Shown here piece after piece: positions 1 to 64,000 of a DNA stretch of 64,000 nucleotides (positions are counted from its first letter, which is position 1; each line of letters opens with the position of its first letter). This DNA is from Candidatus Eiseniibacteriota bacterium (GTDB lineage Bacteria > Eisenbacteria > RBG-16-71-46 > CAVPCR01), in NCBI GenBank assembly GCA_963823555.1, contig CAWGMA010000001.1, positions 1,664,001 to 1,728,000 of the forward strand. Reading direction: 5' to 3'. A program made the translations under genes and the position numbers. Under the pieces are notes generated by a model, which had not been told where the DNA came from, made no database searches, and saw nothing but the letters and a program-made list of their open reading frames with translations.

Positions 1-455
1 GGACCTGCCGCCGGCGTCCTGCCGGCAAGTCACCGACCTTCCTGGTCGCGGCGCTCAAGGACCCCGTGGGCGGCAACCTCGATCGCATCCAGATCGTCAA
101 GGGCTGGGTCGGGCGCCGACGGCAAGGCCCAGGAGCGCGTCTACGACGTCGCCGTCTCCGACGGTCGCCCGATCGACGCCAACGGCCGCTGCAAGAACGC
201 CGGTCGGCAACACGGTCGACGTCGAACGGGCCATCTGGACCAACACGATCGGCGATCCGGAGCTCATCGCGGTCTGGACCGATCCCGACTTCGATCGCGA
301 GCCAGCGGGCCTTCTACTATGCCCGCGTGATCGAGATCCCGACCCCGCGCTGGACGGCCTACGAGGCGCTGCGCTTCGGCGTCAAGATGCCGAAGGAAGC
401 CAAGATGACCACCCAGGAGCGAGCCTACACGTCTCCGATCTGGTACACGCCGTAG
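1..455 (+). CDS. DUF3604 family protein, C-terminal part (5' partial; several frameshifts as sequenced)
   Basis: Family motifs [17 protein letters not shown] and [16 protein letters not shown]...[13 protein letters not shown]. The intervening [19 protein letters not shown] and [17 protein letters not shown] segments lie in shifted frames. Confidence 0.85.
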
Positions 456-472
456 GGGCTGCCAGCAACGAG

Positions 473-516
473 CAGGGCTCATCCCCGCTATCGGGGATGG
501 GCCCTGTTTCGCTTTC
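473..516 (+). terminator. Intrinsic terminator hairpin between convergent DUF3604 and arsM
   Basis: cagggctcatccccg / cggggatgggccctg stem followed by tttcgctttc. Confidence 0.7.
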
Positions 517-522
517 GTGACC

Positions 523-1419
523 CTAGCGCGGCTTCCGCAGCACGATGTCGGCGCTGCGCGCCACCGCCATCACCGCACTCGCCGCATCCGCACCGCTCCC
601 GGCCGGCGGCGACTGCGAGCCGCGCACCGTGAAGCTCTCGATTTGGAGCCCGGATCCCTCGATCGCCTGCTTGTAGTCAGCGATCAGCACCGCGCCACCG
701 ATGCAGCAAGCGATGGCATCTGGATCCTTGCGCACCGCTTCGGGCAATGGAGCCAAGAGCACGATGTCCGAGATGTAGGCCCGTCCGCCGGGCTTCAAGA
801 CACGTCGGATCTCGGCAAAGGCAGCTCGTTTGTCCGGCACCAGGTTGATCACGCAGTTCGAGAGAGCGACATCCATCTCGGCATCGCCGATGGGCAGGTG
901 CTCGATCTCCCCGAGCCTGAACTCGACATTCGGAAAGCGACCGGCGGCGTTCCGGCGCGCGCGCGACACCATCGCCGGAGTCATGTCGACCCCGATCACC
1001 CTGCCCTCGGGACCCACAGCGCGGGCGGCGAGGAAGCAGTCGACGCCGGCACCCGATCCGAGATCGAGCACCGTCTCCCCCGGCGCGATGCACCCGAGCG
1101 CCGTCGGATGGCCGCACCCGAGACCAAGATCGGCCCCTTCGGGAATCGCCGTGAGCTCCTGCGCCCCGTAGCCGGCGGCGGTCCAGCCCGAGGCCGTCTG
1201 GTCACCACAGCACGAGCTCCCGGTCAGGACCTGCTCGCCCACCTTGAATTCGACGCCCGTGGCCGTCCCAGGCGCCTCCCGTTCGGCGATCCGAGCATAC
1301 CGACTGCGCACATGCTCCCGGATGTCCTCGGATTCCATGGCGTCGGAAGCGCGCACGCGCCCGCCCGTCGAGGAGGATGAGGATCCACAACAACTGCCCG
1401 ACGTCTTCTCTTCCTTCAT
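523..1419 (-). CDS. arsM: Arsenite S-adenosylmethionine methyltransferase
   Basis: LGLGCGHP, VLDLGSGAGVD, GVDMTPAM, SNCVINL and ACCIGGA motifs; GAGGA RBS before ATG at 1419; directly downstream of arsR. Confidence 0.92.
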   Translation of the reverse strand: MKEEKTSGSCCGSSSSSTGGRVRASDAMESEDIREHVRSRYARIAEREAPGTATGVEFKVGEQVLTGSSCCGDQTASGWTAAGYGAQELTAIPEGADLGLGCGHPTALGCIAPGETVLDLGSGAGVDCFLAARAVGPEGRVIGVDMTPAMVSRARRNAAGRFPNVEFRLGEIEHLPIGDAEMDVALSNCVINLVPDKRAAFAEIRRVLKPGGRAYISDIVLLAPLPEAVRKDPDAIACCIGGAVLIADYKQAIEGSGLQIESFTVRGSQSPPAGSGADAASAVMAVARSADIVLRKPR

Positions 1420-1420
1420 G

Positions 1421-1777
1421 TCATTCCTCCGCGAAAAGAGCCGCTGGAACCAGCTCTGGACCACGTGGCGCCAGCCTCAGGAACTGCGCCAGCCTCGCCA
1501 GGACATCCTCGCGCGCGCGGCAATAGAGGAATTGCCCGCGCCGCTCCATCTCGATCAGCCCCGCCGTGCGCAGCTCCTTGAGATGGTGGGACACCGTCGA
1601 TGCCGCCAGGTCGCACTCCCGAACCAGATCCCCCACACAGCAACCGACCGGCTCGGCCTTTCCCTCCTCCTCGCAAGGCAGGAAGCAGCAGAACTGCTGC
1701 GACCGGATGATCTGGAGGAGCTTGATGCGCTGCGGGTGGCAGAGGGCCTTGAACTGACGGGCAAGCAGATCGATCAT
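1421..1777 (-). CDS. arsR: ArsR/SmtB family metalloregulator
   Basis: FKALCHPQRIKLL, CCVGDL and STVSHHLKELRTAGLI wHTH motifs; Cys-rich. Confidence 0.92.
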   Translation of the reverse strand: MIDLLARQFKALCHPQRIKLLQIIRSQQFCCFLPCEEEGKAEPVGCCVGDLVRECDLAASTVSHHLKELRTAGLIEMERRGQFLYCRAREDVLARLAQFLRLAPRGPELVPAALFAEE

Positions 1778-1800
1778 CTTGGACTCCCCTGAAGGCTGAC

Positions 1801-1824
1801 TTCGATAGTTCTAATACTATCGAA
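1801..1824. promoter_or_regulatory. Probable ArsR operator
   Basis: Perfect 9-bp inverted repeat TTCGATAGT-N6-ACTATCGAA, 24 bp upstream of arsR in an AT-rich divergent intergenic region. Confidence 0.75.
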
Positions 1825-1909
1825 CTCTTATCCTGGTTTCAGTCATTCTTTCCCCGGGGTCCCGGAAGTAGACTGCCCCGATGCTCTCCCTCACCCGGAC
1901 CCACGCCTG

Positions 1910-3196
1910 ATGACGCCGCCCACCAGCCCGCGCCCCTTCCCGGGCTCGAGGCTACTCATCTATCTCTCAAGACCGCTTCATTTTACGCGGAACGCACAGC
2001 TCTACCTCGCGGGCTCCCTGCTCATGGGATTCGGGCACGGGGCGGTCTGGGTCCACATGAACCTCTACTACCGGAGCATCGGCCTGACCGAGGCGGCGAT
2101 CGGCCAGATCCTCGCTGCCGGCTCCCTGGGCACCGTCCTCGTCGCTCTCCCCGCGGCCTTCTGGGTGGATCGCCTGCCCGCGCAGCGGGTCTTCGTGATC
2201 TCGGCGCTCGTCTTCAGCCTCGCCCTCGGCATCCAGCTCGGCCTCACATCCCCTCTCGCCCTCGCCGTCATCGCGGCGGTCATGCGGGGTCTGTTCACCG
2301 TGCACTGGGTGGCCGCCGCGCCCTTCTTCATGCGCAACGCCGAGGAAAGCGATCGGCTCGAGCTGTTCAGCTTCGCCTTCGCCCTCGAGACGCTGGCGAC
2401 GGTGATCAGTTCCGCCGGCGTTGGCGCCCTCGCCGAGTTCGTCACCGGCGTCACGGCCTCCGAGACCTCCGGGCTCCGGATCGCCCTCGGCTCCGCCGCC
2501 CTCGTGGCGGGACTCGCCGCCATCCCATTCGCTCGCATCCAGAGTCCGCCGGCCGGCGGCGCGCACCGGCGCCAGCCGATCGACTACTTGCGGGCCCGCA
2601 ACTGGCCCCTCCTCGGCCGCCTGCTCTTCCCATCGTTCCTGATCGGTTGTGGTGCGGGCCTCATCATCCCCTTCCTCAATCTCTACTTTCGTGATCGCTT
2701 CCATCAGCCTCCAGGGTCGATCGGAGCCTTCTTCGCCGTTTCGCAGATCCTCACCATGGTCGGCTTTCTCGCCGGTCCCCCTCTCGCCCGCCGGGTCGGC
2801 GTGGTGCGCACGGTGGTCGCCACCGAGCTGTGCTCGATCCCGTTCTTTCTCCTTCTCGCCCTCGCTCAGGACCTTCGCATCGCCGTCTTCGCCTTCTGGA
2901 TGCGCGCCGCGCTCATGAACATGAACCATCCCGTGTCAACGAGCTTTGCGATGTCCGTCGTGGAGCCCGGAGACCAGGCCGTGACCAATTCACTGCGCGA
3001 GCTCACCTGGAACATCGCCTGGATGGTCAGCACCCAGGCCGGCGGCTTCCTCATCGAGCGCCACGGGTACTCGAGACCCATGTTCATCACGATGACCCTC
3101 TACGCGGTATCTGCGGGTCTGTTCTTTGCCTTCTTCCGCGGCGTCCAAGCGGGGAAGCCGAAAGCCGCACTGGAGACCGAACCGGCGTGGGAGTGA
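1910..3196 (+). CDS. MFS transporter
   Basis: 428 aa with about 12 hydrophobic segments and MFS-like loop motifs (WVDRLPAQR, PLARRVGVVR). Confidence 0.85.
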   Translation: MTPPTSPRPFPGSRLLIYLSRPLHFTRNAQLYLAGSLLMGFGHGAVWVHMNLYYRSIGLTEAAIGQILAAGSLGTVLVALPAAFWVDRLPAQRVFVISALVFSLALGIQLGLTSPLALAVIAAVMRGLFTVHWVAAAPFFMRNAEESDRLELFSFAFALETLATVISSAGVGALAEFVTGVTASETSGLRIALGSAALVAGLAAIPFARIQSPPAGGAHRRQPIDYLRARNWPLLGRLLFPSFLIGCGAGLIIPFLNLYFRDRFHQPPGSIGAFFAVSQILTMVGFLAGPPLARRVGVVRTVVATELCSIPFFLLLALAQDLRIAVFAFWMRAALMNMNHPVSTSFAMSVVEPGDQAVTNSLRELTWNIAWMVSTQAGGFLIERHGYSRPMFITMTLYAVSAGLFFAFFRGVQAGKPKAALETEPAWE

Positions 3197-3251
3197 ACGC
3201 GAACGCGGGGCGAGCGGTCCCCGATCGAGTTCGTGTCGCCGGTGGAGAGGG

Positions 3252-5438
3252 CTAGCGGATGAGAGCGATCTTGGTCGTTGCCGCCACCCCTGCGCCCTCG
3301 ACGCGCAGGAAGTAGATTCCAGCCGCCGCCGGCTGGCCCTCCTGGTCCCGGCCGTCCCATTCGAGCGAATGGAACCCAGGAAGGAAATCCGCGGCCGCCA
3401 CTTGGCGTACCAGCCGACCATCGAGGTCGTACACACCGACACGCCCCTCACCATGCCGCGGCCACTCGAACTCGGCGAGTGCTCGGCCCGGGCTCGGGTT
3501 CGGCTTGACCGCAAGGCGGATTCCAGACGCGGGCACGACCGCTCCCGGATCGGCGACCCCGATCGGGGGCACTCGCCGGTAGTAGTTGAGACCGCCGTTC
3601 CGCTCGCCGACGAAGAGATCCCGGTGGCTGTCCCCGGTGACATCCACCAGGCGGCTCGCGCTCTCGTTGCCGACCAGGGCTCCCCCGAAGGCCTCCGACT
3701 CGAGGACGAAGTTGAAGCTCTGCGCAGTGCCCGTGTTGCGGTAGAAGTTGAGATTGCCTTCCCGCTCCCCCACCAGCAGATCGAGATCGCCGTCGCCGTC
3801 GATATCGACGAGTTCCGGCGCCAGATCGCCATCGAACACCCGCTGGGCAAAGACGAATGTGTTCGGCGTGTTGTCGCTCACGGTCACCCACACCGGGCTC
3901 TGCGTCGTTCCGGTGTTCCGCACATAGAAGAGCCGCGGCACCCCCGTGACACCGAACTCACCGACCAGAAGATCGAGATCGCCGTCACCGTCGAGATCCC
4001 CCAGGGCTGGTGCCGCGTTGAAATCGGCCTGGATGTTCCCGAACTGGGAGCTGGCCAGCACGAGCGAGCGATTCTGCGGAGTGCCCACGTTACGATAGAA
4101 GCGCACCCGCGCCGGACTCCCCACGCCCACGAAGAGATCGAGATCACCATCTCGCTCATAATCGATCCACACCGGGGCCGCGGCCAGCCCGACATCGATC
4201 GTCAGATCACTGCCATCGGTCAGCGGCGGCTGCTTGACGAAGCTCGGGCTCGTCGCCGTCCCCGTATTCAGGAACGGGATGATCGTGCCGTCGTCGGCGC
4301 CGAGGAAGAGATCCTGGTCGCCATCGGCATCGATGTCGGCTGTGGCCGGATGCGAGCTCCTGCCGATATCGATGGCCTTGATCAGATTGAGATCAACCGC
4401 CGTCATGCTCGGCACCTGCGGCGACCCGCCGTTGACGAACCAGATCAAGTTGTTGAGCGCTGCCCCCTGGTTGGTGACACCGACAATGAGATCGAGATCA
4501 CCGTCGTCATCGAGGTCACCAAAACGTGCCTGATTCAGCCCCAGGGTCTCGATCGGCAGGAAGTCGTGCGTGATCCGGTGGTAACAGACCTGGGCCGGCG
4601 TGCACGCGGGCGCGCACGTCCCCGGGCTGTTGCGGAAATACCAGAGGTTCGTGTTCACCAGATCGCCGATGAAGATGTCGGTGTGGAGGTCGGCATCGAT
4701 ATCGGCGGTGGCGATGACCGAAATCCCGTGCTGGGGCTCCACGGAAGCGCCTGCGGGCATCGCAGGTCGGGCCAGCCCCGGATCGAAGGTGTCGATGCAA
4801 CCGAAGGTGTCGGTGACGAACACCATGTTCGGGACCTGACGGTTGCCGTCATTGCGGAAGAAACGGGCGGTCCCGAAGTTCTGCTCCATCTCGAGATAGT
4901 CGAGATCCAGGTCCCCATCGACATCGATGAACGCCGGCGTATTGCCGAACCCGGAGTTCACGATGCCCTGCCAGTTCGCGGTGACGAACGTCCAGTTCGG
5001 CTGGCTCGCCGAGCCCGTATTGCGATGGAAGACCACCGCACCGATGCCATCGGTGAACAGATCGAGGTCGCCATCGTCATCAATGTCGGCGAGGGCAGCC
5101 CAGGTGTTGGCATCGATGCCCTGCAGCCAATCGGTGACGAAGCGGAAGAGGAACGCAGCCGGCGTGCCCTCGTTTCGGTAGTAGGTGAGGCCGCCATCCG
5201 GCTGGACGATGAGAAGATCGAGATCACCGTCATCATCGAGATCGACGAGATCGGGCTTGGGACTGTCGAGCCCCCCCGTGAACGGCTCGGCGAGCGGTGT
5301 CCCCACGTGGACCGGAATGCCGCCGATCTGGCGCTGGAAGGTGAAGTCCGCTGCCGCCGGCGACGCGAGCGCGACGGTGAGGGCGCCGGCCGTCACGGCG
5401 CAATGAACGGTCGAGAGCATCTGCATCTTGGTCATCAT
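3252..5438 (-). CDS. Secreted FG-GAP/VCBS-repeat beta-propeller protein with C-terminal FlgD-Ig (T9SS-like) domain
   Basis: Signal peptide; ten DxDxDGDxD-like repeats; C-terminus PNPSPG...WDGRD...GIYFLRV...TKIALIR. Confidence 0.85.
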   Translation of the reverse strand: MMTKMQMLSTVHCAVTAGALTVALASPAAADFTFQRQIGGIPVHVGTPLAEPFTGGLDSPKPDLVDLDDDGDLDLLIVQPDGGLTYYRNEGTPAAFLFRFVTDWLQGIDANTWAALADIDDDGDLDLFTDGIGAVVFHRNTGSASQPNWTFVTANWQGIVNSGFGNTPAFIDVDGDLDLDYLEMEQNFGTARFFRNDGNRQVPNMVFVTDTFGCIDTFDPGLARPAMPAGASVEPQHGISVIATADIDADLHTDIFIGDLVNTNLWYFRNSPGTCAPACTPAQVCYHRITHDFLPIETLGLNQARFGDLDDDGDLDLIVGVTNQGAALNNLIWFVNGGSPQVPSMTAVDLNLIKAIDIGRSSHPATADIDADGDQDLFLGADDGTIIPFLNTGTATSPSFVKQPPLTDGSDLTIDVGLAAAPVWIDYERDGDLDLFVGVGSPARVRFYRNVGTPQNRSLVLASSQFGNIQADFNAAPALGDLDGDGDLDLLVGEFGVTGVPRLFYVRNTGTTQSPVWVTVSDNTPNTFVFAQRVFDGDLAPELVDIDGDGDLDLLVGEREGNLNFYRNTGTAQSFNFVLESEAFGGALVGNESASRLVDVTGDSHRDLFVGERNGGLNYYRRVPPIGVADPGAVVPASGIRLAVKPNPSPGRALAEFEWPRHGEGRVGVYDLDGRLVRQVAAADFLPGFHSLEWDGRDQEGQPAAAGIYFLRVEGAGVAATTKIALIR

Positions 5439-5488
5439 TCTCGTGTCATCCAGAACAGGGGGGTGAGGATCTCGATACCGCTTGCTCC

Positions 5489-5494
5489 ATTATA
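5489..5494 (-). promoter_or_regulatory. Consensus -10 element upstream of the FG-GAP gene
   Basis: TATAAT on the minus strand about 50 bp upstream of the start; no good -35; adjacent GCCAC-N6-GTGGC inverted repeat. Confidence 0.45.
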
Positions 5495-5701
5495 GCCACT
5501 TCCAGGTGGCCGACGTGAGGGCCCGGTCGGATCCCGTGAGTCGCCTGCTCCGGGGACCGGCATGAAGGGTGCATCCTGCATGAAGTACGGATGGATCTTG
5601 CATGCTTTCATCCCCCCGGACTGAAGCCCCACACCGGCACGCACCATCGAGGGTCCATCGCGATGCGGACTTGCGGCAACGGGGCGGCCCCCCCCGCTTC
5701 C

Positions 5702-5717
5702 TGGCACCCGATGTGCA
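5702..5717 (+). promoter_or_regulatory. Candidate sigma54 (-24/-12) promoter
   Basis: TGGCAC-CCGAT-GTGCA with correct GG-N10-GC spacing, in an intergenic region. Confidence 0.35.
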
Positions 5718-5926
5718 ATCTCACCCGCGCGGTTCCTGAGCTGCATGTGAGTTTCCCCGGATCCAGCGCAAGGGCTCAAGTCGGGAGTCGAACGTCAGGG
5801 ACAGCGGGGCGAGCGCCCAGGCGAGCGCCCAGCGGTCCGGGATCGACCCCCACCTTCCGTACGGATGCGCCCGGATCTCCCGGAATCACGGCAAGCACGG
5901 GAACCGCTTCATTCATGCCCGCGACA

Positions 5927-6295
5927 TCATCTCCCCGAATGAAGTGCATCCACGATGTGAACCAGATCGAGGCCCTTCTCGGGAGCCCAGTCGATCGCGA
6001 TCACATCGCATCGCAAGATCCCCCCGCACCTCGCCGCCAGCTCACTCGCCGCCGACCACATCCGTGCCCGCTTCGCCGGGGATAGGGTCTCGACGGCCGA
6101 CCCGTAGCGACCTCGACGCCGCAGTCTCACTTCAACGATGCAGGTGAGATCACCGCGCGTGGCCACGAGGTCCACCTCGCGCCGTCCCCGGCGCAGGTTC
6201 CGCGCCACCACGGTGAATCCCTGGAGCTCGAGGTAGGCCGCCGCGATCGTCTCGCCGATCCGGCCCAGAGCAGTCGTCGTCCACTGGCTTGTCAT
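5927..6295 (-). CDS. yraN: YraN (UPF0102) family endonuclease-like protein
   Basis: LGRIGETIAAAYL, ARNLR..REVDLVA, IVEVRLR and RCDVIAI motifs; usual location near rnhB. Confidence 0.88.
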   Translation of the reverse strand: MTSQWTTTALGRIGETIAAAYLELQGFTVVARNLRRGRREVDLVATRGDLTCIVEVRLRRRGRYGSAVETLSPAKRARMWSAASELAARCGGILRCDVIAIDWAPEKGLDLVHIVDALHSGR

Positions 6296-6345
6296 GGCGT
6301 CTCCGGCGGGGAGCGCCGAGTTCGGGCACGCGGCGGGATTGGCTG

Positions 6346-8214
6346 TCAGGGCGGGGATCCGGATGCGGGGGGCTGTAGTCGGAACGAAGCGGCACGCACC
6401 GATTGCGGGGTTACCCCTGGAGGATTGATGCCGGTGTGAACCTGGTAGCGGTCTTGCCGCCACCCCTTCAGCTCCATGGCCAGGGCCGTCGATTCCCCGG
6501 GTTTCGGCTCGTAGAGCGCGACTTCGATCCCGTAGTCACCGGGCCCGCAGTCCTCGGGCATGCGAAAGATGATGATCTCGTTGAATCCACGGCCACCGAG
6601 TGCCGGGAGCTCCATCAACCCGTGAGCAAGCCAATGGGTCAGATCGAGACGCACGTGCCCGCCGGAATCGACGACGTGCAAGACGGCGCGCAGCGATCGC
6701 GCGTGGTCCACACCATTCGGAGCCAGCGGCGGTTGGCCGCCATCCCATCCCGCCCGCCAGTGCAGACGGAGCGTGACGAGCCCTCCTGGCCGCCGGCCCG
6801 GCGCCAGGACCACATCGGCTTGCTCGAGAACGAGTTCACGGCCGAAGCTGGCGATGAGACCCAGGATCGGAGCGTCCTCGGGCTTCAGGAATTGCGCTAC
6901 CCCACCTGCATCCCGTGTGAGCACGCTCGCATAGCGCGTGCGCCGCAAGAGAACCACACTCCCCTCTTCCAGCTGGGCGTCGAGGATCGCCCTCTCCTCC
7001 GCCGTCAGCGGCCTATCGGGGGGAGTCAAGCCGGGCAATGGTCGCCATGCCCTGGGCCGACGATCGAGGGCGAGCCCATACAGCTCGACGTCGTCCCAGC
7101 TCGCCACGAAGTCGCTCGGGTTGGCCAGGGCCGCGTTGAGGTCGCGGCAGAAGACCGGGAACTCCTCTGCCTGGCGCCAGGTCGGAGCCACCTGATGCCG
7201 CACCGCCAGGAAAAGACCCACGACCAGAACGACAAGTCCGAGCCCCGCTCCCGCCGGCCCCAGCGAAACCCGGGCCACACGAGCGGCCGCGCGCCGCAAG
7301 GATGCCACCCCGCTTCCTGCCAGCACCGCGAGCCACGGCGCAAGCACCACAGCCGATTCCGCCCAGCCGGCCCGTGGCGCATAGAACACGGCAACCAGCA
7401 ACAGCGTGGCGGCGACCCCGTAGGCGAAGCGACGATGCGGTCCCCCGCGAGCGATTCCCAGCAGAGCGCCGGGGAGCGCCATCAGAGCGACACCGCCCAC
7501 GCCGACGGCGAGCATCAGGGCCTCGGCTGCGGCCTCCGGGGCATATCCGGGATCCCCCGTCGTCACCAGTCCCGGACGCACGAAGACCGCATAGGCGGCC
7601 CACGGCACGAGTGCAGGCAGACCCATGCGCAGATCGCCGCGTAATCGCGGCGCTGCGAGCAGCATGGGCAGAGACAGGAGGGCCCGGCTCGAGACGAAGA
7701 GCAGCGCCCCGAAGAGGGCGAGTCCTGCGGCCGGGCGACCGGTCCAGGCCAGAGCGGCGGCCGTGGCCACCATGGCGACCTCGACACCCGCGACATCGGC
7801 CGATGGGGCTCGCAGGAGAAATGGTCCGCAGGCCAGGAGGGCCAGTGCAGCGGCCACGGGCTCGAGCAGCCGATCGATCGGAGCCCCGCCGCGCGCCAGA
7901 GCGCTCCGGCACCGCGCCACGGCCAACGTGGCGAGAATCCCCGCGGCCAACCCCAGCAGGTTCAGGTCTCGGCTGGCGGCGGACGGCATGATCGTATCGG
8001 CGGCCATGCCGAGGATGATGTACCCGGCCCGCTCGGGAGAGCTGAAGGGGCGGCCCTCGGTCACGGCCCGGACCACCTGCACTCCCTGGCCCCTCCACTG
8101 CACGCCGCTCAACCACGGCAGGAGCACGACAGCGGCGAGAATCGTGACGAGGACGGCCAGGAGACGCGGACGCGCCCCGGGCGGGCCCGGGCTATGGGCG
8201 GGATTCAGAGGCAT
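6346..8214 (-). CDS. Uncharacterised polytopic membrane protein with C-terminal soluble beta-rich domain (possible GT-C-like)
   Basis: About 620 aa, many hydrophobic segments, C-terminal VTLRLHW...PGDYGIEVALY Ig-like pattern; start uncertain. Confidence 0.6.
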   Translation of the reverse strand: MPLNPAHSPGPPGARPRLLAVLVTILAAVVLLPWLSGVQWRGQGVQVVRAVTEGRPFSSPERAGYIILGMAADTIMPSAASRDLNLLGLAAGILATLAVARCRSALARGGAPIDRLLEPVAAALALLACGPFLLRAPSADVAGVEVAMVATAAALAWTGRPAAGLALFGALLFVSSRALLSLPMLLAAPRLRGDLRMGLPALVPWAAYAVFVRPGLVTTGDPGYAPEAAAEALMLAVGVGGVALMALPGALLGIARGGPHRRFAYGVAATLLLVAVFYAPRAGWAESAVVLAPWLAVLAGSGVASLRRAAARVARVSLGPAGAGLGLVVLVVGLFLAVRHQVAPTWRQAEEFPVFCRDLNAALANPSDFVASWDDVELYGLALDRRPRAWRPLPGLTPPDRPLTAEERAILDAQLEEGSVVLLRRTRYASVLTRDAGGVAQFLKPEDAPILGLIASFGRELVLEQADVVLAPGRRPGGLVTLRLHWRAGWDGGQPPLAPNGVDHARSLRAVLHVVDSGGHVRLDLTHWLAHGLMELPALGGRGFNEIIIFRMPEDCGPGDYGIEVALYEPKPGESTALAMELKGWRQDRYQVHTGINPPGVTPQSVRAASFRLQPPASGSPP

Positions 8215-8879
8215 GCGAGCTGCGCGGCCAGCACCGTCGGCGCGAAGCTCCGGCGATGGATCGGGCACGGCCCGTGGCGGCGTAGGGCGGCGACATGGGC
8301 GGCCGTGCCGTAGCCGCGGTTGTGGTCGAAGCCGTATTCGGGGTAGAGGCGATGGTACTCGTCCATGAGCTCGTCGCGATGGACCTTGGCCAGGATGGAG
8401 GCCGCAGCGATGGCGAGGCTTCGCCGATCCCCCCCGATCACCGGCTCCTGCCGGAACAGGAGATCGGGAATGGCATGACCGTCGACCAGGATCAGGTCGG
8501 GAACCAGCCCCAGCCCGGAGATGGCCCGGCGCATGGCGTCGAATGTGGCTTGCCGGATGTTGACCCGATCGATCACGTCGGCATCGACCCGGGCCACGGC
8601 ATGGTGGGGCACCGCGGCGCGAATGACCGGGGCGAGCTCCGCCCTTTCGTGGGGAGCGAGGCGTTTGGAATCGTCGACGCCGGGAAGGCGAACATCCCGG
8701 GGCAAGACCACGGCTGCCGCCACCACCGGCCCGGCCAGGGGGCCACGGCCGGCTTCATCGACGCCGCAGAGAAGAGGCACGTTGTGCCCCGCATCGAAAC
8801 GTCGGAGCGCGAGCCATCGCTGCGCCCGGCGCTTCGCTCTCAGCGTTGCTTCAGCGGGTCTCCTTGAGCTCAGCGACAC
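8205..8879 (-). CDS. rnhB: Ribonuclease HII
   Basis: GVDEAGRGPLAGPV, DDSKRL, LVDG, IAAASILAKVHRD and HRRSF motifs. Confidence 0.97.
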   Translation of the reverse strand: MSLSSRRPAEATLRAKRRAQRWLALRRFDAGHNVPLLCGVDEAGRGPLAGPVVAAAVVLPRDVRLPGVDDSKRLAPHERAELAPVIRAAVPHHAVARVDADVIDRVNIRQATFDAMRRAISGLGLVPDLILVDGHAIPDLLFRQEPVIGGDRRSLAIAAASILAKVHRDELMDEYHRLYPEYGFDHNRGYGTAAHVAALRRHGPCPIHRRSFAPTVLAAQLACL

Positions 8880-9201
8880 GTGCTGCCTTGCCCTTCTTGC
8901 CGCGCAGGTAGAACAGCTTTGCCCGCCTCACCCGGCCCTGGCGCACCACCTCGACGGTGGTGATATTGCCGGAATGCAGGGGGAAAATGCGCTCGACACC
9001 GACACCAGCGGTGACCTTGCGCACGCTGAACGTGGCCTTCACTCCGGCGCCACGGCGTGCGATCACGGTCCCCTGGAATATCTGCACGCGTTCCTTCTCG
9101 CCCTCGACGACGCGGTAGTGAACCTTGACCGTATCGCCCACGCTGAATTGCGGCAGCTCCGCTCGGGCGTACTTAGACTCCACCAGACGTACGGGGTCCA
9201 T
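8851..9201 (-). CDS. rplS: 50S ribosomal protein L19
   Basis: [22 protein letters not shown] and [12 protein letters not shown]. Confidence 0.98.
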
Positions 9202-9973
9202 CGTTTGACTCCTTGCTCCTCTGTTCCCGTTCATATCCCTTCACACCGATGCGCTTCACTTGATCGGCGACCAAGCCTGTCCCCTCGCGGTCCCACCGAG
9301 CCAGAAGGTCCGGCCGCCGCTCGCGCGTGCGGCGGAGCGCCTCGGCCTGCCGCCACGCGCGAATTCGCGCGTGGTTCCCCGAGAGCAGCACCTCCGGCAC
9401 CTTGAGCCCCTCGAACTCCTCGGGTCGCGTGTAGAGCGGCCCCTCGAGCAGCCCGCTCTCGATCGAATCCGACTCCGCCGATTCCTGATTGCCCAGCACG
9501 CCCTCGAACAGCCGCGTCATGCACTCGACGAGCACGAGCGCCGCCAGCTCTCCACCCGACAGCACATAGTCCCCGATCGACACCTCGTCGTGGACATAGC
9601 GCTCGATGACCCTTTGATCGACTCCCTTGTAGCGGCCGCAGATGAGAATGATCCGCCGTTCCTGAGCGAACTCTCGCACTTCGGCCTGGGTCAGCAGTCG
9701 CCCCTGCGCGCTCATCAAGATGCACCGCGCGCTCCCCCCCAGGTCGGTCCGCGCCCGTTCGATGGCAGCCTTCAGCGGCAAGGGAGTCATGACCATCCCC
9801 GGACCGCCGCCGTACGGATAGTCATCCACCGAGCGATAGCGGTCGGAGGCGAAATCCCGGATATCGATGACCTCGGGGTCGAGGAGCCCCCTCTCGCAAG
9901 CGACTCGCACCATGCCGTGGTCGAAGAACGGCCGGACGAGATCAGGGAAGATGGTGAGCACGGCCAGCTTCAT
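9173..9973 (-). CDS. trmD: tRNA (guanine37-N1)-methyltransferase
   Basis: [34 protein letters not shown] and LLSGNHA motifs. Confidence 0.97.
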
Positions 9974-10551
9974 CGCCCCGCCTCGGACCCGTCCGCAGCG
10001 GACTCGGACGCCGCCGGTTCATCCTCGAAGAGCCCGGGGAGTGGATGGACGGTCATCCGGCCCGCGGCGACGTCGACTCCCACGACGACCTCCCGGATGG
10101 CCGGGATCAGGACCTCCCCACCCGCGCCGCGCACGACGTACACGTCATTGGCACCTGTCTCGATGATCGACTCGAGCCGACCCACCGTGACCCCATCCGT
10201 GCGCACGACCTCGAGACCGATGAGCTCGAAATGATAGTTCTCGTCCGGAGCCGGCGGCGGCACATCGCGGCTGCTGACGGCCAGCAGGCGGCCGACCAGG
10301 CGGTTCTTGGCCTCCTGGCGGTCATGGATGTCAGCGAAGCGCATCAGGTACTCTCGCTGCAACTGGCGGCTCGAGGTGATGGCGTGCGTGGTCACTCCAC
10401 CGTCGCTGTCGACGATCAGGACTTCGGTCAACTTGTCGAAGCGATCAGCGACATCGCTGAGCGGGCGCACGACGACCTCGCCCTGGATGCCGCGCACCTT
10501 GACGATCTCACCGACCACGACGTGATCGCTCTCTTCTTCCAGGCCTGCCAT
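9970..10551 (-). CDS. rimM: Ribosome maturation factor RimM
   Basis: [24 protein letters not shown] and LIPAI motifs; operon position. Confidence 0.95.
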
Positions 10552-10565
10552 CTCATCCAGTCTCG

Positions 10566-10871
10566 TCAGTCTCGAATGTCGAGCTCGACCTCGCGCCCTT
10601 CACGTACGGCGCTGAGCGCCAGCAAAGTGCGAATGGCCTTCGCCGTGCGCCCGTTTCGTCCGATCACGTTGCCCAGATCCACCGGAGCAACCCGCAGCTC
10701 CAGGAGCGATCCGGATTCCCGTTTGAGCTCGGAGACCTGGACCGACCCAGGATCATCAACGAGACCCTTCGCAAGGTAGACGACGAAGTCACGCGGGCCG
10801 CTGGTCGGCTCCAGCTGCGAGGCCGGCGTCCGCCGTCCCCGCATCACTCTGTTCCGTGGCCGCCTTTTCAT
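10566..10871 (-). CDS. khpA: KH-domain RNA-binding protein (KhpA/YlqC family)
   Basis: LVDDP..V and DLGNVIGRNGRTAKAIRTLL; between rpsP and rimM. Confidence 0.9.
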   Translation of the reverse strand: MKRRPRNRVMRGRRTPASQLEPTSGPRDFVVYLAKGLVDDPGSVQVSELKRESGSLLELRVAPVDLGNVIGRNGRTAKAIRTLLALSAVREGREVELDIRD

Positions 10872-10880
10872 GGTGTGGTC

Positions 10881-11249
10881 TTACTCTGCCGGCGGGGCTT
10901 CGGGGGCCGGGGCTGCCGCTTCCGCCGCCGGAGCTGCAGGGATCTCGGCCGACTTGCCCTTGGTCTTGCTGCCGGCGCGCTTCCTCTCCTTCTGCGACAT
11001 CGCCGGCGCGCCCTTCAGCTTGCGCTTGATGAGCCGGTCGACGGTTTCGGAGGGCTGGGCGCCCTTCTTGATCCACTCCGTGACCTTCTCCTCCGAGAAC
11101 TCGATCACTTCCGGACGCGACATCGGGTTGTAGTAGCCGAGCATCTCGATGAAGCGGCCGTCGCGCCGCATGCGCGAGTCGGCCACGACCATGTGATAGA
11201 AGGGACGCTTGCGCGATCCCGCGCGCCGCAATCGAATCACTACCGCCAT
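10881..11249 (-). CDS. rpsP: 30S ribosomal protein S16
   Basis: [34 protein letters not shown] and GAQPSETV. Confidence 0.98.
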
Positions 11250-11330
11250 GAACTCTCCTCAGATTGTCTCTTGGATCCTCATCCTGCTGTCACCTGGCTG
11301 CCTGCAAACCAGTCGGCAACCAGCTTCCGA

Positions 11331-12635
11331 TTATCGGAAACGCATCCGGCCCAGACGGCCGCCGCCCATACGCTTCATGAGCTGCTGCATTTGCGTGAAC
11401 TGCTTGAGCAAACGATTCAGGTCCTGCACCGTCATCCCCGACCCGCGCGCGATGCGGAGCCGCCGGCTGCCATCGATGATCTGCGGCCGCTGCCGCTCCT
11501 CGGGCGTCATCGAGCAGATCATGCCCTCGATTCGCCTGAGAGCGCCTTCGTCGACTTTCAGATCCCCGATCGCCCCCATCCCGGGCAGCATCTTGAGCAG
11601 ATCCTCGAGCGGCCCCAGCTTCCGGAGCTGCCTGAGCTGATTCAGGAAGTCCTCGAGCGTGAAGCCTTCCTTGCGGAGCTTGGCTTCGAGCCGCTCGGCC
11701 TCCTCCACGTCAATGGCTTCCTGCGCCTTCTCGACCAGCGACACCACGTCGCCCATGCCGAGAATGCGCGATGCCATGCGCTCCGGATAGAAGCCGTCCA
11801 GGGCATCGATCCGCTCGCCCACCGACGCCAGCTTGATCGGCTTGCCGGTCACGGTGCGGATCGAGAGCGCCGCCCCGCCCCGGGCGTCCCCATCGAGCTT
11901 GGTCAGCACGACGCCGTCGATACCGAGCTCCGCATCGAAGGTGCTCGCCGTGCGCACCGCATCCTGGCCGGTCATGGCATCCACGACGAGCAGCACCTCG
12001 TCGGGCCTCACCTTGGCCTTGAGCGCGCGCAGCTCGTTCATCATCTCGGCGTCGACGTGCAAGCGACCCGCCGAGTCGATGATGACCAGATCATACCCCC
12101 CGGCGCCGGCGAGCGCCTCAGCCGCCACCGCCACGGCGTCACCGGCGTCGCGACGGGAGAAGACCGATACCCCGCATTCGCGGCCGAGGACCTCGAGCTG
12201 ATCGATGGCCGCCGGCCGCACCAGGTCCGCGGCCACCAGCAACGGCCGCTCGCCCTGCTTCTGGGCCCGTCGCGCCAGCTTGGCGGCGAGCGTCGTCTTG
12301 CCCGAACCCTGCAGGCCAGCGAGGAGAATGACCGTGGGCGGCGTCGTCGCCCGTGCGATCTCGGCCGCGGTCCCACCCAGGAGCCCGACCAGCTCGTCAT
12401 GGACGATCTTGATCACCTGCTGGCCCGGCTGGATGGACTTGAATACCTCCTGCCCCACTGCCTTCGCCTCGACCCGGCGCACGAAGTCCCGCACCACCTC
12501 GTAGTGGACGTCAGCCTCAAGGAGCGCCCGTCGCACCTCGCGCAGCGAGTCGCGAACGTTCTCCTCGGTTAGCTTGCCGCGGTCGCGCAGGGCACGAAAG
12601 ACCTGCCCGAGCCGACCCGTTAGCTCGTCGAACAT
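11331..12635 (-). CDS. ffh: Signal recognition particle protein
   Basis: GLQGSGKTT, DSAGR, TKLDGDARGGAALS, RMASRILGMGD and M-domain SMTPEER. Confidence 0.98.
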   Translation of the reverse strand: MFDELTGRLGQVFRALRDRGKLTEENVRDSLREVRRALLEADVHYEVVRDFVRRVEAKAVGQEVFKSIQPGQQVIKIVHDELVGLLGGTAAEIARATTPPTVILLAGLQGSGKTTLAAKLARRAQKQGERPLLVAADLVRPAAIDQLEVLGRECGVSVFSRRDAGDAVAVAAEALAGAGGYDLVIIDSAGRLHVDAEMMNELRALKAKVRPDEVLLVVDAMTGQDAVRTASTFDAELGIDGVVLTKLDGDARGGAALSIRTVTGKPIKLASVGERIDALDGFYPERMASRILGMGDVVSLVEKAQEAIDVEEAERLEAKLRKEGFTLEDFLNQLRQLRKLGPLEDLLKMLPGMGAIGDLKVDEGALRRIEGMICSMTPEERQRPQIIDGSRRLRIARGSGMTVQDLNRLLKQFTQMQQLMKRMGGGRLGRMRFR

Positions 12636-12711
12636 CCGATTCCAAACCGGTTTAGCGGGGGTGTTGAACGCCGGCGGGTGCGCGCACTCGCGGGGCCGAA
12701 GCGAATGGGAA

Positions 12712-12740
12712 AGGCTACCAGCGGCCGGTACCCGGCTCAA
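12712..12740 (-). promoter_or_regulatory. Putative sigma70 promoter for the ffh-rpsP operon
   Basis: TTGAGC-17 bp-TAGCCT with TG extended -10 on the minus strand. Confidence 0.5.
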
Positions 12741-12788
12741 GCCCGAAGATTGCCGGCAGTTAGCTGGTTCGCGGCCCGCGAGGACCCG

Positions 12789-13472
12789 CTATGCGGCCCC
12801 GGTCGCACCCTGGGCGGCGGCGCGCAGGGCCCGGACCGCCGCCGCCGCATCCCCGCGCCCGAAGACAGCGCTTCCGGCCACCAGGACCTCGGCCCCCGCC
12901 GCCACCACCTCGGCCGCGGTGGCCGGGCCGATGCCGCCGTCGACCTCGATCACGTACTCGAGGCCGTGGCGCGCCTTCCACTCCGCAGCCGCCGCGATCT
13001 TCGCCACCACGTCCTTGCGGAAGGACTGGCCGGCGAACCCGGGGTGCACGGTCATGATGAGAAGCAGGTCGAACGCAGGGAGGACGTCGCGCGCCTCAGC
13101 GAACGGGGTGGCGGGGTTCAACACCAACCCGGGCCGGGCGCCCGCGGCGCGGATCTGAGCCGCCGCCGCCGCCGCATCATCGACGACTTCCCAGTGCAGG
13201 CTGATCCAGTCGGCCCCCGCCTTGGTGAATGACTCGACGAAGGCGAGGGGGTCGGTCACCATGAGATGCGCATCGAAGGGGAGCGTCGTCACACGGCGGG
13301 CGCTCGCCACGACGGCGGGCCCGATGGTCAGATTCGGCACGAAGTGCCCATCCATGACATCGAGATGAATCCAGTCGGCTCCCCCGGCCTCCGCGGCCTG
13401 GATCTCCTCGGCCAGGCGGCCGAAATCAGCGGACAGGATCGATGGGGCAATGCGCACGCTCGGTGTCTTCAA
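12789..13472 (-). CDS. rpe: Ribulose-phosphate 3-epimerase
   Basis: IAPSILSADF, HLDVMDGHFVPNLTIGP, MTVHPGFAGQ and EVDGGI; TTG start overlapping the upstream TGA, with GGAGG RBS. Confidence 0.96.
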   Translation of the reverse strand: MKTPSVRIAPSILSADFGRLAEEIQAAEAGGADWIHLDVMDGHFVPNLTIGPAVVASARRVTTLPFDAHLMVTDPLAFVESFTKAGADWISLHWEVVDDAAAAAAQIRAAGARPGLVLNPATPFAEARDVLPAFDLLLIMTVHPGFAGQSFRKDVVAKIAAAAEWKARHGLEYVIEVDGGIGPATAAEVVAAGAEVLVAGSAVFGRGDAAAAVRALRAAAQGATGAA

Positions 13473-14257
13473 CGCCAGCCTCCGCGTCCCGAGGCGACCA
13501 CGAGCTCGAGCAACTCCCCGCTCTGGATCCGATATCCCGGCGGCGGCTGCTGCTCGAGAATCTCTCCGGCACTCGCGTCCGGAGCGCCGCGCGTGCGCGT
13601 CGTCAAGCGAATCCCCGACCGTTCCAGCAATGAGCTCACCTCTTCGACATGCCGGCCGCGGAGATCGGGCACGAGATACGTGACGGGGAGCGGCCCGAGA
13701 CTGACCAGGAGATCGACCCGCGACTGCGGCTCGACGTGGGAGGCGGGCGGCGGATCGGAGGTGATCACGGCATCCTTGTCCGCGGTCTCCGAATGGGCGG
13801 TCGCCACGCGCCCGGCACGCAGACCGGCCTTTGCCAGCATGACCTGAGCCTCCCGCATGTCGGCTCCAGACAGGTCGGGCACTTCTTGTCCCTCGCTTCC
13901 GATCGACACCGTGATCCTCACTTCGCGCCCTGACTTGACGCGGCTCATCGCCGGGGGATCCTGATCGGTCACGATGCCATCGGGGAAGCTGGCGCTCCAC
14001 TCCTCGATGATCTGGCCGAGACGCAGCCCTTCGGACTCCAGCACATGCTGAGCGCTGGCGGTCGAGCGGCCGACGACATCGGGAACCTGAACCTCGTCCC
14101 CGTGACCGAGAAGCACGGGCATGATGACGTAGTTGAAGGCGACGACGCCGATCACGAAACCCGCGGCAGCCAGGAGGGCGAAGCGGAGACCGGCCGCCCA
14201 CAGCGGGCTAGATCTGCGGGCGGCCGGAATGCGGGATACCGGAGCGGAAGGAGCCAA
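13469..14257 (-). CDS. Membrane-anchored triple-PASTA domain protein (no kinase domain)
   Basis: N-terminal TM segment then three VPDxxG...Q.P repeats. Confidence 0.9.
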   Translation of the reverse strand: MAPSAPVSRIPAARRSSPLWAAGLRFALLAAAGFVIGVVAFNYVIMPVLLGHGDEVQVPDVVGRSTASAQHVLESEGLRLGQIIEEWSASFPDGIVTDQDPPAMSRVKSGREVRITVSIGSEGQEVPDLSGADMREAQVMLAKAGLRAGRVATAHSETADKDAVITSDPPPASHVEPQSRVDLLVSLGPLPVTYLVPDLRGRHVEEVSSLLERSGIRLTTRTRGAPDASAGEILEQQPPPGYRIQSGELLELVVASGRGGWR

Positions 14258-14295
14258 GGGCGATCCTCCTCAAACTTGGCACCGGAGAGGGCTCT

Positions 14296-16089
14296 TCAGG
14301 GTCTTCGCATATCACGGCGCGGCTTGGCGTGCAAGTCGGCCGGGCGCGGTGATGCTCGCACCCCGCGCCCGGCGCCCTCGCTGGCGTCGTCCTCGGCGGC
14401 GGGATCGGACTCCCCTTCTTCCATGTCCGCTCTTGCCACTTCGAGAGCGGATCGGTGGCGCAACCGCACGGCGAACACCCCATCGGTCCCGCACTGATCG
14501 TGGAGGACGCGCACGAAACCCTCCGGGCTCAGTGCCGCAGCGGGAAGTCCAGGGCCCGGACGTTCGATCGCCCAGTCGGGATGGCGCTCGAGAAAGCGCG
14601 CGACCTGCTCCTCGCACTCCTCCGGCTCGAAGCTGCATACCGAATAGACCAGCGCCCCCTCGGGATGGACGAGGGTCGCCGCGTGATCCAAGAGCTCGGC
14701 CTGCAGTGGGACCATCTCGGTGAAGATGGACTCGGTCTTCCGCCATCTGGCATCAGCGCGCCTCCTGAGCACGCCCAGCCCCGAGCAGGGCGCATCGACC
14801 AGGACGCGATCGAAGCTCAGGGGCCGACCGAAGCTGCGGCCGTCGCCCTGGACCAGATCGGCCTTCCCTCCCAGTCGCGCGAGACCCTCCCCCGCGCGCC
14901 GCAGCCGGGACGGAGACACCTCGACGCCCACGACCTGCGCCGCCCCCCGGCTCCACTCGATGATGTGCCCGAGCTTCCCACCCGGCCCCGCGCAGAGATC
15001 GACCACACGCTGGCCGGGTCGCGGATTCAGGAGCGGTACCACGAGCGCCTCGCTCTCATCCTGGACGGTGAACCTTCCCGCCCGGAATGCGGGGATCTCG
15101 TAGATGACGGCACCGACAGGCAGACGCAGGCAATCGGGGCTCAGATTGCCCTCTTCCGCAGCAATGCCCGCGCGGTTCAGCTCGCGCTTGAGGTCGAGGG
15201 CATGGGCGCGAAGGCGGTTGACGCGGATCGAGACGACCGCGGGGTCGTTATTGACGGCGAGCAATCGCTGCGTGCGCTCGCGGCCATAGCGTGCCAGCCA
15301 TCGCCGTACGATCCAATCGGGGTGGGACTCGTAAACGCCGAGAGCCTGAACGAGCTCGGTCTCCTCGTCGGGAAAGCGGATGTCGTGCAGGGCTTCGGGC
15401 AAACGGCGCAGCACCGCGTTGGTGAGACCCGCTGTTCCCGGATGGCCGTACTTCGTGGCCAGGGCCACGGTCTCGTCGACGGCCGCATGGCGGGGAACGC
15501 GATCGAGAAAGAGCAGCTGATACGCTCCCATGCGCAAGCACAGTCGGATCCAGATCGGAAGCTCGCTGATCGGGCGCCGCATGAGCTGATCGAGCACATG
15601 GTCGATGCGCCGTTGATAGCGCAGCGTGCCCTGGACGAGCTGGGTCGCCAGCCGGCGGTCGTTGTCTCCGAGACGGGCTTCGGACAGGCTGCGATCGAGG
15701 AGCCGATCGGCGAACGCGGCCCTGCTCTCGACCGCGAAGAGAACGCGCAGCGCCACCTCGCGCACCGGCGTTCGCGGGTGCGCGGGGGTGGCTGGGCGCG
15801 AAACCACGGTCGCTCCGGCCCCCCGCCGAGCCGGCTCGCGGCCGGGGCCAGAGGGTCGCGGCCCGCCGGATCGGTCGCTCGCCGGGCGAGGACCGCCGCG
15901 CCCTTTCCCTGGCTCGCGGCGATCGTCGCGCCTTGGCCTTCCGCCTCCGCCCCGGGGCGGCCCGCTCTCGTCCCGCCGCGGACGGCGGCCCCCGCTCTCG
16001 GGGCCCCGGCCACCGCCTCCTCGCGGGCGGCCTCCACCGCGATCGCTACGCTCGCCGGCCTGTGCCTCCCGATCGTTCCCTCGGCTCAT
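14296..16089 (-). CDS. rsmB: 16S rRNA m5C967 methyltransferase (NusB-like plus SAM domains)
   Basis: HAAVDETV, VQDESE, DLCAGPGGK, LVDAPCSGLG and YSVCS motifs; long RG-rich N-terminal extension. Confidence 0.95.
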   Translation of the reverse strand: MSRGNDREAQAGERSDRGGGRPRGGGGRGPESGGRRPRRDESGPPRGGGGRPRRDDRREPGKGRGGPRPASDRSGGPRPSGPGREPARRGAGATVVSRPATPAHPRTPVREVALRVLFAVESRAAFADRLLDRSLSEARLGDNDRRLATQLVQGTLRYQRRIDHVLDQLMRRPISELPIWIRLCLRMGAYQLLFLDRVPRHAAVDETVALATKYGHPGTAGLTNAVLRRLPEALHDIRFPDEETELVQALGVYESHPDWIVRRWLARYGRERTQRLLAVNNDPAVVSIRVNRLRAHALDLKRELNRAGIAAEEGNLSPDCLRLPVGAVIYEIPAFRAGRFTVQDESEALVVPLLNPRPGQRVVDLCAGPGGKLGHIIEWSRGAAQVVGVEVSPSRLRRAGEGLARLGGKADLVQGDGRSFGRPLSFDRVLVDAPCSGLGVLRRRADARWRKTESIFTEMVPLQAELLDHAATLVHPEGALVYSVCSFEPEECEEQVARFLERHPDWAIERPGPGLPAAALSPEGFVRVLHDQCGTDGVFAVRLRHRSALEVARADMEEGESDPAAEDDASEGAGRGVRASPRPADLHAKPRRDMRRP

Positions 16090-16111
16090 CTCGTCATCCT
16101 TCGTGTCTCGA

Positions 16112-17128
16112 TCACGCCTGGCCCGGCGGCCGCGCCGCGCCGGGCGGGCGATGGAGAGTGGTCAGCTCGGCCTGGGCGGCGGCCGCCCCCGGCAGGGATT
16201 CCCAGCGTGCGCCACCGGCCAGCCGGCGGCCGCAGGCGAAGGCCAAAGCCGTCATCTCACGCTTCCCGGAGGGCTTCACCCGGGTGATTCGCAGCCGCCC
16301 CTCCCCTGTCGCGACCTCCATGCCTCCCTCGGAGCAGGAGAGAATCGTACCGGGCCTGCCCCCGGCATCCCCTTGCTCGGGATCGGCCGCGAGAATCTCG
16401 ACCACCTCGCCACCCAGCACGGCCCGCGTTCCCGGCCAGCCCTGAAGCGCCCGGATCTGCCGATCCGTCCACTCCGCCGGCCGCTCCCAATCAACGTGCC
16501 CATGCTCCTTCGCGAGGCGCGGAGCATACGTCGCCCCCTCCTCGCCCTGGGGCTGGGGCCGGATGTCCCCGCTCGCCACCCCCGTCACCGTGCGTGCCAC
16601 CAGGTCCGCGCCCGACTCGGCCAGGCGAGCGGCGAGGGCCAGGGCACCCTCGCGCCCCCCGACCACGGTTGATTCGACGAGCAAGAGGTCGCCGGTGTCC
16701 ACCCCCTCGTCCATCCGGATCGTGGCCACGGCCGTCTCGCGATCGCCCGCCAGGATCGTCCACGGGATCGGCGCCACACCGCGGTGGCGCGGCAACCGTG
16801 AAGGGTGGAGGTTCACCGCCATCATTTGCGGCAGATCGAGCACCGCCCGCCTGAGGATCAGACCGAAGGCGACGACGACGATGAGATCGGGATGGAAGTC
16901 CCTGAGCGGCGCCAGCGCGCCGTCCCCGCGCAACGTGGCTCGCTCGAGCACCGGAACCGCGAGTCGCGCCGCCGCCGCGGCGACCGGCGACGGCCTCGGC
17001 TTCAAGCCCCGGCCCGCCGGCCGGGCCGGCTGGCTGACGGCAAGGAGCTCGTGGCCTTGGGCGACAAGGCGCTCGAGCGTGGGGACCGCGAAATCGGGCG
17101 TCCCCATGAAGAGGATGCGGAGCGCCAT
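16112..17128 (-). CDS. fmt: Methionyl-tRNA formyltransferase
   Basis: FMGTPDFA, NLHPSRLPRHRGVAPI and MDEGVDTGD motifs. Confidence 0.97.
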   Translation of the reverse strand: MALRILFMGTPDFAVPTLERLVAQGHELLAVSQPARPAGRGLKPRPSPVAAAAARLAVPVLERATLRGDGALAPLRDFHPDLIVVVAFGLILRRAVLDLPQMMAVNLHPSRLPRHRGVAPIPWTILAGDRETAVATIRMDEGVDTGDLLLVESTVVGGREGALALAARLAESGADLVARTVTGVASGDIRPQPQGEEGATYAPRLAKEHGHVDWERPAEWTDRQIRALQGWPGTRAVLGGEVVEILAADPEQGDAGGRPGTILSCSEGGMEVATGEGRLRITRVKPSGKREMTALAFACGRRLAGGARWESLPGAAAAQAELTTLHRPPGAARPPGQA

Positions 17129-17161
17129 GGTGAATGGAGAAACTGGGAGAGAGTTGCCGGC

Positions 17162-17698
17162 CTAGGATGCCGCCAGTTCGGCGGCGATCGAATCGAGCTG
17201 CTTTCTGAGCAACTGCCGCTTCAACGCCGAGAGTCGATCGATGAACAGCACGCCGTCCAGGTGGTCCATCTCGTGCTGAATGGCACGCGCGACGAGACCC
17301 CGCCCTTCGATGCGGAACGGTCTCCCCTCGACGTCGACCGCCTCCAGCGTGACCCGGGCGTCGCGCTTCACCGACTCGCGCAAGCCGGGGATGGACAGAC
17401 ATCCTTCTTCGGACATGATCTGCCCCTCGCTGGCAACCACGCGGGGATTCACCGCTGCGAAGCGCAAGACGGCACTATCAGGATCCTGCGGTTCCTCCGG
17501 GCAATCGACGACGAACACGCGGAGCGACACCCCGATCTGCGGCGCCGCGAGCCCTGCTCCCTCTTCGGCCGTGCAGGTCTCGTACATGTCCTCGACCAGA
17601 CGGTGCAGCTCCGGAGTGCCCAGATCGTCGGCGTCGACATGAGCCGCTTTGGCCCGCAACACCGGATCTCCATAGAAGCGCAGATTACGTCTCGCCAT
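17162..17698 (-). CDS. def: Peptide deformylase
   Basis: GAGLAAPQIG, EGCLSIP and QHEMDHLDG motifs. Confidence 0.98.
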   Translation of the reverse strand: MARRNLRFYGDPVLRAKAAHVDADDLGTPELHRLVEDMYETCTAEEGAGLAAPQIGVSLRVFVVDCPEEPQDPDSAVLRFAAVNPRVVASEGQIMSEEGCLSIPGLRESVKRDARVTLEAVDVEGRPFRIEGRGLVARAIQHEMDHLDGVLFIDRLSALKRQLLRKQLDSIAAELAAS

Positions 17699-18014
17699 CC
17701 TTCGATCTTCCCTTGAGCGCGGTGACCGACTGCTTGGCCACCTCTACCTTGGTGTTTTCAGCGATCTTCAACACTACCACGTCGTCGCGCGTTCCGACAA
17801 CCACGCCATAGATACCACCCTGCGTCAGCACCTCGTCGCCCTTCTTGAGACCCGAGATCATCTGAGCGTGCTCGCGCTGGCGCTTGGCCTGTGGCCGAAT
17901 CAGCAGCATGTAGAAGATGACGAAGATGAGAAAGAACGGGACGAGCTGTACCCAGAACGGCGCCGCCTCGGCTCCCCCTTGCGGCCGCGCCATCGCCAGC
18001 ACAACACCCAACAT
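17685..18014 (-). CDS. yajC: Preprotein translocase subunit YajC
   Basis: FYMLLIRPQ.KR and LKKGDEVLTQGGIYG. Confidence 0.96.
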   Translation of the reverse strand: MLGVVLAMARPQGGAEAAPFWVQLVPFFLIFVIFYMLLIRPQAKRQREHAQMISGLKKGDEVLTQGGIYGVVVGTRDDVVVLKIAENTKVEVAKQSVTALKGRSKDGET

Positions 18015-18053
18015 GCTCGACCTCCCGTGGTGACCGACCCAGGGACTCCCGGC

Positions 18054-19280
<1,227 letters not shown>

Positions 19281-20411
19281 TCACACGATGAGCATGGCGT
19301 CGCCGTAGGAGAAGAAGAGATAGCCCCGCGCCACGGCTTCGGCATAGGCGGCCAGGACCTGTTCGCGACCCGCGAAAGCGGCAACCAGCATCAGGAGCGT
19401 GGAGCGCGGGAGATGGAAATTGGTGACCAGGGCGTCGACCGCGAGGTATTCGAACGGCGGGTGAATGAAGAGGTCCGTCTCGCCGGTCCCGGGGGCGACC
19501 ACTTCCGCCGCGTCCTTGGCCCTCCCCAGACGGGCCTGAGTCTCGAGCGTGCGCACGACCGTGGTTCCGACGGCGACCACCCGCCCGCCGGCCGCCCGCG
19601 TGGCGGCGATGGCAGCCGCCGCCTCCGCCGGCAGCTCGAACCATTCCGGATCCAGTCGGTGATCGCGGATGTCAGCGGCCTGGACCGGGCGGAAGGTGCC
19701 GGGTCCGGTATGCAGGACGAGTCGGGCGATGCGCAGTCCGCCGCTGCCCATCCGGGCCAGGAGTTCGGGCGTGAAGTGGAGCCCGGCCGTGGGGGCGGCC
19801 ACCGCCCCCGGAACGCGCGAGAAGACGGTCTGGTAATCAGCGACGTCTCGCTCGTCGTCCTCCCGCCTGAGATAGGGCGGGATCGGCACATGGCCGAATT
19901 CATCCAGCAGGTCCTCGAGCGGACGCTTGCCTGCAAGGCGCACCAGCCGGCGTCCCCGTGGTGTCACGGCCAGGACCTCACCGGTGATCGCCCCATCCGC
20001 GAACACGAGGCGAGCCCCGGGAAACAGGCTCCGTCCCGGGCGTCCGAGGGCTTCCCACACGTCATCGGCGCGCCGGGCCACGAGCAAGAGCTCGACGCGC
20101 CCGCCGCTGGCGGCGCGCGATCCATAGAGCCGGGCCTTGATGACCCGCGTCTCATTGAGGACAAGGCAGTCCCCGGGTTGCAGGTAGCGCTCGAGGTCGG
20201 CGAATCGAGCATGCTCGATGGCTTTCTTCCCGTCGCGGGGCAGGACCAGGAGTCGCGCCTGGTCGCGGATCGCCGGCGGTCGGGTGGCGATGAGCTCCGG
20301 CGGCAACCGGTACTCATAGGAGCCCGTGCGATAGTCCTCCTCCACCGGTGCCGTCGCCCGTGATCGAACCACCGTTTGCGGCCGATCGCCGCCTGTCTCT
20401 TCGTTCACCAC
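19281..20411 (-). CDS. queA: S-adenosylmethionine:tRNA ribosyltransferase-isomerase
   Basis: VAAPTAGLHF, AVGTTVVRTLE, TNFHLPRSTL and FFSYGDAM; start uncertain (20411 or 20345). Confidence 0.96.
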   Translation of the reverse strand: MVNEETGGDRPQTVVRSRATAPVEEDYRTGSYEYRLPPELIATRPPAIRDQARLLVLPRDGKKAIEHARFADLERYLQPGDCLVLNETRVIKARLYGSRAASGGRVELLLVARRADDVWEALGRPGRSLFPGARLVFADGAITGEVLAVTPRGRRLVRLAGKRPLEDLLDEFGHVPIPPYLRREDDERDVADYQTVFSRVPGAVAAPTAGLHFTPELLARMGSGGLRIARLVLHTGPGTFRPVQAADIRDHRLDPEWFELPAEAAAAIAATRAAGGRVVAVGTTVVRTLETQARLGRAKDAAEVVAPGTGETDLFIHPPFEYLAVDALVTNFHLPRSTLLMLVAAFAGREQVLAAYAEAVARGYLFFSYGDAMLIV

Positions 20412-20415
20412 CGCG

Positions 20416-20652
20416 CTACCGCCGGAAGAGGATCCGGCCGAGGTTGATGAGGAGCGTGAGCACCCCGCTCAGGAGCAGGGCCGAAGTGATCGGAAAGTAG
20501 ACCTGAACCCCGCCGCGACTGAAGCGCAGGTCGCCGGGCAACCGACCGAGTCCGAGCCGACCCAGGCCGAGACGCTCCCCGGCGATCATGACGAGACCGA
20601 GCACCGCGAGCACCACCCCGGCGAGCAGGATCCACTTTCCGATCTGAGACAT
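20416..20652 (-). CDS. DUF2905 family small membrane protein
   Basis: LGRLPGD...YFPITS.LLLS signature; typical ruvB-queA context. Confidence 0.9.
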   Translation of the reverse strand: MSQIGKWILLAGVVLAVLGLVMIAGERLGLGRLGLGRLPGDLRFSRGGVQVYFPITSALLLSGVLTLLINLGRILFRR

Positions 20653-20699
20653 GATGGGGATACCGATCGTTCTCGGCGTGCGGGGACCCGCGGCCCAGG

Positions 20700-21749
20700 T
20701 CAGAGCAAGCGGGCTTGCGGCTCGCTCCCGGCGGCATGAGCGGAAGCCGGCACCGGCCGGCCGAGATGTTCGTACGCAAGACGGGTCGCCACCCGCCCGC
20801 GCGGCGTGCGATGAACGAGGCCCGCCTCGATCAGGAACGGCTCGTAGACATCTTCCAGCGTGTCAGCCTCCTCACCCACGGATACGGCCAGCGTTCCGAT
20901 CCCCACGGGCCCTCCGCCGAACTTGTCGATCATGGTCTCGAGCACGCGGCGATCCATGCTGTCCAGTCCGCGCTCGTCCACCTTGAGCAGGTCGAGAGCC
21001 TCCTTGACCACGGCCACATCGATCCGCCCGTCGCCGCGAACCTCGGCGAAGTCGCGGGCACGCCGCAGTAGCCGGTTGGCAACGCGCGGCGTGCCCCGCG
21101 CGCGACGCGCCAGCTCCATCGCCGCCTCGCCGCCGATCGTGACACCCAGAATGCGGGCCGCCCGGTGCACGACCTCCGCCAGCTCTGCAGGCGGGTAGTA
21201 GTCGATGCGCGTGGAGATCCCGAAGCGCGCTCGGAGCGGCGAGGTGAGAAGACCGGTACGCGTCGTGGCCCCAACCAGGGTGAAGGGGTTCAAGCTCAAT
21301 CGCACCGAACGCGCACTGGGCCCGCGGTCGATCATGACATCGATACGAAAATCCTCCATGGCCGGATAGAGATACTCCTCGACCGTCGGATTCAGCCGAT
21401 GGATCTCATCGATGAAGAGCACGTCATTGGGACCAAGGCGGGTCAAGAGCCCGGCGAGATCCCCGGGCCGTTCGATGACAGGTCCCGAGGTCGGAATGAA
21501 CGCCACCCCCATCTCGTGGGCCAGGACGTGGGCGAGCGTCGTCTTGCCGAGGCCCGGGGGACCACAGAGCAGCGTGTGGTCGAGCGCTTCGCCACGTCGC
21601 CGAGCCGCTTCGAGGGCCAGGCGCAGCTGCTCTTTCAGCTCCCCCTGACCGATGAAATCCGCGAGCGTGGACGGCCGCAGCGTCGTGTCCACGACCTGGT
21701 CGGCCTCGACGGCCTCCGGACGAATGAGGGGGTTCCGCTCGCTGTTCAT
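20700..21749 (-). CDS. ruvB: Holliday junction branch migration helicase RuvB
   Basis: [28 protein letters not shown] and [13 protein letters not shown]. Confidence 0.98.
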
Positions 21750-21914
21750 CGCTGCCTCGGCCCGAGGGGAGGGAAGAAGCCGTCGTGCATCGTGGCGCAC
21801 GCGCCCGGTCTGCAACCAGCCGCCGGGAAGCGCGGCGCCATCTCGACAGGGCACGTTAGCACAGGCGCAAAGGACCCGGGAAGACCTGGCAACGCGCTGT
21901 CGAGAACCCTCGAG

Positions 21915-22913
21915 CTAGCCGGCGCCGCCACCATCCGCGCTCCTGAGCCCCATCGCTTCACGTACCTCGGCCATCACCGGCCGCGCGATGGCCAGCGCTC
22001 GATGGGCACCCTCCGCGAGAATCTCCCGAACCCGTCCCGGAGCGCCGGCCAGGAGCGCGGCGCGCTCACGCACGGGATCGAGCTCCGCCGTCATGTGCTT
22101 GTGCAGAAGCCGCTTGCAGTCCACGCACCCGATTCCCGCCTGGCGGCATTCACGGTCCACCATCGCGACATCCTCGCCCGGCGAGAAGGCCTTGTGCATG
22201 GTGAACACATTGCAGATATCGGGATTGCCAGGATCCGAGCGCCGCTTCCGATTCTCGTCGGTGACGGCAGTGCGCAGCTTCTCCCAGCTCGCCTCGGGCG
22301 TCTCCAGCATTGCGATCGTGTTGCTGCGGCTCTTCGACATCTTGGTCTTGCCGTCAACACCCATGATGCGCGGCGTCTGGGTGAGGAGTTGCTGCGGCTC
22401 CGGGAAGACCGGCTTGAAGGTCGCATTGAACTTGCGCGCGATCTCCCGGGACAGCTCGAGATGCTGGACCTGATCCTCTCCCACCGGGACCAGCTCACCC
22501 TTGTAGAGGAGGATGTCCGCAGCCTGCAGGACTGGGTAGGCGAACAACCCGACATTCTGACTGGACTGCTGCTCTGCCTTCTCCTTGAACTGGGTCATGC
22601 GATCGAGCGCACCGATCGTGGTCAGCGTCCCCAACACCCAGGCCAGCTCGGTGTGCTCCGGAACCTCGGATTGCACGAAGAGCACGGCGCGCGCCGGATC
22701 GACGCCGGCCGCGAGCACGGCGACCGCCGCCTCCCGCACCCGCTGTAACATCTCGGCGGGATCATAGGGCACGGTAACCGCATGATAGTCGACCACGGAG
22801 TAAATGCACTCGTACTCCGCGACAAGCCGCGCCCAGTTGCGCAGTGCCCCGACGTAATTGCCGATGTGCACCTCGCCCGAAGGCTGAATCCCGCTGAAGA
22901 TCCGCTTGGCCAT
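21915..22913 (-). CDS. trpS: Tryptophan--tRNA ligase
   Basis: FSGIQPSG.VHIGNY, YPVLQAADIL, VPVGEDQ and KMSKS. Confidence 0.98.
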   Translation of the reverse strand: MAKRIFSGIQPSGEVHIGNYVGALRNWARLVAEYECIYSVVDYHAVTVPYDPAEMLQRVREAAVAVLAAGVDPARAVLFVQSEVPEHTELAWVLGTLTTIGALDRMTQFKEKAEQQSSQNVGLFAYPVLQAADILLYKGELVPVGEDQVQHLELSREIARKFNATFKPVFPEPQQLLTQTPRIMGVDGKTKMSKSRSNTIAMLETPEASWEKLRTAVTDENRKRRSDPGNPDICNVFTMHKAFSPGEDVAMVDRECRQAGIGCVDCKRLLHKHMTAELDPVRERAALLAGAPGRVREILAEGAHRALAIARPVMAEVREAMGLRSADGGGAG

Positions 22914-22983
22914 GATCCGGTCCCTCTTGGCAGATGGTGGAGTACCTCGAGATCCGATGCGGTCGACCTGGTTCTTGACTCGA

Positions 22984-23703
22984 CTAGTTGAGACGCGGGT
23001 CCACTCCAGGACGCCGCCGCTCCTCCATGGCCTGGCGCTTGAACACGAGATCATCGAGCAAACCGGCAACCCGCCGCGCTCGTTCCATGGGATCGTCGAG
23101 GGCCAGGAGAGCGAGCTTGGCCTCGGGTGCGATGGCCAGCTCGCTCGCCACCATGTGCACGAACTCGATGCCGCTCACTCGCGCCTCGGATCCGGCGGCC
23201 TCGGCTTCATCCCCATCATCCTCGTCGCCATCGCTCGCATCGCCGGCAAGCCGGTCGAGATCCGCCACCCGCGTTGCGATGCGCTCGATCCAGTAGCTCA
23301 GGGCAGGCCCGGTCGGTCGGTCGGTGCGGGTGGCCAGGACGGCACGCCGGTAAGGCCCCGCGCCGACCTCCGCCTCGATGTGGCCCTTGCCCTCTCCGCG
23401 CAGGCGGAGCATGTAGCGACCATCCGGGAGCTTGCCGGCCGCGTCGATCGTGCCGTAGCCCACGAGCGGGTACACGGCGGGCGCCCTCCCCTGGTCCGAC
23501 TCCCAACCCGGCTTCAAGACCGCCATCCCCAGCCGCCGGTCCCCGGCGAGGGCGTCGGCCACCATGCGCCGGTACCGCAGCTCGAAGATATGGAGCGGAA
23601 TCACCACCCCCGGGAACAGCACGACGTTGGGCAGCGGGAAGATCGGGATCGTGATGCGGCCTTCACCGGGTGAAGGAACGCCAGCTTCGTGGGCCTCCGG
23701 CAT
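22984..23703 (-). CDS. LON peptidase substrate-binding domain protein
   Basis: IPIFPLPNVVLFPG..IPLHIFELRYRRMV; no AAA+ or protease domain. Confidence 0.88.
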   Translation of the reverse strand: MPEAHEAGVPSPGEGRITIPIFPLPNVVLFPGVVIPLHIFELRYRRMVADALAGDRRLGMAVLKPGWESDQGRAPAVYPLVGYGTIDAAGKLPDGRYMLRLRGEGKGHIEAEVGAGPYRRAVLATRTDRPTGPALSYWIERIATRVADLDRLAGDASDGDEDDGDEAEAAGSEARVSGIEFVHMVASELAIAPEAKLALLALDDPMERARRVAGLLDDLVFKRQAMEERRRPGVDPRLN

Positions 23704-23835
23704 TCAGTTCCTCGCCAGATCTCCTGTTGTCGCCTATCTTGTTGCAGATTAGAGGCTTCGCCGAATCGGCGTCAACCCCCCCGGGGGATTTGCCGGGGCT
23801 CCACTCCCCCACCTCGCCGCGACCATCCAGCGCTC

Positions 23836-23865
23836 TTGCAAGAGGGGTGCCTCAACGCATATGAT
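23836..23865 (+). promoter_or_regulatory. Putative sigma70 promoter for rpoZ-like/ABC genes
   Basis: TTGCAA-18 bp-TATGAT. Confidence 0.5.
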
Positions 23866-23905
23866 TCGGGATTCCATTGAGCGTTTCATCTGGAGGGTGG
23901 AGACC

Positions 23906-24175
23906 TTGAGCGAGACCTTAGATCCAATGGCCGATCCGATGATCGATCCCCTGGCCGAGGCCCCCGAGCCCATGCCCGCGCCGGAGGAAGAGGCTACCAC
24001 GATTCCGCGCAGTCCCTACGAGCTCGTGGTGGTGGCCGCGCAGGAGGCGCGACGGCTGAATGAGCGCTGGCGCCGCATGACCGGGGAGCGCGGCGAGAAG
24101 GTGACCAAGACCGCGGTCAACCGCGTTCTCGCCGGCCAGGTCCATTTCATCACCGAGGAGGCCCCTGGCCTCTGA
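23906..24175 (+). CDS. rpoZ: RNA polymerase omega subunit-like protein
   Basis: SPYELVVVAAQEARRLNE...KVTKTAV matches the omega YxLVxxAAxRAR pattern; start uncertain. Confidence 0.6.
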   Translation: MSETLDPMADPMIDPLAEAPEPMPAPEEEATTIPRSPYELVVVAAQEARRLNERWRRMTGERGEKVTKTAVNRVLAGQVHFITEEAPGL

Positions 24176-24307
24176 TACCGTGCTCGGGATCCGTCATGGC
24201 CGGCTAGCGTCGCGGCCCGCCCCCGGCGGGCCGCTCTCATGCCATCCCGGCGGGGTGCCCCGCGCCGGCTCCCCCCACCGTCAACCCCGCTCGCGGAGGT
24301 GAGGTCC

Positions 24308-26038
24308 GTGCGCGAGCTCAAGCGCCTCATTCCCTATTTCGCTCGCCACCGGCGGAGCATTCTGTTCGGCGCGCTGTGCATTCCCTTCACTCAGGCCTTC
24401 GCCCTGCTGGCGCCCTGGATTCTCAAGCGCGCCATCGAGCAGCTCGAATCCGGAACCAGCCCGCGCCGGCTCCTGACCGATGCCGGCCTTCTCGTTCTGG
24501 CCTCGATCGGAGAGGGCACCTTCCGCTTCTTCATGCGCCGGCTCATGATCGGCAGCTCGCGCCGTATCGAGTACGATCTCCGCAACGACCTCTTCGCCCA
24601 CCTCCAGCACCTTTCCCCGAGCTTCTACGCGCGGCACCGCATCGGGGACCTCATGGCCCGCGCCACCAACGATCTCAACTCGGTCCGCAACATGATCGGC
24701 CCCGGAGTCATGTACCTGGCCAACACGCTCACCGTGCTCCCGGCGGTGCTCGTGGTGATGCTGCTCCTCGACGTCCGGCTGACCGTGATCGCCATGGTCC
24801 CGATGGCGGCCCTCGCCTTCCTCCTCACCCGCTTCGGAAGCGCCATTCACCGGCGATCCGAGGCCGTTCAAGAGCAGTACGCCACGCTCTCCGCGGGCGT
24901 CCAGGAGGCGCTCGCCGGCATCCGCGTCATCAAGGCCTATGTCCGCGAGGACCATCAGCGCGAGCGCTTTCGCGCCGAGAACGAGGAGTATGTCGGGCGC
25001 AGCATGCGCTTGATCCGGCTCTCCGGACTCTTCGGGCCGCTGATGAGCCTGTTCACTGGAATGGCCGCCCTGACCGTGCTGTGGATCGGTGGGAGCTACG
25101 TGGCCTCGGGGCGCTTCACTCTCGGCGAATTCGTCGCCTTCAGCGGATACCTGGGGATGCTGGCCTGGCCCGTGATCTCACTGGGCTGGGTCGCCAACAT
25201 GATCCAGCGCGGAACCGCATCGCTGGTCCGGATCGGCTCGATCCTCGACGAGAAGCCTGACATCGTGAGCGGCACCCGGTTGCCCGCAACACCGCCGGGA
25301 ATCGAGTTCCGCCAGGTCGACTTTGCGTACCCGGGCGGCCCCCCTGTGCTCAGGGGGGTGAACCTCGTGATCGAACCCGGGGAGACGGTGGCCGTGGTCG
25401 GAGCCACCGGTAGCGGTAAATCCACCCTCGTTGGGCTCATTCCCCGCCTCTACGACGTCACCGGTGGCGAGGTGCGCATCAGCGGCATCGACGTCCGCGA
25501 CATCGATCTGGACGAGCTTCGCCGCCGCATCGGGTTCGTGCCGCAGGAGACCTTCCTGTTCTCGACGACCATGCGGCAGAACATCGCCTATGGTTTCGAT
25601 GATGCCGATGAAGCGGCGGTCGAGAAAGCAGCCGAAGTGGCCCGCCTGCTCCCGGCCATCCGCGACTTCCCCCGAGGATTCGACACCCTCGTCGGCGAGC
25701 GCGGCATCACTCTCTCAGGAGGCCAGAAGCAGCGTACCGCCATCTCGCGCGCCGTCATCCGTTCACCCGAGATCCTGATCCTCGACGACGCGCTGTCCAG
25801 TGTCGACACCCACACCGAGGAGGAGATCCTCCACCGCCTGCGGCCGGTGATCCGGAACCGCACGAGCCTCATCATCTCCCACCGTGTCACCACCGTGCGC
25901 GAGGCCGACCGCATCGTCGTCCTCGATGACGGTCGCATCGCAGAAGAAGGCACTCACGAGGAGCTGATCCACCGTGGCGGGCTCTATGCCCGGATGGTGG
26001 AACAGCAACTCCTGCGGGAAGAGCTCGAGGCCAGCTAG
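24308..26038 (+). CDS. ABC exporter half-transporter (TMD+NBD), MdlA/YheI-like
   Basis: GDLMARATNDL, GATGSGKST, LSGGQKQR and degenerate LDDALS Walker B. Confidence 0.93.
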   Translation: MRELKRLIPYFARHRRSILFGALCIPFTQAFALLAPWILKRAIEQLESGTSPRRLLTDAGLLVLASIGEGTFRFFMRRLMIGSSRRIEYDLRNDLFAHLQHLSPSFYARHRIGDLMARATNDLNSVRNMIGPGVMYLANTLTVLPAVLVVMLLLDVRLTVIAMVPMAALAFLLTRFGSAIHRRSEAVQEQYATLSAGVQEALAGIRVIKAYVREDHQRERFRAENEEYVGRSMRLIRLSGLFGPLMSLFTGMAALTVLWIGGSYVASGRFTLGEFVAFSGYLGMLAWPVISLGWVANMIQRGTASLVRIGSILDEKPDIVSGTRLPATPPGIEFRQVDFAYPGGPPVLRGVNLVIEPGETVAVVGATGSGKSTLVGLIPRLYDVTGGEVRISGIDVRDIDLDELRRRIGFVPQETFLFSTTMRQNIAYGFDDADEAAVEKAAEVARLLPAIRDFPRGFDTLVGERGITLSGGQKQRTAISRAVIRSPEILILDDALSSVDTHTEEEILHRLRPVIRNRTSLIISHRVTTVREADRIVVLDDGRIAEEGTHEELIHRGGLYARMVEQQLLREELEAS

Positions 26039-26047
26039 GAGCGCCCG

Positions 26048-27868
26048 GTGGCAACCATCGACGAAGACGAGGTCCTGGGTAGAGCCTACGACGGCCGGCT
26101 CATGCGGCGGCTCCTGACCTACCTCCATCCCTACCGGAGGCAGGTCGTCCTCTCCGTCATCCTCCTCACCGCAGCCTTCCTCCTCGAACTCGCCCAGCCC
26201 TATCTGGTCAAGATCGCGATTGACGATTACATCAAGCCGGGCGACATGCCCGGGTTCGCTCGCATCGCCATCCTCTATCTGGGCGCGCTCATCGGCACCT
26301 TCCTCTTTCGCTACGGCGAGCTCTACGTGATGAACCTGGTCGGCCAGCGGGTGATGTACGACCTGCGGATGCAGATCTTCAGCCATCTCCTCCGGCAGAG
26401 CGTGCGCTACTTCACGCGCCATCCGGTTGGACGCTTGATGACCCGCGTCACGAGCGACGTCGATGTTCTGAACGACATGTTCACCGCCGGCGTGGTCTCC
26501 ATCATCGAAGACGTGCTCAAGCTGATCGGCATCATGGTCATCCTCGCCGTCATGGACTTGAAGCTGGCCCTGGCCACGTTCGCCGTGCTGCCGTTCCTGG
26601 CGGTGACCGCCGCGCTCTTCCGCTCGCGCGTGCGCCACACCTATCGTCTCGTACGCACCGCCATCGCCCGGATCAACGCCTTCTTGCAGGAAAACCTCGT
26701 CGGCATGCAGGTGGTTCAGCTCTTCAACCACGAAGCCCACAACCGGCGGCGATTCGACCGCCTCAATGACCAGCACCTCGACGCGCACCTGCAGACGATC
26801 TTCTACTATGCCCTCTTCTACCCGGCGGTCGAGCTCCTCGGCGCCATCGCCGTCGCCCTCATCCTGTGGTTCGGCGGGCTCCAGGTGCTGGCGGGCGGCC
26901 TCACCTTCGGCGTGCTCGTCGCCTTCATCCAGTACGCGGAGATGTTCTTCCGTCCGATCAGTGATCTCTCCGAGAAGTACGGCATCATGCAAGCGGCGAT
27001 GGCCTCCTCCGAGCGCATCTTCAAGGTGCTCGACACCGACGAGGCGATGCCGGAATCGGCGGATGCCTGGGCTCGAGTCGCCGGCCCCGGTGATGACGGC
27101 CCGCGACCGCTTCGCGGTGCGGTCCGCTTCGACCGCGTGAACTTCGCGTACGATGATGAGGACTGGGTGCTCAAGGAGGTCGACTTCGCGATCGCGCCGG
27201 GGGAGCGCGTCGCCGTGGTCGGCGCCACCGGGGCCGGCAAGTCGACGATCGTCAATCTTCTGACCCGCTTCTATGACCCGACGCGAGGGCGCGTGCTCGT
27301 CGACGACATGGATGTCCGCGACGTCCCGATCCACTGGCTCCGACGCGGTATCGGTGTCGTGCAACAGGATGTCTTCCTGTTCGCCGGCTCGGTCTTCTAC
27401 AACATCGGCCTCGGCCACGATGAAATCGGCTCCGCCGAGATCACGGCTGCAGCCCGGCAGGTCAACGCCGAGCGTTTCATCAGCCTCCTCCCCGAGACCT
27501 ACGCCAGCGAGGTGCGCGAGGGGGGCGGCTCCCTCTCCGTGGGCCAGCGCCAGCTCCTCGCCTTCGCCCGTGCCCTCGCGTACGATCCGGCGATTCTCGT
27601 CCTTGACGAGGCCACATCGAGCGTTGACACCGAGACCGAGATGATGATCCAGGATGGGCTCGAGAAGCTGCTCCGCGGGCGGACGGCGCTCGTGATCGCT
27701 CACCGCCTATCGACGATTCGCAATGCCGATCGCATTCTTGTCATGCATCACGGCGAGCTGCGCGAACAGGGCACACACGAGGAACTGCTCGCCCTGGGGG
27801 GCATTTACAAGAAGCTCTACGAGCTCCAGTATCGCGACCAGGAAACCAGGACACGCCTGCCGGCCTAG
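26048..27868 (+). CDS. ABC exporter half-transporter (TMD+NBD), MdlB/YheH-like partner
   Basis: GRLMTRVTSDV, GATGAGKST, LSVGQRQ, LDEATS and IAHRLST. Confidence 0.93.
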   Translation: MATIDEDEVLGRAYDGRLMRRLLTYLHPYRRQVVLSVILLTAAFLLELAQPYLVKIAIDDYIKPGDMPGFARIAILYLGALIGTFLFRYGELYVMNLVGQRVMYDLRMQIFSHLLRQSVRYFTRHPVGRLMTRVTSDVDVLNDMFTAGVVSIIEDVLKLIGIMVILAVMDLKLALATFAVLPFLAVTAALFRSRVRHTYRLVRTAIARINAFLQENLVGMQVVQLFNHEAHNRRRFDRLNDQHLDAHLQTIFYYALFYPAVELLGAIAVALILWFGGLQVLAGGLTFGVLVAFIQYAEMFFRPISDLSEKYGIMQAAMASSERIFKVLDTDEAMPESADAWARVAGPGDDGPRPLRGAVRFDRVNFAYDDEDWVLKEVDFAIAPGERVAVVGATGAGKSTIVNLLTRFYDPTRGRVLVDDMDVRDVPIHWLRRGIGVVQQDVFLFAGSVFYNIGLGHDEIGSAEITAAARQVNAERFISLLPETYASEVREGGGSLSVGQRQLLAFARALAYDPAILVLDEATSSVDTETEMMIQDGLEKLLRGRTALVIAHRLSTIRNADRILVMHHGELREQGTHEELLALGGIYKKLYELQYRDQETRTRLPA

Positions 27869-27899
27869 CTCGCCTGGAGTGGAGGGAGGACGAAGCCCG

Positions 27900-28244
27900 A
27901 TGCCGACCTATGAGTATCAATGTGACAAGGGTCACCGCTTCGAGCTCTTCCAGAAGATGAGCGATCCGAAGCTCAAGGTGTGTCCCGAGTGCGGTGCCCC
28001 TGTCGAGCGCCTGATCGGTCCGGGCGCCGGCATCGTCTTCAAGGGCTCGGGCTTCTACAGCACGGACTACCGCAGCAGCTCCTACCAGAAGGCCGCCAAA
28101 TCGGAGTCGGGTGACGGCGTGAGCGGGAAGGACAAGGCGCCTGCCGAGAAAGGCCCCGCCCCGAAGGCCGAGAAGAAGGACAAGCCGCCCCCGAAGGAGC
28201 CCGGCGGCACGGGCTCCGGCACCTCCACCCCGACCAAGGACTGA
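27900..28244 (+). CDS. FmdB family zinc-ribbon protein
   Basis: MPTYEYQC..GH.FE...CPECG...FKGSGFYSTDY. Confidence 0.92.
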   Translation: MPTYEYQCDKGHRFELFQKMSDPKLKVCPECGAPVERLIGPGAGIVFKGSGFYSTDYRSSSYQKAAKSESGDGVSGKDKAPAEKGPAPKAEKKDKPPPKEPGGTGSGTSTPTKD

Positions 28245-28304
28245 CTTCCGTCACCGCAGCGGGCCGCGGACACGAAACCCGGGATGGCGGCGTCCATGAA
28301 ACCA

Positions 28305-28337
28305 CGGCCCCGCGACCGGACATCGATCGCGGGGCCG
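28305..28337. terminator. GC hairpin between convergent genes
   Basis: 11-bp stem cggccccgcga / tcgcggggccg; no clear U-tract. Confidence 0.45.
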
Positions 28338-28368
28338 CGAGACCATCGCAGCTGGCGCCGGCCGGCGC

Positions 28369-30613
28369 TTACTTCATCAACACCATCTTCTGCGCAGCCG
28401 AGAACGAACCCGCATCGAGCCGCGCCAGATAGATGCCGCTCGCGAGCTCCCGACCAGCTCCATCCTTCCCATCCCAGGTCACCGCGTGCACCGAGGCTTC
28501 CTCGGTGGCATCGATGAGCACGCGGACGAGCACTCCGGCCGGGTTGTAGATCGCGAGCCGCACCGGCGACTTGGCCCCCAGCGAGTAGGTGATCGTCGTT
28601 GACGGGTTGAACGGATTCGGCGAGTTGGCCGCCAGAGCGAAGCGGCCCGGTGCGAGCTCGGAGGCCGCGATCGCGGTCGAGCCGCTGACATTGAACGTAT
28701 GGACCCCGCCATCGGGCGCCGGGCGCGGGTCGGTCCGCTTGTTGTTGACCGTATTGGTGGCCACGATGAAGTAGTGCACGGTGCCGTTCCCCAGAACCGG
28801 GATCTGTCCCGAGTACTCGTTCGGGTTCCCGGTCGGGGTCATGGGGGCGGACCCGGTGATCCCGCCCAGCCCGTAGCGCACCTCGACGGCCGAGATCCCG
28901 GATGCCGACGTGCAGACCGCCGTCACCGTGTAGGGTCCAGGCTGGCCTTGATCCGGAAGCGGCGTGTGCGTGATCGCCGGAATCTCGTAGGCGGACGCGT
29001 TGAAGAAGCCGCGCGCCGTGCAGAAGTGGACGATCGAGTCGACGTTGAGCCCCTCGTTGAGGCTGCGATCGGTGGTGACGAGAGCCGCCGCCGCCTGGGT
29101 GACGAGAGGGCCTGGTACCGAGCAGGAAATGGTGACCGAGGACAATCTGGTCCATGGTCGGGCGGGTGATCTCGTAGAAGATCTGCATCAGGCACGACGC
29201 CCAGATCGTCCCATTGGAGTAGATGTCACCACCCCAGAAGGTCGGATAGGTACGCGTGTCGTTCAGGATGCGCCCGGGCCAGAACGGGTTGTGGCCATCC
29301 CAGTTGAACACCCACTCCGAACGGTAGAGATCGATCGCAGCCGAGTAGCTCCCGGCCCAGTAGTCGCCGAACCCCTCGCCCATCGAGCGGGCGTCGGTGG
29401 TGGTGCCCCAGCCCGGGACCGTGCCGTGCTGGATGGCGTGGCCGTACTCGTGCAGGACCACGTCCAGATCCTCGGCGTCATCGACTCCGCCCTCGCCCCA
29501 GGCCAGGCGGTTGGTCGAGGGGATGTAGTGGGAGTTATCGGCGCCGTTGAGCCCGTGCGGATCGCACCAGATGGAGAGATTCTGGATGTTGTTGTAGCCC
29601 AGGCTCTGGATCCAGCGCTGGCTCGAATCGATGCCGTAGTACGTCTCGGTATCCTCGAAGCCCTGCTGGTCGCGCGTGAACTGGAAGCCGTCGGGCGTCG
29701 CGGCGGATGCCGGGGCGCTGGACGGAGCCTCGAAATCCTGGATGTTGCAGAAGGGGCCCGTGAGCCGATACAGCCCCGCGCTGAAGGAGATGTCCCTGAG
29801 CGGGCGCTCGAAGGTCTGGGCCTCGAGCTGGGGCGTGTTGGCGTCGTTGCCGTCGACATAGCCTGCCGCCCCATAGGCAACGTGAGCCGTGGTCAGGGGA
29901 TCCGGATCGAAGGCCTTGCACACACCGTCGACGTAGACCGCCTGGTCCCGCAGGCGGAGGATCCGCCCATTGGTGGCATCCACCATCACTTCCCAGTCCC
30001 CGAGGGGATCGGCCGCCGGGATGACCACCCGGTAGGCCAGAGCCAGCATCGGGCCACCTTCCCAGAAAAGACCAACGGCCGGAGCCGTCTCCGGCCCGAT
30101 CCGTTCCTCGGTGCAGCCGATCGCCGCGATCGCGCGCTCGCGCGCCGCGGCCGGCGAGAGCGCCGGTGCGGTGGCGATGGCGTCCGCCCCCGGCCGGTAG
30201 GTCGAGGCCGCAGCGATGATCTTCCCCGTCTCGCGGGCGACGGTCACGATCACGTCCCCCTCGAAGACCGGGATTCCGACCACGGTCTGCTGGAACCGGA
30301 CATGCGACCCGACCGGTGAGTCCTTCACATAAGCCAGTTCCAGGTCATCGGTGGCGTTGCGGAGGCCGTAGGCATCGGCTTCCTGGGCGAGGAATGCCCG
30401 CGCCATCATCTCCGGGGTTCCGGAGAAGGGGCCGGCGTTGATGTCGAACGCGGTAACCGTGGCCCCGGTCTTCAGGTCAACCCAGCGACTGTCGCCCAGG
30501 AGCGAGAGTTCGGGCTCGTTGGAATCGGGCTGGGTGGTGACCCTTTCGGTCAGGCCCAGAGCCGCGGCCGGAATGAGAGTCAAGACGAGTAGAAGGACCC
30601 AAGGACGCGGCAT
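28369..30613 (-). CDS. Secreted M36/M4-like zinc metallopeptidase with propeptide and C-terminal FlgD-Ig domain (one frameshift near 29105)
   Basis: Signal peptide, FTP/PepSY-like propeptide, HEYGH and GEGFGDY motifs. The C-terminal part (VTQAAAALV...NSPNPFNPST...WDGKD...SGIYLARL..KMVLMK) is in a different frame. Confidence 0.85.
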
Positions 30614-30866
30614 CAGCTGCTTCTCCTGTGCTGGGAAGATTGGCACTCAACAACCGGGACCCCAAGGCTGGCACGCTTCCGTGCCCATGGTCATCCATAA
30701 GTCTATTGGACTCCCAGGATAGGGGCAAGGGCGCATGTCGGGGAAGGAAGCGTGCGCTCCGAAAGCGGTCCTTCCCTTGTGACCTCCCGGGCCTCATGTT
30801 AGGCTCCGATCCACGTCGAAACACCAGCCACCGTCGCGCCGGACCCTCTTCCGACGAACTCAAGAA

Positions 30867-31631
30867 GTGCTGCTGCCACGGACTCGCCATACCGTCTTCG
30901 TCCTTCTCCTCGCCGGCCTCGCCCGAGGGGCGATTGGCATGGAAGGCTCGGCCGCTTCCGCGGACCGCCCGGCGACGGCAGCCCCCGATTCGGCACGGAT
31001 CGCCGCCCTCGAATCCGCCCTCCGCGCCAGCCCCGCCAGCCACGAGGCAGCCCATGCCTTCCGCCTTGCAGCGCGGGACGCCGACCGGGCCGATCATGCC
31101 GTCCAGGTCCTCGAGGAGCTCCTGGATCAGGACCGGAGCCAATCCGCCGTCGCGCTGCAGCTCGCGCTCGCCCAGGTCGATCAGCTGCGCGAACCCGAAC
31201 TCGATGGGATCACTCGCGCGATGATCGCGGGCCGGGCCAACAACCACCTCACCACGATCCTCAACCGGGACCCGGCCAGCTGGGCGGCACGCTACTCACG
31301 AGGGATGACCCACCTCCTGTGGGCACGGGCCGCCCGTCACTCGGGAGCTGCGGTCAACGATCTCGAGCGGCTCGCCTTGCTGCAGGAGACCCTCCCCCAT
31401 GAGCCCTACTTCGTGCATGCACTCATTGGACTCGGGGATGCCTACGCCATGAACATCCAGCCGGCGCAGGCGAACACGACCTGGCGCAAAGGGCTCGTCC
31501 AGTTTCCTGACAATGCCGAGCTCTTGCGCCGCGCCGCCATGGACAAGGACGAGATCGAAGCCTTCATCACCGCCGAGTACAGCCTTGAAAGGCCCTTCGA
31601 TACGGATCTGAGCTTCCTGTGGACCGAGTAG
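30867..31631 (+). CDS. Exported TPR-like helical protein
   Basis: Signal-like N-terminus, TPR-like segments (ARYSRGM, ALIGLGDAY..WRKGL..FPDN); overlaps the next gene. Confidence 0.65.
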   Translation: MLLPRTRHTVFVLLLAGLARGAIGMEGSAASADRPATAAPDSARIAALESALRASPASHEAAHAFRLAARDADRADHAVQVLEELLDQDRSQSAVALQLALAQVDQLREPELDGITRAMIAGRANNHLTTILNRDPASWAARYSRGMTHLLWARAARHSGAAVNDLERLALLQETLPHEPYFVHALIGLGDAYAMNIQPAQANTTWRKGLVQFPDNAELLRRAAMDKDEIEAFITAEYSLERPFDTDLSFLWTE

Positions 31632-33982
31632 CGACCGGCCGCGGCGCGCGGCGCGGCTCCGCCCTGCTGTTGCCGGCCCTGGCCATCGTGGCCCTGGTTG
31701 CGCTTTCGGTTCGACTGATCTACCTCGCCGAGATCCAGACGAGTCCCTTCTTCCACGTACCCGTCATCGATGCCGAGGCGTATGACGCGATGGCGCGCCG
31801 AATCGCGGCCGGCGACCTCGAGGGCGGGAAGACTGCCTTCTGGCAGGCACCGCTCTACCCCTACTTTCTGGCCGCTCTCCGTTCCCTGGCCATGGGGTCC
31901 ATCGGCGTTCGTGTCGTCCAGTTCGTCCTCGGCACGTTGACCGCGGTGCTCCTTGCTGGCCTTGCAGCCCGGCTTCTCGGGCGCCGTGCCGGACTCATGG
32001 CTGGATTGGGCGCCGCGCTCTACGGCCCTCTCCTGTTCTTCGAGAGCCGGCTACTCGCACCCAGTCTCATCCTGTTCCTGAACGTCGCCGGCCTCGTGGC
32101 GCTCGACCGGGCGCGGGCGAGTACACGTCTCGGCCCGCGCGTGCTGGCCGGCGTTCTGTTCGGGCTCGCCGCGCTCGCCCGCCCCGATGCTTTCCTCGTC
32201 GCGCTCGTGCTCGGCGTGGGACTCGGGGTCATGGAACGGCGACAGGCACCGTCGCCAGCGGGGCGGCGGGCCGCCGGAAGGCGGGCCGTGGCCTTTCTCG
32301 CCGCGGCGCTTCTCGTGACGCTCGCCGCCACCGCACGCAACTGGATCGTCGCCCGCGACCTGGTCTGGGTGAGCTCCAATGGCGGCATCAATTTCTATCT
32401 CGGCAACAACGCCGAGTCGGATCAGACGATCGAGATCCGACCCGGCCTCGAGTGGGCGGCTCTGGTCGAGAGACCGCATCTGGAAGCCGGCCTCACCCGG
32501 GCCTCCGATCGCTCGCGCTTCTTCTACCGCGAGGCCGGTCGCTTCATCCGGCAGGAGCCGCTGGCCTGGGCCTCGCTCATGGCCAAGAAGACAGCCCGCT
32601 TCTTCGCCGGCTACGAGATCCGACGAAATGAGGATGCCTATGAATTCCGGCGGGAATCTCGGCTCCTGAGTTTCCTCCTGTGGCGGGCCGGCTCCTTCGG
32701 CTTTCCCTTCGGCCTCGTCTCGCCCCTGGCGCTCATGGGTGCCGTACTGCTCTGGCCGCGCCGGCGCGATCTCGCCCACGTCTATCTGTATGCCGGGGCC
32801 TATGCGCTCGCTGTCATCGCCTTCTTCGTCACGGCTCGCTACCGGCTCCCCGTCGTTCCCGCCCTTCTCATTCTGGCGGCAGGGGCGGTGGACTGGGTGC
32901 TGGCCCGGCGCCGCGTGCCCGGGACCGTGTTCCGCTTCGCCCTCGTCGGGATCGCCCTGGCCCTCATCCTCAACCTGAATGCGGCCACGCCGCGCATCGA
33001 TGCGTCCGGCGAGTACTGGCGGCTCTTCGCGACCGCCGAGTTCGAGCGCGGGAACTACGCGCAGGCCATCGTGGCGCAGGCGCGGGCACTCGAAGCCGAC
33101 CCGGAGCGTGCCGAGCTGCACTACGACCAGGGGATCTACCTGGCCGCTGCCGGAGACACCGCCGGCGCCGTGGCGGCCTATCGCCAGGCGATCGCGCTCG
33201 CTCCGGACTTCGGCGAGCCCAAGGTCAACCTCGGGAACTTGCTGGTCCGTGCGGGCGACTATCGCACGGCGGTACGGCTGTTCATCGAGGCCGCGGTCAC
33301 CGACCCCAACCTCGTCCCGGCCCAGATCGCCGTGGGCAACGCCTTTCTCAACTCGGGTCACCCCGACTCGGCCCTGGCCCGCTTCGATCGCGCCGCAACA
33401 CTGGATCCTGAAAGCGTGGAAGCGGTCCGCGGGCGGATCGCCGCCCTCATGGGCCTCGGGCGTGGCACGGAGGCCGTGGACGCCGCCCGCGAAGCGATCG
33501 TCCGCTTCGGCGAGCGGCCCGATCTCCTTGCCGCGCTGGGGCGAGCGCTCAAGGGTGTCGGGCGCAACGAGGAGGCGGTGGCCGCCCTGGGCGCCTCCCT
33601 GCGGGCCGAGCCGGGCCAGGCTGAGACCTGGGTCGCGCTCGGGCAGTGCTACCGTAATCTGGGGCAACTCGAGGATGCCGCCGAGGCGCAGAAGCAAGCC
33701 ATTGCCCTCGCCCCCGGTCTGGTCGCGGCGCACGTCAACCTGGCCGATGTCCAGGCGCGCCGCGGGTTCTATGATCAGGCCATCGCCTCCCTGCAACAGG
33801 CGCTCGCCCTCGATCCCTACAACGAAGCCGCGGCCTACAACCTGGCCGTCGTCCATGCGGAACTGGGCGAAGATCGGCAGGCGATCGCTCTCCTCGAGCA
33901 GCTGCTGCTCAGGAATCCAGAGCACGGACCCGCACAGCACGCGCTGGCTCGACTTCGCGGGGAGGAGGTCCCTCACCCCTAG
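31619..33982 (+). CDS. GT-C (PMT/ArnT-like) membrane glycosyltransferase with C-terminal TPR array
   Basis: IDAEAYD acidic loop, PLYPYFL, about 11 TM segments, NGGINFYLGNN, then many canonical TPRs. Confidence 0.8.
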   Translation: MDRVATGRGARRGSALLLPALAIVALVALSVRLIYLAEIQTSPFFHVPVIDAEAYDAMARRIAAGDLEGGKTAFWQAPLYPYFLAALRSLAMGSIGVRVVQFVLGTLTAVLLAGLAARLLGRRAGLMAGLGAALYGPLLFFESRLLAPSLILFLNVAGLVALDRARASTRLGPRVLAGVLFGLAALARPDAFLVALVLGVGLGVMERRQAPSPAGRRAAGRRAVAFLAAALLVTLAATARNWIVARDLVWVSSNGGINFYLGNNAESDQTIEIRPGLEWAALVERPHLEAGLTRASDRSRFFYREAGRFIRQEPLAWASLMAKKTARFFAGYEIRRNEDAYEFRRESRLLSFLLWRAGSFGFPFGLVSPLALMGAVLLWPRRRDLAHVYLYAGAYALAVIAFFVTARYRLPVVPALLILAAGAVDWVLARRRVPGTVFRFALVGIALALILNLNAATPRIDASGEYWRLFATAEFERGNYAQAIVAQARALEADPERAELHYDQGIYLAAAGDTAGAVAAYRQAIALAPDFGEPKVNLGNLLVRAGDYRTAVRLFIEAAVTDPNLVPAQIAVGNAFLNSGHPDSALARFDRAATLDPESVEAVRGRIAALMGLGRGTEAVDAAREAIVRFGERPDLLAALGRALKGVGRNEEAVAALGASLRAEPGQAETWVALGQCYRNLGQLEDAAEAQKQAIALAPGLVAAHVNLADVQARRGFYDQAIASLQQALALDPYNEAAAYNLAVVHAELGEDRQAIALLEQLLLRNPEHGPAQHALARLRGEEVPHP

Positions 33983-34097
33983 GCGAGAAAGAGATGCTGG
34001 TCCGCTCCCGGCTCGCGCTCTATCTCCTGCCGGGACGGATCCTGGACGCGGGGCTCACGGCTCAACCGGTCGGCACCGCCGAGGGCCGGGAGCGTTG

Positions 34098-35407
34098 TCA
34101 GCTCTTCACCATCGATGATCTGCGCCGGCGGTAGCTGCGCGCGAGCTCGAGGAAGATGCCGAGATCGCGATCGAGGTGGGACTGAGTGCCGTCGAAGTAG
34201 AAGATGCGAACCGGAATCCCGTCGTGGTCGCGACTCAGCTTGGGATACACCGCCTCGGATACGATCCCGTTCATGCACGTGAACGGACTGATGTCGATGA
34301 TCCCGTCGCAACCCTTCGACCAGAGATAGACCGCCTTGCCGACGTTGAGCACCATCTCGCCGTAGACTCCCTCGGCGGGCAGATACGGCTCGGCGAGATC
34401 GGTCACGGCGGCGATCGATGATGGCTCCTCGCGCCCCGCAAAGAGCGCGTGGAATGGCTCGATCAGGGCGTGCTCGTCACGGCGCTGGAACTTCTCCTTG
34501 AGGAAGGCCACGAGCATCCTCTTGCTCCAGCGCTCGCCGGCATAGGGCAGCCATTTCCGCCGTTGCTCGAGATTGGTGTAGTAGATCCACTCGGTGAGGT
34601 CGGAGATCCAGGCCTCTCCACCCTGTTCCTCGAGGCGCCGGATCAGCTCCTCGTTGCTGAAGGTGTTGAGGCGACAGAAGATCTCACCGACGATTCCGAT
34701 GAGAAGGCGCTCCTCGTGCCGCTGCGGGATCGCGGCGAAACGCGCTGCGGCCTGCGTCAAGTGCCTGCGAGCGCCGCCATCATCTCCTTGCCCGATCGAC
34801 CGCCCTGCTCGAGCTCTCGTTCGACCGCGGCGACGGCACTGGCATGAACGGCATCCGTCATCCCTCGTTCCGCCTCGTAGGGGCGAACGCGCAACAGGGC
34901 CTTGCGCAGGATATCGGCGACCAGAAGGGAGCGCCACAGAGCTCGCTGCAGACCGCGGGTATCGATCCCCAGCTCCTGGTAGCCGCTCGTACTCGATGGC
35001 GAGACCACCAGCGCCGCTTCGGCTCCGACCGAGTCGAGGACGCGACGAAGGAACGGCGCGTACTGCCCGAAACGACAGGGCCCGGGAGCGTGCGGCATGA
35101 AGAAGGCGATCCGCTCGGGCTGAGCACCCGGAGCCATGACGATCTTGAGCGCGTCGCCGAGCGTGAGCCGCTCCGGGAAGCACTCCTCGCCCGACGTGTA
35201 GCGCCCTCCGAGCTCCAGCGTCTCGCCGTCCGAGGCGGGGAACGGCACCGCGTTGAGCCCGAATGCGCGCAGGGTGGCGGTGAAGCAGCGCGCCGAGCTC
35301 ACGCTCATCCGCGGCACGTAGAGCACCCGCTCGCGCAGAGGCGGGCCCTCGACGGCACGGTCGTTCGGGAACTCCACGGCACCCCCAGGTGCCGGCGGCC
35401 GGTTCAT
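34098..35407 (-). CDS. PlsR-like / CoA-activase-associated Fe-S reductase-dehydratase subunit (one frameshift near 34765)
   Basis: SGEECFP, GPCRFGQY, IGIVGEIFCRLN and PFTCMNG motifs; ATGA overlap with the upstream activase gene. Confidence 0.75.
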
Positions 35408-38400
35408 TTCACCGGTATCCCGGCGCCGTCGCGGGCGCTCCGGGCATCTCCCGGGGCATGACGCCTGACCAGGGTGCCCCCGCCGTGGCCCTCTTCTCCC
35501 CGCCCGCCCGGCTCGGGTCCGAGAGCCTCCGTCGCTTCGCCCCCCCCCGCCACCTCTTCCTTCCAGCGCCGGAGGAACCCCTGGCTGTCGAGATAAGCCT
35601 CGACTCGCGTCAGCATGCCGGCGTCGTTGGCGTGTCCATCGAACTGCAAGGTCAGAAAGGCCTGCCCGAACGCGTCGCGGACGAAATGCTTGATGTAGGA
35701 ATCCGGCCCGCACTTGAAGTTGGTGATGTAGATGAGATGCAGGTCGGAGTGCTGCGCGGCCTCGCGGCATGCGGCGAGGATCTTTCGTCCGTAACTCCAG
35801 AACATGTTCGCGTTGACGTCTTCGAGGGTGCGGTCATCGGCGGACAGGAACTCGAGCGGCAGGACGTTGACCCCGTAAAGATCGCGGAGCTTGCGCGGGA
35901 CATCGAGGTTGACGACGGAATCGAACAGGTTGTAGGGCCGGCCGACCAGCAGCACCGCCGGTTCGCGAGTCGCCTTGAGCGTGGCGAGTGCCTCCTGGCC
36001 GGCCTCCCGGACCCGTTGCCGGAAGCCGGCGAGCGCCGCTTCCCCGGCGCGGAGCGCCCGCTCGACCTCGCGCCGCCTGACCCCGTAACGGCGAAGCGAG
36101 TCGTGGAGCGGCTCGACGAGCGCCGAGCGTCCAGCCCGGAAGCGGATCAACGGATGCACGATGCGCTCGGCTTCCGCCTCGAAGGTGTCGGCCGCACACA
36201 GAACATAGGGCAACGTCATCACCCAGGGACAGAAGAAGCTCTGGATGTCCGGGTGCGTACCCTCCGCGTTCACGTAGTTGGGGACGAAGATGAAATCCGT
36301 GTCGTCGATGGCGAGCGCGGCCTGGACATGACCATGCGCGACCTGGATCGGGAAGCAGGGCTCCGCCACGGCGGCCTCGACCCCGTCGTGGGCGATCGCT
36401 CGGTTGGTCTCCGGCGTCAGCTCGACGCCGAACCCGAGTTCCCTGAAGAACGCGTTCCAGAACGGGAATCGATCGTGGAAGTAGAGGGCGCGCGGGAAGG
36501 CGACCTTGCCGCGCCGGCCCCGGCCCGGGGCGTAGTCGGAGAGGAGCCAGGCCTTCCGCTCCCGGACCAGATCGTCGATCACGGGCTGGTGCTCCACCTT
36601 GGAGCGCCGCCGGTAGCGGTCGCCGCATTGATCGCCCCAGTACGTCTTCTCTCCTTCGACACGGAACTCCTGCATGTCGCAACGGTTCTCGCAGGCCCGG
36701 CAGGTGAACTCACGGATGCGGTAGTCGACCTGGCCCAGATCCCAACCCCTGAACCGGGTACCGCCGGCGAGGGTGGGCTCCTTCTCCCAGGCGAGGAGTG
36801 CGGCACCGACCGCCCCGATCACGCCGTTGTAGGGCGGAACGATGATCTCGCGGTCCAGGATCTCGGCAAAGGCTGCGGCCACCGCATCGTTGTAGGCCGT
36901 GCCACCCTGAAAGAAGATGGTGCCGTCGATCTTGCGTCCCCGCACGACCCGATTGATGTAGTTCGTGGCCACCGACAACGCGAGTCCGGCGAGCAGATCA
37001 TCGGTCGCCGCACCACGCTGCTGGTACGCGTTCACGTCGCGCTCCATGAACACCGTGCAGCGCTCGCCGAGACGGACCGGCGTCGTCGAGGCCAGGGCCC
37101 GGCTGGCGAACTCACCCTTGATGCAGACCCCGAGCTCCTCGGCACGCTCCTCGAGGAAGGAGCCGGTACCGGCGGCACAGGCCTCGTTCATGGCGAAGTC
37201 GACGACCACACCGTCCTCGATGCGGATGTACTTGGCGTCTTGCCCGCCGATCTCGAAGATGGTGTTGACCTCACCACCCAGCATGGTGCGGGCGATGAAC
37301 GCAGCACCGGTCTTGTGGGCGGTGATCTCGTCGTTGATGGTGTCGGCTCCGACCAGCTCGCCGATGAGCTCGCGCCCCGACCCGGTCGTTCCCACGGCGC
37401 GTACGGCGACGCGCGCCCCCAGCTCGGCCTCGAGTTCGGCGAGAGCCGCCGTCACCACTTCGACCGGACGCGCCTGGGTCCGCGTGTAGATCTCGCGAAC
37501 TACGCGGCCCTCACGATCGAGAAGGACCACATTGGTCGACACCGATCCGATGTCGATCCCCAGCGTGACCTCGACCGGATGGCCGTTCGATGGTAGAGCG
37601 AAGGGCCGCAGCCGATCGCGGAGGCTCACCACCTTCGTCATCGATAGGCGGCGACTGCGGGGGATCCCCGCGGATTCGAGGGCCGAGCCGGCGAGGTCGC
37701 CGACGGCGAGCGCGCGATGCTCCGCGGCCGCTGCCTCCCGAACGGCGCAACCGATGGCCGCATGGGCGGCGTGGTGTACCGGCACGCGGAGGTCATCGCC
37801 GAGAGCGAAGGTCTCACCAAGGGCGCTGACCACCATGGCGTTCGCCGCCACCCCACCGACGAAGAGCACCGGCGGGCGCGGGGTCTTGCCCTTGGCCACC
37901 GCGGCGTTGAAGTTGCGCGCCACCGTCTCGCAGAGCCCGCGCAGAACCTCGGGCGGGAGGTAGCCCTTCTGCTGAGCATGGATCATGTCGCTCTTCGCGA
38001 ACACCGAGCAGCGCCCGGCGATCTTGGCCGCCCGCTCGCTGTCGCACGCAATGCGACCGACCTCCTCGATGTCGTAGCGGAGGCGACCCGCCTGTTGATC
38101 GAGGAAGGACCCGGTGCCGGCGGCACAATCGCCGTTCGTCTGATAGTCGACGATGGCGAACTCCCCGGATATCGGGTCGGGCTCGAAGACGAGCATCTTC
38201 GAGGATTCCCCGCCGATCTCGAAGAGCGAACGCGCCTCAGGATCCACGACCCAGGTGGCTTGCGCCAGGGCCCGGAATTCGTTCTCCTCCGGCAGGCCGA
38301 GCGCCCGCGCAACCAGGGCTCCACCCGAACCGGTGACCCGCACGCCATCGACGCGACCATGCGGCAACCGAGCCAAGATGTGGGCCAGGAGCTCTCGCGC

Positions 38401-38604
38401 CGCCTCCAGCGGACGGCCCTTGATCCGGCGGTACGAAGTGATACTGACGGCGGCCGGACTCCCCGAAAGCTCAAAGCGGAGGGGAGTGGGATGCCAAACG
38501 GGAGATGATCCCGCGAGCTTGCTCACGAGGTCGGCATCATGCCCGCTTCCCAGAATGGCGGCCTTGATTCCGACCGCACCCAAGTCGAGTCCGAGATACA
38601 CCAC
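35404..38604 (-). CDS. PlsA/Ger-like protein: two BcrAD/BadFG ATP-dependent activase domains plus DUF2229-type domain
   Basis: Duplicated GxDxG, EIGG, CAAGTGSFL and RCxVF motifs; CRACENRC; EPCFP, FFCPW and FKCGPD. Confidence 0.85.
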   Translation of the reverse strand: MVYLGLDLGAVGIKAAILGSGHDADLVSKLAGSSPVWHPTPLRFELSGSPAAVSITSYRRIKGRPLEAARELLAHILARLPHGRVDGVRVTGSGGALVARALGLPEENEFRALAQATWVVDPEARSLFEIGGESSKMLVFEPDPISGEFAIVDYQTNGDCAAGTGSFLDQQAGRLRYDIEEVGRIACDSERAAKIAGRCSVFAKSDMIHAQQKGYLPPEVLRGLCETVARNFNAAVAKGKTPRPPVLFVGGVAANAMVVSALGETFALGDDLRVPVHHAAHAAIGCAVREAAAAEHRALAVGDLAGSALESAGIPRSRRLSMTKVVSLRDRLRPFALPSNGHPVEVTLGIDIGSVSTNVVLLDREGRVVREIYTRTQARPVEVVTAALAELEAELGARVAVRAVGTTGSGRELIGELVGADTINDEITAHKTGAAFIARTMLGGEVNTIFEIGGQDAKYIRIEDGVVVDFAMNEACAAGTGSFLEERAEELGVCIKGEFASRALASTTPVRLGERCTVFMERDVNAYQQRGAATDDLLAGLALSVATNYINRVVRGRKIDGTIFFQGGTAYNDAVAAAFAEILDREIIVPPYNGVIGAVGAALLAWEKEPTLAGGTRFRGWDLGQVDYRIREFTCRACENRCDMQEFRVEGEKTYWGDQCGDRYRRRSKVEHQPVIDDLVRERKAWLLSDYAPGRGRRGKVAFPRALYFHDRFPFWNAFFRELGFGVELTPETNRAIAHDGVEAAVAEPCFPIQVAHGHVQAALAIDDTDFIFVPNYVNAEGTHPDIQSFFCPWVMTLPYVLCAADTFEAEAERIVHPLIRFRAGRSALVEPLHDSLRRYGVRRREVERALRAGEAALAGFRQRVREAGQEALATLKATREPAVLLVGRPYNLFDSVVNLDVPRKLRDLYGVNVLPLEFLSADDRTLEDVNANMFWSYGRKILAACREAAQHSDLHLIYITNFKCGPDSYIKHFVRDAFGQAFLTLQFDGHANDAGMLTRVEAYLDSQGFLRRWKEEVAGGGEATEALGPEPGGRGEEGHGGGTLVRRHAPGDARSARDGAGIPVK

Positions 38605-38771
38605 GACTTCAGGCCCTTGAATCCATAAGTTCCTGCGTGAATATGGCAGCTGTCCTTCCGGGCTCCACCGGGGGGGGTGCCGCCGCAGAGGCTACGGGTT
38701 GAGAACCACAAGTGCAAGCGTTGTATGATGGGTCGTCGTCTGGACCGAGGACCGAGGGGGGGAACGACGTC

Positions 38772-39923
38772 GTGAAGCGATGGATCCGCCGCATCGGCAT
38801 TCTGGCCGCGCTCGTTGCCGCTGTGGTCCTGCTGCGCCTTACCGTATTCCGCCCGGCTCCGGTGCCGGTCACGGTCTTCGCCGTCGATCGCGGCCGAGTC
38901 GAGTCGACGGTCGTCAATTCCCGCGCCGGCACGGTGCATTCCCGCAACGAAGCGCAGCTCAGCCCCGGGCTGAGCGGCGCCATCAAGGAGATTCGTGCCG
39001 AGAAGGGCAGCCGTGTCCGGAAAGGCGACCTGCTACTCCGCCTCGACGACGCCGAGTACCGCGCCCAGGTGCGGCTCTCGGAGCGCGCGCTCGACGCGGC
39101 CCGAAGCAGCGAACACGAGGCTTGCCTGACCGCCGAGCAAGCGGAACGGGAACTCGCGCGAAGCCGGAGCCTCTTCGCCAAGGGCTTCGTCTCGGATAGC
39201 GGGATCGAGAGAGCGCAGACCGACCGGGATGTCGCTGCCGCCGGATGCACAGCGGCGACCGAGCGCGTCAAGCAGGCGGCAGCCGCCCTGGCTGCGGCCC
39301 AGGCCACCCTCGACAAGACGGTCCTCGCTGCCCCCTTCGATGGCGTCGTCGCCGACGTCCGGGCGGAGGAAGGCGAATGGATCAGCCCGTCGATGTCGGG
39401 CCTCATGATCCCACCCGTCATCGATATCGTCGATCCTGACCACCTCTATGTCCGCGCCCCGCTCGACGAGGTCGACGCGGGGCGCATCGCCATCGGGCTC
39501 CGCGCCCGGATCACCATGGACGCTTTCCCCGACCGCACCTTCCTCGGAACGGTGAGCTGGATCGCTCCCAAGGTCGACGCGCGGGAAGAACAGAACCGCG
39601 TTCTCCCCGTCGAGTGCACATTCGACGCCGAGGACGATCTCGACAGGGTCCTGCCCGGCCTCTCGGCCGATATCGAGGTGATCCTCGATGCGCGCGACGA
39701 CGTGCTGCGGATCCCGAGCTATGCCCTACTCCAGGGCGACAAGGTCCTGGTGATCAACTCCGGGAAACTCACCGAGGAAGAAGTCAGGGTCGGCCTCAAG
39801 AACTGGTCCTACGCCGAGATCCAGAGCGGCCTCGAGGCGGGCCAAAAGGTCGTTGTCTCCCTCGACCGGGCCGAGGTGCGAGCGGGGGCCCGGGCCGAGA
39901 TCCGCGATGAGCTCGCGCCGTGA
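38772..39923 (+). CDS. Efflux periplasmic adaptor subunit (MacA-like)
   Basis: N-terminal anchor, lipoyl halves (G.IKEIRAEKGSRVRKGD, APFDGVV) and coiled coil. Confidence 0.92.
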   Translation: MKRWIRRIGILAALVAAVVLLRLTVFRPAPVPVTVFAVDRGRVESTVVNSRAGTVHSRNEAQLSPGLSGAIKEIRAEKGSRVRKGDLLLRLDDAEYRAQVRLSERALDAARSSEHEACLTAEQAERELARSRSLFAKGFVSDSGIERAQTDRDVAAAGCTAATERVKQAAAALAAAQATLDKTVLAAPFDGVVADVRAEEGEWISPSMSGLMIPPVIDIVDPDHLYVRAPLDEVDAGRIAIGLRARITMDAFPDRTFLGTVSWIAPKVDAREEQNRVLPVECTFDAEDDLDRVLPGLSADIEVILDARDDVLRIPSYALLQGDKVLVINSGKLTEEEVRVGLKNWSYAEIQSGLEAGQKVVVSLDRAEVRAGARAEIRDELAP

Positions 39924-39930
39924 GCCCGCC

Positions 39931-40629
39931 ATGATCGAGCTCGAGGACATCTCCCGCACATTTGACGTCGGCGGCCGACCCGTGCACGCGCTCCAGGACG
40001 TCGATATCCAGATCGGCGACGGCGAGTACGTCGCCATCATGGGGCCCTCCGGCTCCGGAAAGTCGACCCTCCTCAACATTCTCGGCTGCCTCGACCGCCC
40101 GTCGTCCGGCCACTACCGGCTCGACGGTCAGGATGTCGCTCCGATGTCGGAACGCGAGCTATCGCGGATCCGCGGCCACAAGATCGGCTTCGTGTTCCAG
40201 TTCTTCCATCTGATTCCGCGTCTCAAGGCGCGGGAGAACATCGAGCTGCCCATGATCTTCGCCGGGATCGAGCCCCGCGAGAGGCGGCGCCGCATCGATC
40301 GAGCGCTCGACGCCGTGGGCCTCCCCGAGCGGGCCGACCACCGTCCGGAACAGCTCTCCGGCGGCGAGCGGCAACGAGTGGCCATCGCTCGCGCCATTGT
40401 CATGGAACCCTCGATTCTGCTAGCCGACGAACCGACCGGAAACCTGGATACCGACTCCGGCAATGAGATCGTGAAGCTGATCGAGGGCCTCAATGCCAAC
40501 GGCCTCACCCTCATCATCGTGACCCACGACCCGGAGATCGGTAGCCGGGCGCGCCGACTCATCCGACTGCGTGACGGGCACAAGGTCCTGGACGAGGCGA
40601 ACCGCGGAGCACCCGATGACCGGCAGTGA
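39931..40629 (+). CDS. ABC ATP-binding protein (MacB/LolD family)
   Basis: GPSGSGKST, LSGGERQRVAIARA, LADEPTGNLD and VTHD. Confidence 0.95.
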   Translation: MIELEDISRTFDVGGRPVHALQDVDIQIGDGEYVAIMGPSGSGKSTLLNILGCLDRPSSGHYRLDGQDVAPMSERELSRIRGHKIGFVFQFFHLIPRLKARENIELPMIFAGIEPRERRRRIDRALDAVGLPERADHRPEQLSGGERQRVAIARAIVMEPSILLADEPTGNLDTDSGNEIVKLIEGLNANGLTLIIVTHDPEIGSRARRLIRLRDGHKVLDEANRGAPDDRQ

Positions 40630-41821
40630 CATCCTCCGGTTCAGCACGGGCGCGCTGCGTGGCCACCGGCTGCGAACCGCGCTCTCGCTCCTGGGTGTCG
40701 CGATCGGCGTCGCCTCGGTGATCCTGCTCACCAGTCTCGGCGAGGGCGCCAGGCAGTACGTGATGGGCGAGTTCGCCGCGCTCGGATCGAATCTCGTGAT
40801 CGTGGTGCCGGGGAAGACCGAGACCAGGGGCATGGCTCCCCTCCTCAGCGAGGCGCCGCACGACCTGACGATGGCTGACTTGCGGGCCCTCGAGCGCCGC
40901 ATCCCCCTCATCCGCGAGACCGCTCCGCTGGCCCTCGGCACCGCGCCCGTGAGCCACGGATCACGCAGCCGGCAGATCCCGGTCATCGGCACCACGGCTC
41001 CCTTCATCCGCGTCCGCCGGCTCCATCTGGGCCTGGGCCGCTTCCTGCCGCCCGGTGAGGCCGGGGAGGACAGCCGCCTGTGCGTGATCGGCGCCAAGGT
41101 CCAGAGCGAGCTCTTTCCGGGTCAGAACCCGCTCGGCCAGAGCATCCGGGTGGCCGACTACCGTTTCCGTGTGATCGGAGTCATGGCCTCGACGGGCACC
41201 TCGATCGGAATGAACATCGACGACATGGTCGTGGTGCCGGTGGAAACCGCCCTCAGGATCTTCAATCAGACCAGCCTGTTCCGGATCCTGGTTGAAGCCA
41301 ATGCGTACGATGATCTGGACCATGTCCAGGAGGAAGTGATCTCGGTCCTCAAGGAGCGCCACGACGGCGAGGAGGATGTCACCGTCCTCACCCAGGACTC
41401 GGTGCTGTCCACCTTCAGCGACATCCTGGGCATGCTCACCGCCGTCCTGGTCGGCATCGCGGCGATCTCACTCAGCGTGGCCGGGATCGGCATCATGAAT
41501 GTGATGCTGGTCACGGTGGTGGAGCGAACCCGGGAGATCGGGCTCCTCAAGGCTCTGGGCGGGACCCGCTCCCAGATCGTCCTCGTGTTCCTGGTGGAAG
41601 CGGCGATCATCTCGCTGTGCGGCGGACTCGCGGGCCTGGCCGTGGGCATCGGCGCCGGGCAGCTGGCTCGGCACTTCCTCCCGGATTTCCCCATCCAGCC
41701 GCCGCTGTGGGCAGTGGCCGCCGCGGTCGCGATCTCGATCCTGGTGGGAGTCGTCTTTGGCGCCCTTCCGGCTCGCCGCGCGGCGCGGCTCGACCCGGTG
41801 GCGGCGCTGGCACGACGGTAG
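40616..41821 (+). CDS. ABC permease (MacB/FtsX family)
   Basis: RTALSLLGVAIGVASV, GIMNVMLVTVVERTREIG and ARRAARLDPV. Confidence 0.93.
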   Translation: MTGSDILRFSTGALRGHRLRTALSLLGVAIGVASVILLTSLGEGARQYVMGEFAALGSNLVIVVPGKTETRGMAPLLSEAPHDLTMADLRALERRIPLIRETAPLALGTAPVSHGSRSRQIPVIGTTAPFIRVRRLHLGLGRFLPPGEAGEDSRLCVIGAKVQSELFPGQNPLGQSIRVADYRFRVIGVMASTGTSIGMNIDDMVVVPVETALRIFNQTSLFRILVEANAYDDLDHVQEEVISVLKERHDGEEDVTVLTQDSVLSTFSDILGMLTAVLVGIAAISLSVAGIGIMNVMLVTVVERTREIGLLKALGGTRSQIVLVFLVEAAIISLCGGLAGLAVGIGAGQLARHFLPDFPIQPPLWAVAAAVAISILVGVVFGALPARRAARLDPVAALARR

Positions 41822-41864
41822 AGGGTGTGACGGTGGACCTCAGGAGCATCATCGAGGAGCGCCC

Positions 41865-43067
41865 ATGACGTTCGAGGACGGACTCCGGCACGGCGTGCGC
41901 GCCATCCTCGCCTACCGCCAGCGCTCCGCGCTCACCATGCTCGGCATCACGATCGGCATCGCCTCCGTCATCCTCCTGACGTCGATCGGCGAAGGCGCCC
42001 GCGTCTACATGCTCGACAAGTTCACCCAGTTCGGCACCAACCTCATCGCCGTCAACCCCGGTCAGACCGAGACCAGCGGCATCCCGGGAATGATGGGTGG
42101 CACGACGAATCCGCTCACCATCGCCGATGCCGAGGCCATCGGCCGGATGCCGGGTGTCATGGAGATGGTGTCCTTCATCTCTGGAACAGCCAATGTCGAG
42201 TTCGGCGAAAGAAGCCGCGATGTCGTCATCTACGGGGTCACGGCCGGCATGCCCGCCGTGCTCCAGTTCGGGGTTCGCCAGGGCCGCTTCCTCCCCCCCG
42301 GCGATCCCCGCCGCGGCTCGCCCGTGAGCGTGCTCGGCCCGAAGCTCAAGCAAGAGCTGTTCGGAAACGCCAACGCCCTGGGGGAACATGTCCGCATCGC
42401 CGGACAGCGGTTTCTCGTCATCGGAATCATGGAGCCGAAGGGGCAGTTCCTCGGCTTCGATCTCGACGATTCCGCCTATATCCCACTCGCCATCGCGCAG
42501 TCCTTGTTCAACAAGCAATCGCTGATGGAGATCGACATCACCTTCAACCACTCTGTGGAGCCCGACACGCTGGCAGCGCATATCCAGCGACTCCTGATCG
42601 AGCGCCACGACGGCCACCAGGACTTCACCATCACCACCCAGACCGACATGCTGGCCACCACGGACCGCATCCTCCGCATCGTGAGCCTTGCCGTGGCCGG
42701 CATCGGGGCCATCTCGCTTCTCGTCGGCGCGATCGGCATCCTCACCATGATGTGGATCTCGGTCAGCGAGCGCACGAGCGAGATCGGCCTGGTCAAGGCC
42801 ATGGGCGCCACCCACGCCCAGATCCTCTGGCTCTTCCTCGGGGAGGCCATCCTGCTCTCCACTCTCGGCGGCATCGCCGGCCTGGCGGCCGCGCTTGGAA
42901 TCGGCGCCCTCTTGCGCCTTGCCCTGCCCGGATTCCCGATCAGCACTCCACTCCCCTACGTGGTCCTGGCCCTGGCCCTGAGCTTCTCGGTCGGGGTCCT
43001 GAGTGGCATCCTCCCCGCGCGGCGCGCCGCCAGCCTGGACCCCATCCAGGCCCTGGCCGCCGAGTGA
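41865..43067 (+). CDS. ABC permease (MacB/FtsX family), paralog
   Basis: RSALTMLGITIGIASV, ERTSEIG and PARRAASLDPI. Confidence 0.93.
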   Translation: MTFEDGLRHGVRAILAYRQRSALTMLGITIGIASVILLTSIGEGARVYMLDKFTQFGTNLIAVNPGQTETSGIPGMMGGTTNPLTIADAEAIGRMPGVMEMVSFISGTANVEFGERSRDVVIYGVTAGMPAVLQFGVRQGRFLPPGDPRRGSPVSVLGPKLKQELFGNANALGEHVRIAGQRFLVIGIMEPKGQFLGFDLDDSAYIPLAIAQSLFNKQSLMEIDITFNHSVEPDTLAAHIQRLLIERHDGHQDFTITTQTDMLATTDRILRIVSLAVAGIGAISLLVGAIGILTMMWISVSERTSEIGLVKAMGATHAQILWLFLGEAILLSTLGGIAGLAAALGIGALLRLALPGFPISTPLPYVVLALALSFSVGVLSGILPARRAASLDPIQALAAE

Positions 43068-43629
43068 GCAAGGTGGCGCGGATCCCCACCGGGTGCCCCG
43101 CCGGGTTCAGGCATGGCTATCGCCAAGCTCATGATTCAGCAATGGAATAGCGATCACGACTGAAGTGCCGTCGAGGAGTCGCCTGCGGCCATCCTCGGGC
43201 GAAGGCGTTTCGCTCTCCCTCCCCCTTCTCCCCCTCCAGCTGCAGCGCCGAAGCGCGAATCAATCCCGGGCCGCGTCCTTCCGTCTTGCCTCGCCTACCG
43301 TTGTCCCGGGGGCGCCGCGTCATGCTCCACCCGGACCTGCTCGGTCGCGCGCCATGGCCGACTCGACCAGCAGCGCATCGGCACACCCTCCGGACCGACT
43401 CTCGGCGCCGCCGCTGTGCTCGTCCGAGAGCTCCGAGCCCCGCCCGGAGGCAAGCAATTCCCAGGGTTTTTTTGCCACGGAACAAAAGAAAGTGGCGTTT
43501 CCCCCTATAAAATGCGGTATAAGCGCTGGGCAATGGATGTGGGGCGCGCCGCAGGAGCCGGGAATCGCCCGGCACCCTCCGGAAGCCGCCCTCTTGACCT
43601 CTCGCTCCATGGATTTGGAGGTAATTGAA

Positions 43630-44001
43630 GTGGCTGCCAAGAAGACAGCAAAGAAGGCCGCGAAGGCGACCGGCCCTGCGGCATACCGTTTTGCCAAGGC
43701 CGACAGGGCGCGCAGCAAGAGTCAGATCGTGGGCAACATCGCCGAGAAGACCGGCCTCACGCGCAAGCAGGTAGTGAGCGTATTCGACGCCATGTCGTCG
43801 ATGCTCACGACCGACTTGAAGAGTGGCCCCAAGGTCTTCAGCCTCGCCGGACTGGCGAAGTTCACGGTTCAGTACAAGCCGGCCACCAAGGCGCGCAAGG
43901 GCATCAATCCCTTCACCGGTGAAGAGACGATGTTCAAGGCCAAGCCGGCGCGCAACGTGGTGAAGATCCGCGCCCTCAAGGCCCTGAAGGACGCCGTCTG
44001 A
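43630..44001 (+). CDS. HU family DNA-binding protein with Lys/Ala-rich N-terminal tail
   Basis: SKSQIV..IAEKTGLTRKQV and ARKGINPFTGE.TMFKAKPA; GGAGGT RBS before GTG. Confidence 0.92.
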   Translation: MAAKKTAKKAAKATGPAAYRFAKADRARSKSQIVGNIAEKTGLTRKQVVSVFDAMSSMLTTDLKSGPKVFSLAGLAKFTVQYKPATKARKGINPFTGEETMFKAKPARNVVKIRALKALKDAV

Positions 44002-44169
44002 TCCACACCGAGCACTAGGGCCCGCGGCCAATGAAACGCGGCCCGCAGGCGTTCAGCTCGCACCTGCCCCCGAGTGGGCTTCCAGCGAGCTGACGCATGC
44101 GGGCCGTCGTTGCTTGAGCTGCCCTTGGGCGAGCCCTTTGAGAATGGCGGGCGGGAATCTCCCCGGCCG

Positions 44170-44727
44170 TTAGCGCAACGCCTCTCCGATCGCGCCCCGG
44201 ACTTTCCCCTGCACCCCCTTCAACTTGAAGCCGAGCAGGATCAGGATGATGCCCTTCAGGATGGCGAAGAGGGCGATCAACGAGATGATGGCGAGAGCGC
44301 CGACCCCCGGGCGGAACACACAGTAGAGCCCGAATGCGACGGACAACAGACCGCTCAGGATCAACCAGAACTCGCCTTGGATCTCCTTGCGCAGCTGCAG
44401 GGCGGCGATGATCTCAGCAACACCCTTGAGAATGGCCCAGGTTCCGATCAGGATGAGGAGCGCGACCGCCGTGGCTCCAGGGCGCGCCAGAGTCATCACG
44501 CCCAGGGCCAAGCTCGCCAAGCCGCTGATCAAGTACCAGCCCCACCGCTCCCCCTTGAACGCGGTGAGCAGCGCCACGAGGCCATCGATGAGGAGATACA
44601 TGCCAAAGAAGATGAGCAGAACGTAAACGGTCATGCCAGGAGAAGCCAGCGCTGCAATGCCGAAGATGATGGCCAGGATTCCATGCACAACGAAGAGCCA
44701 CCAGTTCTTGAGCCATGGCAGAATCAT
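44170..44727 (-). CDS. HdeD/DUF308 family membrane protein
   Basis: NWWLFVVHGILAIIFG and a duplicated 3-TM unit; GAGGA RBS. Confidence 0.88.
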   Translation of the reverse strand: MILPWLKNWWLFVVHGILAIIFGIAALASPGMTVYVLLIFFGMYLLIDGLVALLTAFKGERWGWYLISGLASLALGVMTLARPGATAVALLILIGTWAILKGVAEIIAALQLRKEIQGEFWLILSGLLSVAFGLYCVFRPGVGALAIISLIALFAILKGIILILLGFKLKGVQGKVRGAIGEALR

Positions 44728-44828
44728 CAATCCCTCCTCGTGACGACAAAGCGATCCCGGAGATCTTGCCAGTGACAAGCCGAGCGTCCGGGCATGCGGA
44801 GAGGTGGTATCACATGCCACGTTGCGGG

Positions 44829-45782
44829 TCAAGGATGGCCCGGCCCGCAGGCGGGTGCGGGAGGCGCGGGCACCCCCGTCGGTCTCGCTTCCCGCCCCCA
44901 AGCGCGATCTCCGAAGTACCAGTCGATACCCGCAGCTCGATGGCGGCGCAGGAGATACAGATCCTCCCGCCGCTCCCCGCGCGACGTCCCGGTCGTCTTG
45001 TTGACGTCGAGGAGGATCGGCTTGCCATCCACGACAACATAGTCGAGCTTGCCATAGTCGAGGCCCATCTCCTGCCGCCACGTCTCGATTTCGTGATGAG
45101 GCGTCACGGTCTCGGTGCGCACCACCGAGGCATCGTTGACAATCGGCTTGGAAGACACGAGGCGAGTGCAACTCGAGCGGTCACCGAGAAACTGATAGAT
45201 GCGTGTGTGATACATTCCGTTCTCGACTTCAGGCTGGAACTTCTCGATCACGAGCCGGCGGTCCCGGAAGCAGCGCCCCGGGACCGCGCCCAGCGAATCG
45301 AAGATCTGGTAGTCCTGCGCCGACAGGAAGGGCGGCCGGCGCCCGGCCAGGCGTTCCACGAGCCGCACCGCGAGCATCACCGTCTCGTGCCCCCGGGCCC
45401 AACTCGGCTCGAAGAGCCAGCGTTCCGGCCGGCCGGCGTTGTTGAGGTCCGACTTGACGATGACGCGGCCCATCCACGGCGCATCCGGTCGATGGATCAG
45501 GTTCTCGCTGAACGCCGACTTGCGAATGTCCCGCACCCGCCCGTTCAGCACGAGCGGATAGCGGGCGGCGAATTCCAGGTACTCCTCGGGCACGACCGAT
45601 AGATCGATGTGAACGAGAATCAGGTCGGCTGGCACTCGCTCCCGCGTACCGAACAGGAACACAACCTCGTAACCGGCTTCCCGCCAGAATTCTGCGAGGT
45701 GATAGACGGCATACACGGACAGCTTGCGCCCGCGATCCTTCCGGTGAAAGAGCACGGCGAGACGCCGGCCCTTGCCTGGCAA
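44829..45782 (-). CDS. Hypothetical protein, possible ATP-grasp-like fold
   Basis: VIVKSDLN, LVIEKF and GLDYGKLDYVVVDGKPILLDVNKT resemble ATP-grasp motifs; start uncertain. Confidence 0.55.
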   Translation of the reverse strand: MPGKGRRLAVLFHRKDRGRKLSVYAVYHLAEFWREAGYEVVFLFGTRERVPADLILVHIDLSVVPEEYLEFAARYPLVLNGRVRDIRKSAFSENLIHRPDAPWMGRVIVKSDLNNAGRPERWLFEPSWARGHETVMLAVRLVERLAGRRPPFLSAQDYQIFDSLGAVPGRCFRDRRLVIEKFQPEVENGMYHTRIYQFLGDRSSCTRLVSSKPIVNDASVVRTETVTPHHEIETWRQEMGLDYGKLDYVVVDGKPILLDVNKTTGTSRGERREDLYLLRRHRAAGIDWYFGDRAWGREARPTGVPAPPAPACGPGHP

Positions 45783-45841
45783 CCCATCACCAGCTACCAA
45801 GAATCGAGATCTCCCGCTGAACCCGGGACCATCTGCCTCGG

Positions 45842-46873
45842 CTACTCGCGATAGCGCTCGGGCATGGTGTAGGTGTAGACGTTCCCGTCGAGGATCAGGA
45901 GCATCACGTCTCCCCGCGGATGCCAGCGCAGGCAGCTCATCTGGGTGCCCGGGACCGCCACCACGATCTTGACGACGTTCTCCGGTTCGGTGTTTGGCTC
46001 GGTGACGAAGATGGCATCGCGTAGCGTACCGTCTCTGAGTCGCGAGCGGTAGGCCACGTAGCGTCCGCTCGGGGACCATGCCGGGTAGTCATCGTCGGTA
46101 CCGTCGGCATTGGAGAGCCCACCGGGCAAGCGGTCCGGCATCGACACCGCGTCGGGGATGCGATCGGGATCGCCGCGCGGGACGACGAAGATGCGCTGCC
46201 CGCGATCGCCATCCATCGCCGCATACGCGATGCGCTGCCCGTCCGGGGAAATCGTGGGATGCCGGACTCCGGTGAGACCGTCGCGCTCGACCTGATCACC
46301 GCTGCCTCCCAGCCCCAACGTGCGAATCGCGTCCCGGCCGATCTCGACATAGACCAGGTTTCCTCCGTCCGGAGAGAACGTCGGCTCGTACCCGGTCACC
46401 CACGCCCGGGGCTCCCCGCCCGGCGTGAGGACATGGATCCAGTTCTCGGTCTCGCCGAAGGCATGTCCATCATAGGCGACCTGGTTCCCCACCGGGGACC
46501 AGTCGAGGTTGGCAATCGTGAATCGTGGCTGGCCGAATACCGGGGTCGTCGGCGGGAAACACCGGTAGTCGAGGCAGCCCTGGGTCACGGCACCGGTCAG
46601 GAGATGGTGCGACACGGCTTCGATGGGTACCCGGAGGGCGATCGTGATGAAAGCGAACCGATCTGGACCCTCCGGAGCCTGGAGCCAGCTCACGGAATCG
46701 GTGAGAAAGTCGTTGTCGCCCTCGGTGATGACGAACCCGGGCTCGGGGCCGAGGTCGGGATCAGGGGTACTGGTGGGAGCGCTGCAACCGGTCAGAATCG
46801 TGACGACCAGCCCAGCGACGATCGCGCCCGGGACTCCCCCGCCCCACCGTCGATCGGCTTGACGCTGGTCCAT
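45842..46873 (-). CDS. TolB-like (PD40/WD40) beta-propeller lipoprotein
   Basis: Lipobox LTGC; repeats WSPVG, FSPDG, ISPDG and PAWSPSG. Confidence 0.8.
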   Translation of the reverse strand: MDQRQADRRWGGGVPGAIVAGLVVTILTGCSAPTSTPDPDLGPEPGFVITEGDNDFLTDSVSWLQAPEGPDRFAFITIALRVPIEAVSHHLLTGAVTQGCLDYRCFPPTTPVFGQPRFTIANLDWSPVGNQVAYDGHAFGETENWIHVLTPGGEPRAWVTGYEPTFSPDGGNLVYVEIGRDAIRTLGLGGSGDQVERDGLTGVRHPTISPDGQRIAYAAMDGDRGQRIFVVPRGDPDRIPDAVSMPDRLPGGLSNADGTDDDYPAWSPSGRYVAYRSRLRDGTLRDAIFVTEPNTEPENVVKIVVAVPGTQMSCLRWHPRGDVMLLILDGNVYTYTMPERYRE

Positions 46874-46925
46874 GATGACAGGCCTCCCCTCCCCGCGAAT
46901 TCCCCGGAGCTTCGCTCGCAGAGGA

Positions 46926-47930
46926 CTACCGGCTGCGATAGGGCTCCGGCATCGGGTAGGCATAGACGTCGCCGTCGATGATCACGAGCACGTACTCCCC
47001 GCTCCTGTGCCACCGCAGTCCGGTCATCTCCCGCCCGGGATCGATGGCCACGATGCGCACGGGATTGTTGAGGGCTCCGAACGCGTTGGTGATGAAGATG
47101 GCATTACGAATCGTGTTCTCGCGAATCTTCGTCCGGTAGGCGATGTATCGCCCTCCCGGGGACCACGCCGGATAGTCGTCGTCCGTACCATCCCCGCCCT
47201 GACCCCCCGGCAGCACGTCGGGATGGGAAACCACATCGGCAAGAAGCGTCGGGTCGCGGCGATCGTGCACGAAGATGCGGCGACCCCGTGTGCCGTCGAT
47301 GGCCGAATAGGCGATGAAATCGCCATCCGGCGACACCACGGGATGAGCGGCACCGGAAAGGGCCTCGCGCAGGGTGGCTCCGCCGCCACTGGAGGGGTTG
47401 AACGACCGGAGCGCGTCCCGCCCGTTCTCGACGTAGATGACGAGGCCGGCATCCGGCGTGAAGCTGGGCTCGAAGCCGGTGAGCCAGCGCCGGGGCTCCC
47501 CCCCCGGCTGCATGGTATAGACCCAGGTCGCCTCTCGGGCCCGCTGACCCTGGAACGCCACGAAGGCGCCGCGCGGCGACCAGCTCACCTCCGATATCGA
47601 GAGACCCGCCTCCTTGAAGATCTCCTGAGTCTGCGGAAAGCAGTCCTCACTGTTGCAGGCCGTCGTGAAATGGGCACTGAAGAGGTAATGGGAGGGGGCG
47701 TTGGTCGGAGCATCACGCGAGACGGCGATGAACGAGAAGCGGCCGAGCCCGCTGGCCGAGTCCTGCCAGCTCACCGAGTTCGTATCCCAGGCGTCGTCGC
47801 CCTCGATGAGGACGAACCCGATGTCGCCGAAGTCGCCGGGGGCGGTGGGGTTGTCGCTCCCCCCGCAGCCGGCCACCATGAGGCCCAGGATCAGAACGAC
47901 CGACCCCCTCCAACCGAACATCCTCGACAT
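46926..47930 (-). CDS. TolB-like (PD40/WD40) beta-propeller lipoprotein, tandem paralog
   Basis: Lipobox VAGC; repeats WSPRG, FTPDA, VSPDG and PAWSPGG. Confidence 0.8.
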   Translation of the reverse strand: MSRMFGWRGSVVLILGLMVAGCGGSDNPTAPGDFGDIGFVLIEGDDAWDTNSVSWQDSASGLGRFSFIAVSRDAPTNAPSHYLFSAHFTTACNSEDCFPQTQEIFKEAGLSISEVSWSPRGAFVAFQGQRAREATWVYTMQPGGEPRRWLTGFEPSFTPDAGLVIYVENGRDALRSFNPSSGGGATLREALSGAAHPVVSPDGDFIAYSAIDGTRGRRIFVHDRRDPTLLADVVSHPDVLPGGQGGDGTDDDYPAWSPGGRYIAYRTKIRENTIRNAIFITNAFGALNNPVRIVAIDPGREMTGLRWHRSGEYVLVIIDGDVYAYPMPEPYRSR

Positions 47931-48141
47931 GCGCGATCTCCCAGAGCTTCTGGCGCTGTAAACGACGTTGCCACCGCAAGCTAGCCGCATCTCCACAGAA
48001 CCGAGGTGCGGGCCGCATCTTCCGGTTTCACTTGAACATACGGAAAGAACCGGGCTTCTGTGTCAGGAGTTCCTCGCTTCCCCGCCGCGGCTCGATGGGG
48101 AGGCTCCCGGCATTCCGGATCTCGCGTGCGGCCGCATCGCC

Positions 48142-51100
48142 TCACATGGCGCGCCGATACTCACCACCCACTTCGTAGAGCGCTTGCGTGATCTGACCCA
48201 GGCTCGCCACACGCACGGTCCGCATCAGCTCGGCGAAGATGTTGCCGCGTTCGGCCGCCACCTGCCGCAGCCGATCGAGGGCGGCTCGCGCCTCCGTCTC
48301 ACGCTCGTGCTGGAAGGAACGCAGGCGGGAGATCTGACCGTCCTTCTCCTCGACCGTGGCCCGGGTCAGAGCGGGCACCGAGAGCTCGCTACGAAGCGCC
48401 GGATCGGGATGGATGAACGTATTGACGCCCACGATGGGGAGCTCTCCGGAGTGCTTGAGCCGTTCGTAGAGCAGCGACTCCTCCTGGATCTTCGAGCGCT
48501 GGTACTGGGTCTCCATCGCCCCGAGGACACCACCCCGCTCGTTCAACCGCTCGAACTCCTTGAGCACGGCTTCCTCGACCAGGTCGGTGAGCTCGGACAT
48601 GATGTAGCTCCCCTGGTTCGGATTCTCGTTCTTCGCCACGCCGAACTCGCGGGCGATGATCATCTGGATCGCCATCGCCCGGCGCACCGATTCCTCGGTC
48701 GGCGTCGTGACCGCCTCGTCGTACGCGTTCGTGTGGAGCGAGTTGCAGCTGTCGTGGTAGGCGATGAGTGCCTGCAGCGTGGTGCGGATGTCGTTGAACT
48801 GCACCTCCTGCGCATGCAGGGAGCGCCCGCTGGTCTGGATGTGGTACTTGAGCTGCTGCGCCCGCGAGCCGGCCCCGTAGCGCTCGTGCATGGCCACCGC
48901 CCAGATCCGGCGCGCCACCCGCCCCATCACCGTGTACTCGGCGTCGAGCCCGTTCGAGAAGAAGAATGAGAGGTTCGGTGCGAAATCGTCGATCTTCATC
49001 CCGCGCGCCAGGAAGTACTCGACGTAGGTGAAGCCGTTGGCCAGGGTGAAGGCGAGCTGCGTGATGGGGTTGGCGCCGGCCTCGGCGATGTGATAGCCGG
49101 AGATGGAGATCGAGTAGTAGTTGCGGACCCCGTTCTCGACGAAGAACTGCTGCACGTCCCCCATCATCTTGAGGGCGAACTCGATCGAGAAGATGCAGGT
49201 GTTCTGCGCCTGGTCTTCCTTGAGGATGTCCGCCTGCACGGTGCCGCGCACGGTACGGAGGGTATGAGCGACGATCCGCCCCCGCTCCTCGGCTGTGGGC
49301 TCGCGCCCGGTCTCGCCCCGGAACCGCTCGACCTGCTGATCGATGGCCGTGTTGAAGTAGAGCGCGAGCATGATCGGCGCCGGGCCGTTGATGGTCATCG
49401 ACACCGATGTGTTGGCATCGAGGAGATCGAAGCCGTCGTAGAGCGCCTTCATGTCGTCGAGGGTCGCGATCGAGACCCCGCTTTCCCCGATCTTGCCGTA
49501 GATGTCGGGGCGCTCGTGCGGGTCCTGCCCGTAGAGGGTCACTGAATCGAAGGCGGTCGAAAGACGCCGCGCCTTGTGGCCGCGACACAGGTAGTGGAAA
49601 CGGCGATTGGTGCGTTCCGGCGGCCCCTCCCCCGCGAACATGCGGATCGGGTCCTCGTCCTGGCGCCGGAACGGAAACACACCGGCGGTGAACGGGAACT
49701 GGCCCGGCAGGTTCTCGAGCATCAGGAAGCGAACGATCTCGCCCTCGTCTCGCGTGTGCGGCAGGGCGACCTTCCGCACCGGGATGCCGGACAGCGTGAT
49801 CGTGCGGAGCGGCGTATGCACCTCGCGGTCGCGTACCCGGTAGACGAACTCGTCCCCCTCGTATTCGGACCGCAGCTCAGGCCACGCCGCGAGCAGCACG
49901 CGCGCGCGATCATCGAGCTCGGCATCGGCCTGGGCCGCGAGCTCGTCGAGGCGCACCGCGGCGCTCTCCTCCCCGCGCGCCCTGAGCTCGGCTGCCGACG
50001 TGAGGAAAGCCTGCCGGCGCCGCGCCACGTCGACCTGCACCTCGGCTCGCGCGCGGTACGCGCGGGCGGTTCCAGCGATCTCGCCCAGATACCGCACCCG
50101 CTCCGGCGGGACGATCGTGTGCTTCCAGTCGGCGTGGAACCGGGGTGCCCACAACGCCCCGGGCTCCAGATCGGCGATCCCACCCTCGCGGAGCCGGGCG
50201 AGGAGAGCGACGTAGAGGGCGTTCACGCCGGGGTCGTGGAAGTGGCTGGCGATCGTGGGAAAGACCGGCAGATCCTCGTCGCCGGGCGGCGTACCGTGGA
50301 GATTGTGCCCGCGCCGGAACTGCTTCCGCACATCACGCAGGGCATCCTCGCTGCCGCGACGCTCGAACTTGTTGATGACGATCATGTCGGCGAGGTCGAT
50401 CATGTCGATCTTCTCGAGCTGGGTCTGCGCCCCGAACTCGGAGGTCATGACGTAGATCGAGAGATCCGAGATGTCGACAACCGCCGCATCGCCCTGGCCG
50501 ATGCCCGAGGTTTCGACCAGGATCAGATCGTAGCCGGCACCGCGCGCCACCTTGATCGCATCGGCCATGGCCGCCGTGAGCTCGGTCCCCGATCCGCGCG
50601 TGGCGAAGCTCCGCATGAAGACCCGCGGTGTGCGCAGCGCGTTCATCCGGATGCGGTCGCCGAGGAGGGCTCCACCGGAGCGCCGCTTGGAAGGATCGAC
50701 CGCGAAGATGGCGACCGTCTTCTCGGGGAAATCGCTGAGGAAGCGGCGCACGAGCTCATCGGTGAGGGAGCTCTTGCCGGCGCCGCCGGTGCCCGTGATG
50801 CCGATCACCGGGACCCGGCGGTCGACCGCGGTCGCGAAGTGCAACCCTTCGAACACGCCATGGCCGTTGCCCCCGCTGGCCCGGCGCGTTCGCGCTTCGC
50901 CCCCGGCCCCGCTGCCGACGAGCACCGGACTTCCCGATTCGACAAGGGTGATGGCCCGCGCCACCAGCGGCGGCGCTTGCCAGGCGATCGTGGCGCCGTC
51001 GAGTGGCGCGCGCTCGAGGGTGGAGAAATCAGCGTTCTCCAGCAGATAGTTGATCATCCCCTGGAGACCCATCTGCCGCCCGTCCTCGGGGCTGAAGATC

Positions 51101-51459
51101 TTCGCCACCCCGTAGGCCTCGAGCTCGCGGATCTCATCGGGGATGATCACCCCACCCCCGCCGCCGAAGACCCGGATGTGAGGGGCGCCCTTGGCCTTGA
51201 GGAGATCGCAGACATACTTGAAGAACTCGAGATGGCCGCCCTGGTAGCTCGTGATGGCGAGGCCCTGGGCGTCCTCCTGGATGGCTGCGTCCACCATCTC
51301 CTCGGCCGAGCGGTTGTGGCCGAGATGGATGACCTCGGCGCCTGAGGCCTGGATGATCCGACGCATGACGTTGATCGCCGCATCGTGGCCATCGAACAGG
51401 GCGGCCGCGGTGACGATCCGGATCTTGTGGTGCGGGCTGTAGGGCTCGACTTCGCTCAT
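48142..51459 (-). CDS. icmF: Fused isobutyryl-CoA mutase (B12-binding, MeaB-like GTPase and mutase domains)
   Basis: [39 protein letters not shown] and [10 protein letters not shown]. Confidence 0.96.
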
Positions 51460-51728
51460 CCTTGCTTTCCGAATTCGGGTTTGCGAACTCCGGGGACGAA
51501 AGCCGGCCCGAAGCGGTCCGACCGATCCATGATAGCCCGAGCGATCGATTCCTGGGGACCTGGATGGCCACCGGCGCCCCCCCCCTCTTGCGCGCCAGCG
51601 CCCGCTCCGAGGCGGCTCCGGATGCGCCCCACCCGACTTGAGCGCGACCCCCGACGGGCCTCATTCGGCCTCTGCCCCCCCGCCAGGCGGTGCCTAAACT
51701 TTGTGCACCCCGTTGCTTCACTTTTTCT

Positions 51729-51757
51729 TTGACGTCCCCAAGATGTGGGGCTATACC
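51729..51757 (+). promoter_or_regulatory. sigma70 promoter of nrdJ
   Basis: TTGACG-17 bp-TATACC preceded by a T-rich tract. Confidence 0.65.
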
Positions 51758-51781
51758 TACCGGCGCCCTCTAGATGTGGAC
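51735..51781. promoter_or_regulatory. Tandem NrdR boxes
   Basis: TCCCCAAGATGTGGGG and CCCTCTAGATGTGGAC share an AGATGTGG core, lie 31 bp apart and overlap the nrdJ promoter. Confidence 0.75.
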
Positions 51782-52073
51782 TCCACGGATGTTTGGTGGA
51801 GCCCAGGCAGACCCGAGGACGGATCTGTTTCGAGCCCGTCCTGGGGCCTGCCCGAGGGTGGTGTCGGACAAGGCCCAGGTCTCCCCCTATCGCCCTTCGG
51901 TGCCCCAACCGGGCGGTTGGGTCAACATGCCCTCGCTCCACCTGCCAAGCCGAAGGCCCCCGTCCGCTCCCAGGCACAATCAACCATCGACCTATCGTTT
52001 TCCCAGTAGTTCGGGAGCGATCGGACCCTTCGCACTCGAACCCCCGCCCCCGCGGGTCACGGGAGGTGCCGCA

Positions 52074-55000
52074 GTGAGCATGGACGCCATGCACCCCACC
52101 GACGTTTCCGCCACCCAGTTTCCGACCTCCGTCTCCCCCTCGACGCCCACGCCGCAACCGAGCGCCGCTCCGTCTTCCACTCATTCCACGACGGAAGGGC
52201 CGCGCACGGGCCGCATGATCCGCCGCCGCTTCACGACTCCAGGGGTGGACCCGTTCACCGGGATCACCTTCGAGGAGCGCGACGCTCGCATCCAGAACTC
52301 CGACGGTTCGGCCGTCTTCGAGATGCGGGGAGCCGCGATCCCCGCCGACTGGTCGCAGCTCGCCTCGGACATCCTCGTCTCCAAGTACTTCCGGAAGACC
52401 GGGGTCCCGGGCACGGACTGCGAGAAGAGCGCGCGGCAGGTGGTCACGCGAATCGCCCGCACCATCCGCCAGGCCGGGGAGTCGCTCCACGGCTACTTCG
52501 CGGACGCCGAGGAATCGGAGACTTTCGAGGCCGAGCTCACCTACATGCTGATCCGCCAGATCGGTGCTTTCAACTCGCCGGTCTGGTTCAACTGCGGGCT
52601 CGCGCAGTCCTACGGCATCACCGGCCGCCCGGTGGGGAGCTGGGTCTGGGATCCGGCCGCTCAGGCGACCGTCCCGACCCGGGATGCCTACACCCACCCG
52701 CAGCTCTCGGCATGCTTCATCCAGTCGATCCAGGATGACCTGATGGACATCGCCGGGGCCGTCCAGCGCGAGATGCGGCTCTTCAAGTTCGGCTCCGGCA
52801 CCGGGACCAACTTCTCCACCCTCCGCGCCGAGGGCGAGCGCCTCTCGGGCGGGGGCACGTCGTCGGGGCTCATGAGCTTCCTCGAGATCCTCGACCGCGC
52901 CGCCGGGGCCACCAAGTCGGGCGGCACCACCCGCCGCGCGGCCAAGATGGTGATCCTCGACGCCGACCACCCGGATATCGAGAAGTTCATCAACTGGAAG
53001 GCCCGCGAGGAGGAGAAGGCTTCGATCTTGATCGCCGCCGGCTACGAGTCGGACTTCAACGGCGAGGCCTACAAGACCGTGAGCGGTCAGAACTCGAACA
53101 ACTCGGTGCGCCTCTCCGACGACTTCATGCAGGCCGTGATCGACGACCGGGAGTGGACCACGCACTTTCGCACGACCGGCGAGGAGGCCCGGACCTTCCG
53201 CGCCCGCGACCTGATGCAGCAGATCGCCTACGCGGCCTGGCGCTGCGCCGATCCCGGGCTCCAGTTCGACACCACCATCAACCGCTGGCACACGTGCAAG
53301 GAGAGCGGGCGCATCAACGCCTCCAATCCCTGCTCCGAGTACATGTTCCTCGATGACTCGGCCTGCAACCTGGCCTCGATCAACCTGATGAAGTTCGCGG
53401 GCGAGGACGGCACCTTCGACGTCGAGGGCTACCGCCACGCGGTGAGCGTGTTCACGCTGGCCATGGATATCATCGTCGATCAGGCGAGCTACCCGACGCA
53501 GGCCATCGCCCAGCACAGCCACGACTACCGGCCGCTGGGCCTGGGCTACGCCAACCTGGGCACGCTCCTCATGGTGAACGGCATCCCGTACGACTCGGAC
53601 ACCGGGCGCGCGACGGCGGCGGCCCTGACCGCCATCCTCACCGGGCGGGCCTATGCCACCTCGGCCGAGATCGCGGCCCGCAAGGGCCCCTTCGCCGGGT
53701 ATCCGAAGAACCGGCTCCCCATGCTCGAGGTCATGAACATGCACCGGGACACCGCCTACGCCATCTCGGCCGGCGACTGCCCGTCCTACCTCCTCGCCGC
53801 AGCGCAGGAGGACTGGGATCATGCCCTCCGCCTCGGGGAGCGTCACGGCTACCGGAACGCCCAGGCCACGGTGATCGCCCCGACCGGAACGATCGGGCTC
53901 TTGATGGACTGCGACACGACGGGCATCGAGCCCGATTTCGCGCTCGTCAAGTTCAAGAAGCTCGCGGGCGGGGGCTACTTCAAGATCGTGAACCGCTCGG
54001 TCAACCGGGCCCTCGAGATGCTCGGTTACACGCCGGAGCAGATCCAGGACATCCTCACCTACGTCACGGGCACCATGAGCCTCAACGGCGCTCCGCACGT
54101 CAACCGCGCCGCGCTCCAGCAGCGCGGGCTCGCCGCCGATGACATCGATCGCATCGAGCGGTCGCTGCCCGGGGTGTTCGAGCTGAAGCACGCTTTCCAG
54201 GCCTCCGCCCTGAGCCCGGTCACGCTCGCGCGCCTGGGGATCGCCGAGGCGGATGCCCGCCGGCCCGGATTCGATCTCCTGACCCGGCTCAACTTCTCGG
54301 CCGGCGAGGTGGCCGAGGCCGAGGAGGTGATCTGCGGGCGGATGACCGTCGAAGGGGCCCCGCATCTCAAGGCCGAGCACCTCGCGGTCTTCGACTGCGC
54401 CAATCGCTGCGGCCGGCACGGCCAGCGCTTCATCGATCCCATGGGTCACGTGCGGATGATGGCGGCGGTGCAGCCCTTCGTCTCCGGGGCGATCTCGAAG
54501 ACGATCAACATGCCCGAGGAGACGACCGCCGAGGACGTCTACCGGACCTACATGGAATCCTGGCGGCTGGGCTTGAAGGCGGTGGCCATCTATCGCGATG
54601 GCTGCAAGCGCTCGCAGCCGCTCTCGAGCTCCGGGGAGGGCAAGAAGAGCCGCCTTGCGGCCGCCGAGAGCGAGGGCAAGACCTCGACCACGGCGCCGCT
54701 GGCGGCCGGGGCGGCACCCGGTGCACCCACCCCAGGCAAGGGCAACGGCAATGGCTCCAATGGCGACGGGACCCCGGCGACCGCGGCCGCACCCGCTCCG
54801 GCTGCGGCCGCCGGGCCCGCGCCAGCCCCCGCTCAGGCCCCGACGGCGTCGCGACGCCAGCGCCTCGGCAAGAAGCGCCGCGGGTTCACCCAGGAGGCGC
54901 GTGTCTGCAACAACAAGGTCTACGTGCGGACCGGCGAGTACCCGGATGGCCGTCTCGGCGAGATCTTCATCGACATGCACAAGGAGGGCGCCGCCTTCCG

Positions 55001-55454
55001 CAGCATGATGAACTGCTTCGCCATCTCGGTCTCCCTCGGGCTCCAGCACGGGGTGCCGCTCAGCGAGTACGTGGACGCCTTCGTCTTCACCCGCTTCGAT
55101 CCGCAGGGACCGGTCGAGGGCCATCCCAACATCAAGTTCGCGACCTCGATCGTCGACTACATCTTCCGCGTCCTCGGCATGGAGTACCTGGGCCGGACCG
55201 ACTTCCTGCAGGTGAAGCCGGCCGACATGGACGTGGCGGAGGAGAAGGCCCTCGAAGCCCTGGCCAACGGGGCGCCGGCTGCGGCGGCCGGGGGCGGTGC
55301 GGGGGCCGGGACGGTGAGCCCCTCGGGGCTCGGGCAGCAGATGCGGACCCTCATGGGCGACGCGCCCCTCTGCGATATCTGCGGCAACATCACCGTCCGC
55401 AACGGCACCTGCTACAAGTGCATGAACTGCGGGAACTCGATGGGCTGCTCGTAG
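52074..55454 (+). CDS. nrdJ: Class II (adenosylcobalamin-dependent) ribonucleotide reductase
   Basis: FNSPVWFN, SACFI, GGTTRRAA, ASNPCSEY, IAPTGTI, AISKTIN, YRDG, TSCPD-like C-terminal domain and zinc ribbon. Confidence 0.97.
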   Translation: MSMDAMHPTDVSATQFPTSVSPSTPTPQPSAAPSSTHSTTEGPRTGRMIRRRFTTPGVDPFTGITFEERDARIQNSDGSAVFEMRGAAIPADWSQLASDILVSKYFRKTGVPGTDCEKSARQVVTRIARTIRQAGESLHGYFADAEESETFEAELTYMLIRQIGAFNSPVWFNCGLAQSYGITGRPVGSWVWDPAAQATVPTRDAYTHPQLSACFIQSIQDDLMDIAGAVQREMRLFKFGSGTGTNFSTLRAEGERLSGGGTSSGLMSFLEILDRAAGATKSGGTTRRAAKMVILDADHPDIEKFINWKAREEEKASILIAAGYESDFNGEAYKTVSGQNSNNSVRLSDDFMQAVIDDREWTTHFRTTGEEARTFRARDLMQQIAYAAWRCADPGLQFDTTINRWHTCKESGRINASNPCSEYMFLDDSACNLASINLMKFAGEDGTFDVEGYRHAVSVFTLAMDIIVDQASYPTQAIAQHSHDYRPLGLGYANLGTLLMVNGIPYDSDTGRATAAALTAILTGRAYATSAEIAARKGPFAGYPKNRLPMLEVMNMHRDTAYAISAGDCPSYLLAAAQEDWDHALRLGERHGYRNAQATVIAPTGTIGLLMDCDTTGIEPDFALVKFKKLAGGGYFKIVNRSVNRALEMLGYTPEQIQDILTYVTGTMSLNGAPHVNRAALQQRGLAADDIDRIERSLPGVFELKHAFQASALSPVTLARLGIAEADARRPGFDLLTRLNFSAGEVAEAEEVICGRMTVEGAPHLKAEHLAVFDCANRCGRHGQRFIDPMGHVRMMAAVQPFVSGAISKTINMPEETTAEDVYRTYMESWRLGLKAVAIYRDGCKRSQPLSSSGEGKKSRLAAAESEGKTSTTAPLAAGAAPGAPTPGKGNGNGSNGDGTPATAAAPAPAAAAGPAPAPAQAPTASRRQRLGKKRRGFTQEARVCNNKVYVRTGEYPDGRLGEIFIDMHKEGAAFRSMMNCFAISVSLGLQHGVPLSEYVDAFVFTRFDPQGPVEGHPNIKFATSIVDYIFRVLGMEYLGRTDFLQVKPADMDVAEEKALEALANGAPAAAAGGGAGAGTVSPSGLGQQMRTLMGDAPLCDICGNITVRNGTCYKCMNCGNSMGCS

Positions 55455-55474
55455 GGGAAGGCTGGAGGAAACGA

Positions 55475-55508
55475 GGAGGCCCGGAGCGGTGGACCGCTCC
55501 GGGCCTCC
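55475..55508. terminator. Strong hairpin (probable bidirectional terminator) between nrdJ and the convergent regulator
   Basis: ggaggcccggagcggt / accgctccgggcctcc perfect inverted repeat followed by cttgctttc. Confidence 0.75.
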
Positions 55509-55567
55509 CTTGCTTTCCAGGGCTGCGGCTCTGTCGCTCCGTCGTCGAACTCGAGCTTATCTCCCGC

Positions 55568-58024
55568 TCAGTCGATCCCGAGCCGTCGGATCTTCCCGAG
55601 CAAGGTGGTCCGGCTCATGTTGAGGAGCCGCGCCGCACGGGCCTTGTTCCCTGCAGTCTTCTGCAACGCGTCGACGATGAGGCGACGCTCGTGGTCATCG
55701 ATGGCGCTGGCATACCCACTTGCCTGAGCGGCTGCCCCCGACCTCTCCGCCCCAGCAGAACGCGCAATCTGCGAGTCCTCGACTCGCATGGTCTCACGGT
55801 CATGACTCAGGAGGACCATACGATGCACTTCCTGACGCAGTTCCCGCACGTTACCCGGCCAGCTGTAGCTCTTGTAGAGGGACAGGAGATCCGCCGACAC
55901 GTCGGCGCGTTTCCCGTACTGCCGCTGATACTGCTCGAGGTAGTGCAGCACGAGGACCTCGATGTCCTCGATGCGCTCACGAAGCGCGGGAATGCGGACC
56001 CAAAGACCGTTCAAGCGGTGATAGAGATCACTGCGGAAACTGTCGTCGCGCGCTGCCTGCTCCAGGTCCCGGTTCGTGGCTGCCACAACGCGCGCGTCGA
56101 CGCGCCGGGACTTGAGCTCCCCGACCCGCCGCAATTCGCCGTTCTCCAGCACGCGCAGTAGCTTCCCTTGCGCCCCAAGATCCAGATCGCCGATCTCATC
56201 GAGGAAGATGGTACCGCCGTCGGCCTGCTCGAAGAGCCCGGGCTTTTCGGACGTCGCGCCGGTAAACGACCCTTTGACGTGACCGAAAAGCTCCGACTCA
56301 TGCAGTTCTTTGGGCAGCGCCGCGCAGTTGACCGCGATGAAGCGATCCGCCGGGCGGCCGCTCAGCTCCTGAACCGCCCGCGCCACGAGTTCCTTCCCCG
56401 TCCCGGACTCCCCCGTGATGAGGATCGGCAAGCTACTTGGGGCCACGCGGGCCAGTCTCTCGAGCATCTCGTGCATCTCGCGGGAGCGCGTGATGATCGA
56501 GACCGATCCAATCGAGTGCACGCCGCGCTCGATCGCAGGCGTCGCCGTGCGTTGCACGCCGGGATCGGGAGCGTCGGGTTCTGTCAACCGCATGACCTCG
56601 CCAAGCTCTTGGTCCACTCGCTCGATCCACCGCGTCACTCCAAGATCGGCGAAGTGATCCCGCGCTTCCCGCAGGTGCTCACCAGCCGCACCAAGTGTCA
56701 GCGTGCTTGGATCGGAATCGCGGAGGTGGCAGGCGAATTCAACCAGGGTCTTGGCCAACTCGTAGCGATCGCCGAGTTCTCGCATCTCCTCGATCCCGCG
56801 CCGGAATGTCTGCTCCGCGTCTTCGCGGGCCCCGAGCATCGAGTGCGCCATGGCAAGCGGGCGATGGACCACCGCATGCTCATAGCGATCCTCGTTGTGC
56901 CTTGCGACATCCTGGCAACGGCGAGCGGCAGCAAGCGCCTTTTCGTATTCACCTAGACTGTTCCAGGCTTCCGCTTCCCGACGCTTGCCTTCGGTCGTGG
57001 CATCAGTCATGCCGATCTTCTCGCCGCGGGCGATGCACTCGGCATACCGCTCGATAGCTTCGGCTGGCTTGCCGCGCTCATACGCGATCTCGCCGAGGCA
57101 CTCGAGCGCTGCCAACTCTTCGCGGACTAGGCCATTCTCGCGGGCGATACGCAATGCGCGTGATGCGTGGCTGTCTGCCGCCTCAAGATCCCCTCTTCGG
57201 ATCGCGAGAAGACAAGTGATACTCTCGATTCGCGATAAATCGCTACTCAATCCCAGAGAACCTGCCACCGCAGAAGCACTCGTCAGCCGACACTCAGCAT
57301 CGCCCCAATCTCCGAGAAGCACCAAACAGATCGCATCATTGCAGGCAGTAGTTATACGTTGCTTGGGGCCGACAGCGTCCGCCTGAGCGATATCGTTGAA
57401 CAACTCTTTTGCGACTCTCAGCCGACCTGCGGCCATATGCGTCCTAGCAACATCGCCACTGGCACGCACAGAGTTCGAGATGTCCCCCAGGAGCAGCGAC
57501 AGGGAAGCTGCCGTGTTATAGGCCGCAATGGCTCGGTTGAACTGCCTTCTCCTCGCGAAGATATGACCTAGAGCAAAGTGGTAATTGATGGTGCTCCGAG
57601 TGTCCTTTGCTTCGCAGACCTTCGGTGCGGCTAGCGTTAGGATCTCAGCAGCGCGATCGATATCCCCCGCTTCGCGAAGAACGCTCGCGACTACGAGAAA
57701 AGCCCCAATCTGCTGGACTGGAGAAATGGTCTTGAGCGCAGCGTGTTGTAGGACTCCATCAATGAGATCGAGCGCCTCACGCACTGCACCACGCCTTCTG
57801 AGTGATTCAAGCAACCTCGAGGCGTAGTAGAGCCAGTCGGCAGCGTGCAGATCAAGTTCATCAGCGCGACGCAAAGCGTCGCGACACAGTTCGGCTGCGG
57901 AAGACACCTCGTCCGAACGAGCGAACAGTGAGACTAGGGCATCGAGGGTCTCACGAAGGTCTTGGAGGTTCTTGCAGTCGCCGAGCCGCACATGAATCAA
58001 GTCCGCACCGTCATTGAGGTTCAT
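55568..58024 (-). CDS. sigma54-dependent enhancer-binding protein with N-terminal TPR-like sensor and Fis HTH
   Basis: GESGTGKE, ESELFGHVKGSFTGA, IFLDEIGD, FRSDLYHRLN, WPGNVRELR and GNKARAARLL; about 480-aa helical-repeat N-terminus; no REC domain. Confidence 0.92.
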   Translation of the reverse strand: MNLNDGADLIHVRLGDCKNLQDLRETLDALVSLFARSDEVSSAAELCRDALRRADELDLHAADWLYYASRLLESLRRRGAVREALDLIDGVLQHAALKTISPVQQIGAFLVVASVLREAGDIDRAAEILTLAAPKVCEAKDTRSTINYHFALGHIFARRRQFNRAIAAYNTAASLSLLLGDISNSVRASGDVARTHMAAGRLRVAKELFNDIAQADAVGPKQRITTACNDAICLVLLGDWGDAECRLTSASAVAGSLGLSSDLSRIESITCLLAIRRGDLEAADSHASRALRIARENGLVREELAALECLGEIAYERGKPAEAIERYAECIARGEKIGMTDATTEGKRREAEAWNSLGEYEKALAAARRCQDVARHNEDRYEHAVVHRPLAMAHSMLGAREDAEQTFRRGIEEMRELGDRYELAKTLVEFACHLRDSDPSTLTLGAAGEHLREARDHFADLGVTRWIERVDQELGEVMRLTEPDAPDPGVQRTATPAIERGVHSIGSVSIITRSREMHEMLERLARVAPSSLPILITGESGTGKELVARAVQELSGRPADRFIAVNCAALPKELHESELFGHVKGSFTGATSEKPGLFEQADGGTIFLDEIGDLDLGAQGKLLRVLENGELRRVGELKSRRVDARVVAATNRDLEQAARDDSFRSDLYHRLNGLWVRIPALRERIEDIEVLVLHYLEQYQRQYGKRADVSADLLSLYKSYSWPGNVRELRQEVHRMVLLSHDRETMRVEDSQIARSAGAERSGAAAQASGYASAIDDHERRLIVDALQKTAGNKARAARLLNMSRTTLLGKIRRLGID

Positions 58025-58323
58025 AGTGTAGCCCCACCGCATGCGAGACTTATCTTGAGGAGAATCGCCAGCATTCGAGCTGAGGGAATCAGCGAGACGC
58101 TCTTCGATCCTTGCGATTCATCCAGTTCCAACGCGGGCGAAGGCACCGAATCTCCGCGGTTCGGTGAAGAGCCACCCACAACCTGCATATAATCGGGATC
58201 GTCGATTCCATCCGGGATGATCTGGGTAGTCGCCTCGCGGTATGGGAGCGCGATCGAGCTAAATGCAAAGAGGAGCCCCGCACAAAGGAACAGGGCGATG
58301 GAGAAGCGTCTCAGACCCGTCAT
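58021..58323 (-). CDS. Small secreted protein/propeptide (100 aa)
   Basis: GAGGTG RBS; Sec signal (RR, hydrophobic core, S-I-A cleavage); TGA overlaps the ATG of the regulator (ATGA). Confidence 0.7.
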   Translation of the reverse strand: MTGLRRFSIALFLCAGLLFAFSSIALPYREATTQIIPDGIDDPDYMQVVGGSSPNRGDSVPSPALELDESQGSKSVSLIPSARMLAILLKISLACGGATL

Positions 58324-58417
58324 CAGCTCACCTCGAGCGTTTGCCACCTCGGAAACAACCCTCTGGGAGTGGGGACACCCATCCAGGAAGTCGCGCGGGG
58401 GAGGTGTCGTGCGGGGA

Positions 58418-58446
58418 AAACTAGCATATATCTTTACAGTGGTCAA
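58418..58446 (-). promoter_or_regulatory. sigma70 promoter for the peptide-regulator unit
   Basis: TTGACC-17 bp-TAGTTT with TG extended -10, in an AT-rich patch. Confidence 0.6.
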
Positions 58447-58565
58447 CATATGACACGGCCTAGAGTTACAGCCTCGACAGCTTCGGATCGGGCCCGGCCC
58501 GGGCAGCCCTGGCTGGCAGACACGGCCCGGCCCGTTCCCAAAATCCCCGTGCTATCCTGCCCCCC

Positions 58566-59660
58566 ATGGCCAGGCCAACCCGCAAATACGGAGCCAGGCG
58601 CCCCGGCGCCGCCCCTGACCCCTCTGCCTATCCCGAGGCCGCCTACCTCATCGATTCCAACAACTACATCTTCCGGGCCTTCCACGGGGTCCCCGACTTC
58701 TCGGCCGCGGACGACCGCCCCACCAACGCCACCTACGGCTTCATCCGCACGCTCTTGATGCTCGTTCGCGAGCGGCGCCCGGCCTGGGCCGCCGCCATCT
58801 TCGAAGGGGCGGTGAGCTTCCGGAACGAGCTCTTCGCCGAGTACAAGCAGAACCGGGTCGAGCCCCCGGACAACCTCGTGCCGCAGTTCGAGGATTGCCG
58901 CCGTGCTGCGGCCGCGATCGGCTTCGCCTGCCTCGAGGCCGAGGGCTACGAGGCCGACGACTTGATGGGCTCGATCGCCGTCCGCCTCCGTGATGAGGGC
59001 CGCCACGTCGTCCTCGTGAGCGGCGACAAGGACCTGGCCCAGCTCGTGGGCGAGCGCATCTCGCTCTACGACGTGGCTCGAGACGAGGAGTTCGACCGGG
59101 AAAAGGTCATCGAGCGCTTCGGCGTCGCTCCCGAGCAGATCCCGGATCTTCTCGCCCTGATCGGCGACGCCATCGACAACATTCCCGGGATTCGCGGCAT
59201 CGGGGACAAGACCGCGGTCGCGCTCCTCCAGGGCTTCGGGTCGCTCGAGGCGATCCTTGCCGATCCGGACCGCATCGAGACCCTTGCCATCCGGAACGCA
59301 CGAGCGATCAAGGAGAAGATCATCGAAGCGGCGACCAGCGCCCGCCTCTCCCACCGGCTCGCCACGATCGCCACCGACGCCCCCATGGAGCTCGATCTCG
59401 AGGCCCTGCGCTATCGCGGGGCCGACCGGGAGGCCGTCGACGACCTCTTCGACGAGCTTCGCTTCGGTGCGCGCATCCGGGGCGAGATCCCGCTGTGGGC
59501 CGATGCTGGACCGCTCTTCGCCAGTGCCGCATCCGATGAGGCGGCCGCGCCCGAGTCACCGGACTCCCCACCCGCGCCGACCGAGAAGCCCAGGACTACC
59601 TCTGCGAAACGTGCCCGCAAGCCATCCCCTGCCAACGAGAAACAGGACAGCCTCTTCTGA
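58566..59660 (+). CDS. Stand-alone 5'-3' exonuclease / flap endonuclease (PolI N-terminal domain)
   Basis: YLID.NNYIFRAFH, YKQNR, GYEADD, SGDKDLAQL and GDAIDNIPGIRGIGDKTA; no polymerase domain. Confidence 0.93.
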   Translation: MARPTRKYGARRPGAAPDPSAYPEAAYLIDSNNYIFRAFHGVPDFSAADDRPTNATYGFIRTLLMLVRERRPAWAAAIFEGAVSFRNELFAEYKQNRVEPPDNLVPQFEDCRRAAAAIGFACLEAEGYEADDLMGSIAVRLRDEGRHVVLVSGDKDLAQLVGERISLYDVARDEEFDREKVIERFGVAPEQIPDLLALIGDAIDNIPGIRGIGDKTAVALLQGFGSLEAILADPDRIETLAIRNARAIKEKIIEAATSARLSHRLATIATDAPMELDLEALRYRGADREAVDDLFDELRFGARIRGEIPLWADAGPLFASAASDEAAAPESPDSPPAPTEKPRTTSAKRARKPSPANEKQDSLF

Positions 59661-60205
59661 TGCGACACGCCCCCTTCAATCGTCACGACACCCCCAGGCC
59701 ACCAGCGGACGCGCCCAAGACCATTCTCTTCGTCTGCCTGGGCAACATGATCCGGAGCCCGCTCGCCGAGGCGCTCGCCAAGCGCCTGCTCGCCGAGCGC
59801 GGTCTCGCCGCCCGCTACCGCATCCGCTCGGCCGGGACGATCGCCGGACATGGCTACATCTCCCCGCCCGAGGCGGTCCGTGTCGGGGCCGAGAACGGCC
59901 TGGACATCAAGCCCCACTTGACGACCCCGCTCAGCCGCGACCTCGTCGAGGAAGCCGACCTCGTGATCGCTGTCGATCGCTCGGTGGCCGAGCAGATCCT
60001 CGACCTCGTCCCCGACCTGGGTCCGCGTCTCAAGCTCTTGACGCAGTTCGCCTCGATGCCCGGGGTCTTCGACGTGCCGGACCCGATCGGCGAAAGCCGG
60101 GATGTCTACGAGGAAGCCTTCCGCCGGATCGATGCCGGCGTGCGCGGGCTGGTCGAGGCTTTGGCAGCACGGGCAGCCGACCTCCGCTCGGGGCCGCCCT
60201 CCTAG
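59660..60205 (+). CDS. Low-molecular-weight protein tyrosine/arginine phosphatase family protein
   Basis: ILFVCLGNMIRSPLAE P-loop, SAGT and DVPDPIG. Confidence 0.88.
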   Translation: MRHAPFNRHDTPRPPADAPKTILFVCLGNMIRSPLAEALAKRLLAERGLAARYRIRSAGTIAGHGYISPPEAVRVGAENGLDIKPHLTTPLSRDLVEEADLVIAVDRSVAEQILDLVPDLGPRLKLLTQFASMPGVFDVPDPIGESRDVYEEAFRRIDAGVRGLVEALAARAADLRSGPPS

Positions 60206-61761
60206 CCCGCGGCGTTCGCTGGCGACAGGGATCCCTTGGGCTCACCGTCTTTGCGGGCCGCCTCGCGCGGCGGCCGCGACACCTCATCGGGTGCCCGACG
60301 CCGTCCCGATTTGTTGCCACCGTTCCGGATCCGCTCACCCTCGATCTCCGCGAGCATCTCCGGCGTGACATCGCCGGTCGGATAGTTTCCGCTGAAACAT
60401 GCCGAGCAAGCGGTCGTGATCCCCTGGCTCCCGGCCAGCACCGACTCCTCGAGCGCACCGAGCTCCTGGTAGATCACCTTGTCGGCGCCCAGGAGTGTTG
60501 CCACTTCCTCGGGCGTCCGGTCGCGGGCGATGAACTCGGTCCGGGTCTGCATATCGATGCCGTAGACGCAGGGGTAGCGGATCGGGGGCGCCGTCGAGGC
60601 CAGGTAGACCTTCTCCGCCCCGTTCCTTCGCACCATGTCGACGATCGAGCGCGAGGTGTGTCCGCGCACGATCGAGTCATCGACGATGAGCACTCGCTTC
60701 CCCTCGAACACGGGTCGGATCGTGTTGAGCTTGTGCCGCACCGAGCGCCGGCGGGCGTCGTCATCGGCCATGATGAAGGTGCGCCCGATGTAGCGGTTCT
60801 TGACCAGCCCTTCGCGGAAGGGCAGCCCGAGCTCGGTGGCGATCGCCTGCGCCGCCGTGCGCGCCGAATCGGGCACCGGCACCACCACATCGATCTCCAG
60901 GCCCAGCTCGCGGATCTTCTGCGCGAGCCGCTCCCCCATCCGGATCCGCGTGTGATAGACGGAGATCGAGTCGATCACGGAATCCGGCCGCGCGAAGTAC
61001 ACGAACTCGAAGAGGCACGGGTGCGGCCGTGCCGGCACGACCTGCCGCGAATGCACCTGCCCCATCATGTCGACGAAGATCGCCTCCCCGGGCGCGGGGG
61101 TGCGGATCTCATCGAACCCGAGGAGGTCGAGGACGACCGACTCCGACGCCACGGCGTAGGACGGCTGGCCGTGCAAGGTCCGGTGACCGAAGGCGATCGG
61201 CTTGATGCCGTAGGGATCGCGGAAGGCGAAGAGCCCCTGCCCCGCGATCATGCCGACCACCGAGTACGAGCCGTGCACGCGCCGGAAGACCTCAGCCACC
61301 GCCTGGTAGTACGAATCCAGGTCGAAGCCGTCTCGGGCCTTGCGCTCGAGCTCCGAGGCGAACACGTTCTGCAGCACCTCGACATCGCAACCGGAGTCGA
61401 TGTGCCGGGACTCCCGTACCTCGAGCTCGCGCTTCAGCTCGTGGTAGTTGGAGACGTTGCCGTTGTGCGCCATCACGATGCCATAGGGGTAGTTGAGCAC
61501 GAACGGCTGCGCGTCCTCGCCGCCGCCCGACCCCATGGTCGGATAGCGCACATGGCCGATCCCGATCCCGCCCTTCAGCCGCTCGATGTTGTCGGCGAAG
61601 AAGATGTCCCGGACGAGTCCCTCCCCCTTCTTGACGTGGAAGCGCCCGTCATAGGTCACGATCCCCGCCGCATCCTGGCCGCGGTGCTGCACCGCGACCA
61701 GGCCGTCATAGATCTCACGGACCGCCGATTCGGAATGGAAAAGTCCCAGGAACCCGCACAT
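60202..61761 (-). CDS. purF: Amidophosphoribosyltransferase
   Basis: MCG N-terminus, QHRGQDAAG, GHVRYPT, CLFEFVYFARPDS and VDDSIVRG. Confidence 0.97.
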   Translation of the reverse strand: MCGFLGLFHSESAVREIYDGLVAVQHRGQDAAGIVTYDGRFHVKKGEGLVRDIFFADNIERLKGGIGIGHVRYPTMGSGGGEDAQPFVLNYPYGIVMAHNGNVSNYHELKRELEVRESRHIDSGCDVEVLQNVFASELERKARDGFDLDSYYQAVAEVFRRVHGSYSVVGMIAGQGLFAFRDPYGIKPIAFGHRTLHGQPSYAVASESVVLDLLGFDEIRTPAPGEAIFVDMMGQVHSRQVVPARPHPCLFEFVYFARPDSVIDSISVYHTRIRMGERLAQKIRELGLEIDVVVPVPDSARTAAQAIATELGLPFREGLVKNRYIGRTFIMADDDARRRSVRHKLNTIRPVFEGKRVLIVDDSIVRGHTSRSIVDMVRRNGAEKVYLASTAPPIRYPCVYGIDMQTRTEFIARDRTPEEVATLLGADKVIYQELGALEESVLAGSQGITTACSACFSGNYPTGDVTPEMLAEIEGERIRNGGNKSGRRRAPDEVSRPPREAARKDGEPKGSLSPANAAG

Positions 61762-61814
61762 GAGCTTTGTTCACCTCGAAGACGCCTCTGCCGAGCGGAC
61801 GTGGAGCTACAACC

Positions 61815-63078
61815 CTAGCTGGCCGTACCAGCCTCCACCAGATCCTCCATCTTGACCCCGCGCTGGGTCTCGGCGGGAATGTAGGACTCGAGGTGGGTGA
61901 GCTGACCGGCCTCCTTGATCAGGTTGCGGGCGATCGACCATGCGCTGGACCTGGTTGGTGCCCTCGTAGATCTGGGTGATCTTGGCGTCGCGCATGTACT
62001 TCTCGATCGGGTAGTCCCGCATGAAGCCGTAGCCGCCGAAGATCTGCACGGCGTCGGTGGTGACCTCCATGGCGACGTCGGTGGCGAAGCACTTGGCCAT
62101 GGCGGCCAGCTTGGTGACGTCGCGGGTCGCCGGTCTCCAGCGGCGCCGCGGCGGCGGCGTAGACCAGCTGGCGCGCGGCCTCGATCTTCATCGCCATGTC
62201 GGCCAGCATCTGCTGGATCATCTGGAAGGACGAGATCGGCTGCGCCGAACTGCTGGCGCCGGTTGGCGTAGACCAGGGCGAGGTCGAGCGCGCCCTGGGC
62301 CGCAGGCCCACGCGCCTGCGCGGCGACGCCGGGCCGGGCGCGGTCGAGGGTCATCATGGCGTGCTTGAAGCCGCAGCCCGGGCTTGCCGCCGAGCAGGTT
62401 GCTCCGGCCGGCACGCGGCACGTTCTCGAAGTGCGGTCTCGACCACCGGCACGCAGCGGATGCCCATCTTGTCCTCGACCTTGCCGATCGAGAAGCCGGG
62501 CGTGCCCTTCTCGACGATGAAGGCCGAGATGCGCCGCGACTTGACGCTCGGGATCGGTGACCGCGAAGACGGTGTAGAGGTCGGCGACGCCGCCGTTGGT
62601 GGTCCACTTCTTCTCGCCGTCAGAGGACGTAGTCGTCGCCGTCCTCGCTCGCCCCGGCACGCGCAGGCCGCCGGCGTCGGAGCCGGCGTACTTCTCGGAG
62701 AGGCAGAAGGCGATCAGCTTCTCGCCGCGCGGCGATCTGCGGCAGGTACTTCTGCTTCTGCTCCTCGGTCCCGCCGACGCAGGATGGGGAACGAGCCCAG
62801 GGCGTTGACCGCGAAGAGCACGCCGACGCCACCGCAGGCGCGCGACAGCTCCTCCACGACGAGGCAGAGGTCGAGGACGTCGTGCCGCCCGGCCGCCGCC
62901 GTACTGCCTTCGGGATCCACACCCCGAAGAGCCCGGCCTCGGCCAGCGCTTCCTTGATCTCCCAGGGGTACTCCTGGAGCTCGTCGTACTTCGCGGCCAG
63001 CGGGCGGACGACCTTCTCGGCCACCTCGCGCGCGCGCTCCTGCCACTGGCGAGTTTCGTTGGTCATAAACGCCGACAT
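61815..63078 (-). CDS. Acyl-CoA dehydrogenase (multiple frameshifts as sequenced)
   Basis: Fragments across frames: [53 protein letters not shown] and [34 protein letters not shown]. Confidence 0.9.
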
Positions 63079-63242
63079 GGTTGCCTCTTCTTCCCGCGCC
63101 CTTCCGGCGCCGGCATTTTGAGTTGTCGTCCGAGGGCCGCACGAAATGGGGAAGCTCGCAGTCTAGCACACGACCCGGCAGCTTGGACGGGGCGCGCTCC
63201 CAAGCGTAAGAGGGGATCACGCCACCAGGGCAGGCGTCCTGG

Positions 63243-64000
63243 TCAGTCGCCCAGCCGCTCTTCGGTGGCCGCGTCGAAGAGATGGAGCCGATCGAGCTCG
63301 AGATCGAGCGCCAGTGTGGACCCCACGGCAGGCGCCCGGTGGGGGTCCACCTTGGCCACGAGCAGGGCCTTCCCAAGCCGTCCGTGCACGATCACCTCGT
63401 GGCCCAGAGGCTCCACGAGCTCGACCTGGACCTGGAGCGTCTGGGTCGGGCCCCGAGCACCGGCCTCCGCGTCACGCAAGTGCTCGGGTCGGATCCCCAC
63501 CGCGACCTTGAGCCCGCCCCGGCCGGCGGTGAGGGCACAGAGCGACTCCGGCACGGGCAGCGTCACAGCCTCTGCCACCAGGGCCTGGCCGCCGGCCTCC
63601 ACGATCGCCGGGACGACATTCATCGGCGGCGTGCCGATGAAATGGGCCACGAAGAGATTCGCCGGGCGCTCGTAGACCTCGAGCGCCGTCCCCACCTGCT
63701 GCAGCTTGCCGTCCCGCATGACGGCGATGCGATGGCCCATGGTCATCGCCTCCACCTGATCGTGGGTGACGTAGATGCAGGTGGTCTGGAGCCGCTGCTG
63801 GAGGCGGGTGAGCTCTCCCCGCATCTGCACCCGGAGCTTGGCGTCCAGGTTGGACAGCGGCTCGTCGAAGAGGAAGACCGACGGCTTCCTCACGATCGCC
63901 CTCCCCAGAGCGACCCGCTGGCGCTGGCCACCCGAGAGCTGCTTCGGCTTCCGATCGAGAAGATGCGCGATGTCAAGAACTTGGGCTGCCTCGCGAACCC
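63243..64000 (-). CDS. Sugar ABC transporter ATP-binding protein (MalK/UgpC family), 5' partial
   Basis: [39 protein letters not shown] and C-terminal TOBE domain. Confidence 0.93.

Follow-up and report, generated by a model that had tools for sequence, protein, structure and literature searches.

A secreted-type precursor and a TPR-sigma54 activator form a candidate peptide-signaling pair in Candidatus Eisenbacteria

Intracellular signaling by peptides and TPR proteins has been placed in the Gram-positive Bacillota, and an outgroup has been wanted to root the family (PMC12700828). RRNPPA systems are recognized by a small Sec-type precursor adjacent to a cytoplasmic TPR protein (PMC10075063), and the receptors, with 5 or 9 TPRs, are defined by an output through an N-terminal HTH or a three-helix bundle (PMC9765709, PMC12700828). 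Multi-copy propeptides have been described for RRNPP (PMC9765709), and Asn225 of Rap binds the peptide backbone (PMC3601965). In agr, conserved flanks enclose a hypervariable block that takes in the signal gene together with the 5' part of the receptor gene (PMC3673130). For sigma54 activators, GSFTGA is an activity-compatible variant of the GAFTGA loop (PMC4641369). Our literature search found no comparable system that joins a peptide precursor to a TPR-sigma54 protein.

The window analyzed here, a stretch of 64,000 nucleotides, carries on its minus strand a small precursor gene (P0002, 58021..58323, 100 aa), which is a called gene with orthologues, and an activator gene of TPR-sigma54 AAA+-Fis type (P0001, 55568..58024, 818 aa). 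The TGA stop of the precursor overlaps the ATG of the activator (ATGA, 58021-58024), and an ATGA overlap is also present in the pair of genome G001; the lengths of both ORFs and the position of the overlap had been given in a sequence-only reading of this DNA, and all coordinates check out. On the same strand, the precursor is preceded by a ribosome-binding site, GAGGTG (58329..58334), that is preserved in G001 and G002, by a 5' leader (58335..58417) with blocks conserved across three f1 orthologues, and by a sigma70-type promoter (58418..58446) consisting of a -35 element TTGACC (58446-58441), a 17-nt spacer and an extended -10 element TGn-TAGTTT (58426-58418). The promoter had been proposed as TTGACC-17-TAGTTT; it is present, and its -35 and TGn-TA elements are preserved in both f1 orthologues (G001 and G002), but its -10 matches the consensus at 3/6 positions and a consensus promoter scanner returned 0 hits for it. 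Family-wide, a promoter-like pattern lies within 260 nt upstream of 52 of the 99 precursors, vs 1.5 in shuffles. A 15-bp hairpin between the activator gene and the convergent ribonucleotide reductase gene (55475..55508, unstranded) is a likely terminator. The precursor and activator genes form one operon. Its neighbors encode a 5'-3' exonuclease, a class II ribonucleotide reductase, an LMW phosphatase and a PurF-like protein, and include no kinase gene, as had been claimed. They differ in G001 and G002, and a conserved neighboring target gene was rejected, none being found in the comparison with these two genomes; no sigma54 promoter was found beside the window pair.

Pfam analysis of the activator agrees with the domain architecture first proposed. 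TPR_12, TPR_MalT and SNAP matches fall between about residues 110 and 430, followed by the sigma54 AAA+ domain (Sigma54_activat, aa 510-674, 56003..56497, minus strand), a lid domain (aa 682-749) and a Fis-type HTH (HTH_8, aa 776-814, 55583..55699, minus strand), with no receiver domain matched in the 818 residues. Walker A (538), the GSFTGA loop (585; 56272-56255), Walker B (606), the R-finger (666), sensor II and the HTH are all present. No signal or transmembrane segment was detected in the protein (maximum KD19 1.31), and no named NCBIfam model reached its cut-off. Assignment as an NtrC-type two-component regulator was rejected for want of a receiver domain and a cognate kinase. The AlphaFold model of residues 1-478 is an all-helical solenoid (pLDDT 94) with about 11-12 helix pairs. 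Its variable half (aa 1-300, 57125..58024, minus strand; low GC3 of 0.54-0.60) is the predicted specificity region, and the conserved half (aa 301-478, 56591..57124, minus strand; R301, D341, E345, R348/349, R388) is predicted to couple the sensor to the ATPase. Among bacterial structures, the model is closest in fold to MalT domain III (Z 27.1, rmsd 4.0, 356 aligned), with LGN (Z 25.6, rmsd 6.6, 315 aligned), Rap with its peptide (Z 24.7, rmsd 5.0, 338 aligned) and NprR-NprX (Z 24.3, rmsd 6.1, 339 aligned) close by; the model also resembles AimR, and the RRNPPA superhelices score Z 19-25. By sequence, the family profile finds its best natural matches in LGN/Pins. Because MalT domain III binds a sugar, the TPR fold does not specify a peptide. 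A representative-protein search was swamped by generic TPR proteins, and an atlas search with the TPR part returned generic clusters.

The precursor is divided into a predicted Sec signal peptide (aa 1-25, 58249..58323; predicted cleavage after S-I-A), a conserved acidic core (aa 34-54, 58162..58224; centered on D41-D42-P43-D44-Y45) and a C-terminal hydrophobic/basic helix (aa 76-94, 58042..58098), all on the minus strand. Signal peptides were judged with a charge and hydropathy script, so that export is a prediction from sequence; the N-terminus of the window precursor, noted before as a Sec signal peptide, is signal-like in this script, with KD19 2.28. Against the same-genus G001 orthologue, core codons 34-54 comprise 3 identical, 14 synonymous and 4 non-synonymous positions. 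The 21-codon core is under protein-level selection, and this synonymous excess together with the gene call indicates that the ORF is more than chance. The window core (IDDPDY) aligns on the GD-PD columns of the family and appears to be a variant of the family G-x-P-D motif, making it a candidate mature signal. Against the family matrix it scored no better than shuffles (p about 0.15), with the matrix anchored at the wrong place; both the core and the TPR groove of the window pair are divergent from the family. The aa 76-94 helix is predicted from its hydropathy (KD19 1.66) and the family tail composition to be a membrane-associated tail, and its sequence, unlike that of the core, is unconserved even between the window and G001. 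This helix was absent from the sequence-only reading. The window precursor has no Pfam or NCBIfam family, an NCBIfam search of six precursors gave no match, and a lipoprotein identity was rejected since the window precursor has no lipobox. In an atlas search its look-alikes were unnamed 109-112-aa Eiseniibacteriota clusters at 0.86-0.88, which serve as a lead only.

A signal-peptide ORF lies upstream of 99 of 102 homologous activators (36/37 in the training set and 63/65 fetched later). Two of the three unpaired activators do have a precursor on inspection; activator L209 is without one. Among controls, an upstream signal-type ORF was found for 5/65 generic sigma54 activators, 1/15 further activators of the window genome and 5/53 unrelated TPR proteins, and the motif in none of them. 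A single metagenome scan yielded generic sigma54 activators instead of close orthologues, and its 80 loci served as controls; the upstream DNA of P0003-P0010 and P0012 lay outside the comparison. Precursor/activator pairing is thus a family-wide trait, and collecting homologs, as the sequence-only reading had recommended, recovered an upstream secreted-type ORF with a short conserved motif in nearly all of them, so that the refuting outcome named there did not occur. The G.PD form occurs in 65 of the 99 precursors, which are 83-132 aa long and accompany activators of about 740-1120 aa, with 2-5 pairs per genome and up to 10. Since its distance from the precursor C-terminus varies from 22 to 82 residues, it behaves as a linear motif. 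Two GDPD copies are present in 5/34 precursors (0.155 in shuffles), and the L183 precursor has four ALGEEFPE copies with differing synonymous codons and ends on a core copy without a tail. Hydrophobic/basic tails are a general feature of the precursors, with 9 of 99 reaching KD19 1.6. In C-terminal sorting signals of the PEP-CTERM type, a motif, a transmembrane helix and a basic cluster are attached to a passenger protein; GDPD stands immediately ahead of the helix in some long-type precursors, but they have no passenger domain, and the majority of the family tails are not TM-like. Several subfamilies have a core that starts right at the predicted signal-peptidase site, suggesting that the cut creates the ligand. 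Asp-Pro self-cleavage was rejected as a general route of processing, SPDE, G[ILVT]PDQ, GDTD and GDGD cores having no such bond in place. The precursor is retained where sigma54 output is lost, both in a GAFTGA-less subfamily and beside the TPR-HTH protein L195. The ATGA overlap occurs in only 9/99 pairs, the usual gap being about 40 nt, and the translational coupling proposed for the window is therefore not a family trait. A scan of genome G000 for orphan precursors covered 582 signal-like short ORFs and gave 8 motif matches; in our judgment just two of these resemble family members, both located beside TPR activators. No relative emerged when viral sequences were scanned with the long-type alignment, and Rfam returned nothing but tRNAs in six loci.

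In some lineages, variation in the precursor is matched in the receptor. The DNA of five paralogues from G149 is 92-96% identical as far as the GDTDG codons; identity falls to about 40-49% between these codons and roughly TPR residue 300 and is mostly 76-96% past it. The break falls at a comparable place in the G003 paralogues and the window clade. As judged from these alignments, post-core residues and TPR residues 1-300 vary together as one cassette in paralogue series. Six Arg/Asn/Lys positions change with core type (158, 190, 191, 197, 229 and 236 in window numbering). Canonical TPRs of the family have a ladder of basic and Asn residues that would suit an acidic ligand, and the window TPR retains only 2/6 residues of this ladder; Asn N229 is nearly invariant in the family (0.91). 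The co-variation of motif and TPR that had been suggested as a test is seen with the N-terminal TPR half, but the cassette pattern is limited to three lineages. Over the whole family this half shows no more variation than the C-terminal one (0.88 vs 0.79 among near-identical activators), and the partial correlations, at 0.22 vs 0.13 vs 0.07, are weak as well as non-independent. Linked genes can co-vary without binding.

Family records are titled Ca. Eisenbacteria; one 1.6-kb contig labeled Bryobacterales carries the family TPR, and several matches are labeled only 'uncultured bacterium'. Omp85 and LpxC are encoded in G000, and the host is a diderm outside the Bacillota, in line with the non-Firmicute origin assumed at the outset. 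The genome contains an Opp/Dpp-type operon and one rpoN candidate ORF (C1:940627-942270), whose RpoN-box pattern we take to mark the sigma54 gene. Of 79 family pairs, 14 have a same-strand sigma54 promoter downstream (0.16 in shuffles), and in G000 many sigma54-like promoters stand ahead of predicted exported proteins.

We lean, by a modest degree, toward an RRNPP-like peptide that is exported, processed and re-imported to control a sigma54 activator in a diderm. The 100-aa product would likely be exported by Sec, and the C-terminal helix may keep it at the inner membrane until the core is freed by a protease in the periplasm. Processing would yield a short acidic peptide around D41-D42-P43-D44-Y45, which an Opp/Dpp-type ABC importer could return to the cytoplasm. 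There, its predicted binding site is TPR residues 1-300, and its binding would switch the activator. Binding might close the TPR superhelix and, via residues 301-478, free the AAA+ domain for sigma54 promoters; activation rather than inhibition is a guess. The hydrophobic tail and the outer membrane both speak against free diffusion of the signal. The peptide/TPR module first drawn by analogy to the Firmicute systems thus gains support in its pairing, motif, co-variation and host, while binding, processing and re-import stay at the level of prediction. We read the window pair as a divergent specificity type that occurs in one family only and whose targets lie elsewhere in the genome. More tentatively, we propose a phylum-wide diderm signaling mode in which precursors are membrane-held, acidic peptides re-enter the cell, core-to-TPR-300 cassettes are exchanged, and one subfamily drives an undescribed sigma54-dependent RNA.

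The same co-transcription, core selection and co-variation would be explained with neither protease nor importer if the core bound the TPR domain only before export and Sec removed the ligand, the activator then reporting secretion or envelope status without re-import. The diderm host and the sigma54-like promoters ahead of predicted exported proteins in G000 fit such a monitor, but repeated cores and rapid paired diversification are hard to explain for an internal gauge, and the core of several subfamilies starts where signal peptidase is predicted to cut; we regard such a monitor as unlikely. Still more doubtful is a working role for the C-terminal helix, as a membrane tether or as an intramembrane-protease product that binds the TPR domain, with the core as a protease or metal site. 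The tail is indeed general, falls within the variable cassette and, in the window, resembles a membrane-spanning segment, whereas it is the core that is conserved between the window and G001; few tails reach the KD19 threshold of 1.6, L183 dispenses with one, and the canonical ladder suits an acidic ligand. We give equally little credence to mere co-transcription of a secreted or calcium-binding mini-protein with a MalT-like TPR sensor of a small molecule or another protein. MalT domain III as the leading bacterial fold match and the orphan activator L209 would suit it, as would some cores that resemble DxDxD metal loops, but pairing is near-obligate, the precursor is retained when the output domain changes, and the cassette boundary falls at the motif itself. 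Finally, secretion-coupled arrest peptides (SecM, VemP), which have their motif at a fixed place near the stop and are coupled to the next gene, recall the signal peptide, first operon position and ATGA overlap of the window and G001 precursors, but with so variable a motif position and so rare an overlap in the family, and with cis control of activator translation giving no reason for TPR co-variation, we regard such a leader as highly improbable.

If the re-imported peptide is real, a diderm, sigma54-linked version would extend peptide communication across the Gram divide and add a new input class for enhancer-binding proteins. It would also supply many natural peptide/receptor pairs with short, synthesizable cores, testable in E. 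coli without culturing the host.

Like the RRNPPA systems (Rap-Phr, NprR-NprX, PlcR-PapR, AimR-AimP), the window pair joins an adjacent small precursor, predicted to be of Sec type, to a cytoplasmic TPR protein with a similar superhelix; multi-copy precursors occur in the family as in RRNPP, and the family N229 may be compared to Rap Asn225. The 100-aa window precursor is at the limit of the 10-100 aa range, which many family members exceed, and the receptor has 818 aa (478 in the TPR part) as against 250-500 aa. Here the TPR domain comes first and the AAA+/Fis output is C-terminal, in contrast to an N-terminal HTH or helix bundle; the precursor has an internal acidic core plus a hydrophobic tail, the latter not known from RRNPP propeptides; and the host is a diderm rather than a member of the Bacillota or one of their mobile elements. 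Because length, architecture and host differ, the window pair is not an RRNPP member. Of its top structural neighbors, MalT domain III belongs to a protein with STAND/LuxR domains, and the TPR of LGN/Pins represents a eukaryotic type, LGN binding protein segments. With Staphylococcus agr the family shares a hypervariable block over the signal gene and the 5' receptor part; agr has a membrane kinase and a cyclic peptide, and no homology is claimed. With one-component sigma54 enhancer-binding proteins of the NorR, NifA, PspF and RtcR type the window activator shares the full AAA+ motif set and the Fis HTH, and it is set apart from them by a 480-aa TPR solenoid sensor and a dedicated upstream precursor.

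On the minus strand, as the sequence-only reading had proposed, a promoter (TTGACC-17-TAGTTT, 58446-58418) and a GAGGTG ribosome-binding site, both read from the sequence, precede a 100-aa ORF (58323-58021), which overlaps through ATGA the ORF of an 818-aa activator (58024-55568). The promoter was not passed by a consensus scanner; sequence comparison finds it kept in two orthologues, and a sigma70-like pattern lies ahead of 52/99 family precursors (1.5 in shuffles). The activator contains TPR matches (residues ~110-430), a Sigma54_activat domain (510-674) followed by the lid, and a Fis HTH (776-814). Its AAA+ motif set is complete, with GSFTGA at 585, a GAFTGA variant listed as compatible with activation in the accessible text of PMC4641369. 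The domain search found no receiver domain in the activator, and no kinase gene occurs among the neighbours of the pair, which are housekeeping genes; domains and neighbours agree with the claimed architecture, and the observed pairing of a small ORF with a TPR-sigma54 activator is real.

Elsewhere in the window are a B12-dependent class II ribonucleotide reductase gene (51774-55454, plus strand), divergent to an IcmF-like fused mutase/MeaB gene (48142-51459, minus), two similar tandem genes for predicted lipoproteins with beta-propeller-like repeats (45842-47996, minus), and acyl-CoA dehydrogenase-like sequence across several frames (61800-63100, minus), with apparent frameshifts or assembly errors.

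Comparison with orthologues marks the small ORF as a genuine gene. Its product combines a basic/hydrophobic N-terminus with an acidic island (residues 34-54) and a hydrophobic tail (~76-94). In the G001 orthologue, whose activator is frameshifted in the assembly, 17 of the 21 island residues are the same, 14 of them through different synonymous codons, and divergence lies beyond the island; the core in G002 is more distant (LDGDEDM). The subtype of the window turned up in 3/206 phylum genomes, all of family f1.

At E<=1e-40, a profile built from 37 TPR regions found matches in 150 of 151 phylum genomes, a tally that counts unpublished G044 although no sequence of it was used; where records of the long TPR-GAF-AAA-Fis type are named, they carry the label Ca. 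Eisenbacteria. Loci were de-duplicated on AAA sequence, and 27 with too little upstream DNA and 3 partial ones were removed. A signal-like ORF of 75-140 aa lay upstream in 36/37 training loci (the window and its paralogue counted) and in 63/65 later loci, a set retrieved with the training profile and containing many members of one subfamily; these counts include kin and hence are not independent. The corresponding numbers were 5/65 for generic metagenome activators, 1/5 for non-TPR rows of the phylum (two of the five being fragments), 1/15 for other activators of the window's genome and 5/53 for unrelated TPR proteins. The predicted recurrence of a signal-peptide-like small ORF ahead of homologous activators is borne out. 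Inspection recovered a precursor in two of the three census misses; L209 (G001:C5), a family activator with no upstream precursor on inspection, is possibly an orphan receptor.

The expected short motif was present in 32/37 training and 43/65 later loci and in none of the signal-like ORFs of the four control sets. The window matches by construction, since DPD was added to the pattern after it was seen. In an iterated matrix the core columns were G 87/99, P 81/99 and D 85/99, and 74/99 leave-one-out scores reached p<=0.05, but the window core's own score was not significant. Locus L008 enters the overlap, gap, tail, matrix, repeat, sigma70-like and downstream-sigma54 counts with the neighbouring pair's ORF, and was omitted from the partial-correlation and six-position analyses.

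The host is Ca. Eisenbacteria, placing the module outside the Firmicutes as claimed; its genome encodes Omp85 proteins, LpxC, an RpoN-box ORF and an Opp/Dpp-type ABC operon (C1:524889-530570). With moderate confidence, we consider the most likely mechanism to be one in which the precursor would be exported and held at the membrane by its tail, proteolysis would free a peptide, the ABC importer would take it in, and the peptide would bind TPR residues 1-300, with residues 301-478 passing the signal to the AAA+ domain; we infer all steps after transcription. The peptide may either cross the outer membrane as a cell-to-cell signal or cycle via the periplasm only, as an envelope/protease sensor.

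The core floats 22-82 residues from the precursor C-terminus, and 5/34 GDPD precursors carry two copies (0.155 in shuffles). L183 (G069:C62) carries ALGEEFPE four times, in differing codons and with hydrophobic spacers, the last copy forming the C-terminus; RRNPP propeptides containing several copies of the mature peptide are described in the accessible part of PMC9765709. In several subfamilies the core begins at the predicted signal-peptidase site; that the precursor acts as ligand while unexported is rather unlikely. Precursor tails are hydrophobic and basic, TM-like in 9/99 only, and we think it improbable that the tail is the working part.

Five G149 paralogues, some with activators frameshifted further downstream, share 92-96% DNA identity as far as GDTDG, signal peptide included; identity falls to 39-49% in the following kilobase and is mostly 76-96% past TPR residue ~300. 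G003 paralogues and the window clade break at the same place. In the window, GC3 is 0.54-0.62 in the variable block, 0.71-0.84 beyond it and 0.87-0.92 in neighbouring genes. We read the floating position, the start at the predicted signal-peptidase site, the repeats and this cassette break as signs that the core is a ligand. Against over-reading the cassette, conservation of the N-terminal TPR half is high in fixed-core subfamilies, at 0.88 against 0.79 in the C-terminal half. The proposed co-variation of small ORF and TPR appears as a paired break, but partial correlations of core similarity are low (N-TPR 0.22, C-TPR 0.13, AAA 0.07). Six TPR positions, which by repeat position would line the groove, are mostly RNNKNK where the core is GDPD, RNNRNK where it is SPDE and RNLLNK where it is GDPT; the window has RGDMNL. 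We consider it improbable that the small protein and the TPR do not interact. As for translational coupling, the ATGA overlap holds in the window but in only 9/99 family pairs, most gaps being ~40 nt; an arrest peptide is very improbable.

Precursors persist in L005, L007, L010, L011, L012 and L014 (GDPTxDD type), whose AAA domains lack the GAFTGA loop and whose output is probably sigma54-independent, and ahead of L195 (G109:C6), a 543-aa TPR-HTH protein without AAA domain; the precursor is therefore tied to the TPR, not the ATPase. In the tandem arrays L031 (G003:C1:2838992-2848927) and L008/L218 the core reads G[ILVT]PDQ, and about ten residues past it comes a conserved RR(I/V)A, possibly a processing site. 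G008, G022, G069 and G149 each encode dozens of further long TPR proteins (900-1600 aa); those inspected (L174, L220, L221) lack an AAA domain and a precursor.

TGGCAC-N6-TGC, which we take as the sigma54 promoter pattern, occurred on the same strand 137-341 nt downstream of 14/79 pairs (0.16 in shuffles), never on the opposite strand, and in 3/58 generic activators. The window pair has no such downstream site and no neighbours in common with G001 or G002. These sites precede predicted exported proteins or, in 11/27 long-type loci (L042, L045, L164, L167, L168, L169, L185, L186, L188, L199, L203), an invariant hairpin, GGAGG(G)nACCTCC, ~230-370 nt past the activator stop, a candidate sigma54-dependent non-coding RNA. 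Four of these loci share a second element, and no Rfam match was found in the loci scanned. The second pair of the window's genome (L050, C1:167733-171285), a precursor with two GDPDE copies and a TPR-GAF-AAA-Fis activator, is followed by genes for a predicted lipoprotein and a DUF4384-like protein; a degenerate copy of the promoter-hairpin element lies near C1:171470-171520. Pairs L314, L315, L316 and L304 lie just ahead of a tRNA-Thr/Tyr/Gly/Thr-tuf cluster; in three of these loci the intervening DNA contains a sigma54-like promoter.

Activator residues 1-478 were modelled as a helical solenoid (pLDDT 94.2). Its structural neighbours were Apc5 (Z 28.3), MalT domain III (27.1), APPBP2 (26.9) and LGN (25.6), then Rap with peptide (24.7), NprR-NprX (24.3), AimR (20.9) and PlcR (19.3); Foldseek ranked APC5 and LGN/Pins highest, and LGN/Pins were the leading natural matches by sequence, RapF being weak. 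The modelled fold is compatible with a peptide binder but is no proof of one. In agreement with the claim of novelty, a literature search of a mainly open-access collection, mostly at the level of titles and abstract openings, found no TPR-sigma54/peptide pair among the top-ranked entries. In the accessible portions of the sources, the variable block from core to TPR residue ~300 resembles the agr hypervariable region (PMC3673130); the window pair shares three of five RRNPP features, a fourth, Sec export of the propeptide, is predicted for it from the signal-like N-terminus, and the 818-aa activator falls outside the receptor length (PMC10075063), and RRNPP architecture and host differ from those of the window family (PMC9765709, PMC12700828, PMC3601965). 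The window pair is not a member of RRNPP, and is predicted to be RRNPP-like in its working.
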